Positions 1-64,000 of a stretch of DNA of 64,000 nt are shown piece after piece. This stretch comes from Candidatus Limnocylindrales bacterium (GTDB taxonomy: Bacteria; Moduliflexota; Moduliflexia; Moduliflexales; JAUQPW01). The notes beneath the pieces are model-generated. The model was not told the origin of the DNA. It saw only the letters and a program-made list of their open reading frames with translations, and searched no databases. The first letter of the stretch is position 1. Each line of letters starts with the position of its first letter. The stretch spans positions 1 to 64,000 of the forward strand of contig DATMBG010000043.1 of NCBI GenBank assembly GCA_035559535.1. Reading direction: 5' to 3'. The position numbers and the translations under genes were made by a program.

Positions 1-30
1 TGTAGGGGCGGGAGGCCTCCCGCCCCTACA
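1..30. repeat. GTAG-type REP palindrome
   Basis: tgtaggggcgggagg/cctcccgcccctaca is a perfect palindrome; related copies near 243-270, 3913-3940 and 36061-36089. Confidence 0.75.
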
Positions 31-270
31 CAGGAGAGGGGGATAGGGGGTGAGGGGATTGCCCTTTGTAGGGGCCCTGTTTAAGGGCGATCACCCAGAA
101 TTGCCCTGCAGGTTATTATACCCTTTACGGTTTTATATTCCCGAGGGTTGATGGTAGGTCAACCGTCCCGGTTGACACTGACAGAAATTTGGGAATTAGG
201 GATTAGGGATTGGGAATTAAGGAACCTAATCCCTAATTCCCAGTACGGGCGACCGGCCAGTCGCCCCTAC

Positions 271-2043
271 CTAAACGGTTCCTGCCGGTGCAAGGGGAAC
301 TGCAAAGGCTTTGACCTCTTGGGCTACGGGCTCGTATAAGTCCTTGAACTCCACCCCGCAGTTCTGATCAATAGCAAACTTAGCCGCGTTGACCATATCC
401 CGATGTTGGGCCGGGTAATTTTCTTCACACCCGTCGGTGGAAAGAAGGACGGGTTTTCCGGGTTCTTTTAGCTTAATGGTTACATAGTTTTTCCAGATGG
501 TCTTAAAATCCCGGGATACCCAGCCCCCGGTGTGATCATAGATAATATCGGTATTTTTATAGGACCAGACATCGAAATATCCGGGCTTATCCACTTCGAG
601 GGAGGCAGAGACCAATACTTCAGGATTTACCGATTTAATCACATCGGCAACCCAGTTATGCCAGGTGGCACCTCCTCCCATATTGTACTCATTACAGACT
701 TCAAAGATAATATTTTTATACTCTCGTAACGAATCTACCATGTAGCGAACATAGTTTTCTTGAAGGGCCCGAACTGTTGGATTGGGATTATAAAACTCAG
801 GGCGACCATCCTTAGGATTGGTGATCGGGCCGCCATTAGCGGCATTAAAGGGATGTCTTCGCCAGGTCATGCCGGAGGGTGTGTCCCAAAGGGCTACGTT
901 GTCGAACAAATCTAAAACCACGATAATTCCCCTCTCTCCAAAGGATCGGACCAGATTTTTCAGGTTCTCCATATAGATCGGATCGAAACGGTTCAAGTCA
1001 AACTTCCCCGTTTGACCTACTCTACTCCAGGGGAAAAGAGACGAGGTCCAGGTATCGATACAGAAAACTCGGGTAAGACACGCGTTATACCCCCGGATAA
1101 TGTCGGCAAACTCGGCAGGGGTCTTCCCCTTGTAAGGGCCGTCCCAGGGATAAAAACTCATATCTGTCCACATATAGGTAGAATACCCCGTAATCACCAG
1201 CTTTTGGGGCGGATCTATCTCATTATAAAGATCGTAGCCCCTAGCCCTAAGGTTATAAACATAATCCCCCATAAAGGGGGATACCGGAGAGGGTAAAAGT
1301 TTGGCCAATTCCTCGTCCGATAGGAAACTCCCCTCTGGGAGTATCCATCCCTCCCCCAACCTGGGAGAGGAGAGGGGGGTAAGGGCAGGATCCACAATAC
1401 AGATAAACTTAATGGCCATATAGGTATAACCCATATAATAAAGCCGGAATTCTAATTTGGAATCAGGGGATGTGGGTCTAAAAGGTAAAGCGAACCGAAC
1501 AGGTTTACCGGCTTCGGGGAAATCTTTTCGGGTCAGGATCATTTTGGCGATCACCCGGGTGGAATCCTGAACCACATCCAGAGTGCCCACATAAGCGTCG
1601 TCAAAGGTGTTATTATCTACGACGACACTGAATACGGCTATCCAGTCCTGAACCGGAAAACCCTTTTCGTACTGTCCAAAAACCAGGAATCCCGGCTGGG
1701 TTGTGGCCCGAACCGCCCTATACCGAAGCCTTGTCGGGTTTCCCCAGTTGGGAAAAGTTGGGGAATCTATAAAAATTCCAGGATGGGCAGAAGGGTGTCT
1801 TAAGGCATCGTAAATTTTAAAAAACCCGGTAGGAAGACTTACCGGAGGAGAAACCTCTTTTTTTCTACCCACCTTCTCTTTTACAACCCGTTTAGAAGGT
1901 CTGGAGGGTTTTACTTCGGGACCATGCATTGACTTCACAGGCCTTAAAGGTCGAACCATCTTGGCAGATGTTTCCCTTTCTTTAGGAGTTTTTATGGATT
2001 TACTTGATGCCACCGTTTTTTTCTTATTCGACTTACGTTCCAT
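271..2043 (-). CDS. Glycoside hydrolase clan A (GH5-like) TIM-barrel protein with Lys-rich N-terminus and central beta-sandwich-like domain
   Basis: FDLNRFDPIY, GIIVVLDLFD and NIIFEVCNEY (NE acid/base motif); RBS GGAGG upstream. Confidence 0.6.
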   Translation of the reverse strand: MERKSNKKKTVASSKSIKTPKERETSAKMVRPLRPVKSMHGPEVKPSRPSKRVVKEKVGRKKEVSPPVSLPTGFFKIYDALRHPSAHPGIFIDSPTFPNWGNPTRLRYRAVRATTQPGFLVFGQYEKGFPVQDWIAVFSVVVDNNTFDDAYVGTLDVVQDSTRVIAKMILTRKDFPEAGKPVRFALPFRPTSPDSKLEFRLYYMGYTYMAIKFICIVDPALTPLSSPRLGEGWILPEGSFLSDEELAKLLPSPVSPFMGDYVYNLRARGYDLYNEIDPPQKLVITGYSTYMWTDMSFYPWDGPYKGKTPAEFADIIRGYNACLTRVFCIDTWTSSLFPWSRVGQTGKFDLNRFDPIYMENLKNLVRSFGERGIIVVLDLFDNVALWDTPSGMTWRRHPFNAANGGPITNPKDGRPEFYNPNPTVRALQENYVRYMVDSLREYKNIIFEVCNEYNMGGGATWHNWVADVIKSVNPEVLVSASLEVDKPGYFDVWSYKNTDIIYDHTGGWVSRDFKTIWKNYVTIKLKEPGKPVLLSTDGCEENYPAQHRDMVNAAKFAIDQNCGVEFKDLYEPVAQEVKAFAVPLAPAGTV

Positions 2044-2389
2044 GGAGAAGTCCTCCTATACTTAGGTTGCAGTTTTGGATGTTATATCATCTCACATCGA
2101 AGTAAAAATAACAGATTACTTCGTCCCCTTCGCTTCACTTTAGGCTTCGGCTCACCTCACGTCCCCACCATGACGGACCCTGTACCCTAAATCTGGCGAG
2201 TTGTGGATTAATTTAAATCAGGCTGGCAACTCTAACAGAAACTTCAAAAAAATTCAAGCAAAAAATAGACTGACTTTAGAAAACTTTTTTAATTTAAGGA
2301 GGGGGGATACCCCGGTTCTGGAGATTATGAGGGAGATAGGGGAAGGTTGATATAATCGTCTGGAGACCCACGGAAGGAAGTCGATCCCC

Positions 2390-3838
2390 TTAGAGGCTTT
2401 TACAGATAACCGATATGGCTTCAGCAAGGATAGGGAACTGGGACACTTCCAGGGTTCTAGGATCCAGGAGAAGTTCATCATTCTGAATCCGTGCCAGGAT
2501 AGGAGGATTATAGGCCCGTAATCGCTCTTCCAGGCATTGAACGGAGAATTTAAAAGGTTTAACGGCAACGACCTTGGTGGGAAGTTTCTGTAGTGGAAGG
2601 GCACCGCCACCTACCTGAGAGAAGTCATCCAGAATTCTGGCAGAAAAAGACTCTCCAGAGGGTTGCCCGGGTGTATCTGGGTTGGTTGGAAAGTGTTGGG
2701 TTTCTAACAGAAGATTCAACAGGTTTTTAGCCCTCGCTTCCAGCTCAGGCAGCTTCATGGTTAACATACGAAGGGTGGGGATTTCCTGAATAGCTTTTTC
2801 TGGATCCAGGTATTCCAGGAGAACCGCTTCCAGGCCGGCCAGGGTCATTTTATCTACCCGAATAGCCCGGGTCCATGGGTTTTTCTTAAGTTTCTCAATA
2901 TAGGTCGCCTTACCCACAATCAATCCGGCCTGGGGACCGCCCAGGAGCTTATCTCCACTAAAGGTAACAATATCCACCCCGGCCCGGATACAATCCTGGA
3001 CGGTAGGTTCTTTTTCTAAACCATAGCGGCTCAGATCGATCAGGCTTCCGCTTCCCAGGTCTTCCATGACGGGAACATGATATTCCCGTCCCAGTTGAAC
3101 CAGCTCTTCCAGGGAAACCTCGGACGTAAAACCTAGGATCCGGTAGTTACTGGTATGAACTTTAAGGAGAAACGCCGTGTTAGGGGTAATGGCTTCCCGA
3201 TAATCCCGGAGATGGGTCTTGTTGGTAGTTCCCACCTCTTTGAGGATAGCCCCGCTTTTTACCATAATATCCGGGATTCGGAAAGAGCCTCCGATCTCGA
3301 TGAGCTGGCCTCGAGAGACGATTACCTCTTTTCCCTGGGCAAAGGTGTTTAAAACCAGTAAGACCGCTGCCGCATTATTATTAACCACAAGTCCGGATTC
3401 AGCCCCGGTTAGCCTTCTCAGGAGCCCTTCGATGTGGGTGTATCGTTCTCCCCGCTCCCCGGTACTGAGATCCAGTTCCAGATTAGAATACTGTCGGGCA
3501 ATCTCGGTGATTCTTTGACAAACGCGTTCACTTAAAGGAGCCCGTCCCAGGTTGGTATGGAGAATAACTCCGGTGGCATTGATAAGATATTTTAAATGAG
3601 GTTCCATCTGGCTTTTTACCACAACTTCCAGTTCTGCGATGAGCTGAGACTTATCGATTTGAGGCAATCGCGTAGGATCTAAACTCTCCAGGATTTGGGA
3701 GCGACGCGCATTAAGAACTTTTCGAATCCCTTCGACGACAATTTCCCTGGGAAATTGTTCTAAAAGTTCCTTCACCAAAGGTTCTGCCAGCATCGCATCT
3801 ACAGAGGGGATTTGGGTAAGATAGGCCCGCTTATCCAT
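2390..3838 (-). CDS. selA: L-seryl-tRNA(Sec) selenium transferase
   Basis: INATGVILHTNLGRAPL, VNNNAAAV, EIGGSFRIPDIM, FSGDKLLGGPQAG (PLP lysine). Confidence 0.97.
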   Translation of the reverse strand: MDKRAYLTQIPSVDAMLAEPLVKELLEQFPREIVVEGIRKVLNARRSQILESLDPTRLPQIDKSQLIAELEVVVKSQMEPHLKYLINATGVILHTNLGRAPLSERVCQRITEIARQYSNLELDLSTGERGERYTHIEGLLRRLTGAESGLVVNNNAAAVLLVLNTFAQGKEVIVSRGQLIEIGGSFRIPDIMVKSGAILKEVGTTNKTHLRDYREAITPNTAFLLKVHTSNYRILGFTSEVSLEELVQLGREYHVPVMEDLGSGSLIDLSRYGLEKEPTVQDCIRAGVDIVTFSGDKLLGGPQAGLIVGKATYIEKLKKNPWTRAIRVDKMTLAGLEAVLLEYLDPEKAIQEIPTLRMLTMKLPELEARAKNLLNLLLETQHFPTNPDTPGQPSGESFSARILDDFSQVGGGALPLQKLPTKVVAVKPFKFSVQCLEERLRAYNPPILARIQNDELLLDPRTLEVSQFPILAEAISVICKSL

Positions 3839-4055
3839 GAATTTGTTGTTTTATCTCCTGAGAATAAAAGGAAGAAGCCTCTGAGACAGTGGGCCATCGA
3901 GATGCGGATAATGTAGGGGTTATCGGCCGATAGCCCCTACTATCGGGATGTGGGGATTTCTCGTATCCCTGGTCCCTGGGTCCCACTGTCCCAGAACCGT
4001 CTTATCCAGGACAATTAACCAACAATTAATTTAGGAATTGAGGAATTCCCAATTC

Positions 4056-4937
4056 CTAATTCCCAATTCCAAAAATAATTCCGGCGTAACCTACAAAATC
4101 TTCTATCTCTCCTTCGGATCTTACTTCATAACTGGTAATATGTTCCAGAAGGACTCCTTTTTGTGCCCCCAGGGTCCTAGCCGTTGCAACCGCTGCGGCA
4201 ATAGCTCCGGCCCCACAAGCATTATGATGGGATCTGGCTTCTGGAATGACGTTTTCTGCCTTCATTTCCAGGGCCAATTGAATTATCCGGCGATCGTTCT
4301 CTTTACTCCAGGCCAGAGTTTCAGGTCCAACACCGGCCGGGGTAAAGCGATAGCCGGGACCATAATGGGTTAAATCGGTACTTCCCAAAACTACAACGGG
4401 TTGGTTCCCTGTGGAAAGAAGGGTACCTATACGCTCTCCCAGGATGACCGCCTGGTTATCCGGTGGAACCATAATGGGAAGAATTTTAGCGCCGGGGAAC
4501 AAATACTGGATAAAAGGGACTTGTACTTCTATAGAATGTTCCCTGGCATGAACTTCCGGATCAGCCGCTACCGGTATATCCTCGGCGAGTATTTTCTCGG
4601 CCAATTCGCCGGCTACTTCTATTTTGCCCAAAGGAGTCTCCCAATAACCTTCCGGATATAGAGAAGGAACCTCGGCGCCCCAGACATGAACGGCCCCATA
4701 AATCAGAAACACAGGGGCTTCGGTGGCTTTTCCCATTTTTTCTTTGATATTATAAAACACTTTACCGGCTGTAGGTCCCGAATATACCCATCCTGCATGA
4801 GGGACAATGCCTGCGATAATACGAGGAGGTTCCTCGGGAGCAGGAACCTGGTTCAAGCAGGTTTCCAGCAATTGAATGCAGGCAGAGCGGGAGGCCGGAT
4901 AAAAACTTCCAGCCCGGAAAGCTTTCCTGGTCCTCAT
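4056..4937 (-). CDS. AmmeMemoRadiSam system protein B (Memo family)
   Basis: AGSFYP, PHAGWVYSG, EHSIEVQVPF, STDLTHYG, NACG, VGYAG. Confidence 0.9.
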   Translation of the reverse strand: MRTRKAFRAGSFYPASRSACIQLLETCLNQVPAPEEPPRIIAGIVPHAGWVYSGPTAGKVFYNIKEKMGKATEAPVFLIYGAVHVWGAEVPSLYPEGYWETPLGKIEVAGELAEKILAEDIPVAADPEVHAREHSIEVQVPFIQYLFPGAKILPIMVPPDNQAVILGERIGTLLSTGNQPVVVLGSTDLTHYGPGYRFTPAGVGPETLAWSKENDRRIIQLALEMKAENVIPEARSHHNACGAGAIAAAVATARTLGAQKGVLLEHITSYEVRSEGEIEDFVGYAGIIFGIGN

Positions 4938-5082
4938 AAAAGGTTAAAAATCATAAGCCATGAGGGATGCTGTCTTGGACCTGGAGACGCGGGGGGATTC
5001 TTTGTGCCCCCAGTCTCCTTGTCCCCGCGTCTCCGCGTCTCGACGTCTCAAATAGGTTCACCCCCCATGACCCATGATTCAC

Positions 5083-6024
5083 TTAATCGAGTTCCTCAAT
5101 AATTCCGGCAGCAAGAAGAGGGAGCATGATTTCGTGATGACCAAAGAGGGCATACCCTTTTCCGCTACCTGAAACAGGACGGTTTATCACATTCTGGGTG
5201 GGTCGGTAGTGTTTAATAAAGTCCATATTAACCGTCACAAAGTTCTCAACGGGGTAACCCAGGTTTCGAACCAGAGTCAGGGCTTTTAAGAATACTTCGG
5301 GAAGAAGAACTGCGGAGCCGATATTGAAATAGACGCCCCCTTCCAGGTTCGAAATCACCGAGGCAAAAATTTTAAAATCCCGGAGACTCCCTTCCCCCAA
5401 TGCCGATCCCTTTGCCCTGGGGTGCATATGAATGATATCCGTACCGACGGCGATATGAACGGTGGCCGGTAACTTCAATCGATAGGCGGCTGCCAGAAGG
5501 CTGTAATCCAGATAAGCCGGACTTAAATTTATCAGCTCTCGACCTACGGCAGCTCCTATACCCAGGTGATCTTGAACTCCCTTTTCAATAGCCTCATTGA
5601 GAAATTCTCCCGTCTCTCGAGCCATTCCAAATTCTCCGGTGGAGAGGCCTTCTTCAACCTCCTCAGAGGTTTTCCCAGCCAGAGCCAATTCAAAATCATG
5701 GATGATGCCGGCCCCGTTCAGAGCAATCGCCGAGACGACCCCCCTTTCCATGAGGTCTAGGATGACAGGTGAAAGGCCACACTTAATCACATGGGCCCCC
5801 ATGGCAAATACAACCGGCCTGTGGGCTTTAACTGCAGTTACAACGGCCTTTATAATCTGTCGGAGATCTGTTCCGGCCAAAATATGCGGCAGGGAAGAGA
5901 TAAAATCCTGAAAACTCCCCTTTTTTTGCCAGCGGTGGGCAAAATCGCCAACCTTTACCTTACTTTTTCGATCCAGCAAGGGATAGGTTTTAATTTTTTC
6001 CAGATTAATAGGCTCGTAAGACAA
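5083..6024 (-). CDS. Deoxyhypusine-synthase-like conserved protein
   Basis: GAHVIKCGLS, NGAGIIHDFE, GSAVLLPEVFLK, GHHEIMLPLL; TTG start. Confidence 0.65.
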   Translation of the reverse strand: MSYEPINLEKIKTYPLLDRKSKVKVGDFAHRWQKKGSFQDFISSLPHILAGTDLRQIIKAVVTAVKAHRPVVFAMGAHVIKCGLSPVILDLMERGVVSAIALNGAGIIHDFELALAGKTSEEVEEGLSTGEFGMARETGEFLNEAIEKGVQDHLGIGAAVGRELINLSPAYLDYSLLAAAYRLKLPATVHIAVGTDIIHMHPRAKGSALGEGSLRDFKIFASVISNLEGGVYFNIGSAVLLPEVFLKALTLVRNLGYPVENFVTVNMDFIKHYRPTQNVINRPVSGSGKGYALFGHHEIMLPLLAAGIIEELD

Positions 6025-6096
6025 GGTAATTACGTAATGTGGGGTACGTGACGCGTAGAAGACCTATAGACCACAGGACGCCGTACGCATGACCCC

Positions 6097-6669
6097 TTAT
6101 GCCTTGAACAACTCATGCTCGATAATCTCACAAATTACATGAATCAAAGTCAAATGAACTTCCTGAATCCTGGGAGTTTCCGGGGAGGGAACAATAATGG
6201 CATAATCGACCAGAGATGCCAATTTCCCCCCATCTCTACCCGTAAAAGCCACCGTCTTTAACTTCTTTCTTCGGGCTGCTTCCACACCACGAAGGACATT
6301 CAGAGAATTACCACTGGTACTGATGGCGAGGGCAATGTCCCCTTCTTGCCCCAGGGCTTCAATCTGTCTGGCAAAAATTTGAGAGTAATCGCTATCATTC
6401 CCAATGGCCGTGAGCACCGACGTATCCGTAGCTAAAGAAAGTGCTGGTAGAGCCGGGCGATCAAATTTAAACCGATTTACCAGCTCCCCGGCCATATGCT
6501 GCGCATCGGCGGCGCTACCCCCGTTACCAAAGGCAAGTAATTTCTTTCCAGACTGTAAAGCCTGAACCAGCTCGTTGGCAACCGAAATAACCAGGTTTAA
6601 ATGGGTCTCAATAAATCGGATTTTCAATTCCGCACTTTCTTTAAAACTCTGGAGGATAAGGTCTCGCAT
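6097..6669 (-). CDS. gmhA: D-sedoheptulose 7-phosphate isomerase
   Basis: FGNGGSAADAQH, ISTSGNS, TPRIQEVH; start placed at MRDLILQ. Confidence 0.95.
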   Translation of the reverse strand: MRDLILQSFKESAELKIRFIETHLNLVISVANELVQALQSGKKLLAFGNGGSAADAQHMAGELVNRFKFDRPALPALSLATDTSVLTAIGNDSDYSQIFARQIEALGQEGDIALAISTSGNSLNVLRGVEAARRKKLKTVAFTGRDGGKLASLVDYAIIVPSPETPRIQEVHLTLIHVICEIIEHELFKA

Positions 6670-6724
6670 GTTAAAGTGCCTAAAGGGTTTTAAGTGCACG
6701 CAAGTGTCTAAAATTGAAAAAACT

Positions 6725-7894
6725 TCAAACACTTAAAAGCTGAATCATCTTTTGGAGCTTGGCCTCGATAACAGGCCATTGATAATCTTTCTGAATATAA
6801 CGGATTCCGTTTTCCCCCAATTTACGACGCAGTTCGGGATTACCTAACAACAAGCCCAGGCAGGCCTGAAACTCCTCATAATTGCCATAGTAGAGTCCGG
6901 CATTGCTTTTGATGCAGTGACCTTTGAGGACAGAACAACCTTCATTGGCCAAAACCGGGGTTCCAACCCCCCAGGCTTCCAAGGAGGCGATGGATAAACT
7001 TTCCATCAGGGAAGGGGCTACCAGCACCGTCGCTGCCTTCATGGCATTAAATTTATCTTCATCGGAAACATACCCTAAGACTTGAATATCCGGATGATGG
7101 GGAATTTGCATGGCCAACTTGCCTATAAGGATCAGTTTAAGGGGGGATGGATGGCAGGTTTTGTATTTCAGAAAGTAGTGGATGAGTTGACCGCATCCTT
7201 TCCCTTCGTCAATCCGACCGGCATACAAGATGAAATCCTCGGAAATTTGAAATCGGGATCGAAAAGCTTCAGGATCTGGCTTCTCAGGGAGTTGAACTCC
7301 TACCCCCAGTACTTCATGGGGAATTCTGCCATTGTTAAACAGTCCTGTGACAAACTCTTTTTCCTCTTGGGTAAGATAAAAAATGCCCCTGGGGAGGTGG
7401 AAAAGGGCTTTAAAAATATCGAAATAGATAGGGGGTTCGTCGTGGGCCGTGGGAACGAAAAGACTTTTCTCCGGAACTAACTGCATCCCGAAATACGTCG
7501 TTGGATAGAGGTAGGTATAAAAGAGAAAACGCTGGTAGTGGGACCGGTTTTCCTTGATATAGTTGAGTAATCCTGAAGAATAAGGACCTTGCTGGATCAT
7601 CCAGTGTATTTCATCCAGATAAGTATGGGAATTGCCGTAGAGCTTTTGGGAGAGCTTATCAAATTTTCGAGGAGATCGCATTTGATCAGTTTTAAACCTT
7701 CTAACTGGAATTCCATTGACCAGGGTAAGCCCGGCCGGGTATTCGTTTTTCCAGGTTACATAATCCCTTGCACAGGTCGTGAGGACTTCCGTTTCAAAAT
7801 TGGTGGCCAGACGCTCCACAATCCATCGACAGTGAAGTTCGGCACCTCCGGTAATATCTAAGCCGTATCTTTGAATAACAACCGCTATTTTCAT
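6725..7894 (-). CDS. Glycosyltransferase family 4
   Basis: GGAELH, YAGRIDEGKG, PSLMESLSIASLEAW. Confidence 0.9.
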   Translation of the reverse strand: MKIAVVIQRYGLDITGGAELHCRWIVERLATNFETEVLTTCARDYVTWKNEYPAGLTLVNGIPVRRFKTDQMRSPRKFDKLSQKLYGNSHTYLDEIHWMIQQGPYSSGLLNYIKENRSHYQRFLFYTYLYPTTYFGMQLVPEKSLFVPTAHDEPPIYFDIFKALFHLPRGIFYLTQEEKEFVTGLFNNGRIPHEVLGVGVQLPEKPDPEAFRSRFQISEDFILYAGRIDEGKGCGQLIHYFLKYKTCHPSPLKLILIGKLAMQIPHHPDIQVLGYVSDEDKFNAMKAATVLVAPSLMESLSIASLEAWGVGTPVLANEGCSVLKGHCIKSNAGLYYGNYEEFQACLGLLLGNPELRRKLGENGIRYIQKDYQWPVIEAKLQKMIQLLSV

Positions 7895-7967
7895 ACGCTG
7901 GATTCATCCCCATTTCCTATGGTAATTACCTAACCCCTGCGTGAGGGGGGTACAGAGAGATACAGGA

Positions 7968-8588
7968 TCATTTTTCGTCATTCTGCGATAGCATAGCCGT
8001 ATCCCCCTGTGCTAAATTTATAAGGGCTTGCCAGATTTCTTTTTTTCCCTCTCCGGTTAAGGCCGAGAAGCTGATTAGGGATTCCCCCGGCCGGATCGGT
8101 AGAAGCTTTTCGATTTCTCTCAAACGGGAAATCCTCTGATTTTTAGATAACTTATCGGCTTTTGTAGCCACTATCAGGGTTTTTATCCTATGATAATCCA
8201 GCCATTCTTTCATGGTTTGATCGTCTGGGGTTGGAGCGTGGCGAATATCTAAGATAAGAACGATCCCCTTGAGGTTTTCTCTTTTTAAGAGATAAGTTTC
8301 TATCATGGATTGCCAGCCGGCTATCACTTCTTTCGGTGCCTTGGCATAACCATAACCCGGCAGATCTACAAAACATAACAGGTTATTGACGTTGAAAAAA
8401 TTGATGAGCCGGGTTTTACCGGGGGTACTGCTGGTCTTAGCAAGGCCTTTTTTTTCGACCAGGCTGTTTATCAAAGAGGATTTCCCTACATTGGATCTTC
8501 CCACAAAGGCAATTTCAGGTAGAGAGTGACGAGGATATTGGGAGGGGTTGGTAGCACTGACAATAAATGTGGCGGATTTGACCTTCAT
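7968..8588 (-). CDS. engB: Ribosome biogenesis GTPase YihA/EngB
   Basis: GRSNVGKSS, DLPGYG, TKADK; start may extend to 8645. Confidence 0.95.
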   Translation of the reverse strand: MKVKSATFIVSATNPSQYPRHSLPEIAFVGRSNVGKSSLINSLVEKKGLAKTSSTPGKTRLINFFNVNNLLCFVDLPGYGYAKAPKEVIAGWQSMIETYLLKRENLKGIVLILDIRHAPTPDDQTMKEWLDYHRIKTLIVATKADKLSKNQRISRLREIEKLLPIRPGESLISFSALTGEGKKEIWQALINLAQGDTAMLSQNDEK

Positions 8589-8666
8589 ACAGGCAGCGGG
8601 TAGTGGACAGTGAGCAGTTCCTCCTTCCTCTCCCTTACTGCCCATGGCTCACTGACCACGAATCTT

Positions 8667-9905
8667 TTATCCCGTCTTCTCATACAGCAACAAAGGTTTT
8701 TCCTTTTTAAAAATGACGTCTTCACTGATCACACACTCTTTAATTGTCTGTTGAGAGGGAAGTTCGTACATTAGATCAAGCATAATATCTTCCATGATGG
8801 CTCGTAATCCCCGTGCACCTGTTTCTCGTTTTAGAGCTTCTCTGGCAATAGCGGCCAGGGCGCCCTCGGTAAATTTGAGTTTGACCTTTTCAAACTCAAA
8901 CAGTTTTTGGTATTGTTTAACCAGGGAGTTTTTAGGTTCTTTCAAAACCCGGATTAAAGCTTCCTCATCCAGATCTTCCAAGGTGGCCACGATGGGCAAT
9001 CTTCCGACAAATTCCGGAATAAGGCCGTACTTGAGTAAATCGATGGGTTGAATATGTTTGAGGATATCTCCCATGGTTCGTTCATTTTTCTTTTGGATTT
9101 CTGCTGTAAAACCTATGGAAGATTTACCGATTCGGCGTTCGATAATTTTCTCTATGCCATGAAAAGCTCCCCCACAAATAAATAGAATATTGGTGGTATC
9201 CACCTGAATATACTCCTGATGAGGATGTTTTCGTCCTCCCTGGGGGGGTACGTTGGCGATGGTCCCCTCTAGAATTTTTAAAAGGGCCTGTTGAACTCCT
9301 TCTCCGGAGACATCCCGGGTTATGGAGGGACTATCGGATTTTCTGGATATTTTATCCACTTCATCCAGGTAAACGATCCCTCTTTCTGTTCGCTCTATGT
9401 CATAATCGGCAGCCTGGAGAAGCTTTACAATGATATTCTCTACATCTTCTCCCACATAGCCGGCTTCCGTGAGGGTGGTACAGTCGGCTATGGCAAAGGG
9501 AACATCTAGAATCCGGGCCAGAGTTTGGGCAAGCAACGTTTTTCCGGTACCTGTGGGACCCACTAAAAGTATATTACTCTTTTGGAGCTCTACATCCCCT
9601 ACATCCAGATCAGCCTCAATCCGCTTATAGTGGTTATAGACAGCCACAGAGAGAATTCTTTTGGCGTGTTCTTGTCCGATGACATAATCATCGAGAACTT
9701 TCTTGATATCTTTAGGTTTAGGAAGAGACTGGAAAGCCTCGCTGATTTCCTCGTTGGTTTCCTCTGCAATGATTTCATTACAAAGCTCCACGCACTCATT
9801 ACAGATATACACCGATGGACCTGCTATCAATTTTCGGACAGCTTCTTGAGGCTTCCCGCAAAAGGAACAAGCAAGATTTTTACCCCCACTTCGTGAAATA
9901 GGCAT
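8667..9905 (-). CDS. clpX: ATP-dependent Clp protease ATP-binding subunit
   Basis: CSFCGK zinc finger, [19 protein letters not shown] loop. Confidence 0.98.
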
Positions 9906-9985
9906 GGGCCAAAGTGATCAAAGTGTCTAAAGCGAGCTAAAGTTTCCCTTCATTGTTAGTGGCTGACAACTCACTTTAGGCACTT

Positions 9986-10570
9986 CTAATGTTTTCGTTC
10001 TATCATTTCATCGATCAAGCCATATTCCTTGGCTTGTTGTGGTGTCATAAAGAAATCCCGATCGGTATCCGCCTGAATTCGCTCCATTTTTTGGCCGGTA
10101 TGTTTAACCAGGATGCGATTCAACTCGTCCTTCATCCGAAGAATCTCTCGGGCTTGAATATCAATATCCGAAGCCTGTCCTTGAAATCCGCCCATGGGTT
10201 GATGAATCATAATCCGGGCATGGGGTAGGGCAAAGCGTTTTCCTTTGGTTCCTGCAGCCAAAAGCAGCGCCCCCATACTGGCAGCCTGACCCACGCAGAT
10301 GGTTGAAACATCAGGTTTAATATACTGCATGGCATCGTAAATAGCCAATCCGGAGGTAACCACTCCTCCAGGGCTGTTGATATATAAGTAAATATCCTTC
10401 TCGGGGTCATCTGCCTCCAGAAATAGCATCTGGGCAATGATTAAATTGGCAACCATATCATCGATGGGCGTTCCAATGAAAATGATGCGATCCTTTAAGA
10501 GTCGAGAATAAATATCGTAAGCCCGTTCTCCCCGCCCGGTCTGCTCAATAACCATGGGAATTACGGTCAT
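9986..10570 (-). CDS. clpP: ATP-dependent Clp protease proteolytic subunit
   Basis: [27 protein letters not shown]; start placed at MTVIPMV. Confidence 0.98.
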
Positions 10571-10632
10571 AGAAGGCTTCTGCTGTAGGGGCCACCTGTA
10601 AGATGTTGTTGATCTGTCAAGAAACAATTCAC

Positions 10633-11856
10633 TCATGGCTGGTTCTCCTCCGTTATATTGGCATGGGCCATTAAGAAATCTAAAGCTTTCATTTTTAAAA
10701 GTTCTGAGCGCAGATCTTCTAAGGTTCCTTTTTCTTTTAAAGATTTCTTGAGGTTAGCCGGATGTTGGTTATGACGTGCGGCCATCTTTTTGATCTCTTC
10801 ATCTAATTCTTCCTCAGAAACTGTTATATTTTCTTGTTTAGTAATCTCCTCTAGGATAATGGAACCTCGTACCCGTCGCATAGCCTCTTCCTCAGAGACC
10901 CTGGATATCATCTGTTCATAAGCTACCAGAGAGGGAGGTACCGGAAAGGGGTGCTGGTCGATAAGGGTATCTAAAATCTTCTGTTTAATTTGCACTTCCA
11001 TCTCCTTTTGAAGCCGCTCTTCAATACCTTTTCGAACCTTCGCTTTAAGCTCCTCCAACGAATCCAGCTCTAAATCCTTGGCAAACTCATCGTCTAAAGG
11101 AAGCAGATATCCCTCCTTAACATCCTTAATTTTTATAATAAAATGAACACTTTTTCCAGCAAGTTCTGGATTGGGATGATCCTGGGGATAGAGTAGATTA
11201 AACTCCAGCTCCTCTCCCTTCTTTTTTCCCAGAAATTGCTCCTCAAAGCCCGGAACCATGGTTTCTGAACCTACTATCAGAGAATAATCTCGAACACTGC
11301 CGTTTTTAACCGGCTTATTATCTATAAAGCCATCATAATCAATGATGATCATATCATCTTTTTTGATGGTATAACCTTCCGGAGCTTCTCGAAATTGAAT
11401 ATGTTCCCTTTGAAGCACTTCCAACCCTTTTTGAACCTCTTCCTCGGTAATCGGTTTCATAACCGGTCTGGTAATTTTAATTCCCTTGTAGTTCTCCACC
11501 TTGACTTCCGGTTTGACCTCAACGGTAACTTCATATTTAAAGGGCTTGTTTTCTGCCAGGCTCAGCTTGTCTTGATCCACCTCCGGTTTAATCACAGGAG
11601 AAAGGTTATTTTCCTTCAAAGCTTCTTCATAGGAAGACTGAAGTAATTTCGCCTTAACCTCTTCTTCAATCTGTTTTCTAAACCGCATTTTCAGCAAATC
11701 TTGCGGTACACGCCCTTTTCGGAACCCGGGGATCCTTACGTCTTTTCTCAATTCATTGAGAATAGCCTGATATTGCTTGTTCACATCTTCTTCTGGAACT
11801 TCAATGAGCAATTTTTTCTTACAAGGGTCTAGGGTTTCAACGGCTACTTTCACCAC
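10633..11856 (-). CDS. tig: Trigger factor
   Basis: [10 protein letters not shown] ribosome-binding signature, FKBP domain, position upstream of clpP. Confidence 0.95.
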
Positions 11857-11982
11857 GGATTGTTTGTCCAGTGTCTGTAGTCTATAGTCTGTAGTAGAAT
11901 TAACAACCCCTTCTTCAGATAGTTTATGGCCTGATCCAACCCTACTATAAACTATAGACCACAGACGATAAACTCATAGGGA

Positions 11983-12064
11983 TGCGAGAGGTGGGATTTG
12001 AACCCACACGGTTTTACCCACAGGATCCTAAGTCCTGCGTGTCTGCCAGTTCCACCACTCTCGC
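11983..12064 (-). tRNA. tRNA-Leu(TAG)
   Basis: Cloverleaf with long variable arm; anticodon arm CAGGA-CTTAGGA-TCCTG; T loop GTTCAAATC. Confidence 0.95.
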
Positions 12065-12084
12065 AAAAATAAATCTTCTCTGAA

Positions 12085-12158
<74 letters not shown>

Positions 12159-12451
12159 ATAACATTTTCCCAATGCAGGAATAAATCTGGATTTTGGCTT
12201 GCTGGCATAAACACCGTATAATAAAATAATCTCCGAAGGAAGAATAAGTCAAATATTTTTCTCATGGTTTCGCCTTCCGCTCCCCCTCTTCTCAAACATC
12301 ATAGACCCCCCAGGTACCGTTACAAGAAATTCATTACAGATCTGGATTAAATGGTTAAGTTTTTAACACAATTTTCCCCCATCGTCAATGAAAAAATCCT
12401 TGACAAATCTTCCCGTTGACCAGAATTTATTCCTTAGTAATATAGAACCAT

Positions 12452-12525
12452 GGTGGTCGTGGTGTAAAGGTTAACACTCCAGGTTGTGGCCCTGGCGAGT
12501 GCGGGTTCGAGTCCCGCCGATCACC
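12452..12525 (+). tRNA. tRNA-His(GTG)
   Basis: Encoded G-1, anticodon arm CCAGG-TTGTGGC-CCTGG, C73 discriminator. Confidence 0.95.
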
Positions 12526-12533
12526 TTTCCAGG

Positions 12534-12572
12534 AAAAGTCATCTCCAGATGTGGAGATGGCTTTTTGGTTTT
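12534..12572. terminator. Probable bidirectional intrinsic terminator
   Basis: aaaagtcatctcca-gatg-tggagatggctttt hairpin flanked by A and T tracts, between tRNA-His and a convergent gene. Confidence 0.7.
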
Positions 12573-12619
12573 TAAGATAGCCCTCCAGGTTTCAGGAAAC
12601 GATAAACTTTGGATGGGAT

Positions 12620-13348
12620 TTATAGGTTATTTTTTATTGTCAGAGGGAGGCTCACGATTCCAAAAATTTCCCCGGTTTTGGCATCCATTAACTTGACGTT
12701 AAAGCTTACCCGAGGTACCTTCTTATCTATTTTCTGAAAGTAAAGGAAGCCGGATAGTTGATGATTGTTCTCAAGTACGCCTTCCCGAAGGGCTTTCTCA
12801 TACATATCCGTCGTAGGCAGAGGCGTCCACCATATCCCATAATAACGGGCATAGTACCAGGGATCCGCCGTAAAGTTACCTTCCCAGGGAGGGGGGTAGG
12901 ATTCTCCATACGGGATCGCATCGGGATTCAGTGGGTTAATGGAAGGACCTATCACGACATTACCCTTAATTTCCTGCGGAGAGAGGGCCTGAACATAAAG
13001 ACCTGATGAATTGGCCAGTATGAAATTGTTATAACGGATAAGGAGGGATTTACCACTCTGGTTTTCAAGGGTCGTTTGAAGGGGTGTTAAATATTCTGCC
13101 AGGTTGGGGGGCTCCCCCGACCAGGTATTTCCTCTAACCGTTATACGAACTCCGGCAACCTCGGCAATAGAACCCCCTTCTTCCTCTATGACTTTATTTG
13201 TCTTTGAACCGGGTTCCAGGCCTTTATCATAAGCACAACTTGCTCCAAAGGAAAGTAAGCTGAATATCAGGGCGAAGAGATAGAAATTTCTCCCATTCCT
13301 CCAAACAGATAACCTTGCAATTATTTTACTTCCCGAACCGTTTCTCAT
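12620..13348 (-). CDS. Hypothetical lipoprotein
   Basis: Hydrophobic stretch ending FGASC (lipobox-like); Pro/Tyr/Trp-rich insert; SGFLYF motif. Confidence 0.6.
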   Translation of the reverse strand: MRNGSGSKIIARLSVWRNGRNFYLFALIFSLLSFGASCAYDKGLEPGSKTNKVIEEEGGSIAEVAGVRITVRGNTWSGEPPNLAEYLTPLQTTLENQSGKSLLIRYNNFILANSSGLYVQALSPQEIKGNVVIGPSINPLNPDAIPYGESYPPPWEGNFTADPWYYARYYGIWWTPLPTTDMYEKALREGVLENNHQLSGFLYFQKIDKKVPRVSFNVKLMDAKTGEIFGIVSLPLTIKNNL

Positions 13349-13668
13349 AAGTGTTCCTGGCCGAAGGGTGTAACGCCTGGATCGGTGGTTAGTAAAAAGA
13401 AAAGTTTTTAAACTAAGGGAAGCAACGGTTAGGTATTTTTAAAAAGATTATACCCCTGACTCCTTATCCCTCTCCTAGCCGGTGGAGACTCCTAAGCCGG
13501 ATGAAGGGTAAGGGTCTTTAATATAATTTAGCATGTATTTTGCTATTTGGGTAGATTATTAATCTGATCTCTCCCCTTCCTGCACAGGGAAGGGGAGTCG
13601 GAGGAGCTGGCTACAAAAAAGATACCCTTGAAAGCCTTCCTGTCCTCCCCAATGGAGAGGCCTTATGC

Positions 13669-14100
13669 TTATATATTTATCAGCGCAAGACCTGTCTCCT
13701 CATCGTATTTACGTTGTAGATATGCCGGTGATTCAACGATCATAACCTCAAGGGTAGGCCACACCCTGGCCTCCAGAATATGACCTCCATGGGCTGTACC
13801 ATCGGACTTCCCAACCACCCCGTGGGCGTGAATCTTGGGTTCACCATCCTTAAGGGAAATATCTCCTATCAAGGAAAGCACCTCGACCTGTTCCCGGATG
13901 GGAATCTTTTTGTATTCTTTACTTTCCCGGCTGAAATAGCCTAAAATGGCTTCACTGAACGCACCGATAGCCGTGAAATGGCTTGCTTTCAGCTTCTGAC
14001 TCCTGGCAAAGTTTAGCAAGCCGGACATAAGCTCATCCCCCTTATCAAATATAACGGCAAAGGTTCTTTCATCCTGATCGTGGAGAAGTTTTGTCTTCAT
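13669..14100 (-). CDS. PPC/DUF296 domain protein
   Basis: EVLSLIGDI, HAH, GGH, PTLEV; RBS GGAGG. Confidence 0.9.
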   Translation of the reverse strand: MKTKLLHDQDERTFAVIFDKGDELMSGLLNFARSQKLKASHFTAIGAFSEAILGYFSRESKEYKKIPIREQVEVLSLIGDISLKDGEPKIHAHGVVGKSDGTAHGGHILEARVWPTLEVMIVESPAYLQRKYDEETGLALINI

Positions 14101-14243
14101 AGGTACCTCCTTTTTTATTTTTCTAATACTAGTTTCAAAATGAACATCTTCCTCTTTAAATGAACTCTCTCACTTTATCCTACAATACCGTAAAGGCAAT
14201 CTTTCCCCGGTTAGGAGTACCTCGAACCAGCGATTCAGCAAAC

Positions 14244-14371
14244 TTAGCGGCCTACTCCTTGGCGTAAAGCCTCCATAATTCCGTTGATTCCGTCACCGGG
14301 CGGACCAAAGATAACTTCAACCCCCAGTCGTAAAGGGTATCTATCAATATATCTGCTGCAGTGTTTGACAT
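14244..14371 (-). pseudogene. 5' remnant of a TPP-dependent pyruvate oxidase-like gene
   Basis: MSNTAADILIDTLYDWG then, after one missing G in the run at 14321-14325, VEVIFGPPGDGINGIMEALRQ; strong RBS; truncated. Confidence 0.8.
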
Positions 14372-14621
14372 GATTTATTCCTCCCTCTTAAATTTAAATG
14401 GGATAACTCCGTTATGGGTTAGAGCCTCTTTTGAAGGATTCTGTAAATGGCTCTTTGAAACCTCTGAGTTTGAATTTACATTTTTTTCATATTATATCAA
14501 ATTTTTTGATAAATCAGGTATTTTGTGAGGAACTGGGAAATGGGAAAAGTCTCCTTCCGCTTCAAAATTCTCTTTACATTAGGAAGGTTTTATCCTAAGA
14601 AAGGATAAAAAGGAGAGACCC

Positions 14622-15362
14622 ATGGAGAGACTTGAAAACAAGATTGCCCTCGTTACGGGAGCAAGTAGGGGGATAGGAAAGGCCACAGCCCTGGCCTTGG
14701 GTTGTGAAGGAGCCCATGTGGTTGCCACCGCCCGTACCCTGGAAGCCCTGGAGGCCGTTGCAGATCAACTCAGGCAAATGGGACGGGAAGCCCTGGCGGT
14801 GGTGGCGGATCTGGGTGTTGAAAGGGACATTCACCATCTGGTTGAGGAGGCTCTCAGGAGATTCGGGCGTATTGATATCCTGGTTAACAATGCAGCCATT
14901 ATTCATCCTCCCATCGATCTGGTAAACTTTGATAGCGATTTGTGGCGGAAAGTAATAGACGTAAACCTGACCGGGCCGGCTCTTCTCATCAAGGCCGTGT
15001 TACCGGGCATGATGAGAAATCGATTCGGCAAGATCATCAACATTTCCAGTATCGGGGGGCGAAGGGGTGGTAAAGGTCGTAGTGCCTATCGGGTAACAAA
15101 GGCCGGGTTGATTAGCCTGACCGAAAGTGTAGCCGCCGAAGTTAAACCATATGGAATCGATGTCAACTGTATCTGTCCGGGCGGTGTGGATACCGAAGGT
15201 TATCGGGAAGCCTTTGGGAGCAAAGGCCGGGAAGAAAACCCAAAATTGATGCGGCCTGAAGAGATCGCAGAGTTAGTGATCTTCCTGGCATCCGATGCCA
15301 GCTCGGCTATTACTGGTACGGCCATTGATGCATTCGGCGGGACGAATCCCCTGTTCGGGTAA
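14622..15362 (+). CDS. SDR family oxidoreductase
   Basis: TGASRGIG, NNAA, YRVTK (YxxxK). Confidence 0.92.
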   Translation: MERLENKIALVTGASRGIGKATALALGCEGAHVVATARTLEALEAVADQLRQMGREALAVVADLGVERDIHHLVEEALRRFGRIDILVNNAAIIHPPIDLVNFDSDLWRKVIDVNLTGPALLIKAVLPGMMRNRFGKIINISSIGGRRGGKGRSAYRVTKAGLISLTESVAAEVKPYGIDVNCICPGGVDTEGYREAFGSKGREENPKLMRPEEIAELVIFLASDASSAITGTAIDAFGGTNPLFG

Positions 15363-15545
15363 AGGCCAAAGGGTTCAGATTAAGGTAAGACGAAGCGCTA
15401 CTCCCGGCTCGGAAATTGAAGTAGAGGAAGAGGTTGAAAGGATCTTCTGGAGAAGAAGGAAAGCTGCTCCTGGAAAGTTTGGTTAAATTTAATGGGAGGT
15501 GCAACGAGGCCGAAGAAGATTTATTTTTTCTTTTAGGTAGGCTAT

Positions 15546-17612
15546 ATGGATAATATGGAACATCCTTTTTATTCCATCTATTCCCATGGATTCATTCGGG
15601 CAGCGGTTTGTATCCCCTTTGTCCGGGTAGCAGATCCCGAGTTTAATCTGGAGCGCACGCTGGGTCTTGCCCGCCGTGCTTCTGAGCTCCGTGCCGCAGT
15701 TGCGCTCTTCCCGGAGCTTGGACTTTCTGCTTACTCCAATGAAGACCTGTTTCACCAGGATGCCCTTCTTAAGGCAACCGAAGCGGCTCTGGTTCATTTT
15801 ATAGAGGAAAGTCGAGAACTCACCCCTGTTCTGGTAGTGGGAGCTCCCCTTCGGTTTGAGGGAAAACTGTTCAATTGTGGGATTGTGATTTATCGGGGAC
15901 GGATCCTCGGGATCGTACCCAAGGTCTACCTGCCGAATTACCGGGAGTTTTACGAAAAACGACAGTTTACTTCCGGGCGTAAGGCCGTGAGCCGGGAGGT
16001 ACTTTTCCTGGGTGAATCCCTTCCCTTTGGGGACGATTTAGTATTCGATGCTGTTAACGTGGAAGGTTTTTCCTTACACGTGGAGATTTGTGAAGATGTA
16101 TGGACGCCGATTCCTCCCAGCACCTATGCGGCCCTTGCCGGAGCCACCGTGCTGGTAAATTTATCCGCGAGTAATATTACGGTCGGCAAGGCCGAGTACC
16201 GCCGTAATTTATGTGCTTCGCAATCGGCCAGATGCATTGCAGCTTATTTATATTCTGCTGCGGGACCTGGAGAATCGACCACCGATCTGGCCTGGGATGG
16301 ACATGCCTTGATCTATGAAAATAACGATCTTCTGGCTGAATCTAAGAGATTCTCAGATGAAGAGCAGATCATCCTTGCAGATATAGATCTGGAACGTTTG
16401 ATCCAGGACCGGATGCGAATGACGAGTTTCAACGATACTGTTGGGGATCATCTGGAGCGGGTACGGACTATTCGCCACATCAGATTTGAGTTCCAGGTGC
16501 CCGAAGGTGCCAGCGAGTTGATGCGAAGGGTGGAACGTTTCCCCTATGTACCCAGTGATCCACAGGTACGCGACGAACGCTGCTTTGAGGTCTACAATAT
16601 TCAGGTCCATGGCCTCATGAAGCGTCTAACCAGCGCAGGAATCGAAAAAATTGTGATTGGTGTGTCCGGCGGGCTGGACTCCACGCATGCCCTGATTGTT
16701 GCAGCCAAGACCATGGATCGATTGGGGCTGCCTCGGAAAAATATCCTGGGTTATACCATGCCCGGGTTTGCCACTAGCCATATCACCCGGACCAATGCCC
16801 ATCGACTCATGGATGCATTGGGAGTCACCGCAGGAGAGATAGATATTCGTCCGTCGGCCATGCAGATGTTCCGTGACATTGGTCATCCCTTTGCAGAAGG
16901 GAAGCCGGTTTATGATATCACCTTCGAGAATGTCCAGGCCGGAGAGCGGACCTCCCATCTTTTTCGCCTGGCGAATTTACATAAGGCCCTTGTGGTCGGC
17001 ACAGGGGATTTAAGCGAGCTGGCACTGGGATGGATGACATATGGGGTTGGGGATCACATGTCTCATTATAATGTGAACAGTTCGGTACCTAAAACCTTAA
17101 TCCAGCATGTAATTCGCTGGGTTATTACTTCAGGGCAGTTTGATCCACAGACCGGTAACATCTTGCAATCGATCCTGGACACGGAAATCTCACCTGAATT
17201 GATTCCGGCCAAGGAAGGTCCCTCGGATCGGCCGGCTCAAAGTACCCAGGAGGTCATCGGACCCTATGAGTTGCAAGATTTTAACACCTATTACATCACC
17301 CGCTTTGGTTTCCGACCCAGCAAGGTGGCGTTCCTCGGTTATCATGCCTGGGGAGATAAAACTCGAGGTATCTGGCCGGATTTGATCCCACCCGAGAAAC
17401 GCACCCAATACGATTTACCAACTATCAAGAAGTGGTTGGAAGTTTTCCTTTACCGCTTCTTTAAAATCAGTCAATTCAAGCGCACGGCCATTCCCAACGG
17501 TCCAAAGGTCGGTTCCGGTGGATCACTCTCCCCACGGGGTGATTGGCGGGCACCCAGTGATTCTGAAGCGACAGTCTGGCTGGAGGAATTACGTCGTAAC
17601 GTACCGGGGTAG
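15546..17612 (+). CDS. nadE: Glutamine-dependent NAD+ synthetase
   Basis: N-terminal nitrilase domain (FPEL, PK, EICED) plus SGGLDST synthetase domain. Confidence 0.96.
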
Positions 17613-17619
17613 AGGGTCT

Positions 17620-17970
17620 ATGAAGACCCAAATGTATACCCCCAGGTTATTCACCAAAGGTTACCGATTTCGTGGTAAAGTGGTCTGTTCAGACTCATGG
17701 CCGGTTTTTCCTCTCGTATCTGACCCCTGGTCTGTTGGTGCTGGATTGTGGATATGGCCCTGGCTCCATCACTTTGAGCATGGCCCCCCTTGTCGCGCCG
17801 GGTAAAATCGTCGGGATCGATTTCGCATTCTCATAGATCGAGCCAGCAACTTCCGGTGCCGCCGACGCCGGAATCCATAATGCTGAGTTCCTCATGGCAG
17901 ACTGTTGTTCTCTGCCCTTTGATGATGGGAGCTTCGATCGCGTCTTCAGCCACGCCCTCCTGGAGCACCC
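17620..17970 (+). pseudogene. Degraded class I SAM-dependent methyltransferase
   Basis: VLDCGYGPGSIT, IVGID, LPFDDGSFDRVFSHALLEH; +1 frameshift in a C run near 17640, in-frame TAG at 17834, C-terminus lost. Confidence 0.85.
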
Positions 17971-18364
17971 GATAATCTACTTAAAAGCCAAGCAAAACGA
18001 GGTAAAGAAAGTACTACCCTCCCTTTAAAAAAGGCTATGATTATTTCCGCTTTTGTTATCTTAATCTAAATGGCACTGACTTAAGGAACCTTCCACACCA
18101 GAGGGAGCTTACAACAGGGCACTCCCCGGATTCCTTCCTTGAAGGAATAGGGAAATGTCAGGAGCAAGAAGGTGCCTGAATCAACGGTATCGGTGCAGAA
18201 CCTGGGAATGAGGAGAACAAACCCTTAAGTCAAGGCCTCTCATCTTGATCTTTAAACGGACAAACCCATGCATAGACGGGAGGGTGTTGTCAAGAAAAAA
18301 CTCTTCACCATTAAGTATCTGGCTTGATTTATGAAAAACTCAGTCTGCTATTTAAAGTATCGGT

Positions 18365-19522
18365 TTATAAAGATTGGGCTTCAGGGTCTGTATCTTTTTT
18401 CTCTTTAAGATAGACGGTCCGGGTAGGAAAAGGAATTTCAATCCCTTCTTCTTTATATCGTCTATGCAATCTCTTGATAAATTCATGTTTAACCGGAAAT
18501 TGGCTGGAGAATTCATTAACCAGCATTCTTACGGTGAAAAGAATCCCGGAATCCCCAAAGGTGTGATATCGGATAAGGGGTTCAAAATCGAGAACACCTC
18601 CGGCAACTTCTTTTACGGTTTCTTTCGCAACTTCAAGGGTTACTTTTTCGACCTTTTCAAGATCACTGTTGTAGCTCACTCCAACCTGCACGGGTACCCA
18701 GATCTTTTTCTCGGGAAGGTTATAATTTGTAATGATAGCCGAGGCAAATTTACTATTGGGAATAATAATGATGTTATTGGCGGGAAGAGGGGTAATAACG
18801 GTATTTCGCCAGTTCACATCGGTTACATAACCCTCATCACCGGTGTCCAGTTTTACATAATCCCCCGGTCTTACCTGTTTAGAAGCAATGATATGGAAAC
18901 CTGCAAAAAGATTAGATAAGGTATCTTGAAGGGCAAGTGCAACGGCCAGACCACCAATCCCCAGGGCAGTTACTAAAGGGGTTATGGAAATGCCCAAGTT
19001 TTGAAGAATAATAAATACCCCGATAAGAATAATCAGTAACCTTACCACGTTGGCAAAGAGCGTGACACTAACAAAAAGGGATGTGGCCGGCAATCCACTT
19101 TCGGCTCTCTGGGAGAGAGAAGCTAAATACTTAGAATATTGGACTACCGGAGAGGAGGGAGGAGCCTCTCTACCTTCTGTCCTTTTGGCAAGCAAGCTGA
19201 GCAGACCTACCGCGATCCTGGATAAGAATATGGTTATTGAGAGGATGACCACCGCAACCAACACATCCTGGATAAATTTATGCACCTGAGGCCGCACGGA
19301 AATACTCAGAATAGCACCATAAATACCTGCACAGGTAAACCAGAGTATGGGCATACGGTGAAGTGAGGTCAGGACAATATCAACCAACTGCCAGCTTGTG
19401 TAGACGGTTACTTTTTTGAGAGTTTTGAGAACTATGACTTCAAAGAATATCCCCAGGAGAAGTCCTCCCAAAATAAAAATTATAGGTAAAATCCAATTGG
19501 TGATGTTAAGAGCTTCCATCAT
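18365..19522 (-). CDS. Small-conductance mechanosensitive channel (MscS family)
   Basis: GIGGLAVALALQDTLSNLFAG, IPNS, GIEIPFP. Confidence 0.93.
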   Translation of the reverse strand: MMEALNITNWILPIIFILGGLLLGIFFEVIVLKTLKKVTVYTSWQLVDIVLTSLHRMPILWFTCAGIYGAILSISVRPQVHKFIQDVLVAVVILSITIFLSRIAVGLLSLLAKRTEGREAPPSSPVVQYSKYLASLSQRAESGLPATSLFVSVTLFANVVRLLIILIGVFIILQNLGISITPLVTALGIGGLAVALALQDTLSNLFAGFHIIASKQVRPGDYVKLDTGDEGYVTDVNWRNTVITPLPANNIIIIPNSKFASAIITNYNLPEKKIWVPVQVGVSYNSDLEKVEKVTLEVAKETVKEVAGGVLDFEPLIRYHTFGDSGILFTVRMLVNEFSSQFPVKHEFIKRLHRRYKEEGIEIPFPTRTVYLKEKKDTDPEAQSL

Positions 19523-19880
19523 GGTTATATATTTTTAAGCAAATTTACACATCCTGTCGGGATGTGTACTTGGGTTACCATGGGCTCTCCTCAATATTTC
19601 TATAAACGAAATTAAAAGGAGAGCTTGCTTCTGGAGAATAAAAAGACACCTCCCGTGTAAAACTAAAATTTTTAAACTTTTACATCTCGAAGGTCCCTAT
19701 AAAATTAGGAGCTACTTTGACTTCTAGCAGAAGTCCAGGAAGTGGTCAAGGAAATAAATGAAAAGCAGTTGTGACGACAATTTTAGGTTGACCTTTTCCT
19801 CTATCCACTGTAAAGTGGTTTTATGTTGTGGTTCGAGGGATGGGTTATTTTTTCAGGCATCTTTCAGGGAGGTTCTAAGC

Positions 19881-20687
19881 ATGGGAGAACGATTGAAGGC
19901 AAAAGTAGCCATTGTAACCGGTGCGGGGTCTGTTGGGCCAGGATGGGGTAATGGAAAAGCCACAGCGGTTCTATTTGCCCGTGAAGGGGCGAAAGTAGTT
20001 GCCGTAGATATTAACCCGGCAGCGGCGGAGGAGACCAGGGACATTATTGTCCGAGAAGGGGGAGAATGTATCGTACAGGCAGGAGATGTCTCTAAAGCCG
20101 GAGATGTCCAGACGATCGTTGAGCGCTGCATGGAAAGTTATGGACATATCGATATTCTCCACAATAACGTGGGAATCGTAGAGGTAGGTGGGCCGGTTGA
20201 GACCAGCGAGGAAAGCTGGGATCGTGTCAATGCAATAAATCTTAAGAGTGTCTTTCTCACCTGTAAATATGTGCTTCCTTATATGGAGCGGCAGGGAAGT
20301 GGGGCCATTATTAATATCGCCTCCGTTGCTGGTATCCGCTGGCTGGGGGTTCCCTATATTTCTTATAGTGCCACAAAGGCAGGGGTTATTCAGCTAACCC
20401 AGGCTATAGCAGCCCAATATGCTTCTAAAAACATTCGCTGTAATTGTATATTACCCGGCTTCATCAATACCCCCATGATCCATAAAAGTTTAGCCCATGT
20501 CTATGCTCAAGGGGATATTCAGAAAATGATGGAAATTCGGAGTCGCCAATGCCCCATGGGAAGAATGGGGGATGCCTGGGACGTTGCCTACGCTGCCCTG
20601 TTTCTTGCTTCCGATGAAGCTAAGTACATTACGGGTATTCAACTTATTGTCGATGGGGGACTGTCCTGTACCTCGGTATCACCTTAA
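19881..20687 (+). CDS. SDR family oxidoreductase
   Basis: TGAGSVGPGWGNG, NNVG, YSATK; RBS GGGAGG before ATG 19881. Confidence 0.92.
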   Translation: MGERLKAKVAIVTGAGSVGPGWGNGKATAVLFAREGAKVVAVDINPAAAEETRDIIVREGGECIVQAGDVSKAGDVQTIVERCMESYGHIDILHNNVGIVEVGGPVETSEESWDRVNAINLKSVFLTCKYVLPYMERQGSGAIINIASVAGIRWLGVPYISYSATKAGVIQLTQAIAAQYASKNIRCNCILPGFINTPMIHKSLAHVYAQGDIQKMMEIRSRQCPMGRMGDAWDVAYAALFLASDEAKYITGIQLIVDGGLSCTSVSP

Positions 20688-20749
20688 CAGGGTCAGCGTC
20701 TTCACCAAAGGCTCAAACCAGCCGACAGGGAAGTGGTCTTCCCTGTATC

Positions 20750-21016
20750 TCATAAAGTACCGGCCAGTTTAGCAACAGCAGCCGAAGCGCCCTGTTCAAT
20801 GGGTTCACCGTGGCCGAAAACGGCCTTTTCAAACTTCAGTGCTGCCAGCTTCTTAATACTCTCATTGGCTTGGGCCATGTTTGTGGTATACTGGGGATTC
20901 GAACCACTCAGTTTGTTGTTGATATTGGTCATTGCATCACCTACGATGAGGAGCAGGCCAACGGGGTCGAATACAGAGATATGGCCGGGTGTATGACCGG
21001 GGGTAGCACCGAATAA
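20750..21016 (-). pseudogene. C-terminal remnant of an MBL-fold metallo-hydrolase
   Basis: TPGHTPGHISVFD..LIVGDA..FGHGEP; in-frame TAG upstream; N-terminal HxHxDH half absent. Confidence 0.8.
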
Positions 21017-21069
21017 GGGCTATTTTCTTAGATATAAATTTTCAGATAAATGTTCCAAACCTTTCAGAA

Positions 21070-21143
21070 TGCGCCTGGAGGGACTCGAACCCCCAACCCT
21101 CTGCTTAGAAGGCAGATGCTCTGTCCGGCTGAGCTACAGGCGC
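21070..21143 (-). tRNA. tRNA-Arg(TCT)
   Basis: Anticodon arm TCTGC-CTTCTAA-GCAGA; T loop GTTCGAGTC. Confidence 0.95.
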
Positions 21144-21150
21144 ACATAAA

Positions 21151-21226
21151 TCGGGGCGCCCGGATTTGAACCGGGGACCTCGTGCTCCCAAGGCACGCGC
21201 GCTAAACCAAACTGCGCTACGCCCCG
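21151..21226 (-). tRNA. tRNA-Pro(TGG)
   Basis: CGGGGCG acceptor stem; anticodon arm CGTGC-CTTGGGA-GCACG. Confidence 0.95.
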
Positions 21227-21296
21227 TATTGGATCAAACTGCTCTACAATATAGGATAAATTTTGTATAAAAGTCAAGTCTGATTTTGGGATTAAA

Positions 21297-21899
21297 TCAG
21301 AAGGTACTTTGCAAAGAGGATAAAATCTCCCGGATCTTCTTTAAAGCCCTGGCCCGATGGCTAATCTTATTTTTAATCTCCGGCTCCAGCTCGGCCATGG
21401 TTTTTTGATAGCCTTCTACGATAAAAATGGGATCATAGCCAAATCCACCGTCTCCCTGCTCTTTAAATCCAATACTCCCTTCACAGATTCCTTCCGCCGT
21501 TTTAACCTGACCTTCAGGAGTGGCAACGGCAACTACACAGACAAATCGAGCCGATCGATCGGAAACTCCTTTGAGAGACTCGAGGATAAGACGATTCTTT
21601 TCTGATTGAGGAAGGGATTTTCCACCGAATCTGGCTGAAAATAAGCCGGGAGCACCTCCCAAAGCCTTAACTTCCAGTCCGGAATCATCCGCCAAAGCCA
21701 TAAGGCCTGTAAGTCTGGCAGCAGCTATCGCTTTTTTAGAGGCATTTTCTGCATAGGTTTGACCGTCTTCTTCCACCTCAAAGTCAGGGTAAAGCTCGGA
21801 GATGGGGATAACAACATAGTTTAACCCTTTCAAAATTTCCCGGATTTCCCGAATCTTGCCAGGATTTTGGGTAGCAACGACCAGCTTTAAAAAGTCCAT
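21297..21899 (-). CDS. rdgB: Non-canonical purine NTP pyrophosphatase (Ham1 family)
   Basis: ATQNPGK, ADDSGL, GFGYDPIF, KNKISHR. Confidence 0.95.
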   Translation of the reverse strand: MDFLKLVVATQNPGKIREIREILKGLNYVVIPISELYPDFEVEEDGQTYAENASKKAIAAARLTGLMALADDSGLEVKALGGAPGLFSARFGGKSLPQSEKNRLILESLKGVSDRSARFVCVVAVATPEGQVKTAEGICEGSIGFKEQGDGGFGYDPIFIVEGYQKTMAELEPEIKNKISHRARALKKIREILSSLQSTF

Positions 21900-22453
21900 T
21901 ATTTTAACGCTTTGAGCATCGTTTTAAACTCTTCGGTTCCTGCCTTACCCAGTAACTCAAAAATCACTGTCTCGGTGCAGGTGATTAAAGCTCCTGCTTT
22001 TTCCATCTGGCGTAAGCCCGTTTCCCAACGATCCCGGGTCCTGGAACAGACTGCATCTTCCACAACTTGAACGCGATACCCATCCTGAAGGGCATCTAAA
22101 GCCGTCTGTAAGACACAAATATGGGTCTCCATACCCGTCAAAATAATCTGATCGACTTTGAGATCTTCCAGTTCTTTATTGAAGGCATCGGCCTGACAAC
22201 AACTGAAGGTCATCTTTTCAATGGGGGTGATTTTGGGAATTTCAACCGTGATCTCGGGAACCGTCCGACCCAATCCTTTGGGATACTGTTCCGTAACCAG
22301 TATCGGTATGTTAAACAGCCTGGCCGCCTGGATTAATAATTTTATATTGTGAACTACCTGATCTTTATCTTTCATGATAGCGGCCAATCGTTCCTGCACA
22401 TCGATAATGGCTAAGGCAGTATTTTCTCTGGTTACAATGAAAGGATGCCGCAT
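21899..22453 (-). CDS. Isochorismatase family hydrolase
   Basis: IIDVQERL, TEQYPKGLG, GMETHICVLQT. Confidence 0.92.
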   Translation of the reverse strand: MRHPFIVTRENTALAIIDVQERLAAIMKDKDQVVHNIKLLIQAARLFNIPILVTEQYPKGLGRTVPEITVEIPKITPIEKMTFSCCQADAFNKELEDLKVDQIILTGMETHICVLQTALDALQDGYRVQVVEDAVCSRTRDRWETGLRQMEKAGALITCTETVIFELLGKAGTEEFKTMLKALK

Positions 22454-22461
22454 TATTTAAA

Positions 22462-22695
22462 GGGTATGGGGGTGTGGGGGTTGGGAAAGTATGGGGGTGT
22501 GGGGGTGTGGGAGTATGGGAGTATAGAAGTATGGGGGTATGGTAGGGAAGTATGGAAGTATGGGAGTATAACCATTCTCTCACTTCCCCACTCCCACACT
22601 CCCATACTCCTACACCCCCATACTTTCTCACTTCCATACTCCTATACTCCCACACCCCCATACTTCCATACTCCCAAACCCTCACACCCCCACAC
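22462..22695. repeat. Inverted array of degenerate 8-mers (GTRTGGRR-like arm then complementary arm)
   Basis: G-rich arm about 22462-22568 and C-rich arm about 22585-22695; similar at 49141-49243. Confidence 0.85.
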
Positions 22696-22709
22696 CTCAT
22701 TTCTTTAAA

Positions 22710-24695
22710 TTAACCACTTGTACGGCCCTTGATAATATACTCTACCACGGAGGGATCTGCCAGGGTGGTGGTATCTCCTATCTGCTCAAATTCACCTTGG
22801 GCGATTTTGCGTAGGATCCGGCGCATGATTTTACCAGAACGGGTCTTAGGAAGACCCGGTGTAAATTGAATCACATCCGGCCTGGCAATAGGGCCTATTT
22901 CCTTTGCAACGTGGGCAATCAATTCCTTCTTTAGATCTTCACTGGGTTGGAATCCATCTTTTAAAGTGACGTAGGCATAAATACCCTGACCCTTGATTTC
23001 ATGGGGATAACCAACGACGGCTGCCTCGGTAACCGATGGATGGGAAACCAGGGCACTTTCAACTTCGGCAGTACCTATCCGATGACCGGAGACATTGATA
23101 ACGTCGTCCACACGACCCATCAACCAGAAGTAACCATCCTCATCCTTGCGGGCACCGTCCCCTGTAAAGTAGAGACCGGGGTACTGGCTGAAGTAGGTTT
23201 CTTTGAATCGTTCGTGCTGACCATAGACTGTACGCATGATTCCTGGCCAGGCTTCTTCGATGACCAGAAAACCTCCTTCGTTGATGTCCGCTTCAGAGCC
23301 ATCCTGGCGAATAACCTTGGGTTTTACACCGAAGAAAGGACGGGTGGCCGAACCGGGCTTGAGGGGCGTTGCCCCGGGTAATGGAGAGATGAGAATGCCT
23401 CCGGTTTCCGTCTGCCACCAGGTATCTACGATGGGGCAGCGGCTTTTCCCAACGACGGTGTAGTACCACATCCAGGCTTCCGGGTTAATGGGCTCTCCTA
23501 CCGTTCCCAAAATCCGGATACTGGAAAGATCGCAATTGTTTACCCAATGATCTCCCTTACCCATGAGGGTACGGATGGCCGTAGGAGCGGTATAAAACTG
23601 GGTCACTTTGTATTTATCCACGGTACGCCAGAAACGATCCGGATTGGGATAAACCGGCACACCTTCGAACATGGTCGTTGTGGCTCCGGCTGCAAGAGGA
23701 CCGTAGACGATATAACTATGGCCTGTGACCCAACCGATATCTGCCGTACACCAGTAGATATCTCCGGGATGATAATCGAAAATGAGTTCAAAGGTCTTTT
23801 TGACGTAAAGGAGATAACCGGCCTGGGTATGAAGAACTCCTTTCGGTTTACCGGTGGAACCTGAAGTGTACAGGATGAAGAGAGGATCTTCGGAGTCCAT
23901 AACCTCGGGCTGACAATAAGGCTCGGCCTTGGCCATCAGCTCGTCCCACCACAGGTCACGACCTTTAGTCATGGGGGTATTCTCCTTGTTACCCTGACGA
24001 TCCACCACCACACACCGGGTTACCGTCACGCCATTCTTCTTGGCAGCTTCCATGGCTTCGTCGGCATTTTGCTTCATGGGGATGAACTTACCCCCGCGCA
24101 TGGAAACATTGGAAGTAATCAAAAAAGTACAACCGGCATCGACGATACGATCGGCCAGGGAACTGGCTGAGAATCCACCAAAAACAACACTATGAATGGC
24201 TCCAATGCGGGCACAGGCAAGTAAAGCAATGGGCAATTGAGGAATCATAGGCAGGTAGATGGAAACCCGGTCCCCCTTTCTGACTCCCTGACTCTTCAAA
24301 ACATTGGCAAATTTATTTACTTCATCATAAAGCTGCCGGTAGGTAAAGGTCTGATCACTCTGTTCATCATCGGATTCGAAGATAAGGGCAATCTGATCGG
24401 CTTTATCCTTGAGATGACGGTCCAGACAACTCTCGGTAACATTCAGCTTACCGTTCAGGAACCACTGGATTCGGGCGTTTACAAAATCATATTCCCGGAC
24501 CTTGGTCCACTTTTCACGCCAAACAATCTCCTCGGCCCATTTACTCCAGAAACCTTCGGGATCCTCGATAGATTGTTTATACATCTGCTCATATTGTTCC
24601 ATGCTTTTGATATAGGCTTTTTCACTGAGTTCCTTGGGGGGAAAGAATTTTCGTTGCTCACCTAACAGGGATTGGAATTTTTCTTTCTCGGCCAT
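22710..24695 (-). CDS. acs: Acetyl-CoA synthetase
   Basis: [41 protein letters not shown] before MAEKEK. Confidence 0.97.
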
Positions 24696-24897
24696 GAAGA
24701 TTCCTCCTTTATACACAGAGCTTCTCACAAAGGTGCAAAGGACGCCCGGTCGAGGTGGAACCGTTTAGATCCTTTAATACCATTCCCCCGATGAGAATCT
24801 GGAAGTATCCATCGGTCTTGGCTTGAAACCCGGGGATTATCCCGCTTCCACCTGACCCTCTCTGCACCTTTACGAGAAATTAAATACACTAAAACCT

Positions 24898-24926
24898 CTT
24901 CTAGCAACTTATTATCTTTTGGTCAA
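24898..24926 (-). promoter_or_regulatory. Sigma70-type promoter for acs
   Basis: TTGACC-17 bp-TAGAAG on the minus strand. Confidence 0.45.
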
Positions 24927-24987
24927 TGAAAACCTTCAATAAAAATTTTTCTTGCATCGGGCAATTATCCCTTTTAAAATGAATTCT

Positions 24988-25758
24988 ATGGGTTTTAAAA
25001 AGACAGAAGCGTTTATAATCCGGTCTTTCGATATTAACGAGGCCGATAAAATCATTGTTTTTTATTCAAAATCCTTCGGTAAATTGAGGGGGATAGCCCG
25101 AGGGTCGAGAAAGTTGAAAAATCGGTTTGGAAGTAGTCTGGAGTTATTCACTCGGGTCCAGGTAAACCTCTTTGAAAAGGAAACTTATACCTTTCCTAAC
25201 ATCAGTCAGGCAGATATTATCGAGTCGTTTTCTGAACTGAGAGGAGATTTACGGAAACTCGCTTCAGCAGCCAGTCTGGTGGAGTTGGTAGATAAAGGTG
25301 TAGGTGAAAATGAAGAAAGTCCTCCGCTTTATGATTTAATCAGCCAGGCGTTGAGAGCGATGGTAGTATATCCCGAAGAGGAAATAGATAAGGTTCTTAT
25401 AACCTTTGAAATTAAATTCCTGACCCTGTCCGGCTATAGCCCCGTTTTGGATCGGTGTGCGCAATGCCGAAACCCCTTAAATACCCCTCGGGTTTTATTC
25501 AGCTTATCTAAAGGAGGTGGCCTTTGTAAAGGATGTACCGGGGAAGGAAACCCGGTTTTTCCAACCTCCTTACAAGCACTTCAGATCTTAAAACAACTTT
25601 TGAAGATGGATTTAGAAAAATGCCCTCGACTTAAGATCTCTGAAGAGACTCAAAGGGAAATCAAGATGCTTTTAAGGAGATGGTTGGATTTCTATCTGGA
25701 GGTTCCTCTAAAGGCTCCAGAATTTTTAGATTCCATAAGAAGATTAACCCAAGGTTAG
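24988..25758 (+). CDS. recO: DNA repair protein RecO
   Basis: EADKIIVFYS, GKLRGIARG, CAQC..CKGC zinc motif; upstream of glyQ. Confidence 0.92.
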   Translation: MGFKKTEAFIIRSFDINEADKIIVFYSKSFGKLRGIARGSRKLKNRFGSSLELFTRVQVNLFEKETYTFPNISQADIIESFSELRGDLRKLASAASLVELVDKGVGENEESPPLYDLISQALRAMVVYPEEEIDKVLITFEIKFLTLSGYSPVLDRCAQCRNPLNTPRVLFSLSKGGGLCKGCTGEGNPVFPTSLQALQILKQLLKMDLEKCPRLKISEETQREIKMLLRRWLDFYLEVPLKAPEFLDSIRRLTQG

Positions 25759-25771
25759 AAGTAATATTTGA

Positions 25772-25800
25772 TTGACAGCGTATAGGGATTGTGATACCTT
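25772..25800 (+). promoter_or_regulatory. Sigma70-type promoter for the ubiquitin-like operon
   Basis: TTGACA-17 bp-TACCTT with TG extension; RBS AAGGAGGT near 25847. Confidence 0.5.
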
Positions 25801-25860
25801 TAGAATAGGCCTTGACGATTTGGTAATAGGTTTATTCTTCAAAATTAAGGAGGTACCTGT

Positions 25861-26154
25861 ATGCAAAAGGTAATCGATGATGAAAGATCCTATACCCATC
25901 CCTTTGACCCTCTGAGAGAATCTGAGTCCTCTGCCGGGAGTACTTATACCATCATTCATAATGGTAAGCGGGTTGAAGTACCCGAATCCATAAAGACCGT
26001 TGGCCAGCTCAAGGAATTTTTAGGAGTTCCGGAAGATTATACTGTTACGGAATATACCGGTAATTCTACTTCTAAGCTACTGACTGATAACTTTAGTACG
26101 GAGAAATTAAAAGGCGTAAAAATCGCCACCAATCCCCAAGTGATCTCGGGTTAA
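25861..26154 (+). CDS. Ubiquitin-like (beta-grasp) protein ending in Gly
   Basis: YTIIHNGKRVEV..TVGQLKEFLGVP pattern; C-terminus NPQVISG; first gene before E2/JAB/E1. Confidence 0.7.
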   Translation: MQKVIDDERSYTHPFDPLRESESSAGSTYTIIHNGKRVEVPESIKTVGQLKEFLGVPEDYTVTEYTGNSTSKLLTDNFSTEKLKGVKIATNPQVISG

Positions 26155-26272
26155 ACAGCTTGATACTTATACGGTTAAAGACCCTCTATAGCGTTAACCT
26201 TTCAAAGGTCATAAACCTTTGAAAGGTTAATGTGGATTGTAAGGCTGTTGCACAGTCTTGAGGGGTTGTGCT

Positions 26273-26812
26273 GTGTTTAAACTGTTTAACTGGTATAAAC
26301 AAAACGTTGAGGAGATCAATCGTCAGTATCTTGAATTGATTAGACTCATAGGTACCGAAGAGTGCTTCCGTTTTTCTCATCCCATTGAATTACCGGCGTA
26401 CGAGACCAAAGGGATCTATGCCATGGCGGATGTACGTACTTCCAAAGATCAGAAGGGTTCTTATATCGAGGGGTTTGATTACATCTATCTCTATAACTGG
26501 AAATTGCCTGCGGAGTTGGCTCTTACCTGTGGAAAAGAAAGCCCAGTTACCCATGCACTGATAGAGCTACCGGTTACAGCCGGAAATAAGGGGGCCGTCA
26601 AAAATTACCTCATGCATATCGAAGAGGGGTTTAGCCGGCTTCTAGGGGAACATTATTTTCCTGCAACTTCTCGTCAGTCCCATCATGGAGACCTGGGATG
26701 GTGTTGGTCTTGTTTCCATGTCTATGCCGATGTGACCCTGGCGGAATATGTACGTGCAGCCTGGCATTGGTTCGCAAGACAGGCAGAGAAAACGAGAAAG
26801 AGATGGTGGTAG
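26273..26812 (+). CDS. Prokaryotic E2/UBC-like protein
   Basis: YIYLYNWKLP, ALIELP, GWCWSCFH followed by helix TLAEYV; GTG start after GAGGGG; operon context. Confidence 0.6.
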   Translation: MFKLFNWYKQNVEEINRQYLELIRLIGTEECFRFSHPIELPAYETKGIYAMADVRTSKDQKGSYIEGFDYIYLYNWKLPAELALTCGKESPVTHALIELPVTAGNKGAVKNYLMHIEEGFSRLLGEHYFPATSRQSHHGDLGWCWSCFHVYADVTLAEYVRAAWHWFARQAEKTRKRWW

Positions 26813-26813
26813 T

Positions 26814-27251
26814 GTGGTCCTTAAAATCTCAAGGGCCGATCTGGCTTTCCTTAAAAAGGCGCTTCGGTCACCAAAGGAAAAAGCTTACCTGGGTGCTGTA
26901 TCTAAAGAATTTAAACTGATTGAAATTTTAAAAGATACGAAAATCCAGCATAACGGACTTTTCCATGTTGTTGTAGACCCAGAACAGTGTGGTTCTTACC
27001 TCCAGTGGGTCCACGCTCAAGGATATTATCTGTTCCTTTTTCATACCCATCCCCTTTCTAAAAGAGCCAGATACTCCAGAATAGATAATACTTATCATCC
27101 CCAACTGGCTCGATACGGATTCTACGATAAAGAGGGTAATTATATCCAAAACAATGCTCTTGTTCGACTGTTATTTTCACGTACAGAATATCAGGCCGGG
27201 ATTTATTTAAAGGAAACCTATCAACCGGTAAGGATCAAAGTAGTGAACTAA
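26814..27251 (+). CDS. JAB/MPN (JAMM) metallopeptidase, deubiquitinase-like
   Basis: N-terminal Glu (PKE) and FHTHPLSKRARYSRID = HxH-x7-S-x2-D; GTG start next to the E2 stop. Confidence 0.85.
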   Translation: MVLKISRADLAFLKKALRSPKEKAYLGAVSKEFKLIEILKDTKIQHNGLFHVVVDPEQCGSYLQWVHAQGYYLFLFHTHPLSKRARYSRIDNTYHPQLARYGFYDKEGNYIQNNALVRLLFSRTEYQAGIYLKETYQPVRIKVVN

Positions 27252-27284
27252 TACACGGTTTACATAGTTTTGGCTTAGCGTTTA

Positions 27285-27346
27285 AGGGGCCTTCACCCCC
27301 GACCCCTCTCCCACGCTGTGGGAGAAGGGCGTTGGAGAGTGAAGGC
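27285..27346. repeat. REP-like hairpin (ccctcacccc...ccctctccc...gggagaggg family)
   Basis: Similar to 46227-46305; related elements near 13460-13515 and 57845-57890. Confidence 0.7.
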
Positions 27347-27375
27347 CGTCCTGGGAGGTCAAAATTAAGTAAATC

Positions 27376-28212
27376 GTGTACCGATCAACGCAGGGGTGTA
27401 AGGGTATAGAGATACGGAAACCAGGTAACAATGTTGCTACCTCCCCTTCTCTAGGCCCTTGCATCGAGATTAATTTGAATTTATTATTAGTTGGCCTTGG
27501 TGGAAATGGCTGGGCGCTGATGCGAAAATTAATGTCCTGGGAAAATATTGAGGTGGCCGTCATAGAACCCGATCAAATAGAATCCTCTAATCTCCCCAGG
27601 CTGATAGGCGCTACAGACCAACATGTGGGGTTTTATAAAACAGAAGCTTTCGAAGCCATATTCGGATATCGATTTCTGAAAAAAATTCAAAGTAAAGTCC
27701 AGGATTGCACGGAGAATTTTCAAGATTATGAGGTTATCGTTGCCTGTGTCGATAATAATGAAACCCGGCAATATCTGGCTATGGCTGGTCTTTACTTTAA
27801 GGTGCCCCTCTTTGACCTGGGGGCCGGAATCGTCATTCGAAATGGACAGGTCATCTTCAAGGGAGGCCAGATACGAATCCAACTCCCCGGAGAAGAATGC
27901 CTTTTCTGTATGGGGTTACCCTTACCCGTTTCCGACAGGAAAAAGGCTTTACGTCGAGCAGCCGGTTACCTGGATACCGGGGATCCCCAAGAAGAAATCC
28001 ACCGGAATCGAGGAGAGGAAATTTTAGCTATCAACGAAGCTCTGGTTGCACTGGCTCTGCCGGAGATCTTAACTTATCTGGATAAGGGTACGGTAACCAG
28101 CAAATATATTCGATTAAACTTGATCCAGAACCAGCAGGAGTTTATTCAAACAACGATCGTGCCCAATTGTATTTGTCAGGTCGAGAAACAGAACAAGGTG
28201 TATATCTCATAG
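27376..28212 (+). CDS. ThiF/E1-like adenylyltransferase
   Basis: LLLVGLGGNG, EPDQIESSNLPR, ACVDNNETR, CLFC, C-terminal CIC; start uncertain (GTG 27376 or TTG 27475). Confidence 0.88.
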   Translation: MYRSTQGCKGIEIRKPGNNVATSPSLGPCIEINLNLLLVGLGGNGWALMRKLMSWENIEVAVIEPDQIESSNLPRLIGATDQHVGFYKTEAFEAIFGYRFLKKIQSKVQDCTENFQDYEVIVACVDNNETRQYLAMAGLYFKVPLFDLGAGIVIRNGQVIFKGGQIRIQLPGEECLFCMGLPLPVSDRKKALRRAAGYLDTGDPQEEIHRNRGEEILAINEALVALALPEILTYLDKGTVTSKYIRLNLIQNQQEFIQTTIVPNCICQVEKQNKVYIS

Positions 28213-28297
28213 AAGTTAAAAGTCGGAAAATCAGAAACCGGGAGCCAGAAGTCAGAAGTTAAAAGCTTTTCCTTCCGACTCCGGACTCCTCTTCAGG

Positions 28298-29188
28298 ATG
28301 ACTTTTCAAGAGGTTATTCTAACACTCGAGCGATTCTGGGCTAATAAAGGGTGTATCCTCCTACAACCCTACGATATGGAAGTAGGAGCAGGAACCTGTC
28401 ATCCGGCCACCCTGCTTCGATGCCTCGGTCCAGAACCCTGGAATGTGGCCTATGTACAACCGTCTCGTAGACCCACGGACGGTCGTTATGGGGAGAATCC
28501 CAATCGCCTCCAACACTATTACCAATATCAAGTCCTGATGAAACCCTCTCCACCTAATCTCCAGGACCTTTATTTGGAGAGTTTATTCAATCTGGGCATT
28601 GATCCCCTGGAACACGATATCCGGTTTGTGGAAGATGACTGGGAAAACCCAACCCTGGGAGCCTGGGGACTGGGTTGGGAGGTCTGGCTGGATGGGATGG
28701 AAATTACCCAGTTTACCTATTTTCAACAGGCGGGCGGCATCGATCTTTTCCCTATTTCGGGTGAAATTACCTACGGATTGGAACGTATCGCCATGTATTT
28801 ACAAAAAGTTGATAATGTATTTGACTTAATATGGACGCCGGGTATTAAATATGGAGATGTTCATCATCAAGGTGAAGTGGAGTACTCCCGATATAATTTT
28901 GAAGTCGCCGATGTGGATATGCTGTTTCGCTTGTTTGAGATGTATGAGCGGGAAGCTCTGCGAGCTCTGGACAGAAAAATAGTTCTGGCCGCTTATGATT
29001 ACTGTCTGAAATGCTCTCATACGTTCAATCTTCTGGAAGCAAGGGGAGCCATAAGTGTTACAGAACGAACCGGATTCATCGCGCGAGTTCGAAATATTAC
29101 GAAAATGTGTGCCGAAGCTTACCTCAAACAACGGGAAGAAATGGGATTTCCTTTGTGTAAGTCGAAGGAAAAGCAGGTGGTTCATTAA
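28298..29188 (+). CDS. glyQ: Glycine--tRNA ligase alpha subunit
   Basis: [38 protein letters not shown]. Confidence 0.98.
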
Positions 29189-29220
29189 TCCCTTTCTCAA
29201 CCCTTTTCTCCATCCAGATT

Positions 29221-30273
29221 ATGGGAAAGACAGGTGGGTTGAGTAGCAAATTGTTCATCCTGGCCATAGTGGTTTCACTTTATGGTTGTGGAGATTTCGA
29301 GAGTAGCCCGACTGAAACCGAACCCCTAAACGGAATAGGTACCTTGAACGGCCGAATTATCACCGATGCCGGAACTCAACTCTCTCAGGCTACTTGGTTG
29401 GAGAAAATATTTGCATGGGCCTTTACCTTTATATATCCCGCCGAGGCCGGAATCAATACAAGTAACACGGTGGGAGTTCCCGGCCTCCTGGTCCTGTTGC
29501 TGGATGAAAGAAATAATGAAATAAGTACCACGGTTACCGGGCAAAACGGTGAATTCGTTTTTATGGGTATCCCCTTTGGAGATTTCATCGTAAGGGTCAT
29601 GCAGGCCTCTAAAAATATCGACTTCCAGTTCGGAGTTAATATAACTCCTAACAAACCAGATCATTCCATCCTTTGTAAAATCGAAAAAATAAACGGAGAG
29701 AAAAACGTGATTGGAGAGGTTAACGGGGTCCCGGTTACCATCCATAATAACCTTACAGGGTCCCCCTTTTCGCTTCCTATTCCGGCTCCGGCTGTTGCTA
29801 CGCCCACACCAACTCCTCAAATGGTTCTATCCAATCCTTCAACTTCAGTCCGACTGGAACCCACTCCAACCCCTTATCGTTCCGAGTCAGTTCCCACACC
29901 GACTCCCTATCCGGCCACACCAAGCCCTATACCAACCTCCACGCCGACCCCAACACCGTCTCTCTCCACGCCGACCCCAACCCCTACCCCAACTTCCAAT
30001 GCAACTTCCACACCGACTCCCTATCTGGCTGCACCAAGCCCTACACCAACCTCCACACCTACCCCAACACCGTCTCTCTCCACACCGACCCCAACTTCCA
30101 ATTTAACTCCTACGCCGACCCCGACCCCTTCGGCAACTCCAACGCCTGATGTGACGCCCACGTCTACCCCGACCCCTTCGGCAACCCTAATGCCTAAAGT
30201 AACTCCCACCCCTACCTCGACCGTGGTTCCGCCCTTAAAGCGAATATTAACCGGAAATCAACAGAATAAATAA
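29221..30273 (+). CDS. Lipoprotein with prealbumin-like/carboxypeptidase-regulatory domain and Pro/Thr-rich tail
   Basis: SLYGC lipobox; [19 protein letters not shown]; duplicated PT-rich units near 29895-30095. Confidence 0.7.
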
Positions 30274-30308
30274 AAAGAAAAAGCTCCAAGTACCGAGGTT
30301 GCCAAAGA

Positions 30309-30343
30309 TTATCCACAAAGGTGTGGATAGAAGGTGTGGAAAA
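30309..30343. promoter_or_regulatory. Cluster of three DnaA boxes
   Basis: TTATCCACA (perfect), then reverse-oriented TGTGGATAG and TGTGGAAAA, each separated by 4 bp. Confidence 0.6.
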
Positions 30344-30439
30344 GAATGAGTATTTCCTTAAGAAATAGTAAGAAGAAATCATTGACAATAAAATTTATGT
30401 CAATTTATCTTAAAATAAGAGATTTAGAAAGATTAAGTT

Positions 30440-31345
30440 ATGTGGAAAAATCTAAGTCTTTTATCCGGGTTGAAGGCATATCTTCAACAATGTTGTCATA
30501 GGGAAGTTTCTCGTCTGATACGGATCTTTCGGATGTTTAAAGAAGATGATTGTCTGCTTTGGTCTTCTTCCATTTCCTTTTTCACCCTGTTTGCAATGCT
30601 TCCCTTAACAGTTCTGGCGTTTTCCCTTCTAAAGACTTTTGGGTTCTTTACGGCGTATCGGGAAGCCATTCTCAGTTTCCTTTTCAAGAATTTTTTCATT
30701 CAAAACGAACCTCGAGTTCAGGAGTATTTCACCCTGTATTTTGAAAAAGGGTACGAGGTAAACTTTCTTGGATTGATCTCGTTTATTATTACTTCGTTAT
30801 TTTGGCTAAGCTCTATTGAACACGCCCTTAACAACGTTTGGAAGGTGAAAGAGAATCGACCTTTTTTCCAGAGATTTCCGGCCTACTGGACTACCATTAC
30901 CCTGGCTCCGGTCCTGTTTGGAATCTCCTTTTATTTGTCGGCTAATATTAACAAATATTTTCATCTCTCTGAATCTTATGTGAGATATCTGTATGAGTAC
31001 ACATTGCCTGTTTTTTTATCCTGGTTCATTTTTTTTCTCATTTACAAACTTCTGCCCCGGCATTCGGTTTCAACCCGACCTGCCATCCTCGGCAGCCTGA
31101 TAGCAGCGATTCTATGGGAACTGGCCAAGCGGGCTTTTTATTACTATACCCATAATCTGGCGAACTACGAAAAATTATATGGTCTCTTAGGGGCCATTTT
31201 CTCTTTTCTCCTATGGACCGAAGTGACCTGGATTATTTTGCTTTTTTGTGCGGAGATTATATACGATTTAGAATACGGAGAAGATTATCAGACAAAGCTT
31301 GAGATCGAGGAAAACTCTCAGCTCATAAAAACTACAAAAGTATAG
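30440..31345 (+). CDS. YihY/BrkB family membrane protein
   Basis: SISFFTLFAMLP, IEHALNNVWKV, YEKLYGLLG, WIILLFCAE. Confidence 0.88.
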   Translation: MWKNLSLLSGLKAYLQQCCHREVSRLIRIFRMFKEDDCLLWSSSISFFTLFAMLPLTVLAFSLLKTFGFFTAYREAILSFLFKNFFIQNEPRVQEYFTLYFEKGYEVNFLGLISFIITSLFWLSSIEHALNNVWKVKENRPFFQRFPAYWTTITLAPVLFGISFYLSANINKYFHLSESYVRYLYEYTLPVFLSWFIFFLIYKLLPRHSVSTRPAILGSLIAAILWELAKRAFYYYTHNLANYEKLYGLLGAIFSFLLWTEVTWIILLFCAEIIYDLEYGEDYQTKLEIEENSQLIKTTKV

Positions 31346-31462
31346 TGAGTTTATCTTGACGTTTCCTTTAAATCATGTAAATCATGTCAGCTATAGGAGA
31401 CAGGGAAGGTATAAGATAAAGAGGGAGAAACTATTTCACTTTAAGGTAAAGGAGAGGAGGTT

Positions 31463-32680
31463 ATGATTCTTAAAAAGTTATTTTTAGGAATTATTTTCAT
31501 ACTTTCAGGTCTTATCGGGGTATTGGCTTATAGTGCCGGGAAATACGACCCCGGTGCCAGCGATACTGAGATTAAAATCGGTAATACCAATCCATATAGT
31601 GGGTCTGCTTCGGCCTATGGCACAATCGGCAGGTCTATTGCGGCTTATTTCAAAAAAATTAATGAAGAGGGCGGGGTCAACGGTCGCAAGATCACCTTCA
31701 TCAGTTATGATGATGGATATAGTCCGCCCAAGACGGTGGAGCAGGTACGGCGGTTGGTGGAACAGGATCAGGTATTGTTTTTGTTTCAAACGCTGGGGAC
31801 TCCAACAAATACGGCAATTTGGAAATACCTGAACCAGAAGAAGATACCGCAGCTCTTTGTAGCCACCGGAGCTACCAAGTGGGGAGATCCCGAAGGGCAT
31901 CCCTGGACGATGGGTTGGCAGCCCAATTATCAAACCGAGGCAAAGATCTATGCCCGTTATATTTTAGAGAATTTGCCCAATGCCAGGATTGGAATCCTAT
32001 ACCAAAACGACGATTACGGGAAGGATTATGTAAAAGGGTTTAAGGACGGGCTTGGCGAGAGGGCCGGGGAGATGATCGTCTCAGAGCAAACCTATGAGGT
32101 GACGGAACCTACTGTAGATTCCCAGATTGTGAATCTGAAAAACAGTGGAGCCGATGTTTTATTCAATGTAACCACACCCAAATTTGCTGCCCAGGCGATC
32201 CGGAAGGTGGCGGATATAGGTTGGAAGCCGGTCCACTTCCTGAACAACGTATCGAACTCTGTAGGATCTGTGCTTCAACCGGCCGGTCTCGAAGCCTCTA
32301 AGGATATCATTTCCTCTTTCTATTTGAAGGATCCAGACGACCCTCAATGGGCGGACGATCCGGGTCGAAAAGAGTGGCTGACATGGATGGAGAAGTACTA
32401 TCCCGAGGGAAATATCCATGATTTATTTAATGTCTACGGCTACACGGTAGCCCAGGCCCTCATTCAGGTATTAAAACAGGCTGGAGATGACCTGACGCGG
32501 GAGAACATCATGCGCCAGGCTGCAAATATCAAGGATCTGGAGTTGCCGATGCTCTTACCCGGAATCAAGATCAATACCAGTCCCGCAGATTTTTATCCCA
32601 TAGAACAGCTACAACTGGGTAAGTTTAACGGAGAGAGATGGGTTCTGTTCGGCGAGGTTATTGACGCCAGCAAGAAATAA
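31463..32680 (+). CDS. Branched-chain amino acid-type ABC transporter substrate-binding protein (orphan)
   Basis: Signal peptide, INEEGGVNGRKI, DDGYSPPKT, YQNDDYG. Confidence 0.92.
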   Translation: MILKKLFLGIIFILSGLIGVLAYSAGKYDPGASDTEIKIGNTNPYSGSASAYGTIGRSIAAYFKKINEEGGVNGRKITFISYDDGYSPPKTVEQVRRLVEQDQVLFLFQTLGTPTNTAIWKYLNQKKIPQLFVATGATKWGDPEGHPWTMGWQPNYQTEAKIYARYILENLPNARIGILYQNDDYGKDYVKGFKDGLGERAGEMIVSEQTYEVTEPTVDSQIVNLKNSGADVLFNVTTPKFAAQAIRKVADIGWKPVHFLNNVSNSVGSVLQPAGLEASKDIISSFYLKDPDDPQWADDPGRKEWLTWMEKYYPEGNIHDLFNVYGYTVAQALIQVLKQAGDDLTRENIMRQAANIKDLELPMLLPGIKINTSPADFYPIEQLQLGKFNGERWVLFGEVIDASKK

Positions 32681-32758
32681 ATAATATCAACTCCTTCTCA
32701 AAATTGTTTACTTAGTTTTGCTTAATATTTAAGTGCCCCTTACCCCCGGCCCCCATAC

Positions 32759-32894
32759 GCGCCAGAATAGGAAGGTTAGCTCCGGCGGGGCGACCTGTTT
32801 CACAGGCCGCTCCTCTGGAGCTTGAAGAAAATTTTGAATGACTGAAACCCCCGACTTGCTCGGGGGCTACCGACAGTTTGCCCCTGACGGGACT
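32759..32894. repeat. Dispersed ~135 bp repeat, copy 1
   Basis: Closely matches 61434-61569 (core ggggcgacctgtttcacaggccgctcct..ggagcttgaagaaaatt). Confidence 0.85.
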
Positions 32895-32952
32895 TTTCAG
32901 CTTGACCTGACACCTGGAGGTTGAGGGTGGGGGAAGAGTTCCATAGAATTAA

Positions 32953-33303
32953 CTTTACAAGGGAGGGGATGGGAAGACCGATGTGGTGGTGTGGAGACCT
33001 GGGACGGGGAGCTGGTATGGGGTATGGTCTGGTGGGGGGATAGTGATTCAACCCTGGGGTTTAAGGGGAGATGAACCGGTACCTGGGGATTATGATGGAG
33101 ACCGAAGAGCGGACTGGGCGGTTTGGCGAGGGGATAAAGGGCAGTGGTACATAATTTTATCTTCTACAGGTCAGATTGTGGTGAAGTCGTTGGGGCAGGC
33201 AGGGGATCAACCGGTGCCTGGGGATTACAATGGAGATGGGATTACGGATCTGGCTGTTTGGCGTCCTGGGACTGGGACGTGGTTTATAAGTATTGACAAG
33301 TAG
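32953..33303 (+). pseudogene. C-terminal fragment of an FG-GAP/VCBS-repeat protein
   Basis: GDGKTDVVVWR, PGDYDGDRRAD, PGDYNGDGITD repeats; frame begins mid-repeat after a TAA; no signal peptide. Confidence 0.65.
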
Positions 33304-33522
33304 CAGGTGAGGGGGTCCTTCGGGTAGACGGCAGCCGCCATGGCCCCCCTCCATGGCGGGTTTTACTTTTTTTACTTAGTTCCTAACCCCTCCAACACCC
33401 CTTCCCTTACAGGGAAATCGGGGGGATTAGATCCAAAAAGATACCCCTGAAAGGGAGAGCTGGGGAATGTTCGGTCAGAAAAAAGTGACGCCTGCAAAAT
33501 TGTGACAGTTACCAATAGTTCA

Positions 33523-34917
33523 TTAAGTCTCTGGAGTAATTATTTTTAAGGAAAGGGCCTCTGCAGCCAGGAAATTCTCGGGATTTCGTTGGGGGGTGAA
33601 AATAGCTAAAATCCCGGGTTGTTTGCCGGGAGTTAAACTCCCCAAGATTTTTTCTAATCCCAGGTACCGGGCGCCGTTTAGAGTAGCCCATTGAATTAAA
33701 AGGGCCGAGGAGAGATGGGGAAATGCATGCTGGATTGTTTTAAGCTCGTCCAGGATACTGAGCCGATCGTTACTGGCTAAACTATCGGTGCCCAGAGTAA
33801 TATTGGGATGAACGGCGGCCATTTGATCGATGGGAGGAAGCCGACCCTCAACAAAGAGGTTGCTTTTAGGACAAAGGGCTATAAAGGTGTTGGGTTGAGT
33901 AGCCAGGTGCTGAAGTTCGTCTTCCCGGATATAGATGAGGTGAACATAGAGTCGGCGGTTTTCAAATCCTAAACAACGTTCGGCATAAAAAACGGAACGG
34001 AGCCCGGGAGGTCTCCAGTTATCCAGGGAGTATCCCAGTTGTCGGAGGTAATCGGCAAAAAACCCCCTGCCTTTTTCAATCAGCATACGCTCTTCCGGGT
34101 TTTCTAATAAATGCAAAGATAGAGGGGTTCTCGTTTCCAGTGCGTAAGCAGCTACTTTCTGCAACAGAGGTTCCGAACAGGAATAAATAGCATGTCCTGT
34201 TAATCCGGTTGCAATCTGGGTTCTGAACTCTAATAAGTTTTCTTGTGGAATTATATCCCCTATCTTTGCGGGTCTTCGGGTCGATCCCTCTCCATGTTCC
34301 TGCATCTCCAGGTCTCCATTTCTCCGCATCGTCTCTCGATTCAAGAAAGCTTTTCCCTCTTCAAAGATTCGTTCGGCGGCTTGAGGATCGAACTTAATCA
34401 ATTCGAGAAGGAAGAGTCCCTGTAACCCGGATTCCCTAAAAAAAGGGAGGGAACGTCCTGTATTTCCAATATCAACCAGACCAACCACTCCTTCCTGCCG
34501 CAGCTCCTGCAAGGCTTCTTGAATTCCCTGCTCGATCCTCAAAGGATCGGCATTTCGTAATCCCATTACCTGTCGAACAAAGGAGGGTAATCCTCCACCC
34601 GGTCGAAGTCGGCCACGCAGATGGCTTAATTCCAAATGACAGTGGGTGTTTATGAATCCCGGAACCAATACCGCTTCATAACGCTGTTCCGGGACCTTGG
34701 GAAATCGTGCTCGCACTTCTCGCCAGGGTCCACAGTCCAAAATCATTCCATTCTTAGAAAGGACCACGGCCCCTTCTCGAAGAGGAGGGGTTGTGATGGG
34801 AAGTACAAGGGGGGCCGTTATCAGGGTAACCGGGGAGGAATAAGAAAAAGGGGGGAATATAGAATCCCCTCCCGTTCTCCCACTCTCCGGTCTTCTCATT
34901 TTTCTTTCGTCTTTCAT
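33523..34917 (-). CDS. Amidohydrolase, probable aminodeoxyfutalosine deaminase
   Basis: PGFINTHCHLELS, HLLE, LGTDSLASN; last gene of the mqn operon. Confidence 0.75.
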   Translation of the reverse strand: MKDERKMRRPESGRTGGDSIFPPFSYSSPVTLITAPLVLPITTPPLREGAVVLSKNGMILDCGPWREVRARFPKVPEQRYEAVLVPGFINTHCHLELSHLRGRLRPGGGLPSFVRQVMGLRNADPLRIEQGIQEALQELRQEGVVGLVDIGNTGRSLPFFRESGLQGLFLLELIKFDPQAAERIFEEGKAFLNRETMRRNGDLEMQEHGEGSTRRPAKIGDIIPQENLLEFRTQIATGLTGHAIYSCSEPLLQKVAAYALETRTPLSLHLLENPEERMLIEKGRGFFADYLRQLGYSLDNWRPPGLRSVFYAERCLGFENRRLYVHLIYIREDELQHLATQPNTFIALCPKSNLFVEGRLPPIDQMAAVHPNITLGTDSLASNDRLSILDELKTIQHAFPHLSSALLIQWATLNGARYLGLEKILGSLTPGKQPGILAIFTPQRNPENFLAAEALSLKIITPET

Positions 34918-34979
34918 TAAAGGATTGTCTGGATTCGTTCGAGGGCTTGGTATCTTGGCGGAGTTCTTTAGGGATGGAG

Positions 34980-36041
34980 TTAGATCAATTCATATTGCAT
35001 ATTTCGCCGTCTTGGAATAAATCCGGCCATACGGATATGATACTCGGCCTGAGCAGTATCCATTTTGTAGTGGGCTCCTGCGGCTCTGACTACATTTTCT
35101 TCGATCATGATCGAACCAAAATCATTAGCTCCGTAATAGAGTCCGGCTACGGCGATTTTAACCGGCATGGTGACCCAGGAGACCTGGAGATTATCCACGT
35201 TATGGAGCATAATTCGGGAGATGGCCAATGTAGCCAGGTATTCATGTCCTGTGGTATTTCCTTCAATTCTGCGTCCTAATACCGTGTTTTTGCTTTGATA
35301 GGGCCACGGGATAAAAGCCGTAAATCCCCCTCGTTCCTCCTGTAGCTCACGGATACGGATTAAATGTTCCAGGCGATCTTCCAACGTCTCAATATGCCCA
35401 AACATCATGGTAGCCGTTGTACGGAGGCCCAATTTATGGGCTACCCGCATGACCTCCAGCCACTCTTCGGTGGTGCACTTATTTTTGGCAATTTTCCGTC
35501 GAACCCGATCCACGAGAATTTCGGCACCGCCACCTGGAATGGAATCCAGGCCTGCTGCCATCAACCGCCGGATAACCTCTTCAATGGAAAGCTTGCTGAT
35601 CTGGGTAATATGAATGATTTCCGGGGGACTCAAAGCATGGAGTTTAATGGGGTAGCGACTTTTGATCTTTCGGAAGAGATCTTCGTAATATTCAATTCCC
35701 AGATCTGGATTATGCCCTCCCTGAAGGAGGAGTTGATGCCCACCCAGTTGTAAGGTCTCTTCAATTTTTGCATACAGCTCCGCTTCTGTCAAAACATAGC
35801 CTTCCTCGTGACCAGGGGGTCGATAAAAAGCGCAGAAGTGACAATCTGCATTGCAAATATTGGTGTAGTTCACATTGCGGTCGATGATATAGGTGACGAT
35901 CTTATCCTTTTTCTTCATCATCCGCAATTCATGAGCCAGAAGCCCCAGTTCACTCAGGGGTAGTTTTTGATAAAGCTGTTTTCCCTCCTCCAGGCTAAGG
36001 GGTTGGAAAGAAAGGGCTTTATCTATTAAACGGGTTATCAT
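34980..36041 (-). CDS. mqnC: Cyclic dehypoxanthinyl futalosine synthase (radical SAM)
   Basis: IDRNVNYTNICNADCHFC, GANDFGSIMIEENVV. Confidence 0.92.
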   Translation of the reverse strand: MITRLIDKALSFQPLSLEEGKQLYQKLPLSELGLLAHELRMMKKKDKIVTYIIDRNVNYTNICNADCHFCAFYRPPGHEEGYVLTEAELYAKIEETLQLGGHQLLLQGGHNPDLGIEYYEDLFRKIKSRYPIKLHALSPPEIIHITQISKLSIEEVIRRLMAAGLDSIPGGGAEILVDRVRRKIAKNKCTTEEWLEVMRVAHKLGLRTTATMMFGHIETLEDRLEHLIRIRELQEERGGFTAFIPWPYQSKNTVLGRRIEGNTTGHEYLATLAISRIMLHNVDNLQVSWVTMPVKIAVAGLYYGANDFGSIMIEENVVRAAGAHYKMDTAQAEYHIRMAGFIPRRRNMQYELI

Positions 36042-36105
36042 AAAGCCAGAGGTCAGACGTGTAGGGGCAGGTTTAAAACCTGCCTCTACTATCTGATTCC
36101 TGAAT

Positions 36106-36894
36106 TTAATGGCCTGCCTTAAGTTCTTTCAGTTCAGAAATAAGTCCTTGCTGTCCAGCCAGATGATAAAATCGTCGAAGGCCTTCATATTCCTTAGAAC
36201 CCAATTTGTAGAGGATGGCAGAGGTTAGATAAGATTCATAAATATCCGGTGAACCTCCGTGGAGTTGGGCCCATTCCCGGGCAATTTCCGGGATATGTTC
36301 CAGTCCAACCTCCAGGCTTTGATAGAAGGCCTGGATCAAATCCTCGCGTAGAGAACCCAATTTAGCCGCCCAGAAGGCAAAAACGAAGGGAAGTCCGGTC
36401 CATTCTTGCCACTCCAGGGCTAAATCATACACATAAGGAAATTGCCGACGATAGAGGAAAGCCCGGTCTCCGATGATAAGCCCCCCTTGCCTTCCTCGAA
36501 TTTCTCCTTCGTATCCGGGTTTTCCAATGTGGAAAGAAAGGGATCGTTTATATTTACGGGCCAGCAGAATCTGGACCAGGGCATTGGAAGTTCGCGAGGA
36601 GTAATCTAAGATAACCGATTGAAGGGAAGAAATGGGGACTTCGGCCACCAACAGAACCGTTTGTACAGCTCCTCGGGCTGCAATTCCTATATCAGGAACC
36701 AGGGTCAAATCGGGAATACGTTGATACTCCAGGGAAGGGATCAATCCAATCTCACCGTTCCCTTCTATAAGGGCTTGGGCACACACACTGGGGATTTCAA
36801 AAGACAACTCATAACCGGCCGGGAGCATTCCTCGCTCCAGACCGTAGACTAAAGGTTTGGTATTCAGATAAGAAACAGCAATAATTCGGATCAT
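36106..36894 (-). CDS. mqnA: Chorismate dehydratase
   Basis: VSYLNTKPL, SSRTS, LIIGDRA, TGLPFVFA. Confidence 0.92.
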   Translation of the reverse strand: MIRIIAVSYLNTKPLVYGLERGMLPAGYELSFEIPSVCAQALIEGNGEIGLIPSLEYQRIPDLTLVPDIGIAARGAVQTVLLVAEVPISSLQSVILDYSSRTSNALVQILLARKYKRSLSFHIGKPGYEGEIRGRQGGLIIGDRAFLYRRQFPYVYDLALEWQEWTGLPFVFAFWAAKLGSLREDLIQAFYQSLEVGLEHIPEIAREWAQLHGGSPDIYESYLTSAILYKLGSKEYEGLRRFYHLAGQQGLISELKELKAGH

Positions 36895-37025
36895 GGGTCT
36901 GCTCTCCGGAGTCAGTAACTCCAGCAAAAGATAAGAAATCGCTATAAATCCTGGAGATTCTTGAAATCTCGAAAGTTTTAGCCTAACGATAGGGAATAAA
37001 CAATCAATAACCGATAACAGACGAC

Positions 37026-38150
37026 TTATGGAGTAGCTTCTGTCGGTTCCCCGAGATCTTCCACAACGCCGTACAGGCTGTCCCGTTCAATGGGATGACG
37101 TCCGGCCTCTCGGATAAGGCGGATGAGTTCCTCCCGGGTCATTTCCTGGGAAGTTTTGGCTCCGGCCATATGATAAATCTTTTCCTCTACCACCGTTCCA
37201 TCGATATCATCCACCCCATAACTTAGAGCCAGTTGAGCAACCTCTGGACCAATCATGATCCAATAGGCCTTGAGATGGGGAATATTATCCATCATTAATC
37301 GGCTTACTGCGTAAGTCTTAAGATCGTCTACCACAGAAGTTTGAGGGATGTGAGACATATCGTTGTTTTCATTGTGGAATTTGAGAGGAATAAAAGCGGT
37401 AAAGCCACCGGTTTCATCCTGAAGATCTCGAAGAGCCAGCATGTGGTGGAGCCGATGTTCATAGCGCTCGATGTGTCCATATAACATGGTACAGGTGGTA
37501 CGTATCCCTAGTTTGTGGGCAGTTCGATGTACTTCGAGCCATAACTCTTGATCAGCCTTGTCGGCACAGATCTGTTGACGGATCTCCGGATGAAAAATCT
37601 CGGCTCCTCCCCCCGGCATAGAATCCATACCGGCTTCCTTTAAGGTTCGTAGGGCCTGTTCAATGGTCATCTTAGAGCGTTTGGCCATATATGGAATCTC
37701 AACGGCTGTAAAAGTTTTTAGATGAAGTTCAGGGCGGATTTTCTTGATTCCCCGGAGCATCTCCGCATAATATTCAACCCCCAGCTTGGGATGAACCCCG
37801 TTTACAATATGAAGCTCATGAACAACCCGATTATCGTATTGGTGTACTTTACGATAAACGTCTTCCAGGGACATTTCATAACCGCCTTCCTGTCCGGGTT
37901 TCCTGGCAAAGGAACAAAAGCTACAACTGTAAATACAAATATTGGTACTGTTAATATGAAAATTCCGAATAAAATAAGCTTTATTTCCATGAAGTCGTTC
38001 CCGTACCAGGTTGGCCAGATATCCCAGCAGGTTTAAATTATCGCAATTAAAAAGCCGCAAACCTTCTTCAAAGTTGAGCCGTTTTCCTTCGTGGACTTTC
38101 TCAATAATATCTTTGTAACCGGGATAACGCTCGAATAGTATGGAAAGCAA
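37026..38150 (-). CDS. mqnE: Aminofutalosine synthase (radical SAM)
   Basis: CIYSCSFC, HLKAYWIM, DGTVVEEKIYHMAGA. Confidence 0.93.
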   Translation of the reverse strand: MLSILFERYPGYKDIIEKVHEGKRLNFEEGLRLFNCDNLNLLGYLANLVRERLHGNKAYFIRNFHINSTNICIYSCSFCSFARKPGQEGGYEMSLEDVYRKVHQYDNRVVHELHIVNGVHPKLGVEYYAEMLRGIKKIRPELHLKTFTAVEIPYMAKRSKMTIEQALRTLKEAGMDSMPGGGAEIFHPEIRQQICADKADQELWLEVHRTAHKLGIRTTCTMLYGHIERYEHRLHHMLALRDLQDETGGFTAFIPLKFHNENNDMSHIPQTSVVDDLKTYAVSRLMMDNIPHLKAYWIMIGPEVAQLALSYGVDDIDGTVVEEKIYHMAGAKTSQEMTREELIRLIREAGRHPIERDSLYGVVEDLGEPTEATP

Positions 38151-38248
38151 AGTTCCTCCTCAATAAAGAAGCAAGAGGACCAAGAACAAAGGGAAAAGGA
38201 AATTTTATTTTTGCCTTTTATCCTTTGCCTTTTATCCTTTGCCTTTTG

Positions 38249-39082
38249 CTAAAAAACGGTTACTTCCACCGGATGAGGGATGATTCCTTTCTGATAACCT
38301 TTTTCCAGGAAGAGTTGAATGGCTTTTCTTCCAGATTCCCCAAAATCCAGAGTTAACTCATTAACATACATACTTACAAATTTATCCGTCAACTTCGGTT
38401 TCAAGCCCCGGGCAAAGTTAGCCGCATAGACCAGTGCTTCTTCCCTGTGGGTAAGGGCATAATGGATACTCTGTTTCAAGTAAGCCGAAATTCGGGGGAT
38501 TAAATCCCAACCCAGATCTCGGCGAATCACATTTCCGCCCAACGGAAGTGGTAATCCGGTCTCTTCGTACCACCATTCTCCTAAATCGATGATTTTATGA
38601 AGTCCGAGATCTTTGTAAGTGAGCTGACCTTCGTGAATAAGAAGTCCTGCTTCACAAACCCCTTTCTGTACGGCCTCTAGAATTTTATCAAAGGGAATAA
38701 TTTGGTAGGTAAACTCAGGCTGGAAGAGCTTTAAAGCCAGATAGGCCGAGGTTTTAATCCCCGGGATAGCGATGGTTTTTCCGGCCAATTCCGAGGGAGG
38801 AAAAGGTTTAGAGGCAATAACCAGGGGACCATACCTTAAACCCATGCTGGCCCCTGAGGAAAGAAGGGCATATTTATCTGCAATATACGCATAGGCATGG
38901 AAGGAAATGGCAGTTAGATCATAGACTCCCTGAGTCGCTTTTTGATTAAGGGTCTCGATATCTTGGAGAATATGTTTAAAATGTAAATGGCCTGTATCTA
39001 TTTTCCCATGAGCCAGCGCATAAAACATGAAGGCATCATCGGAATCCGGACTATGGGCTATAGTAATTTCTCGAATGGACAT
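38249..39082 (-). CDS. mqnD: 1,4-dihydroxy-6-naphthoate synthase
   Basis: HSPDSDDAFMF, IHEGQLTY, LPLPLGG, MYVN. Confidence 0.93.
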   Translation of the reverse strand: MSIREITIAHSPDSDDAFMFYALAHGKIDTGHLHFKHILQDIETLNQKATQGVYDLTAISFHAYAYIADKYALLSSGASMGLRYGPLVIASKPFPPSELAGKTIAIPGIKTSAYLALKLFQPEFTYQIIPFDKILEAVQKGVCEAGLLIHEGQLTYKDLGLHKIIDLGEWWYEETGLPLPLGGNVIRRDLGWDLIPRISAYLKQSIHYALTHREEALVYAANFARGLKPKLTDKFVSMYVNELTLDFGESGRKAIQLFLEKGYQKGIIPHPVEVTVF

Positions 39083-39173
39083 AAGCTACCTCCCCACTTA
39101 TAAGGGTATGCTCCCCCCGGGGAACTGTCAACCATCTAAATGTTAGATTTCAGTTTTCCTGGGTAAACCTTAA

Positions 39174-40361
39174 CTAAATAACCCCCTCTTTTTTAAGAAG
39201 CGTCAGATCTTCCTGGCTCAAATTCAAAAGCTCTCTGAGAACTTCCTCCGTATGTTGTCCTATTTCAGGTGCCGAACCCTGGATATGGGAAGGGGTTCTC
39301 GAGAACTTGACCGGATGGGAAATCACTCGAACTTTGCCGATACCCGGGTGATCTAACTCGGTAATCATCCCTCGGACTTTGAGGTGGAGATCTTCGGCGA
39401 TTTCATCGATAGTGTTGAGAGGTCCTCCCGGGATACGATTTGCTTCTAAAATTTGGATCCATTGATCGGTCGTTTTTGTTTTGGTTATGGTGGTTAGAAG
39501 GGTTTCTAAAATTTTATGATGTTTGGTGCGAAGATCATTGGTTTTAAACCGCTCATCCTCTAAAAGATCTTCACGACCTATCGCTTTCAAGAACCTCTCC
39601 CATTGATCATTTTTGGAAATAGCCAGAACGATATAGCCATCTTGAGACGGGAATACCTGAAAAGGAGTAACCACCGGATGTCGAGTTCCCAGAGGTCCTG
39701 GAACTTCTCCGGTGGCAAAGTATCGGGAAAAAGCGTTCTCCAGTAGTGCAACCTGGGTATCCAGCATGGCCACGTCGATCATCTGTCCTTTTCCTGAATT
39801 GCTCCGCTCGTAGAGGGCTGCAAGTATTCCCAAAGCAGTAAATAGTCCGGCTCCCAGATCGGCTATCGAAAAACCAGCTCGAACCGGAGGACCTCCAGGT
39901 TCGCCTGTGATACTCAACGTTCCGGCCATCCCCTGAATAATAATATCATAGGCACCCCTTTGGGCGTAGGGTCCTGTTTGACCAAATCCTGAGCAGGCCG
40001 CATAAATGATCTTTGGGTTTACCTTTTTTATTTCCTCATAGCCTAATCCCAATTTATCCATAACGCCAGGCCTGAAATTCTCTAGAAGAATATCAGACTT
40101 TTCTGCGAGTTGTAACAGGATTTTTTTACCTCTAGGATCTTTTAAATTTAATGTAACACTTTTTTTTCCCCGATTGATACTTAAAAAGTAAGAACTCAAC
40201 CCTTGAATATAAGGGCCGTGCTTTCGGGTAGGATCTCCTTCACCTGGAATTTCTATCTTGAGCACCTCAGCTCCCATATCCGCAAGAAGCATACTCGCAA
40301 AAGGGCCTGCAAGAGCCCAGGTTAAATCTAAAACTCGAATAGAATGGAGGGGTCCTGGCAT
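39174..40361 (-). CDS. CoA-transferase family III (CaiB/BaiF)
   Basis: LAGPFASMLLADMGAEV, NRGKKS, ENFRPG, GFGQTGP. Confidence 0.93.
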   Translation of the reverse strand: MPGPLHSIRVLDLTWALAGPFASMLLADMGAEVLKIEIPGEGDPTRKHGPYIQGLSSYFLSINRGKKSVTLNLKDPRGKKILLQLAEKSDILLENFRPGVMDKLGLGYEEIKKVNPKIIYAACSGFGQTGPYAQRGAYDIIIQGMAGTLSITGEPGGPPVRAGFSIADLGAGLFTALGILAALYERSNSGKGQMIDVAMLDTQVALLENAFSRYFATGEVPGPLGTRHPVVTPFQVFPSQDGYIVLAISKNDQWERFLKAIGREDLLEDERFKTNDLRTKHHKILETLLTTITKTKTTDQWIQILEANRIPGGPLNTIDEIAEDLHLKVRGMITELDHPGIGKVRVISHPVKFSRTPSHIQGSAPEIGQHTEEVLRELLNLSQEDLTLLKKEGVI

Positions 40362-40548
40362 AAGCGGATTATTTAACCGGCCATGAAGAGAAGAAAGGGT
40401 TAATGATTCCTTGTTAATTTAGACGATTTAGGGTAAAAAGTTTAAGAGTTAACACAAACTCCTTGACAAGAATCCTCTTTGTTTAGTATGTATTCTCTAG
40501 TATTTTATCCTTAAATTACAACTTCTACAAGCTTTCTTTAAAAAGAAA

Positions 40549-41067
40549 ATGGACGAAGAGATTATAGCCAGTTTCGTTCATGAGATCAATAATTCTTTGT
40601 ACGCTATTCAACTCTCTGTCAGCCATGCCTTAACAGATTTAGAACCGGAGAGAAAAACGCAATTGTTAGAAGGGGTCTTACAGCAAATAGATCAGATAGC
40701 CGACTTAACAAAAAAACTAAGGGATTTTTCCAGGTCTTCCCAGGAAATCTCGGAGATAGAGGTAAAAAGCTTCTTGAAAGAGATTATTTCTCTGTTAGCA
40801 CCCTATCTCAAGCGTAAACGTATTCAACTTAATACCCAATTCGAGGGGCCACCCCTTTTTATAAAAGCTAACTTGAATCAATTGAAAGAAGAATTTTTCA
40901 ATTTGATCAAGCGTATTGGCATAGGAGAAGTTGGAAAATCTTCTGGGCCCCAGGAGTTGGAAATAAAAGTAACCGACCAAGGAGATCAGGTAATTATAGA
41001 GGCGATGGGGCCAGAAGTACCGGCAGATCGATTTGCGATTAGTAAAAACCTAAGTTCGCAAATCTAA
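40549..41067 (+). CDS. Histidine kinase DHp domain with degenerate ATPase domain and no sensor
   Basis: ASFVHEINNSL H-box; N box and G boxes degenerate or missing. Confidence 0.65.
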   Translation: MDEEIIASFVHEINNSLYAIQLSVSHALTDLEPERKTQLLEGVLQQIDQIADLTKKLRDFSRSSQEISEIEVKSFLKEIISLLAPYLKRKRIQLNTQFEGPPLFIKANLNQLKEEFFNLIKRIGIGEVGKSSGPQELEIKVTDQGDQVIIEAMGPEVPADRFAISKNLSSQI

Positions 41068-41086
41068 GGAAGATAAGGGTCGATGT

Positions 41087-41377
41087 ATGGCTATAAGTAA
41101 AAGTAAAATTAAAAGGAAACGAACAAAATTAAAACAAAAATATAAACGAAGGAAAAAAATGCTAAAGCTCAGGAAGCAAGAAGCTGCAGCCATGGGCAGT
41201 CCAGAGGCCGGCACTTCGGAGGTTAAGCCCGAAGGAAAATCAGCCCAGAAATCGGCAGGTGAAGGAAGAGGCACTCCAAAGCCCGCGGGGTTTATTCAGG
41301 AAGAGGAGACTTCTATACCCGAAGAAGCTGGAGAGGTTACGCCTGAACCTGAAGAATCGGAATCTGAATCCGAGTAG
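41087..41377 (+). CDS. Small protein, highly basic N-terminus and acidic C-terminus
   Basis: ORF with plausible start; followed by hairpin gtaggggcatgg-gcg-ccatgcccttac. Confidence 0.55.
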   Translation: MAISKSKIKRKRTKLKQKYKRRKKMLKLRKQEAAAMGSPEAGTSEVKPEGKSAQKSAGEGRGTPKPAGFIQEEETSIPEEAGEVTPEPEESESESE

Positions 41378-41676
41378 GGGCATGGGCGCCATGCCCTTAC
41401 TTAGGGGTTTCCTCAGAGCATTTAGCTTGAAATCAAGGGAGTATGGGAATTGGCCTGTACTCCCGCTTCTTTTTATTCCCATACTCCCCAAAGGGGTTAT
41501 TTGAAAACGAAAGGGAAGTTTTAGTGGGCTAAACGAGCTAAAGACTCCAGGTGACTTTTAGTTCCCTCCTGCCATCCTTAAGGTAAGGAGAAGACAAATC
41601 CATATTTATCCGTCCTTTTCAGGAAAATTTTTCCCCATCCTTCAGAATTCCTGGTAGTTCCCCTCAGCTTTAAGCC

Positions 41677-42597
41677 TTAAGGGGTTGTTGAGAGTCTCAG
41701 GTTAACAGGAATCTTTCCGTTATCCGAATCGATGTAGTATTTTTTAACCTTGGAGAGGATTTTTTCCATATATTCCAGATAAAGACGGGTTCGGGTAACA
41801 TCTGGAGACTTTTCATACTCTTTGAGAAATTCCTTAAAGCGGTTTGCTTCCCCGGTTGCTTCAGAAATCTTTTTTTCCTTATATCCTTGGGCTTCCAGCA
41901 AAAGGGATTGTGCTTCTCCACGGGTTTTAGGTAAAAGATTGTTTACGTAGCTATGGGCTTCGTTAATTTTTCTTTCCTTATCGGCCCTTGCATTGGAAAC
42001 ATCTTGAAAGGCCTGGACTACTGCCGGATCCAGATTAATACTCATAATATTTGCTGAAATTACATGAATACCACTCTTATAGCGATCCAGGGCTTCCTGG
42101 GTTTTTTGTTTCACAATATCTTGAATAAGTAAGCGTCCAGAAGTTAGTACCTCATCAACAGGTAAATTTAGAACGGTCTCTGTTAATATGGAAGCGGCAA
42201 CATTTTTTATGAGTTTCTGGGGATCTTCGACCTCAAAGAGAAATAAAGCCGGGTCTTGAATTACATACTGAAGGACCATGGCAATATTGAGGATATTGGT
42301 ATCTCCCGTCAGGAGTTCCATTCCCAGGGGAGATTCCTGACCCTGGCCTTCTGCAACCAGCTCGAATCCCACCCCTGTTTTCATAACGGCTGTGGTCTTG
42401 AGGGTATTCACCTGATCTACCGGCCAGGGGATTCGATAGTGCATTCCAGGCCCTAGGCGAGAACTTATAATCTTACCAAAGCGCCTGATGACTGCCTGTT
42501 CGTCGGGGGCAACGGTAAAAAAACCCGTGGATAAATACCCGGCCATCAGAACAAGGAAAAGGATTCCAACCAACTGAACTTTTCTTTTTTGGGTCAT
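41677..42597 (-). CDS. HflK-like SPFH protein
   Basis: LLTGDTNILNI, AFQDVSNA, ATGEANRF, TRTRLYLE. Confidence 0.88.
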   Translation of the reverse strand: MTQKRKVQLVGILFLVLMAGYLSTGFFTVAPDEQAVIRRFGKIISSRLGPGMHYRIPWPVDQVNTLKTTAVMKTGVGFELVAEGQGQESPLGMELLTGDTNILNIAMVLQYVIQDPALFLFEVEDPQKLIKNVAASILTETVLNLPVDEVLTSGRLLIQDIVKQKTQEALDRYKSGIHVISANIMSINLDPAVVQAFQDVSNARADKERKINEAHSYVNNLLPKTRGEAQSLLLEAQGYKEKKISEATGEANRFKEFLKEYEKSPDVTRTRLYLEYMEKILSKVKKYYIDSDNGKIPVNLRLSTTP

Positions 42598-42915
42598 AAC
42601 GGGGCCTTGCGTAAAGGTTTATAGATAATACCTTGTAAAGCCTTGAACAATAAAGATTGTCATTGCGAGCCTTCCACTCCTCCAGGATGAGCCCGGCAAA
42701 GCAATCTTTTCTGTCAACGGGTTGTGTTTTGCTTCACCTGCCATAACAAGTTGAATCCATTAAAACCAGCGTATCAAACAAGGACGTTTGACCTACTTTA
42801 AAAGGCGGTCAAAGTCCTCCTCTTTAAGTTGAGGGATTATCAGGTAGGTTAAACGTCTCGTTTGACATATCAGGATTACCCCCTTCAAACGAGACGTTTG
42901 ACCTACCAGGCCCGG

Positions 42916-43944
42916 CTATCTTACAGGGGCCTGGTCTTTCAAAGCCTCTTTCTTCTCGATAACAGGTTTCATTCCTTCAGGGTTATTAAGCAATTTAATT
43001 ACATCGGCATCGGAGGGAAAAAAGATCAAGGTTCGGGTATCAAAAATTTTCTCGTAAGCCTCCAGGGTTCTCAGGAACTTATAGAACTGAGGGTTATTGC
43101 GAAATGCTTCGGTATAGATTCGCATGGCTTCACTATCTCCTTGGGCCCGATAATTTTCCGCTTCTTTATAGGCTTCTGCTAGAATTTTTGTTTTCTCCCG
43201 TTCTGCCTCTGCGATGATACGAGCAGATTCCATCTCCCCCTCAGAGCGATACTTTGTTGCCATACGGCCACGTTCGGCCACCATACGTTCAAAAACGCTC
43301 TGTTTATTCTGTTCCGGGAAATTGAGGGCGACCAGGCGAACATCGGTGACTTCAATTCCGTAATTCCTGGCATTTTTTCGGGTATTCTCCAGGATTTGAG
43401 ATACAACCTTTCTAAACTGAAATTCTTCCGGTTGCGTAGAAATTAATGCATTTAAAGGATAGGTCCCCAAGGTAGAGCCGATTTCGGAAGATACCATATC
43501 GGCCAGTCGAATTTCTGCATGGGTTCTATCTATAAGGGTTTCCACAAATCTCTTGGGATCTCCCACCCGCCATAAAATGATATTGGAAATAGAAATATGA
43601 TTCTTGCTTTGGGTCAGATATTCCATACTGGGAGGTTGGAAGCTCATGAGGCTTCGGTTGACTTTTTGAACCTGATGAAAAGGTGCGGGGAGCTTTACAT
43701 GGAGGCCGGGTTCTGAAAGAACCCTTACGACTTTTCCAAATCGCTTGACCACGCCATATTCACTCACATCTACAGTAAAGAACATGGAATAGAGACAAAG
43801 CAGCCCTAGAACTCCCCCCAAGAAGTTAATTGATTTTTTAGTTCTGTTGGGGAGATGTCGGAAACGTAAGACCGTTTGTGACCAGAATCTTGTAAAGAAA
43901 TTCATTAAACTTTTAGGTTCCCAAGGGGTTGAGATATTTCTCAT
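42916..43944 (-). CDS. HflC-like SPFH protein
   Basis: VFERMVAERG, YRSEG, FYKFLRTLEAY; start overlaps the upstream stop. Confidence 0.88.
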   Translation of the reverse strand: MRNISTPWEPKSLMNFFTRFWSQTVLRFRHLPNRTKKSINFLGGVLGLLCLYSMFFTVDVSEYGVVKRFGKVVRVLSEPGLHVKLPAPFHQVQKVNRSLMSFQPPSMEYLTQSKNHISISNIILWRVGDPKRFVETLIDRTHAEIRLADMVSSEIGSTLGTYPLNALISTQPEEFQFRKVVSQILENTRKNARNYGIEVTDVRLVALNFPEQNKQSVFERMVAERGRMATKYRSEGEMESARIIAEAEREKTKILAEAYKEAENYRAQGDSEAMRIYTEAFRNNPQFYKFLRTLEAYEKIFDTRTLIFFPSDADVIKLLNNPEGMKPVIEKKEALKDQAPVR

Positions 43945-46115
43945 GGTTCTTGTACAAGAGGCCGAATCATCCAAAGATCGACATCTTTGACGTATCGAGA
44001 CCCGGGCCTTATGGTTTTTTGAACTCTCGGTAAAACCGTCTCAAGGGTTTCTATGTAAAGGCGGAATTGATTGAGCTCAGGGGAAAGTTGATAGGCCTGG
44101 TTTCTTAGAAGGAAGGCCTGGGCATCTCCCTGAGCTTTCAAGATTTTTTCCTCTTTAAAAGCCAGACTGGACTGAATGGTACTGGCAGCTTCTCCTTTAG
44201 CTGCATTGATGGTTTCTTCGGCAAAGGTCAAAGCCCGATTGATGATATGAATTTTATCTTCCTGGGCACTGGCTACATCCCGGAACGCCGAGTGGACTTC
44301 TCGGGGAGCATCAACCGATAACAATTGTACAAAAAGAACCTGGATACCCGCCTGATAACCATCCAGGGCATCTTGGAGAATACGTTGTACCTTCTTTTCT
44401 ATATTTCCCCTTTCCGTCGTCAGGATCGAGTCGACCATCATCTGCCCGATAACTTCACGAAGTCCGGCTAAGGTCATACTTCGTACCAACCGATCTGGCT
44501 CACCGAATCTGTAAGCATATTGTATAGGATCCTTTATCTGATATTGTACCGTTAAATTGATATCTACAATGTTTTCATCTCCGGTTATCAAAAAAGCCTC
44601 ATTTTCTACTTTTTTCTGCTCGGCCCAGAGGGTCATGGAGGTCATAGCGGTTGGTGCGGGATTTGAAGGGCCTGCTACGGTTAAGGTTTTAACTGGATTT
44701 GGATTGTTCAGGCTAGAGCCGGCCGAGGTTCGGAACCCAATCTCGACCCTTCGAACCAGATCTTGATGAATCTTTTCGATTTTTTCGATAGGCCACGGCA
44801 GATGGTAGTGAAGACCGGGAGTTAGATCAGAGGAGACTATTCTCCCAAAACGTAATTTCACTCCGATCTCTCCAGGTTCGACGGTTATAAAACCGCTATA
44901 CAGGTAAAGAAGCACAAGACTAATGATAACACCCCATTTGATTCGGGGGGTTGTTACATGAAACCCGGTAAAGGTACTAAGCCAATCTCGTATCTGGATC
45001 CACTCTTCGGGTATGTGGGTCCGGCGGACGCTGGAGATAAATAAGCCGATCATTGCAACGGCCACAACAATTTTGAGGCGCTCCGGAATAACACTGGTGG
45101 TGGTTCCAAAAGTAGCCCGGGGATCGAGGCCAGAGCTCAGATATATCCAGTTGACTATATATCCGGCCAATAAGCTCATCACAACAATGGATCCCAGGTA
45201 GAGAGCCATCACCTTACGACCCAAAAATTTTAATAGGACTACAATGGCCCCTATATTGGTTGCAGGCCCGGATAAGAGAAAAACCAAAGCAGCTCCCGGA
45301 TTTAATCCTTTTAAGATGAGGGTTGCAGCAATGGGCGTCGATGCTGAAGCACAGGTATAGATTGGAATCCCGATGAGCAGCATAAGCAGCATCGTTGTAA
45401 AACCACCACTTAGATATTTTTCGATGATAGAGGCCGGAAGGAGTGTAGCGATAATCCCGGATAAAACCACTCCCAGGACTAACCAGTAAGAAGTTTCATC
45501 AATCAATTCGAGAAATCTTTTATAAAATTCCCGAGTCCAGTAGGTTAAACGGCTCGTTTGCTGTGTATGCGTAACCGCAGGGGGTTCTAAGAGGGTTTCC
45601 AACTGAGGAGGAGGTTCTAGCAAAGACCCCTCCTCTACCAGATCAGAATGGGGATCCCGGGTTAGAGGGGGTTGATCGGGTCGCGGAGTACCGGCTGTAT
45701 CATCCCCCCATAAATTCGTTACAATACCGGCCGTCATGGCTGTAAAAAAAGCGGCTATGGGACGTGCTACGGTCATAATGGGATCCATCAGAGCATAACT
45801 CAGGCTGATGGAATCTACGCCGGTTTCCGGAGTTGAAATGAGAAAAGAAACAGTGGCACCTTTGGTGGCACCCTGTTTTCTTAAAGAAAGCGCCGTGGGA
45901 AGGACTCCACAGGAGCATAAAGGTAAGGGCACTCCCAGAAGAGATGCCCAAAAAACCGACTTGATCTTTCCTGCTCCCAGGTATTTAAGAAAGGTTTTGG
46001 CAGGAATGAGTAAGTTTAAGAGAACCCCTATGATATAACCAAAGAGAAGAAAGAGAGAAGCTTCCTTAAAAACCGTCCAGATTTCTTGAAGGATTTGAAG
46101 TAAAAAATCAATCAT
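43941..46115 (-). CDS. DUF318/SO_0444-type permease fused to an HflK-like SPFH domain
   Basis: PLPLCSCGVLP, STPETGVDS, IYTCASASTP, GPATN, then LITGDENIVDI, AFRDVASAQED, RLYIETLE. Confidence 0.85.
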   Translation of the reverse strand: MIDFLLQILQEIWTVFKEASLFLLFGYIIGVLLNLLIPAKTFLKYLGAGKIKSVFWASLLGVPLPLCSCGVLPTALSLRKQGATKGATVSFLISTPETGVDSISLSYALMDPIMTVARPIAAFFTAMTAGIVTNLWGDDTAGTPRPDQPPLTRDPHSDLVEEGSLLEPPPQLETLLEPPAVTHTQQTSRLTYWTREFYKRFLELIDETSYWLVLGVVLSGIIATLLPASIIEKYLSGGFTTMLLMLLIGIPIYTCASASTPIAATLILKGLNPGAALVFLLSGPATNIGAIVVLLKFLGRKVMALYLGSIVVMSLLAGYIVNWIYLSSGLDPRATFGTTTSVIPERLKIVVAVAMIGLFISSVRRTHIPEEWIQIRDWLSTFTGFHVTTPRIKWGVIISLVLLYLYSGFITVEPGEIGVKLRFGRIVSSDLTPGLHYHLPWPIEKIEKIHQDLVRRVEIGFRTSAGSSLNNPNPVKTLTVAGPSNPAPTAMTSMTLWAEQKKVENEAFLITGDENIVDINLTVQYQIKDPIQYAYRFGEPDRLVRSMTLAGLREVIGQMMVDSILTTERGNIEKKVQRILQDALDGYQAGIQVLFVQLLSVDAPREVHSAFRDVASAQEDKIHIINRALTFAEETINAAKGEAASTIQSSLAFKEEKILKAQGDAQAFLLRNQAYQLSPELNQFRLYIETLETVLPRVQKTIRPGSRYVKDVDLWMIRPLVQEP

Positions 46116-46580
46116 TCGTCACCAGAAAAACCTACCCCACCCTTTGTCTATCCAGAAGAATTAATCCCCTCGTCTTATAGGGACGAGGGGATGAAAGGTC
46201 AGGTATTTTTTTGTATTACTACTTAAGCCCTCACCCCCAGCCCCTCTCCCACGCTGCGGGAGAGGGGGGGTTGGGAAGCGAAGGCAGCACTGGGGGTGAG
46301 GGGCCCCTCACCCGTACTCTAAATTAAATGGACTATGTACTACTACCTTGTAAAGTTAGCTTTTTTAATATACCTTAAAAACTCCCTTAGGGGGGATCTG
46401 TTTATAGCAAAATAACTCCCCAACTTTATGAGAGGAAGCTCCGTTAAGAGCAACCGGTTCGGAACAGATCTACCCCAGATCGCTGCTGGGAGGGTCAAAC
46501 GAGACGTTCGAGTCAAACGAGACGTTTGACCTACTCCAAACAGTCAGCTCCTGACGGGGTTTTATTAACTTTACAAAGTA

Positions 46581-47612
46581 CTACTTTGGTAAATACTTCT
46601 TGTCTAACTGGCAGGCCACGGAGTATTGAGGATCGACCACATTGGCAACTTCAATTTGAGCCGCCTGCCCCAGTAATTGATAAGCTTCCATTTTGTCAAA
46701 GCCGTAGTCTGTAACCAGCCAGTTAATTAAATCCACACAGGCGATTCTCAGGGCATCGATCAAAGGTCGTGTGCTGCCGATAGACATGATGAATTTATCA
46801 TTCTCCAGACGGGGCCAGTTGATGGTTTTCCCTTTGATCAAATCCACGGTGAACTCTACGTCCATGGAAGTCTCGATAGCTGCTCCCATGACCTCGCCAT
46901 CTCCTTGTGCAGCATGTCCATCACCGATCATAAATAAGGCACCAGGTTCAAAAACCGGAAAATACATGGTTACTCCGGAGATGACCTCATTAAAATCCAT
47001 ATTAGCCCCATGGGGACCCGGAACCAGGGAGCTGATACACTCCTTTCCCGGAGGAGCCGTACCAATAGTTCCCAGGAATGATCGGATAGGAACCTCTTCC
47101 TTTCCTACTTTGCTCTTGGGCATATCTAAAACTGCCGCCGTTTTATCTGGATTAAACTTCCAAATATACAGAGTATCCTTCACCGGATCTGTCACCATTT
47201 GGGTTTTATACTCTGGAGCCAGAGCCCCAAAATAGGGAATGGCCCCGCCCCAACCCCAATCCCGGTTTGGAGCAACTTTTAACAGTTTCACCACCAGCGT
47301 GTCTCCGGGTTCTGCCCCTTCAATGTAAAAGGGACCCGTTTGAGGGTTCACTTTGGTAAGATCCAGTTTGGGAGCTAAGGTTTTGTCTGTGGGCGCAAAG
47401 GCATCATTGGATGCATCCCGGGTTCTCGTAATTACTTTATCCCCGGGTTTAATTTTTAAAGCAGGAGGATGGGAATGACAGTAAGTGAAATAAACTTTAT
47501 CCCCCGGGTCATATCTATGCTCTGCCGCTGAAACAGGAAAACTCACCAGGATGGAGAAAAGAAAAACCGAAACGCTGACTACCCCTACGAATCGTTTGAT
47601 TAACAACCTCAT
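46581..47612 (-). CDS. Acetamidase/formamidase family protein with signal peptide
   Basis: NPQTGPFYIEGAEPGD, HGANMD, GDGHAAQGDGE, AIE; N-terminal signal ending VSA-A. Confidence 0.88.
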   Translation of the reverse strand: MRLLIKRFVGVVSVSVFLFSILVSFPVSAAEHRYDPGDKVYFTYCHSHPPALKIKPGDKVITRTRDASNDAFAPTDKTLAPKLDLTKVNPQTGPFYIEGAEPGDTLVVKLLKVAPNRDWGWGGAIPYFGALAPEYKTQMVTDPVKDTLYIWKFNPDKTAAVLDMPKSKVGKEEVPIRSFLGTIGTAPPGKECISSLVPGPHGANMDFNEVISGVTMYFPVFEPGALFMIGDGHAAQGDGEVMGAAIETSMDVEFTVDLIKGKTINWPRLENDKFIMSIGSTRPLIDALRIACVDLINWLVTDYGFDKMEAYQLLGQAAQIEVANVVDPQYSVACQLDKKYLPK

Positions 47613-47677
47613 AATTAACCTCCTTAGTTAAAGTTCAGGGTTAACTCCAAGAACAGATTATAGGCAGGTAAAAGGAT

Positions 47678-48586
47678 TTATTCAGGTTTATGATCACCTC
47701 CTTCCCCATAGACATAATTACGGTCGTACAAAAGTCTGAATAAATCCGAATTTAAGGGTAAAATCATACTGGTTTTATCGTTCATGAACGATTTATAAGC
47801 CTCCAGGGTTCTTAAAAACTGATAAAACTCAGGGTTTTTATTCACGGCTTCCGCATAGATTTTGGTTGATTCAGCCTCTCCTTCCCCTTTGTAGGCCTGG
47901 GCAACCTTGTAAGCTTCCGATACAATCCTCGTCCTTTCCTTGGCGGCCTCTGCACGTATCTTAAGCCCTTCTTCCTCGCCCTCTGATCGATACTTCATGC
48001 TAATACGTCCCCGCTCCGATTTCATCCTCTGAAAAACACTTTCCCGATTTTTTTCTGGAAAATCCAACTGTTGTATCCGGACATCTGCGATGAAGATCCC
48101 GTAATCTTGACTTGCAATCTCCCGACACTTCCTGGTTACCTCTGCCATGATCGCGTCGGCTTGATAATCTTCGGGATTCACGGTGATGAAAGTTGTCAGT
48201 TCCACCTTACCCAGGGCCGCACCTAACTGCGCCGATACAATATCCAAAAGCCTGGATTCGGCCCCTTTTTTGTCGAAAACCGTCTGTAAGAACTTCTTGG
48301 GATCTTCAATTTTCCATAAGAGAAAACTGGAAGCCATGATATTTTTCTTACTTAGGGAAAGAAATTCTTGAGACGGGGATTCAAAGACCCAAAAACGGTT
48401 ATCGAATCGAAGGACATCCTGAAAGGGATAAGGGTACTTAAGTTTTAAACCCGGTGATTTGAGAACGCGAACCGGATTACCGAACTGGGTTACAATGGCA
48501 TATTCCCGTTCGTCAACAATAAAAAAGCAGGACCATCCTACCAGCAGAATAAGAATTATCAGGATAATATGTATTTTCCTTTGCAT
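47678..48586 (-). CDS. HflC-like SPFH protein
   Basis: AIVTQFG, VFQRMKSERG, FYQFLRTLEAY. Confidence 0.88.
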   Translation of the reverse strand: MQRKIHIILIILILLVGWSCFFIVDEREYAIVTQFGNPVRVLKSPGLKLKYPYPFQDVLRFDNRFWVFESPSQEFLSLSKKNIMASSFLLWKIEDPKKFLQTVFDKKGAESRLLDIVSAQLGAALGKVELTTFITVNPEDYQADAIMAEVTRKCREIASQDYGIFIADVRIQQLDFPEKNRESVFQRMKSERGRISMKYRSEGEEEGLKIRAEAAKERTRIVSEAYKVAQAYKGEGEAESTKIYAEAVNKNPEFYQFLRTLEAYKSFMNDKTSMILPLNSDLFRLLYDRNYVYGEGGDHKPE

Positions 48587-48814
48587 CTTTACCAGCTTAA
48601 ACTCTAAAATAAAAGCTTGTCAAGTTTTATTTGATATAATTATCTTAAAGCAAAATGGAGGCCTAATTAATAAATCTTTTGGAAACCTAAGGAGCTCCTC
48701 AGGAATTTAACTTTCAAAGCTTTCAAACATAAAACGTGATGCGTAAGACGTGATCAAGTCCTATATGAACCCGATAGGCCCTTTCACTGATTACGCATTG
48801 CCTTATTATTCCTT

Positions 48815-49138
48815 ATGATTTATGAACTCAGGATTTACAAAGCGATGCCGGGGCGAATGCCGGATCTTTTAAATCGTTTTGCAAAGATAACCCTTTCGTT
48901 TTTCGAAAAGCATGGGATGAAAGTTATCGGATTCTGGCAACCCCTGGTGGGAAATAACAATGAACTTATCTACCTCCTCGCCTTTGAAGACATCAATCAC
49001 TTTGAAAGAGCCTGGAAGGCCATGAAAGAAGATCCCGAATGGTTAAAAGCTCGAGCCGAAACGGAGAAGAATGGCCCCTTAGTGGAAAACGTCCAGAACA
49101 TCCTTCTCACTCCTACCAGTTTCTCTCCGATGAAGTAG
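48815..49138 (+). CDS. NIPSNAP family protein
   Basis: IYELRIY, LIYLLAF, LLTPTSFSP. Confidence 0.9.
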   Translation: MIYELRIYKAMPGRMPDLLNRFAKITLSFFEKHGMKVIGFWQPLVGNNNELIYLLAFEDINHFERAWKAMKEDPEWLKARAETEKNGPLVENVQNILLTPTSFSPMK

Positions 49139-49249
49139 GAGGGTGTCGGGCGTGGGAGTGTGGGAGTGTGGGGGTATGGGGGTAGGGAAGTGGGGATAAA
49201 GAAGATGAAACTCCCCACGCCCATACTCCCATACTCCCATACCATTTTC

Positions 49250-50332
49250 ATGAACTCTAAAGATAAAATCAAATCCCGGGCGGAAATCATTGAGATAGCC
49301 TCTCATCTTCGAAAAGCAGGGCGTAAGATCGTTACCACCAACGGGGCCTTTGACCTCCTGCATCCGGGTCATGTAAAAATGCTTCAAGAAGCAAAGAGTC
49401 TGGGAGATGTTCTTATCGTGGGGGTTAACAGTGATGCTTCTATACGTAGATTTAAAGGTCCCCACCGACCCATCTATTCGGAGCGTGATCGGGCAGAGAT
49501 GTTGGCGGCGCTTGCCTGTACCGATTATATTACTATTTTTGATGAGTTAACCCCGGTCACCCTTTTAGATCATATCCGGCCCCATATTCACGTAAACTCT
49601 CCGGAACATGGGTATGATTGTATTGAAAAAGAAGTAGTTCTTCGCCATGGGGGAGAAATTTATCTTTCCAAATTAATAGAAGGTCTTTCTACCAGTTCCC
49701 TTATTGAAAAAATCTTACATGTTTATAGCCAGCCTTCTTATAAAGCCGTTTTTTTAGATCCAGAGACCCTTTTTAAAAGTCCACAGCTTATCCCTCCGAT
49801 GTTAGATAATTTCGATGAGGAGGTACTTCGGGTATTACCCGGCTTTTTACAGGCCGATTATCGATTGATTATCCTGGCGAACCATCCGGAAGTTGCCATG
49901 GGCCAGCTTACCGAGCAAGACCTTAAGCGCTATTATGGAGCCGTACAACAACTTCTTAAATCCCAGGGAATTGAACTGGCAGGGATTTACTTTTGTCCTC
50001 ATCATCCGGAAGGGAACGTAGCCTCTTACCGGGTGGAATGTTCTTGTCGAAAACCTCGTCCCGGCCTTATAGAGCAGGCTGTTTCCGATCTGAATCTTAA
50101 TCTTGCCCGTAGTTTCGTAATAAGTAAAGGCCTGGAAAACATTTTGATGGGTCGAGAAATTAATTGCAAAACTATTTTGGTGGAAAGTCCTTCCGGCAGA
50201 GGAGCCGGAATTGTCAACTCCACTCCTACCCAGAACCCTCAACGCCATTTTTATGTGGGACCTCATTTTAGGGTAGAGGATTTTGAAGAAGCTTTAAACC
50301 TGATTACAACTCAGCAGGTCAACAAAGGATAA
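49250..50332 (+). CDS. RfaE-type heptose-phosphate adenylyltransferase fused to a degenerate GmhB-like domain
   Basis: TNGAFDLLHPGH, GVNSDAS, STS; then YFCPHHP..CSCRKP. Confidence 0.85.
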   Translation: MNSKDKIKSRAEIIEIASHLRKAGRKIVTTNGAFDLLHPGHVKMLQEAKSLGDVLIVGVNSDASIRRFKGPHRPIYSERDRAEMLAALACTDYITIFDELTPVTLLDHIRPHIHVNSPEHGYDCIEKEVVLRHGGEIYLSKLIEGLSTSSLIEKILHVYSQPSYKAVFLDPETLFKSPQLIPPMLDNFDEEVLRVLPGFLQADYRLIILANHPEVAMGQLTEQDLKRYYGAVQQLLKSQGIELAGIYFCPHHPEGNVASYRVECSCRKPRPGLIEQAVSDLNLNLARSFVISKGLENILMGREINCKTILVESPSGRGAGIVNSTPTQNPQRHFYVGPHFRVEDFEEALNLITTQQVNKG

Positions 50333-50430
50333 ATATTCTGGATAGAGAAAGGGGATGGTTAAAGGATTTTTTGGACTTAGCAGGTAGATAAATCCTTATT
50401 TAAGGGCATGCCTTCCCATCGCTTGAGATT

Positions 50431-52293
50431 ATGAAAGACGAAGATAAAACAAAGGAACAACTCCTCCGGGAATTAAAGGCACTTCGAGAATATTTGCCCA
50501 AATTAGAACAGGTAAAAACCAGGGCCGGATTGGTTCAGTACTTATTAAGGAAGAACATGGAACAATTTAAGAGTATTTATCAGGCTATTGCCAGCGGTGT
50601 TATTGTACGAAATGCCAAAGGGAAGGTTGTGTATGCAAACGAAGCTGCGTGTAAGCTCATGGGATTAACCCTGGATCAGATCCGAGGGCGAGTGCCCATA
50701 GATCCTGCATGGCGTGCTATTTATGAAAATGGTTCTCCTTTCCTTTTTGAAACGTGTCCCGGTATGTTAACCCTTCATACCGGGAAATCCATATCCAATG
50801 TAGTGGTCGGTATTTTTCCTGTCGGGGAAGAAGGTTCGATACTCCCGGGGAAACCCGGATCAACCGGGAAACCTCGCTGGATCTTAATGAATTCCCAACC
50901 TATCCTGGATTCCCATACCAGGGCTTTAAAAGGCGCGGTGGATACCTTTATAGATATTACGGAGCGTAAACATTATGAGGAAACGATTCTTCACATGGCT
51001 TATTACGATGCTTTGACGGATCTACCCAATCGTATTTTGTTTAGTGATCGCCTTGCCATGGAGCTGGCCCATGCCCGTCGTGAACAGAAAAAACTGGCCA
51101 TCCTGCTTCTCAACCTGGATCGGTTTAGAGTCATCAATGATTCGTTGGGGCATACCTTTGGAGATCGTTTGTTGCAGAGTGTTGCATTTCGACTGAGAAA
51201 TTGTGTACGGGAAGGAGATACCGTGGCTCGCCTGGGGGGAGATGAGTTCCTGTTGCTCATAACCGGAATTAGCCGATCGGAAGATGCTGCTAAAGTTGTC
51301 CAGAAAATCCTTGAGGCCCTCAAACCCCCTTTTCATTTCGAAGGCCATGAACTTCATATCACTGCCAGTGTGGGGGTTGCCCTTTATCCCGATGACGGAG
51401 AAGATGTCCAGACCTTATTAAAGAGCGCTAACACGGCTCTACACCGTGCCAAAGAACAAGGTCGAGATACTTACCAGCTTCACACGGCAACCATGAACGC
51501 CAAGGCCTTTGATCGGCTTATGTTAGAACATGGGCTGCGGCGGGCTCTCGAACGGGATGAACTGGTGGTGTATTACCAACCCCAGGTAAACCTCAGTACC
51601 AAACAAATAGTTGGTATGGAAGCCCTGGTACGCTGGCGACACCCGGATCAAGGAATCATCCTTCCGGCAAGATTTATTCCCTTAGCGGAAGAAACCGGAC
51701 TTATTATTCCCATCGGGGAAAAGGTCTTGCGAGCCGCCTGTGCCCAGAATAAAGCCTGGCAGGATGCCGGCTTTCCACCCTTACGGGTCTCGGTAAACCT
51801 TTCAGCCCGCCATTTTAAACAAAAAAACCTGGTGGAAACCATCGCCCGGGCCCTTAAAGAAACCGGACTGGATCCTAAATATCTGGATTTGGAACTCACC
51901 GAAGGGACCATCATGGAAAATGCAGAAGAAACAATCAAAACCTTGCGCGCTTTGAAGGACATGGGAGTTCATCTCTCCATAGATGATTTTGGAACCGGAT
52001 ATTCTTCACTCAATTACCTGAGACGGTTTCCTATCGATACCTTGAAGATTGATCAGTCTTTTGTGCGGGATATCCCCACCAATCCCGATGATGCAGCCAT
52101 TGCCGCAGCTATTATTGCGATGGCCCATAGCTTAAAATTGAAAGTAACAGCCGAAGGAGTGGAAACCGAAGAACAGTTGCCGTTTTTATATTCTCAACAG
52201 TGCGATGAAGTCCAGGGATATTACTTTAGCAAACCTCTGCCCCCTGAGGCATTTGCCCAATTATTGAAGGAAGGAGTCTCCCTTAAATCCTGA
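50431..52293 (+). CDS. PAS-GGDEF-EAL c-di-GMP enzyme
   Basis: PAS ending DITERK, REGD I-site, GGDEF, EAL, DDFGTGYSS. Confidence 0.95.
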   Translation: MKDEDKTKEQLLRELKALREYLPKLEQVKTRAGLVQYLLRKNMEQFKSIYQAIASGVIVRNAKGKVVYANEAACKLMGLTLDQIRGRVPIDPAWRAIYENGSPFLFETCPGMLTLHTGKSISNVVVGIFPVGEEGSILPGKPGSTGKPRWILMNSQPILDSHTRALKGAVDTFIDITERKHYEETILHMAYYDALTDLPNRILFSDRLAMELAHARREQKKLAILLLNLDRFRVINDSLGHTFGDRLLQSVAFRLRNCVREGDTVARLGGDEFLLLITGISRSEDAAKVVQKILEALKPPFHFEGHELHITASVGVALYPDDGEDVQTLLKSANTALHRAKEQGRDTYQLHTATMNAKAFDRLMLEHGLRRALERDELVVYYQPQVNLSTKQIVGMEALVRWRHPDQGIILPARFIPLAEETGLIIPIGEKVLRAACAQNKAWQDAGFPPLRVSVNLSARHFKQKNLVETIARALKETGLDPKYLDLELTEGTIMENAEETIKTLRALKDMGVHLSIDDFGTGYSSLNYLRRFPIDTLKIDQSFVRDIPTNPDDAAIAAAIIAMAHSLKLKVTAEGVETEEQLPFLYSQQCDEVQGYYFSKPLPPEAFAQLLKEGVSLKS

Positions 52294-52542
52294 TTGGATT
52301 CCCTACTGACTCAAAATCCTTTGTCCCTCTTTAGAGACCATTTCGAAAATCCCCCCTAGAAATAGAAACATACGACCACAACCTTTTTGTCGTGGAGGGA
52401 TATTCGTTACGGAAATTTGAAGATGCCCGCTTATCAGAAAATTTAAGAAAAATTTTGTATACCCCGATCCAAAGATCCAAAGGTATATCCCTGTTTTTAG
52501 ATCTTTTCGCTCTAAACTCCCCTGAACCCTTTTAAAAAAGTC

Positions 52543-52571
52543 TTGACATTCCCACGTAATCAGATCATATT
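52543..52571 (+). promoter_or_regulatory. Sigma70 promoter of tRNA-Gly
   Basis: TTGACA-17 bp-CATATT. Confidence 0.65.
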
Positions 52572-52580
52572 GAAATAAAA

Positions 52581-52656
52581 GCGGGCATAACTCAGCTGGT
52601 AGAGTATGAGCTTCCCAAGCTCAGAGTCGCGGGTTCGAATCCCGTTGCCCGCTCCA
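52581..52656 (+). tRNA. tRNA-Gly(CCC)
   Basis: Anticodon arm TGAGC-TTCCCAA-GCTCA; encoded CCA. Confidence 0.96.
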
Positions 52657-52892
52657 ATTTTAATTTTCTCTATTTTATCTCCTCTTTTAATTCCTTTACT
52701 TTCTTTCATATTTATTATCTACTTTTACTTTTTATCTCTCCCTTTATCTCCTCTCATTTACCTGACCATAAAGTATCGGTAACAAATTATTACCATTACC
52801 ACCATAAATTTTTTATGGTCTATTACCAAAAATGGGGATATAATAGATAAAGATTAAACAACAACAAACTTTTTAGCACCTACCCAGATAGG

Positions 52893-53957
52893 ATGGTACA
52901 GACAAAGGGGCCTATACCCACCTTCAGAGTACTGGCTTTTGGCCTGGGAATTTTCTTAGGAAGTTATCTTCTTTTAGTTGCTTCCCTGGAAGGGATTGCC
53001 GAGGAAAATAAGACTCTCCTGCAATCTCCTACTCCTCCTGTTGATCAAGCTGCAACCTTAACTTCTATATTGGAGACCTTGCAGACCGGATATTCTCCCC
53101 GTATGGTTCTAGGGGAGCCTATGGACGTGGAAGGTATTAAAATTATTCCGGTAGCTCTCATAGGGGTTGGTATTGGAGAACAAAAGGGAGATCAGGGGGG
53201 GAGTATGAGCCGGGGGGGAGGGGCTGTTATAAGCCCGGTGGGAGTGATTCTTCTCTCCTCCCGAGGGGTGGAATGGCTACCCGTTCAAAAAGGCCTTTTT
53301 ACTCAATTTCTGGAAGGGGTCTCCTCTTTATTCCTTACCATCTGGAAGATGAGAGATTATGCCACCCAACCTTCTCCATCGGTACCCGAAAAGATTGTTT
53401 CCCCTCAGAAAACTCTACTGACCAGGCTTTTTTGGACCCTTCCCGACAGATTTCGATTTGGATTCCTTCCTGTCCCTTTGGGGTATCAACTGCTTTTTTT
53501 AATCAGTTGGGTAGGAACTGTAATTCTGGCGGGAACTTTTTTTTCCGGTTTTCTGAATCGGATCGGGTCTAGACTGTCCGAAACCCCTTTACGGGCAGGG
53601 TTATGGGGATTACTTAGTCTTTTACTAACCCTTTTAACCCTGCTCCTACTTACCCTTTCTATCATAGGAGTTCCGCTGATGGTGGTCATCGGTCTTTTGA
53701 TGATCGGAGCCCTGTGGTTGGGTTTGTCAAGTATGGCTCTCCTTACCGGACAAAGAATAGCCCTTTCCCTGGGAGGTCGACCTTTGTCCTCTCCAATAGC
53801 GGCACTTCTCGGAGCCGTTCTCCTGGGTGCCCTCCGTTTACTTCCCTTTGTAGGATGGATACTCTGGATGTTGTTAAGTATTTTAGGATTTGGTGCGATA
53901 CTTTTAACCGTGTTGAGGAATCATACGGGAGAGCAAGGAGTTAGAGGAATACGTTAA
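52893..53957 (+). CDS. GerW/YtfJ-like domain fused to a multi-TM membrane domain
   Basis: VLGEPMDVEGIKIIPV..GGGAVISPVGVI; C-terminal TMs LSIIGVPL..LPFVGW. Confidence 0.65.
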   Translation: MVQTKGPIPTFRVLAFGLGIFLGSYLLLVASLEGIAEENKTLLQSPTPPVDQAATLTSILETLQTGYSPRMVLGEPMDVEGIKIIPVALIGVGIGEQKGDQGGSMSRGGGAVISPVGVILLSSRGVEWLPVQKGLFTQFLEGVSSLFLTIWKMRDYATQPSPSVPEKIVSPQKTLLTRLFWTLPDRFRFGFLPVPLGYQLLFLISWVGTVILAGTFFSGFLNRIGSRLSETPLRAGLWGLLSLLLTLLTLLLLTLSIIGVPLMVVIGLLMIGALWLGLSSMALLTGQRIALSLGGRPLSSPIAALLGAVLLGALRLLPFVGWILWMLLSILGFGAILLTVLRNHTGEQGVRGIR

Positions 53958-53998
53958 TCCCCCAGCCCCTGCTCCAATCCTGGAAAGATTAAAGAACT

Positions 53999-54505
53999 AT
54001 GCTACATTCTCTCAAGATCCGTTCTACCCTGAGTCTAATCCTTTTAGGACTCCTGGGGTTCATTTCACCTTCTGAAATAATAGCCGAGGAAACAAAGCCT
54101 GTTCCCCCTCCCCCAACAGTTCCTGCCAGCACGATAGGTGCCTTATCAGATCAAATTCAAAAAGTTCTATCGGCCAATGCAACCTTAGGACAGCCTATAG
54201 AGATCAAAAATAGAACCATTGTTCCTGTGGTTAGTATGGCATTTGGTTTTGGTTTTGGTTCCTGTACGGGTTGTTCTAAAATGGAAGCGGAAGGAGCCAT
54301 GCTCAACGGGGGTGGGGGGGGTTGGCTTAGTCCCCAATCTCTGTTGATCATTACAGAAAATAAAGTAGAGGTTATGGAAGCCAAAACAAGTATGATAGGA
54401 GAAATAATCAAATCGCTGACCCCTATTATTACAGAGGCTATCAAATCCAGGCAAGGTAGAACCCAGCCACCCAAAGAAGAAACTCCTCAAAAACCTCCCC
54501 AGTGA
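53999..54505 (+). CDS. Exported GerW/YtfJ family protein
   Basis: Signal peptide; LGQPIEIKNRTIVPVVSMAFGFGFG..GGGGGWLSP. Confidence 0.7.
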   Translation: MLHSLKIRSTLSLILLGLLGFISPSEIIAEETKPVPPPPTVPASTIGALSDQIQKVLSANATLGQPIEIKNRTIVPVVSMAFGFGFGSCTGCSKMEAEGAMLNGGGGGWLSPQSLLIITENKVEVMEAKTSMIGEIIKSLTPIITEAIKSRQGRTQPPKEETPQKPPQ

Positions 54506-54693
54506 AAACTTACAAGGAAGGTTTTTATCATTGATTCCTGGTCATCCAAAGGGGCCCGAGGATATGTGAGCTGATGACCTGACGGGGTTATACTATTTAA
54601 ACCTTCCTTTTACAAGGAGGAAGGGAAGATAAAAAAGGTTTCAACCTGCGGATTTAATATTCATAAGCCTGTAAGGGAGATTCAGGTAATCTT

Positions 54694-54993
54694 TCAAGGT
54701 TTTCCAGTTTTGTTTCCCAGGGCTTCGGCCAGGATTTTTCCGGCTTCTGTTAAAGTATATCTCCACTCTTTAAAATTGCCTTTGTCTTCGGTTACATAGA
54801 AGGCTTTAAAGTATTGGGGAATTCCTTCAATTCGATCATTATAAAAGACCGAGTAGCATAAATCATGGAGGTAGTGCTGGGTACATCCTGTAAGGGTCTG
54901 GAGTTGACTGGTTGTAAGTCCTGAGGGATTTTCATAAAGAAGTAAAATAATTTTCTTTTCCAAATTATCAAGCTGATGGACGGCCTTTATCAT
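54694..54993 (-). CDS. Small winged-helix-like hypothetical protein
   Basis: GLTTSQL helix, YTLTEAGK wing motif; RBS GGAGGTG. Confidence 0.5.
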   Translation of the reverse strand: MIKAVHQLDNLEKKIILLLYENPSGLTTSQLQTLTGCTQHYLHDLCYSVFYNDRIEGIPQYFKAFYVTEDKGNFKEWRYTLTEAGKILAEALGNKTGKP

Positions 54994-55244
54994 TTAGATC
55001 ACCTCCATGAATAATCTATAATTTTTTAAAACTACTTTCACTGGGATCAATTTTCGTGAGTTTTTATTTTTAAAAGTTTTTCAGGCTATATCGGTTTTCA
55101 ACATCTTAACTTGTAAATCTTTAGAAACGTATACTATTTTATAAAAACACTAACTCAAACAATCGGACCTTCCTTTTAGACATTTCAAAGTCTTGGGATG
55201 GGTTTCAGCGATGAGTCTTCGATTTTAGATAGGGGGAATTTAGT

Positions 55245-55955
55245 GTGATACCGATTCGTGATACGATAAGATCTCGAGAATATCCTTTTACGAATATAAC
55301 CCTTATTTTGATCAACGCCCTCGTTTTTTTTTATCAACTCTCCTTAGGAAGGGAAGTGGATGCCTTAGTATTACATTACGGGTTGGTACCGGCCAAGTTT
55401 ACACTATCGGCCAAATGGGAGGTGGATCCGGTGTTTCGGTATTTACCCTTTTTGACGTCGATGTTTCTCCATGGAGGCTGGATTCACTTTATCGGCAATA
55501 TGTGGTATCTCTGGATCTTCGGAGATAACGTGGAAGATCGCCTGGGCCATTTTCGATATTTGATTTTTTATTTGCTTTGTGGCTTTATTGCCGGATATGC
55601 CCAATATATTACCCACCCCCTTTCTACAGTCCCCATGATTGGGGCAAGTGGGGCTATTGCGGGTATTTTAGGAGCTTACTTAACCCTTTTTCCCCATTCT
55701 ACCGTAATTACCCTGGTTCCTGTTTTCTTCTTTTTAACTTTAGTAGAAGTTCCGGCCGTTGTGTTTTTAGTCTTGTGGTTCCTCATGCAGTTCTTGAATG
55801 GAACCATTGCCATTACTTTTGTCAGTCAGGCCACCGGCGGAGTTGCCTGGTGGGCTCATATTGGAGGTTTCTTAGCCGGATTTTTTCTGGTTCACTTTTT
55901 TAAAAGGCGGCGAGTTCCCAGATATTATGAAGATGAGGCCTGGCCTTCCTGGTAA
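55245..55955 (+). CDS. Rhomboid family intramembrane serine protease
   Basis: SMFLHGGWIHFIGNM, GASGA, AHIGGF. Confidence 0.95.
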   Translation: MIPIRDTIRSREYPFTNITLILINALVFFYQLSLGREVDALVLHYGLVPAKFTLSAKWEVDPVFRYLPFLTSMFLHGGWIHFIGNMWYLWIFGDNVEDRLGHFRYLIFYLLCGFIAGYAQYITHPLSTVPMIGASGAIAGILGAYLTLFPHSTVITLVPVFFFLTLVEVPAVVFLVLWFLMQFLNGTIAITFVSQATGGVAWWAHIGGFLAGFFLVHFFKRRRVPRYYEDEAWPSW

Positions 55956-55983
55956 CCCAGGGATTTTAGAAAGGAGTTGAGTT

Positions 55984-56814
55984 ATGGGAATTCTTGATTT
56001 ATTTTGGATTTTCTTTATAAGCTCTATGATAACTCCCTGGCTTCAGCAGAAGATCTTAGAAGCAAATCGGGTGAGAATTCTTCAGAAGTTGGAGAAAAAA
56101 CGAGGTTCCAGGGTCATTACCCTGATTCATCGACAGGAAACCATGAGCCTGTTGGGATTTCCTGTTATACGTTATATCGATATTAATGACTCTGAAGACG
56201 TACTGCGGGCCATTCGACTCACCCCGGATCATATGCCCATCGACCTGATTCTTCATACCCCGGGAGGACTGGTTCTGGCTTCTGAACAGATTGCCCATGC
56301 CCTCTGTAGGCATAAGGGAAAAGTTACAGTGATGGTTCCCCATTATGCCATGTCTGGCGGAACCCTCATAGCCCTGGCAGCTGATGAAATTCTCATGGAT
56401 GAAAATGCGGTACTGGGACCCTTAGATCCTCAACTGGGAGAATATCCCGCCGCCTCCCTTTTGGCAGTAATAGAACAAAAACCCCTCCCGGAATTGGAAG
56501 ATAAAACCCTTATTCTGGCGGATGTTGCTAAAAAAGCCATGAAACAGGTACGGCGTACTGTTAAAGAAATTCTGGTAAGTAATCAAATGGAAGAAAAAAA
56601 AGCCGAAGACCTGGCCATTCTTCTGACAGAAGGGCGATGGACCCATGACTATCCCATCAGTTGTGAAGAAGCACAAGAATTGGGCCTACCGGTAAAAAGA
56701 GACTTACCTGAAGAAATTTATCTGCTCATGAGCCTTTATCCGCAGCCGGCCCAAAGACGGCCTTCTGTACAATATATTCCCATTCCCTATCAGGAAAAGG
56801 AGAAAAAAAAGTGA
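55984..56814 (+). CDS. SDH/DUF114 ClpP-fold serine protease
   Basis: HTPGG, AMSGGT, LGPLDPQ, WTHDYP. Confidence 0.9.
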   Translation: MGILDLFWIFFISSMITPWLQQKILEANRVRILQKLEKKRGSRVITLIHRQETMSLLGFPVIRYIDINDSEDVLRAIRLTPDHMPIDLILHTPGGLVLASEQIAHALCRHKGKVTVMVPHYAMSGGTLIALAADEILMDENAVLGPLDPQLGEYPAASLLAVIEQKPLPELEDKTLILADVAKKAMKQVRRTVKEILVSNQMEEKKAEDLAILLTEGRWTHDYPISCEEAQELGLPVKRDLPEEIYLLMSLYPQPAQRRPSVQYIPIPYQEKEKKK

Positions 56815-57147
56815 TCAAAACCTCGCTCTACAGGGTTTTTTAAAGATTTTAAAAAAAAAGAAAAATTAAAAATTTTGCAAAAAAAAACACGAAAGGTAAA
56901 AATAATTGATAACTTTGTGATTCTTTCTTCGTTTATTCTTCGCCTTTAAAATTTATAAGAGTTGAAAAAATAAAGAGTTATATGTAGATTGATAAATGGA
57001 AAGGTTGAAAAACTCAGAAAGAAGTTTCCAGAACTTCCTCCTCGGAGGGAAGAGAAACCTGATAAGGGGTCAACCCCATACCTCTCAGGGAAGTTCTGGA
57101 GCTTCTTTCCAAAATCTGACTAAGGGTTAACAAGGAGGTGATGAACT

Positions 57148-57639
57148 ATGGTACTCACACGATGGAATCCTTGGAAAGAACTTGCCTCTCTTCATACCGA
57201 TCTGGATCGTTTATTCGACCAGTTCTTCGGCCGAATGGAAGGGAGTGGGTTCATGCCCAGGGCAATGCTAAGTAGTGGAGCTTGGCAGCCTGCTCTGGAG
57301 GGATATGTAAAGGATAATAACCTGATTGTGAGGGCTATAGTTCCAGGCGTTGATCCCAAAGACGTCAACATCTCCATTCATGGTAACACCTTAGTCATCA
57401 AGGGCGAGCGGAAGGCCGCTGAAGGGATCGAAACAGAAGATTACTACTTCTGCGAGATCCCCTATGGAAGCTTTGAGCGAACGGTAACGCTGCCTGTGGA
57501 AGTGGATGTGGATCAGGTCCATGCCACTTATAAAGATGGGTTGCTGGAGATCTCACTCCCGACCAAGAATTTCATAGGCCGGAAGAAAATCGAGATCCAG
57601 ACCGAACCTACCCAGGTAAAAGAATTAAAAGCTGCTTAA
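57148..57639 (+). CDS. Hsp20/alpha-crystallin small heat shock protein
   Basis: WNPW, PGVDPKDV, YGSFERTVTLP, YKDGLLEI, IEI motif. Confidence 0.95.
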   Translation: MVLTRWNPWKELASLHTDLDRLFDQFFGRMEGSGFMPRAMLSSGAWQPALEGYVKDNNLIVRAIVPGVDPKDVNISIHGNTLVIKGERKAAEGIETEDYYFCEIPYGSFERTVTLPVEVDVDQVHATYKDGLLEISLPTKNFIGRKKIEIQTEPTQVKELKAA

Positions 57640-57676
57640 TCCACAGGGTTTCTCTTCCCTCCGGTATCACCCCAAT

Positions 57677-57711
57677 AAGGCCTACAGGTTCTTACCTGTA
57701 GGCCTTTTTTT
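57677..57711 (+). terminator. Intrinsic terminator
   Basis: aaggcctacaggt-tctt-acctgtaggcctt followed by a T tract. Confidence 0.85.
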
Positions 57712-58047
57712 GTAAAAATCCCCTGACTCGATAATAATCTCGATAACAATAATGAAAAAGGTTTGCAGTTTTAAAAATAAAATCTGAATCTATCCTGTAG
57801 AGGAATACCAGGTCAATAGGGAAATGAGATAGAAAGAATAAAACCAACCCCACCCCGGACCTCCCCCATGCAGGGAGGGAAGGGGAGGGATTGCCTGTTT
57901 GAGGACCCTGCAGGAGCACCTCTATCCAGCATGCAGCCTCTTCAGCGGGCATGGACAGGATACGACTTCTTCAGTCAGAAGGGGTATTATTTTTTGCATT
58001 CTGTTAAGGCTTTATATTCATAAAGAATCAGAAAAAGGAGGATATCT

Positions 58048-58539
58048 ATGAAACAGTTTTTAATTCTTAGTTTGACCGTGGCATTGATAGTAATTCTTGA
58101 CGGGGCTATCCCGGCCCAGCAACCTCAGGAACCAGAGCAACATCATCCGCAACCGGCCCAAAGTCCTCAGCAACCTCAGCCTTCTCAACTTCCTCAACCT
58201 TCGGGACAACCCGGGAGCCCGATGGGACCTGGTATGATGGGACCCGGTATGATAATGGGACCTGGTATGATGGGGGGAGGGATGATGGGACCCGGTATGA
58301 TAAGAGATATGGGAACCCTGATGGGTAATATGTCTTCTGTACTGGAACAGATTTCCAAAAACCTGGCCCAGGGAAATATAACTCCGGATATGGCCAAGCA
58401 GATGTCTGAGGATCTCAATGAAATAGCCCAAATGATGCGGCAAATGTCTGAAATGATGGGTGGCGGAGCGATGATGAAGCGGATGATGGAGCGCATGTTG
58501 GAGATGCAGAAGAGAATGTCCGGCATGAAACAACCTTAA
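58048..58539 (+). CDS. Exported Met/Gly-rich helical protein
   Basis: Signal peptide, Q/P linker, GPGMM repeats; RBS AGGAGG. Confidence 0.75.
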   Translation: MKQFLILSLTVALIVILDGAIPAQQPQEPEQHHPQPAQSPQQPQPSQLPQPSGQPGSPMGPGMMGPGMIMGPGMMGGGMMGPGMIRDMGTLMGNMSSVLEQISKNLAQGNITPDMAKQMSEDLNEIAQMMRQMSEMMGGGAMMKRMMERMLEMQKRMSGMKQP

Positions 58540-58780
58540 TCAAAAAATTCTGTAAGCCCCGATAGATAAGGCATCTGTTAAAAATCGGATGCCTTATACC
58601 CATTCCCCGTTAAAAGGCTGCCTGAAGAGTAAGGGTGATTCTTTAGGATCATCCTTCAACAGGGTTATCACACCCTGTTACCCCTACGGGTTAGATCAAA
58701 ACATGGAACGGGTAAAAAGTTGAGAAGAAATATCAAAAGCTCGAAGGGGAAACAGCAACAAGGCTTAAAAAGGAGGGTTT

Positions 58781-59392
58781 ATGAGGCATAAAATTTCAAA
58801 CTATTTAATCCTGTTAACTGTATTTTCAATAGTATCGGGAATTACGTATCTTCCCCCCCTAGCCGGTTCCTCAAAAGAAGTTTCTAAAGAGCCTTCGAAC
58901 GATCCGGCTGATGAAGCCCTGGTTCAACGGTTTGAGTATCTAAGCAAACACGGCAATTCATCTTGTTCTCTATCGTTTCTTAACTCTATTCCTTCCATGC
59001 CAGATACAGCGCGTCTGCAGGGCTCATGCTGCAGTCCTATGAGTTTACATCGTTATAGCGAACAGATTAAAGGTCTAAAAAAATATAGCTCTATCCCGGA
59101 AATCCCATCGGATCCCTATGACATTGAGGTAAAACTTGCTAAAAAATTACTTACTTCGGACCGGAGCCTCCAATTGACTTCCGAGGAACAAAGGGCGTAT
59201 GATTATGCGATGCAGCACGCTGATGAGGGGGGACCCTGTTGTTGTAAGTGTTGGCGATGGTATGTATACAGTGGGTTGGGCAAATATTTAATTCGAAATT
59301 ATAAGTTTACAGGAGAACAGGTCACAGAAGTTTGGAATCTTTCAGATGGGTGTGGAGGGGGCGACAAGTCCGGTGGGCATCACCATACCTGA
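58781..59392 (+). CDS. Exported Cys-rich hypothetical protein
   Basis: N-terminal TM/signal; SSC, GSCCSPM, GPCCCKCWRW, DGCGG, terminal HHT. Confidence 0.75.
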   Translation: MRHKISNYLILLTVFSIVSGITYLPPLAGSSKEVSKEPSNDPADEALVQRFEYLSKHGNSSCSLSFLNSIPSMPDTARLQGSCCSPMSLHRYSEQIKGLKKYSSIPEIPSDPYDIEVKLAKKLLTSDRSLQLTSEEQRAYDYAMQHADEGGPCCCKCWRWYVYSGLGKYLIRNYKFTGEQVTEVWNLSDGCGGGDKSGGHHHT

Positions 59393-59686
59393 TGTCTATA
59401 CAAGAAAACACTTGAAAACATTATCGACCATAATCTGGAAGTATATGTATGCGCTGAACGAGAAAGAAAGCTTTCAGCATCGGGAGGTTTCTTTTCCAAC
59501 TCCTTTTGGATTGCCTCCTGAAAAGCTTCAAAACCCAGGGAATAGAGTGGTTTCCTGTTCACAAAAAAGGTGAGAATTCTGCTGGTCTGGACCTCTTTAC
59601 CTAACTCTACTTCCTTAAAGTCTCTGGTGTAAGCTGGGTTTCTACATCACAGTCTTAGGTAGGTTAGACCTCTTGATCTCCAGCTA

Positions 59687-61303
59687 TCAACCGATCTTGG
59701 TAAGGGTGATCATTCCCCCTTGCATGTGCATGGGCTTATGGCAGTGAAAGAACCAATCTCCTGGGTTATAGGCGGTGAATTCGATATCTACCGAACCCAT
59801 ATGGGCCTCCACATCCACACTATCCTTCACGATAGGAGCAGAAAGTTTCTGGCCGTTTACTGCCAGGACCTTGAAGGACTGGCCATGTAGATGCATGGGG
59901 TGGGCTTCCATACTGTGGTTAAAGAAACGAACCCGGACCAGGTCCCCCTTCCGGAGGCGTAGAGGCTCGGTCTTGGGATACTGCCTGCCGTTGATAGTCC
60001 AGGTATCAGAGCCCATCATCCCGCCGCTTAGGGTAAGGTTAAAGGTTCGTTCCTGCCCGAAGGGTTTTGGCAAGATTTCCTTGCCCAGACCTAAACGGTA
60101 GTGCCAAAGGTTCAAGCCGGTTATCCCCTCTGGTGGCCTGTCTGGTTCTATTCCTTCGTATCCATCGTATACTACCAGGACCCGTTCACCTGCAGCAGGA
60201 TGGCCGGGCTCGGCACAAAACAGGAACCAGGTACCGGGTCGGTTTGCTACGAAGAGGGCATCGTATCGCTCGCTGGGGGCAATGGGTATTGCATCCACCT
60301 CTACAGGTTGCGCCAATGGATTCCCATCTGTGTGGGTTACCTTCAAGCGGTGTCCCGCCAGGCGGAGGACATGGGTGTGGTCGGCACTTGCGTTGATAAT
60401 CCGAAGCCGGACGCGTTCTCCTTTGTGGACGTGAAGGGGTTCGGTGGCAGGATAGGCCTTTCCGTTAATGGTCAGGGTATCGTAAATGGGCCTCTGTCTG
60501 CTACCCATCATGCCACCCATTCTATCTTCCATTCCTTCACGATCCATCATGTTCTCCATCATCTGGCCCATCATGCCATTCATCATCCCTCCCATACTAC
60601 CACGACGGCCTGCGGTCCCTGCCCGTGTGCTCGGGAGTGGGCGTCCTATCCCGGTGGCCCAGTCGTCGAGAATCAAGGTGTACTCACGATCGAAGGTGGG
60701 TTCCTTTTCCTCCGCAGGTTCGATGATGAAGGGGGCATAGAGACCCAGGTCGAGCTGTCGATGCTCCTGGAAGTGGGTATGGTACCAGCGAGTCCCTGCA
60801 GGTCGGGCCTCGAACTCATAAACAAAGGTCTCTCCGGGCCTGACGGGATCCTGGGTGATTCCTGGCACTCCGTCCATGGGATTGGGCACATCCACCCCAT
60901 GCCAGTGGATGGTCGTCGATTCAGGAAGTGCATTCTTCAAGACGATCCGAACCCGCTCCCCTTCCTTGAGACGGATCTCGGGACCCGGAATCTGACCATT
61001 GTACGCCATGGCCTTGATAACTTTACCCGGAGCCAGCTCCCAGTCCACTTCCCGTGCCTCCAGATAGATCTCTCGGATTCCAACAGCACCCTTCTGTTGC
61101 CTGACACCCTCCTGTTCCAGGAGCAGGGCTCCATCACCAGCTATGAGGGCCAGAGTACCTAATCCTACCCGTCCAGATATTTTTAGAAACTCTCGCCGTG
61201 AGAAAGACTTCTCCTTTATTGCTGTTATTCCGGCATTATCCCTTAAATGCCCTTGATCTTTCATGATTCCGTTCCTCCTACTTTCTATGGAAGGTTTATT
61301 CAT
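59687..61303 (-). CDS. Tat-exported multicopper oxidase with Met-rich insert
   Basis: SRREFLK, HWHG, WYHTH, HPMHLHG, HCHKPMHM; start may be downstream. Confidence 0.93.
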   Translation of the reverse strand: MNKPSIESRRNGIMKDQGHLRDNAGITAIKEKSFSRREFLKISGRVGLGTLALIAGDGALLLEQEGVRQQKGAVGIREIYLEAREVDWELAPGKVIKAMAYNGQIPGPEIRLKEGERVRIVLKNALPESTTIHWHGVDVPNPMDGVPGITQDPVRPGETFVYEFEARPAGTRWYHTHFQEHRQLDLGLYAPFIIEPAEEKEPTFDREYTLILDDWATGIGRPLPSTRAGTAGRRGSMGGMMNGMMGQMMENMMDREGMEDRMGGMMGSRQRPIYDTLTINGKAYPATEPLHVHKGERVRLRIINASADHTHVLRLAGHRLKVTHTDGNPLAQPVEVDAIPIAPSERYDALFVANRPGTWFLFCAEPGHPAAGERVLVVYDGYEGIEPDRPPEGITGLNLWHYRLGLGKEILPKPFGQERTFNLTLSGGMMGSDTWTINGRQYPKTEPLRLRKGDLVRVRFFNHSMEAHPMHLHGQSFKVLAVNGQKLSAPIVKDSVDVEAHMGSVDIEFTAYNPGDWFFHCHKPMHMQGGMITLTKIG

Positions 61304-61433
61304 TAAAAGGTTCCTCCTGCCTTCTCCCCCCCCTCAGGGATAGTTTTTTCTAACCGGATCCCCTTTCCGTGTCAGGAAGGAGGGACTCACAGATTGCCTG
61401 GGTTCTCGCTTTCTCTCCCCCTCGTTTTCCATA

Positions 61434-61569
61434 GCGCCAGGATAAGAAGGTTAACCTCAGCGGGGCGACCTGTTTCACAGGCCGCTCCTCCGGAGCTTGA
61501 AGAAAATTCTGAAGACTGAATCCCCCGACTTGCGTTGGAAGCTACCCACAGTTCGCCCCTGACAGGGCT
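61434..61569. repeat. Dispersed ~135 bp repeat, copy 2
   Basis: Matches 32759-32894. Confidence 0.85.
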
Positions 61570-61669
61570 TCTTATCCTTCTCCTGGCGCCTATGCCCTCG
61601 TTTCTCCTTTCCCAAGTTGGGAGAAGGGGACAGGAGAAGAGGGGAAAGGGGAAGTGAGAAAGGTAAGGG

Positions 61670-62245
61670 TTAGCTCCTCTCACCTTGAATCAACCTTCTA
61701 AAAAATTTTAGGGCATCCTCGGAATCCCACTCTTGAGGTCCTATAACTTTCAAAACCAGTATCCCGTTCTTATCTACAATAAAGCTTTCGGGAACCCCGG
61801 TGGTTGCATAAAGTTTTTTTATCTTTCCCGTGGGATCCAGCAAAACGGGGAAAGTCAGATGATACTTTTGTATAAAGGGTTCAACAACCTGCTTTCCCAA
61901 GGCATCGATGCTGATCGCCAGTATCTCAAAATCTTCTCCTTTTAACTGATCATAAAGCCGTTGCATGGACGGCATCTCGTAAATACAAGGAGGGCACCAC
62001 GTGGCCCAGATGTTGATAAATACCACCTTGCCTCGATAATCTGACAACTTTCTTTCTGAATCATTTAAATCCGGGAAAGTAAAGTCCGGGGCCAAAGACC
62101 CTATTTTAAGAGGTTCAGGTTTTTGAAGGGTTTTTGAGCTTTTATCCCTCTGTATAAAAGCCAGCGCAAACACAGTTAGAACCAGAAGGATCGGGCTGAT
62201 CACAAGGATCAAAATTAGCTTTTTCTCCATACCTGATGCGGTCAT
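61670..62245 (-). CDS. TlpA/ResA-like membrane-anchored disulfide reductase
   Basis: N-terminal TM, APDF, WATWCPPC, GVPESF. Confidence 0.92.
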   Translation of the reverse strand: MTASGMEKKLILILVISPILLVLTVFALAFIQRDKSSKTLQKPEPLKIGSLAPDFTFPDLNDSERKLSDYRGKVVFINIWATWCPPCIYEMPSMQRLYDQLKGEDFEILAISIDALGKQVVEPFIQKYHLTFPVLLDPTGKIKKLYATTGVPESFIVDKNGILVLKVIGPQEWDSEDALKFFRRLIQGERS

Positions 62246-62352
62246 ATTCCAACAAAGTTGAGATTAGCCCGGACTTCCACTTTTCTCCTTTTAAAGTTTG
62301 AAAGTAGAACTTTTTGTCTCCCTTCAGGCTTTTTAAGTTAGCTGGCTTCAAG

Positions 62353-62712
62353 CTACCTCTGAAGCCAGGGCCATCTGATAGTTTCTGGGTTAAAAATTGT
62401 AGGACCTATCATTTTACCTTCCATAGTCACATTCTTCTTTTGCTCTGCAGTGAGTTTCGACAGATTTTTTTCCAGATCCGGAGTTTCCTGTAAGAGAATC
62501 AGTTTGCCATCGGGTGTTTTAAGGACATGGGCGCCATGGCCTTCCCCTCCGGGGCAGACTCCAGGCTCAAGTTTTACACCGGTATCTGTTGGCAATACAC
62601 AATAAATATGACCGGTAAGGGTCTGGGTTTCTTCTGCAGCCATGGTTACGGCTGCTGTGGAGATCAAAAGAATTGCACTTATAGTGGATATAATTTTTTT
62701 AAAACTAAACAT
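62353..62712 (-). CDS. Small exported protein with Cys/His motif
   Basis: Signal peptide; GHIYC..GVCPGGEGHGAH; RBS AGGAGG. Confidence 0.7.
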   Translation of the reverse strand: MFSFKKIISTISAILLISTAAVTMAAEETQTLTGHIYCVLPTDTGVKLEPGVCPGGEGHGAHVLKTPDGKLILLQETPDLEKNLSKLTAEQKKNVTMEGKMIGPTIFNPETIRWPWLQR

Positions 62713-62846
62713 GGTTACTTACCTCCTATTTGTCGGTAATTCGGTAAAAAGGTTAAAAAGATCTTTCCTTACTTCCGATTTTTTAATTTAAAGGGCTCTT
62801 CTCCAGGGTTAGAGATCTTCCCTCTTCTGACTCTATACAGGTAGAA

Positions 62847-63770
62847 CTAATCTGTAACCTTCCAGTGCGCTCCCCCATCCGAGCTTTTGAAAACCTTTCC
62901 ATCGCTACTTCCTGCATATAATACCCGGGTTTCAGGGTGAATGACCAGAGTTGTAATGTTGCTTAACCCTTCCCCCACTCGATTCCAACTCCGTCCCTTA
63001 TCCTGGGATTTATAAACCCCATCTTTCATTCCCACGTAGAACACCTGAGGATCTTGGGGATCCAATATAAACGTATAAACCGTTTGGTTTGCAGGTAGAC
63101 CACCCGCTTTGCTCCATCCTCAAAATCAGTCCATGCTTAGATAAAGACCATCGGCTGTCGCAGCTATCAACCAGATTCCTCCCATTCCTGTGGGGACGTT
63201 GGCTACCGTTAGGGTCTTTACATCAGCAGGAGGCCCATCGTCCACCCGTTGCCAACTCGCTCCTCCATCCTTGGATCGGTATAGCCCTTTATCTACTACC
63301 CAGGCATGAAGCCGTTTATCCGTAGGATGAACGGAGAGTCCATGGACATCGCTACTGGGAAGTCCATTTTTAACCGTCTTCCAGCTTATCCCTCCATCGG
63401 TACTCTTAACTACCCACATGTCGTGGCCCGCTGCATACATCACTTGAGGATCTGTCGGATCTAGTACTAAAGCCATAAAGTCAAAGTTTTTAAGATCCCC
63501 TTTGAGATCCAGCTTTTGCCAGGTTTTTCCTTCATCGGTGCTTTTATAAAGTCCATGATGAGTTCCCTTGAAAAGGGTATTATTCTTGGGGTTAAGAACT
63601 AAAACATGGAGATGCTCCATTTCGGTCATCTCCATCCTATGACTTTCAAGTAAGGAGGATTCCTTCTCTTGGGCAGAAACTTCCCTATTGAGAGCCAAGA
63701 AAGAGATCCTTCCTCCAAAAACTGCCATAGTCAACAGGGTCAAGATTAACCACAGATTTTTTCTCATCAT
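62847..63770 (-). CDS. Exported Asp-box (BNR) beta-propeller, predicted selenoprotein with U-F-U motif
   Basis: ORFs 63126-63812 and 62847-63065 share a frame; only TGA 63128-63126 and TGA 63122-63120 interrupt it; SxDxGxxW repeats on both sides; SECIS-like hairpin follows. Confidence 0.8.
63091..63107 (-). promoter_or_regulatory. Putative bacterial SECIS element
   Basis: GCGGGT-GGTCT-ACCTGC stem-loop starting 12 nt after the second TGA. Confidence 0.75.
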
Positions 63771-63860
63771 TTTTTCATATCCTCCCTTATAATTCAGAAA
63801 GCAGTAGGCCATAATGACTGGTCACCTTTCGCCTTCTACCTTCTGTTTTCTGCTTTCTAT

Positions 63861-64000
63861 TTATTGCCAGGTGTTTCCACCATCCTGACTTTTAAGAATG
63901 TTTCCCCTGGCCGTTAAAGCATAAACCCTCCTGGATTCTACAGGATGCCGGGCTAGAGCCAGTATGTCTTCCCTAACCCCTTCTACAGGACTCCAGCTTA
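63861..64000 (-). CDS. 3' end of another Asp-box beta-propeller protein (partial)
   Basis: SWSPVEGVREDILALARHP..ILKSQDGGNTWQ-stop. Confidence 0.75.
   Translation of the reverse strand, partial: SWSPVEGVREDILALARHPVESRRVYALTARGNILKSQDGGNTWQ

Follow-up and report, generated by a model that had tools for sequence, protein, structure and literature searches.

A four-gene locus between recO and glyQ that probably encodes a Bub-related ubiquitin-like conjugation system

The locus, its neighbours and its signals

Four co-directional open reading frames (ORFs) lie on the + strand at positions 25861-28212 of the window, by which we mean the whole analysed stretch of 64,000 nucleotides, and are flanked by recO and glyQ (Table 1). 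They encode, in this order, a ubiquitin-like protein (Ubl), a divergent E2-like protein, a JAB/JAMM metallopeptidase and a minimal E1. The ORFs are separate, with stop codons and spacers in between, and there is neither a Ubl-E2 nor a JAB-E1 fusion. Other neighbours are an isochorismatase-family gene, acetyl-CoA synthetase, a PT-rich protein, a BrkB/YihY-family protein and a periplasmic binding protein; this annotation bears out the preliminary description, which saw no genes for thiamine, Moco or cysteine next to the operon. The host phylum is known from only nine species genomes.

Table 1. Positions of genes and other features at the locus
Feature	Positions	Strand	Basis
recO	24952-25758		RecO_N and RecO_C matches
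TTGACA-containing conserved stretch, putative promoter	25772..25806	+	kept in 4/4 aligned loci including distant L009
Shine-Dalgarno AAGGAGG of ORF1	25847..25853	+	read from sequence; invariant in 4/4 loci
ORF1, ubiquitin-like protein, 97 aa	25861..26154	+	AF2 model, Foldseek, VIA, conservation
Perfect 16-bp hairpin between Ubl and E2-like genes	26194..26230	+	
ORF2, divergent E2-like protein, 179 aa	26273..26812	+	motif common to paralogue E2
ORF3, JAB/JAMM metallopeptidase, ~145 aa	26814..27251	+	JAMM motif
GC-rich palindromic dispersed repeat (REP/MITE-like) within JAB-E1 spacer	27283..27352	.	inverted arms
ORF4, minimal E1 (ThiF fold), ~245 aa	27475..28212	+	Pfam ThiF 3e-16
glyQ	28298-29188		504 bits

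The start of ORF2 was revised to the GTG at 26273, in accord with a 179-aa cluster. ORF3 most likely starts at the GTG at 26814 (145 aa), 2 nt past the ORF2 stop. For ORF4 the most likely start is the TTG at 27475 (245 aa), because relatives share this start (247 and 244 aa) and the sequence upstream contains a frame-shifting indel between relatives.

All four are real genes under purifying selection (dN/dS 0.02-0.15). Measured against the relative L008, dN/dS is 0.04 for ORF1, 0.019 for ORF2, 0.11 for ORF3 and 0.15 for ORF4, as compared to 0.185 for recO and 0.054 for glyQ, the housekeeping neighbours. Only two relatives, L008 and L009, have loci that extend across both operon flanks, and in each the operon is found at the equivalent site, bordered by acs and recO at one end and by glyQ at the opposite end. 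In a further genome, G001, the operon directly adjoins recO (80871-81674), ORF2 being located at 79817-80353. The position of the operon is fixed within its small clade. An empty site with which the supposed insertion into a housekeeping locus could be compared is absent, because recO is not next to glyQ in the sister family (not neighbours within 1.5 kb in 4/4 genomes). The locus is not part of a defence island and evolves at a rate like that of its housekeeping neighbours.

The ribosome binding site ascribed to ORF1 is present, AAGGAGG standing 7 nt ahead of the ATG. The promoter of its own that the operon was said to have was not borne out, as a consensus scan of the + strand from 25600 to 28400 yielded no sigma-70-like site. 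Such a promoter for ORF1 is possible because the TTGACA stretch is kept even in the most distant relative. The hairpin that separates the Ubl gene from the E2-like gene may be an attenuator or a processing site; L008 and G001 have it as well as the window, and the sequence of L009 differs. The repeat in the spacer between the JAB and E1 genes has 42 matches genome-wide and is missing in L009.

The ubiquitin-like protein, the E1 and the peptidase

ORF1 consists of a variable, disordered part (residues ~1-27) and a beta-grasp core (28-92). Its AlphaFold2 (AF2) model has a mean pLDDT of 74.9, with blocks of 31-90 at 76-90, and the topology bb-a-bb-(a)-b. Foldseek gave 8u38, 9d5b and 9d5a as top matches; the best VIA match is the Citrobacter multi-ubiquitin 9d59_A (Z 9.2, rmsd 3.4, 80 aligned), and every one of the top 50 VIA rows is a beta-grasp domain. 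A beta-grasp fold is predicted for ORF1, with the Ubls of bacterial Bub/Bil systems as its closest structural counterparts. The protein ends in ..VISG directly before the stop codon, Gly97 being the last residue, and the terminus ..ISG is invariant in all four orthologues. Model, matches and terminus agree with the earlier view of a 97-aa beta-grasp-like protein ending in Gly.

ORF4 had been taken for a ThiF/E1 protein, an identity confirmed by Pfam ThiF (PF00899; 59.8 bits, cut-off 28.1). It comprises a single adenylation domain with intact adenylation residues (GLGGNG, D33, N39/R42, K55, D93/R98) and the zinc motifs CxxC plus C.C. Residues G7, G10, G12, D33, N39, R42, K55, D93, R98 and Y165 are invariant in 11/11 aligned E1s, and R42 corresponds to R227 of BubCD. 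The crossover loop is long, free of Cys and bears Tyr165. This column is that of the catalytic Y370 of Citrobacter BubCD, as aligned via L017, whose JAB-E1 protein matches BubCD with E 1.4e-70 and whose 'KDKY' tyrosine equals Y370 after a chain offset of +2. For BubCD Y370 a Ubl oxyester has been shown (PMC11601596). Of the two canonical E1s in the same genome, one has a short loop with a Cys and the other a TGA at the equivalent place. The latter was omitted for this in-frame TGA from an E1 tree of 14 rows, which was star-like with long branches and left the placement unresolved.

The N-terminal helix with its R-[NQ] motif, present in the other aligned E1s, is missing from ORF4, so its activity is not assured. 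The N-terminal helix of ORF2 (..EINRQYLELIRLIG..) was considered as a substitute and dropped, because the paralogue described below (..KTEIELCEKIYG..) and the L020 E2 (..LKEIELLRAKY..) share this ordinary first helix.

ORF3 had been described as a JAB peptidase with an intact JAMM motif, and E22, H77, H79, S88 and D91 are indeed invariant in 8/8 aligned JAB sequences. Its match to Pfam Prok-JAB is below threshold (E 0.21; 11.9 versus a cut-off of 25), and a homologue search retrieved 2 close clusters only.

A small beta-grasp protein together with ThiF and JAB is the classical trio of sulfur-carrier metabolism. CysO/Mec+-type ThiS/MoaD-ThiF/MoeB pairs combine a beta-grasp protein with a C-terminal Gly, activation by a ThiF-fold enzyme and a JAMM peptidase nearby; CysO/Mec+ and QbsE/QbsD are sulfur-carrier systems with trimming or recycling by a JAB protein. 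The window shares all three components, and the best named NCBIfam matches of ORF4 are MoeB and ThiF models (E 4e-9 to 3e-8, far below their cut-offs). On this basis ORF1 could be thiocarboxylated by the E1 to donate sulfur in a biosynthetic pathway, and trimmed or recycled by the JAB. We consider this very unlikely. ORF1 ends in Ser-Gly with a single terminal Gly, not in Gly-Gly; it has no match to ThiS-family models (PF02597) at E <= 1 and is outside the genome's six PF02597 matches, and its best structural matches are conjugating Ubls, not ThiS/MoaD. The E1 has neither a crossover-loop Cys nor a rhodanese domain, sulfur-transfer and biosynthetic partner genes are not adjacent, and the window has an E2-like gene. 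Moreover, sulfur-carrier genes are located elsewhere in the genome, namely 6 ThiS-family matches, 2 canonical ThiF genes (E1s) and 1 canonical Prok-JAB.

ORF2 and its Prok-E2_E paralogue

Contig C48 of the same genome carries a second Ubl-E2-E1 operon, which is without a JAB. The characterization of the system as minimal and without accessory genes holds for the locus, but with this second set the system is not the only one in the genome. By sequence, the 138-aa protein of the C48 operon clearly qualifies as a Prok-E2_E (BubB-type) E2. It matches Pfam Prok-E2_E with E 0.0019 and, by hhalign, with a probability of 94.3% (E 1e-7, 101 columns). An HMM of 8 unrelated members returns it as top match among 27,640 genome ORFs (E 1.1e-5), and in the Atlas it scores 0.95, with PF14462 in 24 of 30 matches.

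ORF2 carries the invariant SHHGDLGWCWSCFH and has in common with the paralogue a 24-residue active-site segment, HYF...GWCW.C.H. Among the 27,640 genome ORFs the motif HYF..GWCW.C.H occurs in these two proteins only. Their observed Smith-Waterman score is reached by 2/2000 shuffles; once the 8-residue motif is masked, 261/2000 shuffles reach the score and the similarity is gone. Searched from ORF2, the paralogue is found by BLASTP with E 9e-5, yet at rank 4, by phmmer at rank 1 among non-self matches, but with E 0.19, and by hhalign with E 8.9e-6 over 23 columns. The hhalign comparison of ORF2 with the family plus paralogues gives E 0.0037, co-linear over 92 columns. Cys147 and His149 of ORF2 align on the Ser333 and His335 columns of BubB, and the Asp299 column of BubB is Val in ORF2. 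We propose Cys147 as the nucleophile and His149 as its partner.

Other searches with ORF2 were negative. There is no match in Pfam, NCBIfam or PADLOC; the family HMMs, with paralogues included or left out, do not find ORF2 at E <= 10; and a comparison of its profile with six Prok-E2_E members falls short of significance (probability 0.27%, E 0.22). Exhaustive phmmer against 1.8 billion representatives returned its own cluster and two low-complexity repeat matches only, and a word-based homologue search only 2 close clusters. Nothing relevant emerged from a PDB profile search, the best ESM Atlas score was 0.87 with unrelated clusters, and neither ORF2 nor the paralogue has a tblastn match on plasmids. 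The AF2 model, from a 3-sequence alignment, is poor (pLDDT 45.7); a wide structure search with it, meaningless at this pLDDT, gave no UBC and a top Z of 7.6 for RNA polymerase alpha. ORF2 is the least secure of the four assignments: the label 'E2-like' draws on the indirect sequence link to the Prok-E2_E paralogue, through which ORF2 may be an E2, and a UBC fold found no backing in the model.

These data also bear on an E2-independent alternative, in which a SAMP/TtuB-like module for tagging or activation would be made up of ORF1, the E1 and the JAB. ORF2 would then be an unrelated partner specific to the lineage (a target, an adaptor or a redox CxxC protein), owing its motif to common descent of a non-E2 segment. 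That ORF2 fails all family models, that it resembles the paralogue over no more than 24 residues, that its model is not UBC-like and that W-C-W-S-C also fits a CxxC pattern all speak for this alternative. We nevertheless rate it as unlikely, since the common segment coincides exactly with the active-site region of a genuine Prok-E2_E protein, with Cys147 and His149 on the BubB Ser and His columns, and the alignment remains co-linear over 92 columns. The place of ORF2, between Ubl and JAB/E1, is also the one that the E2 has in the operons L038 and L036 described below, and in Cys-type relatives (GWYWYCVG, GWKWYCVY) the second Cys of the CxxC is kept and the first is not. A zinc site at HH..CxxC.H of ORF2 was also considered, and rejected because other Cys-type relatives do not keep the first Cys.

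Relation to Bub and Bil and a proposed cascade

The gene order Ubl-E2-JAB-E1 had been equated with that of both Bil and Bub operons. Bub proved the closest, by its tyrosine E1 loop and by Prok-E2_E as reached via the paralogue, and the Bil models did not fit. According to a report of 2024, no ubiquitin-like cascades other than Bub pathways work without any catalytic cysteine, and what Bub does biologically was there described as still unknown (PMC11601596). Our comparator is the Type I operon (formerly 6E.1/DUF6527) of Citrobacter sp. RHBSTW-00271, encoding BubAB, BubCD and BubE (PMC11601596; PDB 9ea4, 9eae). The locus resembles it in the domain order Ubl, E2, JAMM, E1, in an E1 with a long Cys-free crossover loop, an invariant tyrosine and the adenylation arginine, in a putative E2 that is linked to the Prok-E2_E family via the paralogue and has a His at +2 of the nucleophile column, and in a Ubl that ends in a single Gly and has Citrobacter BubA as best structural match. 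In contrast to Type I Bub with its Ubl-E2 and JAB-E1 fusions, the locus has four separate genes. The E2 nucleophile column is Cys147 in ORF2, whereas it is an invariant catalytic Ser (S333) in BubB. The window E1 is without the N-terminal helix, and its context is fixed and housekeeping rather than that of a mobile element. The locus also lacks BubE and a CapH/CapP or CapW regulator; a search of the entire genome (95.8% complete) for DUF6527/BubE (PF20137) gave no match at E <= 1.

Unfused Prok-E2_E operons exist in other phyla, namely L038 and the NYN-linked L036 and L040-L043. L038 consists of HTH + M78, Ubl, E2, JAB and E1. The NYN-linked operons encode a Ubl ending in ..KIVKG and an E2 with GWYWYCVG, and a JAB and a tyrosine-loop E1 were read in L036 only. 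Like the locus studied here, L036 and L038 have separate genes in the same order and an E1 with a tyrosine loop, and in L036, L037 and L040-L043 the nucleophile column of the E2 holds a Cys, as it does in ORF2. The L036-L038 contigs showed no DUF6527. The E2s of these operons are at or near the Pfam cut-off (25.2 and 24.6 bits), whereas ORF2 has no match. Their E1s retain the N-terminal helix that the window E1 lacks, and these operons adjoin NYN, CRISPR-associated or CapH/CapP-like, that is defence-like, genes, unlike the window. Among 401 sampled genomes, a profile built from the 13-member family alignment brought up no further member. In the literature, aside from the supplementary operon catalogues of the Bub preprints, which might list such operons, we found no description of unfused Prok-E2_E operons.

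Bil systems have, like this locus, four separate genes ordered Ubl, E2, JAB, E1. This identical order, a PADLOC BilD match of E 0.024 and matches of E1-E2 models (1.8e-5) on the Rossmann part would be compatible with a BilABCD-type anti-phage system. We regard this as extremely improbable. PADLOC BilA, BilB and BilC have no match at E <= 1 among ORF1-3. Bil has been described with a catalytic Cys in its E2, no E3, and a large IAD-AAD-CYS E1, BilD, with a catalytic cysteine domain (PMC11601596), whereas ORF4, a 245-aa E1, has a single adenylation domain and lacks a Cys domain. In addition, the locus is outside any defence island and evolves like its housekeeping neighbours.

The reading that we favour, and consider probable, is a four-gene Bub-related (formerly 6E) Ubl-conjugation system that is unfused, has an active-site cysteine in its E2 and is devoid of BubE. 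The genes, their conservation, the predicted Ubl fold and the motifs, aligned with experimentally defined Bub residues, are findings of this analysis; each chemical step is inferred from them, as are the E2 fold supposed for ORF2, the proteins tagged and the role in the cell. ORF1 would be ready for use without processing, because Gly97 is its last residue. ORF4, which like other minimal E1s is probably homodimeric, would adenylate Gly97 with ATP, and the Ubl would then pass to Tyr165 of the E1 as an oxyester, as with BubCD Y370, or be taken straight from the adenylate. Transfer to Cys147 of ORF2 would give a thioester, with His149 assisting, and ORF2 would hand the Ubl to lysines of target proteins without an E3. 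Finally, ORF3 would take the tag off again; deconjugation is the likely job of this JAMM peptidase because the Ubl requires no trimming.

A more specific version of this proposal is speculative, and we give it rather less than even chances: a hybrid cascade in which the Ubl would move from a tyrosine oxyester on the E1 to a cysteine thioester on the E2, intermediate between classical and all-oxyester Bub cascades, vertically inherited and not serving defence, in which the two paralogous sets may share a single JAMM peptidase.

A Bub-type tyrosine E1 combined with an E2-like Cys at the Bub serine position would permit a direct test of the switch between thioester and oxyester. Separate small genes, the lack of an accessory protease and a stable chromosomal position make this a compact system for reconstitution. 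The fixed position, the housekeeping-like rate and the second Ubl-E2-E1 set point towards a role in cellular regulation or stress and away from a mobile anti-phage island; housekeeping-like conservation and duplication argue that some bacterial Ubl tagging serves the cell itself and not phage defence. That Cys-type relatives adjoin NYN/CRISPR-associated genes in another phylum points to a Bub-related family broader than its two described types.

Position and constraint of the operon

The four ORFs of the operon are real genes under constraint. Their dN/dS ratios against L008, a contig of a metagenome-assembled genome (Table), and the identities between the window and the metagenome contig L009 (88% for ORF2, 72% for recO) show that they change at a pace no faster than that of their housekeeping neighbours. 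In both contigs the operon lies between acs plus recO and glyQ, and G001, the other genome of the genus, has it immediately beside recO. The phylum is represented in the collection by nine species genomes. In the sister family, recO and glyQ are not adjacent (within 1.5 kb) in any of four genomes, so that there is no empty site to set against the suggested insertion. Farther neighbours are an isochorismatase-family gene, acetyl-CoA synthetase, a PT-rich protein, a BrkB/YihY-family membrane protein and a periplasmic binding protein. None of the genes adjoining the operon belongs to thiamine, molybdopterin or cysteine biosynthesis. Its GC content (0.40-0.47) is not distinct from that of the flanks.

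Features of the operon, its flanks and the second operon on contig C48 of the source genome (dN/dS against L008)
Feature	Position	Strand	dN/dS	Description
Four co-directional ORFs	25861-28212	+		between recO and glyQ
recO	24952-25758		0.185	RecO_N and RecO_C
glyQ	28298-29188		0.054	tRNA-synt_2e, 504 bits
ORF1 (Ubl)			0.04	
ORF2 (candidate E2), start	GTG 26273	+	0.019	179 aa, matching database cluster; differs from ORF list
ORF3 (JAB), most likely start	GTG 26814	+	0.11	2 nt past ORF2 stop; differs from ORF list
ORF4 (E1), most likely start	TTG 27475	+	0.15	differs from ORF list
Perfect 16-bp inverted repeat, 5-nt loop	26194-26230			between Ubl and E2-like genes
Second hairpin	26250-26271			covers ORF2 ribosome-binding site
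70-nt GC-rich palindromic element	27283-27352			REP/MITE-like, within JAB-E1 spacer
Second operon (L015)	C48:510-2579	-		Ubl, 138-aa E2, E1; no JAB
Ubl2	C48 operon			71 aa, ends ..SFASG
C48 E2	C48 operon			138 aa, Prok-E2_E-type by sequence, GWCWICVH
C48 E1	C48 operon			275 aa, N-terminal helix and tyrosine loop

The ORF4 start is preferred because two relatives begin there (247 and 244 aa), and because the stretch upstream differs from that of L008 by a frame-shifting indel and bears no relation to that of L009. The preliminary description gave the operon its own promoter and ribosome-binding site. The latter stands, a strong AAGGAGG preceding ORF1; the promoter was not recovered in a consensus scan, which made no plus-strand call. 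A TTGACA-bearing stretch upstream of ORF1 is kept in all four loci. The palindromic element has 42 matches across the genome; L008 shares it with the window, and L009 lacks it.

The stretch that separates the isochorismatase-family gene from acs holds, at 22464-22695, two adjacent 8-nt tandem arrays, (GTATGGGA) in about 13.5 and (CACTCCCA) in about 14 copies, which are mutual reverse complements. On the other side, within 28298-30273, the gene after glyQ encodes a 350-aa PT-repeat-rich protein, lipoprotein-like by eye, and GC skew falls sharply across the repeat region. The ORF list up to 32680 contains no glyS-like long ORF after glyQ.

The second operon and the identity of ORF2

ORF2 has no match in Pfam, NCBIfam or PADLOC, and an exhaustive phmmer search returned its own cluster only. 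Its AlphaFold2 model is poor (pLDDT 45.7), and structure search on such a model is uninformative. The lead to its identity was a 138-aa protein reached via a second E1 of the genome, 34% identical to ORF4 and encoded on contig C48. An operon of the C48 type is also present in G001 (L014). Upstream in the C48 operon is a 147-aa hydrophobic protein, by eye a probable membrane protein, with no Pfam match. A gene next to the operon looks, by eye, like one for an ammonium transporter.

By sequence comparison, the 138-aa protein is a member of the Prok-E2_E family. It matches the Pfam family with E 0.0019 and six of its members by hhalign with a probability of 94.3% (E 1e-7, 101 columns), and it tops the 27,640 genome ORFs in a search with an HMM of eight members from other phyla (E 1.1e-5). 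Its Atlas score is 0.95, 218 features being shared, and 24 of 30 Atlas matches carry PF14462. Another family member, the E2 of comparison locus L017, matches Citrobacter BubB (9eae_C) with E 2e-25; the Ser and His of its QRWSRH motif are BubB S333 and H335.

ORF2 and the 138-aa protein match in BLASTP with E 9e-5 (27% identity over 93 residues), the match ranking fourth among the 27,640 ORFs, and in hhalign with E 8.9e-6 over 23 columns. In phmmer the 138-aa protein is the first non-self match of ORF2 among these ORFs, at an E of only 0.19. Of 2000 shuffles, 2 reached their Smith-Waterman score of 65. The motif GWCW.C.H, even reduced to CW.C.H, occurs in these two proteins only among the 27,640 ORFs; once it is masked, the rest is without significant similarity (261 of 2000 shuffles). 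ORF2 escapes the family HMMs at E <= 10, and its profile, set against the six family members by themselves, gives no significant match. Aligned with the family plus the paralogues, ORF2 is co-linear over 92 columns (E 0.0037). In an alignment of 13 sequences W143 is invariant, Cys147 of ORF2 occupies the column of the Bub serine and His149 that of the Bub histidine; the column of BubB Asp299 holds Val in ORF2. On account of these columns and comparisons we hold ORF2 to be probably a very divergent E2 of the Prok-E2_E family. Support for the earlier E2-like reading is indirect and comes from sequence.

Ubiquitin-like protein, E1 and JAB peptidase

The beta-grasp-like nature assigned earlier to ORF1 is supported by its predicted fold and by structural matches, which agree. 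The AlphaFold2 model (four-sequence alignment) has a mean pLDDT of 74.9, with blocks 31-90 at 76-90, and a predicted strand-strand-helix-strand-strand-(helix)-strand topology. Foldseek ranks multi-ubiquitin domain proteins of bacteria highest (8u38, 9d5b, 9d5a, 9cd2; E about 2e-3), with ubiquitin variants, SUMO and NEDD8 next. The best VIA-align match is Citrobacter multi-ubiquitin 9d59_A (Z 9.2, rmsd 3.4, 80 aligned), and the 50 rows listed are all beta-grasp domains. Residues 1 to ~27 are variable and modelled with low confidence; the last 70 hardly vary. For Bil and Bub operons, 10.1101/2024.11.21.623966 describes Ubls of a single beta-grasp whose N-terminal parts are disordered. The terminal glycine is confirmed in four of four orthologues (..ISG-stop).

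ORF4 is a ThiF/E1 protein, as previously assigned (Pfam ThiF 59.8 bits, cut-off 28.1). In an alignment of 11 E1 sequences G7, G10, G12, D33, N39, R42, K55, D93, R98, P111, Y165 and C234 are invariant. The alignment includes the L017 JAB-E1 fusion, which matches Citrobacter BubCD (9ea4_A) with E 1.4e-70. Counted along the L017 alignment, BubCD Y370 is the ERGY tyrosine and R227 the NLNR arginine (chain offset +2; chain E30 is E28 of the paper), and Y165 and R42 of the window share their columns. According to PMC11601596, Y370F abolishes and R227A reduces conjugation by BubCD. An N-terminal helix with an R-[NQ] motif is missing in the window-type E1s (3/3) and present in the other aligned E1s.

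ORF3 matches Pfam Prok-JAB with an E of only 0.21. Its JAMM motif is intact as described, E22, H77, H79, S88 and D91 being invariant in eight of eight aligned JABs (standalone JABs and JAB halves of BubCD-like fusions). The motif corresponds to BubCD E28, H91, H93 and D104, as named in PMC11601596.

That the operon instead serves a sulfur carrier is argued against by several features. The genome has six ThiS-family genes, with neither ORF1 nor Ubl2 among them, and two canonical ThiF/MoeB genes, one of which adjoins a canonical Prok-JAB. ORF1 ends in Ser-Gly, and ORF4 has neither a rhodanese domain nor a cysteine in its crossover loop, whereas in one of the two canonical E1s this loop is short and contains Cys.

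The other canonical E1, of the rhodanese-ThiF/MoeZ type and encoded on contig C42 (~8400-9800, minus strand), carries an in-frame TGA (..AELAPT*DEAGVLG..) exactly at the site of the crossover-loop catalytic cysteine, and may therefore contain selenocysteine there. Its gene has a ThiS gene and a canonical Prok-JAB gene as neighbours.

Relation to Bub and proposed function

Assignment to the anti-phage system Bil was rejected: none of ORF1-3 is matched by the PADLOC Bil models, and BilD, a large IAD-AAD-CYS enzyme (PMC11601596), is unlike ORF4. With Bub (formerly 6E) the operon shares the domain order Ubl-E2-JAB-E1 and, judged by alignment, probably the E1 chemistry and the family of the E2. It differs in four defining features: its genes are unfused, the nucleophile column of ORF2 holds Cys and that of Bub Ser, DUF6527/BubE is not found anywhere in the genome, and a CapH/CapP or CapW regulator is absent here. 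All Bub operons encode BubE and the BubB serine is invariant, as stated in the same paper (PMC11601596); according to Iyer et al. 2006 (PMC1779556), 6e E2-like domains lack the cysteine.

Prok-E2_E was found in 8 of 401 sampled genomes; five of the loci are Bub-like with JAB-E1 fusions and three are not. L038 is unfused with the order of the window and adjoins an HTH + M78 pair, and L037 combines a Cys-type E2 with a JAB-E1 fusion. L036 (G060:C140) is unfused and adjoins NYN and CRISPR-associated (Cas_APE2256) genes; four further NYN-linked Cys-type loci (L040-L043) were found in 301 genomes of its phylum. These five operons encode an NYN nuclease-like protein, a coiled-coil protein, a Ubl (..KIVKG, in some cases with a short tail), plus a Cys-type family-E E2 (GWYWYCVG); JAB and tyrosine-loop E1 were read in L036 only. 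Bub thus has Cys-type and unfused relatives in other phyla. The literature searched, which returned two 2024 preprints and papers with passing mentions of Bub operons, contains no description of such relatives, supplementary operon tables of the Bub preprints aside.

From the observed genes, motifs and alignments and the predicted Ubl fold, we infer chemistry, targets and role as follows. ORF1 would be ready without processing, and its Gly97 would be adenylated by ORF4. The Ubl might then form an oxyester with Tyr165 of the E1; alternatively, the E2 might take it straight from the adenylate. Cys147 of ORF2, with His149, would hold the Ubl as a thioester and pass it to target lysines without an E3, and ORF3 would take it off. 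The stable position, slow change and duplication of the system suggest that it may serve the cell itself and is less likely to be a mobile island of defence genes.

Follow-up and report, generated by a model that had tools for sequence, protein, structure and literature searches.

A probable selenoprotein gene with two UGA codons in an Asp-box of an exported beta-propeller, and the widespread family to which it belongs

In the SECIS of E. coli fdhF the upper stem-loop is short, carries an apical loop of the GGUC type and lies roughly a dozen nucleotides past the UGA, features shared by the hairpin described here, and E. coli SelB is strict about the spacing between UGA and SECIS. A broader model of the bacterial element (bSECIS) has a loop of 3-9 nt with G in the first positions, a stem of 4-16 bp, a UGA-to-loop distance of 16-37 nt and a minimum free energy (MFE) of -7.5 or lower (PMC13188914). 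Table 1 of the same 2026 review covers 119 prokaryotic selenoprotein families or subfamilies, giving for each the motif and the Pfam or NCBIfam identifier; CxU and UxxU motifs are present there in other folds, and the catalogued families chosen for comparison were the Prx-like UxxU, the metal-binding UxxU NF041115 and the CxU rhodanese-like and UshA-like families (PMC13188914).

Two further groups of known proteins are relevant. The Ycf48/HCF136 photosystem II assembly factor, the GH74 enzymes, DAIP and the 3b7f protein are BNR propellers of the same fold class as the protein described below. Asp-box hairpins in such proteins usually sit on the rim of the propeller and not in the active site. 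The second group comprises the periplasmic reducing systems of the Scs (suppressor of copper sensitivity) and DsbD-TlpA types, which two reports link to copper stress. As in the gene clusters considered here, these systems combine genes for a TlpA-like thioredoxin and a DsbD-like membrane protein, in some cases with one for a DsbA-like protein (PMC10907172, PMC11634996).

The minus strand of the window, a stretch of 64,000 nucleotides, contains the letters ATG GAC TGA TTT TGA GGA TGG AGC AAA GCG GGT GGT CTA CCT GCA, in which two in-frame TGA codons are separated by a single codon. When TGA is translated as selenocysteine (U), the frame runs on for 307 residues in total and terminates at TAG, in agreement with the preliminary description of the locus, which had reported an open frame beyond both TGAs (Table 1). 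A GGAGG sequence is located 10 nt 5' of the ATG at 63770. Under genetic code table 11 the frame breaks into two minus-strand ORFs, 63126-63812 and 62847-63065. The 307-residue protein has an N-terminal hydrophobic signal or anchor and six Asp-box-like repeats. The earlier claim that the spacing of these repeats is preserved is correct, because S-M-D-U-F-U-G-W aligns without gaps to T-R-N-G-G-F-S-W in the Asp-box of the upstream paralogue. On the strength of sequence comparisons we consider it very probable that this is a real selenoprotein gene with two selenocysteines: recoding of UGA, as first proposed, is supported by homologue columns that contain Cys or TGA, by a hairpin that accompanies TGA only and shows compensatory changes, by the presence of the decoding machinery and by independent DNA.

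Table 1. Features of the window discussed in the text
Feature	Position	Strand	Remarks
selA (selenocysteine synthase)	2414..3817	-	622.1 bits vs cut-off 267.9; no internal TGA
Multicopper oxidase, Met-rich insert, twin-arginine-like leader	59687..61303, start approximate	-	Cu-oxidase_3 159, Cu-oxidase_2 152.3, Cu-oxidase 102.3 bits
TlpA-like membrane-anchored thioredoxin (WCPPC)	61670..62245	-	Pfam: AhpC-TSA 103.4, Redoxin 88.3, Thioredoxin_8 49.5
119-aa exported protein with Cys and His residues	62353..62712	-	No family match; tblastn matches in L022 and L113 only
Selenoprotein gene (putative)	62847..63770	-	307-aa exported BNR/Asp-box beta-propeller, U215 and U217
C-terminal 90 codons	62847..63119	-	Two propeller blades with Asp-boxes; translated only if both UGAs are decoded
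Candidate SECIS hairpin GCGGGU[GGUCU]ACCUGC	63091..63107	-	Comparative; starts 12 nt past second UGA, 18 nt past first
Second in-frame UGA, codon 217	63120..63122	-	Column of second Cys in family C-F-C
First in-frame UGA, codon 215	63126..63128	-	Column of first Cys in family C-F-C
Paralogous BNR propeller, 3' end	63861..64000	-	33% identical; normal Asp-box opposite U-F-U; extends past window

The selA gene that had been noted in the window was confirmed there, and a search of the genome, an assembly of 5.6 Mb in 58 contigs with a completeness of 95.8%, located the remaining components that the preliminary description had asked to be checked, namely selB, selC (tRNA-Sec) and selD. The tRNA-Sec (74.5 bits), selB (408.6 bits) and selD (388.6 bits) all scored above their curated cut-offs, and ARAGORN also identified the tRNA as SeC with anticodon tca. 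Machinery presence does not separate the selenocysteine (Sec-type) and cysteine (Cys-type) forms of the family, since selB was above cut-off in three of five Sec-type genomes, which are incomplete MAGs, versus two of five Cys-type genomes. TGA is not a general sense codon in this genome, because selA and selB are free of internal TGA and the neighboring DsbD_2, LysR and multicopper-oxidase genes use TGA as their stop; selD has exactly one in-frame TGA of its own.

These data bear on the idea that the two TGAs are assembly or sequencing errors, or that TGA is read as an ordinary amino acid through code 4/25 or near-cognate suppression. A G-to-T change would convert GGA to TGA, and glycine is usual at the fourth position of an Asp-box. 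The codon usage just described speaks against reassignment, as do the homologues, which have Cys and not Gly or Trp at both columns. Sequencing error is excluded because independent assemblies carry the same TGAs: both codons recur in a separately assembled MAG, and contigs of two further studies have them as well. The explanation as a whole is thus hardly credible, and decoding as selenocysteine is the reading developed below.

A protein search returned 1167 matches at E <= 0.001 among 3068 candidates. Among the best 120 of the 1167, 49 are full-length proteins with C-x-C-G-W, 60 are gene calls that end ...D-C-F, nine are gene calls that end ...x-D, and two are of other types; the nearest two relatives (93% and 88% identical) are both represented by gene calls that end ...LSMD. 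C215, F216, C217 and G218 are invariant in an alignment of 56 sequences, and both columns contain either Cys or TGA in every member examined. It had been predicted that homologues with D-C-x-C-x-W or a conserved TGA at these columns would support recoding, and D-C-F-C-G-W or TGA is found at exactly these positions; the non-Cys residues (Gly, Trp or Arg at both positions) that would have spoken against it are absent.

Genomic DNA was scanned twice. In the first scan, which used a single protein as source and included SMDCFCGW among its patterns, 80 loci were recovered: 75 were Cys/Cys (halomonads, Noviherbaspirillum and others), one was TGA/TGA (L022) and four lacked the motif. The uniform C-F-C of the 75 loci is partly by construction, because of the SMDCFCGW pattern. 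The second scan used only the motif-independent patterns TGMGG and DVHAL..DP and recovered 61 loci; five lacked the motif and 56 contained it in 57 instances, because one locus (L133) has two copies. The codon pairs were TGC/TGA in 34 instances, TGT/TGA in 16, TGA/TGA in five and TGT/TGT in two, the last both from Thaumarchaeota. The second position is therefore TGA in 55 of 57 instances and the first in five of 57, with TGC or TGT otherwise, and neither TAA nor TAG occurs at either motif position in any of the 57. The genuine stops of 51 complete ORFs are TGA in 33 cases, TAG in 11 and TAA in seven. U-F-U elsewhere was found in Methylomirabilota (L114), Nitrospinota (L157), Tectomicrobia (L160) and L133; L114 occurs alongside a near-identical C-F-U relative, L112. 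Record titles assign the Sec-type loci to Methylomirabilota/NC10, Rokubacteria, Tectomicrobia, Nitrospinota, Deltaproteobacteria and Binatia MAGs, and also to Acidobacteriota, Chloroflexota, Actinomycetota and Gammaproteobacteria MAGs. In these loci the TGA is followed in frame by approximately 90 conserved residues (G-W-K-x-V-G-G-L-P ... D-G-G-x-T-W) and a common C terminus.

The preliminary description had mentioned a SECIS-like hairpin, and a conserved one is present at 63107-63091 on the minus strand, recognizable through comparison with the relatives. We aligned 60 nt from the Asp codon of the window and 53 other Sec-type sequences (54 in total), leaving out L113, in which the hairpin region is the same as that of the window, and L116, which is cut short. 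The consensus, GUGGGC[GGUCU]GCCCAC, is nearly invariant, including at synonymous codon positions, and all 54 sequences have standard pairs at each of its six base pairs, which amounts to 324 of 324 cells. Relative to the consensus, the window hairpin has two compensatory changes (U-A to C-G and C-G to U-A), and that of L140 has one (C-G to G-C). Pairing fell to only 35-55% when the 3' partners were slid as a control, and the observed covariation score was matched in three of 500 shuffles. Each of 60 distinct Cys-type sequences lacks at least one of the six pairs. A seventh pair (columns 24-42) was unpaired in 21 of the 54 sequences and was dropped.

Folded by itself, the window hairpin reaches -7.5 kcal/mol (z -2.94); when the flanks are included the value is -9.0. 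Plain MFE folds are no better than shuffled sequences (z -0.68 for 81 nt and -0.24 for 49 nt); the MFE structure of 63060-63140 on the minus strand is different and non-significant, and was replaced by the comparative hairpin. The case for a SECIS rests on comparison and not on energy. With its 5-nt GGUCU loop, 6-bp stem and UGA-to-loop distances of 18 nt (second UGA) and 24 nt (first UGA), the predicted hairpin fits the published bSECIS model for both UGAs, its weak energy falling exactly at the limit. Unlike the fdhF-type element of E. coli, it has an unbroken 6-bp stem that lacks a bulged U, and where a member has U-F-U, one hairpin must serve two UGAs 6 nt apart.

The decoding mechanism would be the ordinary bacterial one, in which a single mRNA hairpin recruits SelB-GTP-Sec-tRNASec and both UGA215 and UGA217, 18 and 12 nt 5' of that hairpin, are read as selenocysteine. 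That a single SECIS would act on two UGAs 6 nt apart is a proposal, and the strictness of E. coli SelB about spacing speaks against it. A competing view is that only the second UGA is efficiently decoded, with the first mostly terminating translation or serving as a selenium-dependent attenuator, and with little full-length protein being made. It is consistent with the first position being Cys, ahead of TGA, in 50 of the 57 instances, and under E. coli rules the 12-nt spacing would suit the second UGA better. Against this, intact genes of no fewer than four further lineages have a U at the first position, as do nine of the best 120 of the 1167 protein matches, the 24 nt between first UGA and loop are inside the range of the model, and families with two close selenocysteines (UxxU) are already cataloged (PMC13188914). 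We judge decoding restricted to the second UGA to be very unlikely, and prefer selenocysteine at both positions.

Conservation of the downstream region was assessed in independent DNA. In the only other genome of the genus (L022), the orthologue is 93% identical and retains both TGAs. Contigs from four runs of four studies were aligned to the gene, and all were free of indels. The gene is covered in full by the X2 contig, whose 33 substitutions all fall outside 63064-63254, and the X6 contig covers 62847-63156 with zero differences; TGA retention refers to these two, and X5 and X8 also cover the site. The preliminary description had named sequencing errors as a ground for refutation, and the MAG and the contigs of two other studies speak against them. 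Between the window and the same-genus MAG there are four synonymous and nine non-synonymous differences in the 90 downstream codons, compared with 17 and 12 in the 214 upstream codons. Constraint on the C terminus is not evident in this pair because of the ratio of four to nine, although the numbers are small.

The same ratio speaks for the view that the gene is a decaying pseudogene, or that only a 214-residue N-terminal product is made, with the TGAs acting as real stops and the downstream frame a relic; code table 11 does end the ORF at codon 215, and the hairpin reaches only -7.5 kcal/mol. Decay is difficult to reconcile with TGAs and an open frame in at least three diverged lineages with zero indels, with the four synonymous and one non-synonymous codon changes of X2 downstream of the UGAs, or with hairpin pairing that is held by two compensatory changes while the loop is kept. 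The C-terminal blades also retain the conserved columns of the family, and a propeller minus two blades would be unlikely to fold. A pseudogene or short product is therefore very unlikely, and a functional gene translated through both UGAs remains the favored interpretation.

Pfam searches with the 307-residue protein matched Sortilin-Vps10 (66.9 bits), PSII_BNR (39.7 bits) and BNR (38.3 bits). The AF2 model (mean pLDDT 88.7, pTM 0.80) is all-beta from residue 56, and the top Foldseek matches were 3b7f, GH74 enzymes, DAIP and Ycf48, with TM values of 0.5-0.6. Pfam, AF2 and Foldseek thus agree on repeated S-x-D-x-G-x-T-W boxes and a propeller fold, as in BNR/Asp-box beta-propellers. PF25852 is among the precomputed domains of the homologues.

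The PSII_BNR score is above the Pfam cut-off of 27 and indicates fold kinship only; the NCBIfam equivalog for Ycf48, NF010237, scored 39.4 bits against a cut-off of 326, so the protein is not identified as Ycf48, although many homologues are labeled "photosystem II stability/assembly factor-like" in the source databases. No NCBIfam model reached its cut-off for any of seven members tested. The best was NF045728 (F510_1955 family glycosylhydrolase), the top-scoring curated model for all seven, with 130.6 bits for the window protein and 101-130 for six relatives against a cut-off of 175; like our protein, its members are BNR-repeat propellers with a signal peptide. The name derives from an Anoxybacillus BNR lipoprotein of unknown function, called GH74-like in the source paper, and neither the passage on it nor our matches associate F510_1955 with a C-F-C site, copper genes or redox genes (PMC3948429). 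Among solved structures the closest are BNR propellers of a generic kind, none of which represents the U-F-U/C-F-C family. An invariant C-F-C/U site is the defining trait that distinguishes the selenoprotein family from the Ycf48, GH74, DAIP and 3b7f propellers, and the context here is one of copper and thiol-redox genes, unlike the photosynthesis or glycan use of Ycf48- and GH74-type propellers. No glycan-use genes were found in the neighborhoods of the family loci scanned.

On the minus strand of the contig the gene order is LysR, a 169-aa protein, a TlpA-like thioredoxin, DsbD_2 (CcdA-type), a 172-aa protein, all of these located upstream of the window, then the BNR paralogue, the U-F-U gene, the 119-aa exported protein, a second TlpA-like protein (WCPPC) and the multicopper oxidase. 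The 119-, 172- and 169-aa proteins are genus-specific, while relatives of the second TlpA-like protein are encoded in 86 of 146 loci; this thioredoxin is the likely reductant of the U-F-U site. Fifteen Sec-type loci (108 ORFs) contained TlpA-like proteins in ten cases, SCO1/SenC in six, Rieske in six, multicopper oxidase in five, cytochrome c in three, DsbD_2, P-type ATPase (Cu-type)/HMA and DsbA-like proteins in two each and CtaG in one; with greedy ORF choice in high-GC DNA, a number of genes will have been missed in these counts. Among 11 Cys-type loci (49 ORFs), cytochrome c followed directly in six, DsbD and DUF411 were present in four each, TlpA-like and DsbA-like proteins in three each, SCO1 in two, and multicopper oxidase, CtaG, DUF1775 and PCYCGC in one each; one of the 11 had no neighbor matches. 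We take DUF411 to be a CopG-like copper protein and DUF1775 to be YcnI-like, also a copper protein. All genes of the Halomonas plasmid locus are annotated as hypothetical.

An Scs-like relay is recognizable in this gene cluster and at other loci, with a DsbD-type reductase, a TlpA/ScsD-like thioredoxin and copper proteins encoded together. To our knowledge, Scs systems include no BNR propeller component and no selenocysteine; in the family loci, unlike in Scs/DsbD-TlpA systems, the cluster is built around the propeller as its conserved core. Besides C-F-C, the nearly invariant residues of the 56-sequence alignment include H53, H55, H116, M196 and D177/D178, which by their sequence form a metal-ligand-like set.

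The conserved neighbors and these metal-ligand-like residues are the grounds on which an extracytoplasmic role in copper and thiol-redox chemistry is inferred. The product would be an exported BNR/Asp-box propeller of 307 residues in which one Asp-box hairpin has been converted to a vicinal U-F-U site; at the same place most relatives have C-F-U, and aerobes have C-F-C. This site may act outside the cytoplasm in copper handling, where it could bind Cu(I), or cycle between reduced and diselenide or selenenylsulfide forms, and a DsbD-to-TlpA relay would keep it reduced. A copper-site function, suggested by the gene neighborhood, is slightly favored in our view; the usual rim position of Asp-boxes was counted against it. 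The fuller proposal, that these proteins are the first beta-propeller selenoprotein family and that the Cys/Sec-x-Sec pair on the Asp-box is a Cu(I)/diselenide center working with multicopper oxidase, SCO1 and DsbD-TlpA, is evenly balanced between being right and wrong.

In several respects the gene behaves as cataloged selenoproteins with an in-ORF SECIS do: UGA lies opposite a Cys of homologues, the sequence immediately past it forms a hairpin whose loop is G-rich, the lineages are Sec-using and anaerobic or microaerobic, and some cataloged families likewise have two close selenocysteines or a metal-binding role. It differs in being a BNR/Asp-box beta-propeller and not thioredoxin-like, and in having C-x-U or U-x-U inside a modified Asp-box. 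The preliminary description recognized no characterized Asp-box propeller selenoprotein and no U-x-U motif, and the 2026 catalog has none either: BNR, Sortilin, PSII_BNR and NF045728 are missing from the entries for its 119 families, as is any U-x-U motif (PMC13188914). The words BNR, Ycf48, WD40, propeller and glycosyl are absent from the main texts of the review and of the deep-Sep and BSepDB papers (PMC13188914, PMC12013277, PMC13326102), and from the accessible parts of the deep-Sep and BSepDB supplements (PMC12013277, PMC13326102). In the literature searched, there was no report of such a selenoprotein or of a copper link for the family.

The novelty lies in the family as such, in its fold, in an Asp-box site that bears Sec and in the setting within copper gene clusters. 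The family is widespread, occurring across phyla in copper and thiol-redox gene clusters, and adds a previously unlisted fold and motif to the selenoprotein catalog (PMC13188914). If the proposed function is true, selenium use would be directly linked to periplasmic copper handling, and if the decoding proposal is true, two UGAs one codon apart would depend on the same SECIS in U-F-U members, which are a natural test of the reach of one bacterial SECIS. The aerobic Cys-form in culturable halomonads and Noviherbaspirillum offers a tractable route to the function of this copper-cluster protein. Public gene calls are cut at the Sec codon in 69 of the best 120 of the 1167 protein matches, and several truncated members are named by NCBI as plain BNR-like proteins.

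In the family of exported BNR/Asp-box beta-propeller selenoproteins, two copies stand in tandem on a single MAG contig (L133); one reads U-F-U-G-F and the other C-F-U-G-W, and the same SECIS-like hairpin is present in both. The proteins from two Methylomirabilota MAGs (L112 and L114) are near-identical, but the codon at the first motif position is TGC in L112 and TGA in L114, which looks, from the sequences, like a recent switch from Cys to Sec or the reverse. PF25852.1 appeared in the precomputed domain lists of most homologues in the protein search. The Cys-form of the family, with C-F-C at the same columns, extends to archaea, where it was found in Thaumarchaeota MAGs L115 and L117; the neighbors of the L117 gene are DsbA-like, DUF1775, and cytochrome b561.

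At locus L125, a thioredoxin/AhpC-like ORF adjoins the BNR selenoprotein gene, approximately 700 nt downstream on the + strand. The ORF reads ...F-Y-M-V-A-T-U-G-S-C..., which points to a further selenoprotein, of the UGSC or TxxU type, within this cluster. SelD of the source genome is itself a selenoprotein because its gene contains an in-frame TGA.

Features of the source genome and of locus L133
Feature	Location	Strand	Remarks
Multicopper oxidase	window 59687-61303	-	directly 3' of TlpA-like gene
Cys-rich exported ORF	window 58781-59545 (L173:2782-3546)	+	adjoins multicopper oxidase
119-aa ORF	window 62353-62712	-	exported, with Cys and His
172-aa ORF	C43:64786-65304	-	
169-aa ORF	C43:67513-68022	-	
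selD	G000:C29:76668-77594		one in-frame TGA
Tandem family copies	L133:482-1489 and L133:1315-2403		single MAG contig

The three small ORFs of the operon gave no family match, and their relatives were confined to the same genus. The multicopper oxidase has a twin-arginine-like leader and a long Met/Gly-rich insert (MGGMMNGMMGQMMENMM...), and its stop codon is TGA, followed by TAA. The Cys-rich ORF, which had no Pfam match, contains the motifs C-C-S-P, P-C-C-C-K-C-W, and H-H-H; in the ORF list with TGA read through, two in-frame TGAs lie close to its end. Its motif loosely resembles that of PCYCGC, a selenoprotein family catalogued in a 2026 review (PMC13188914).
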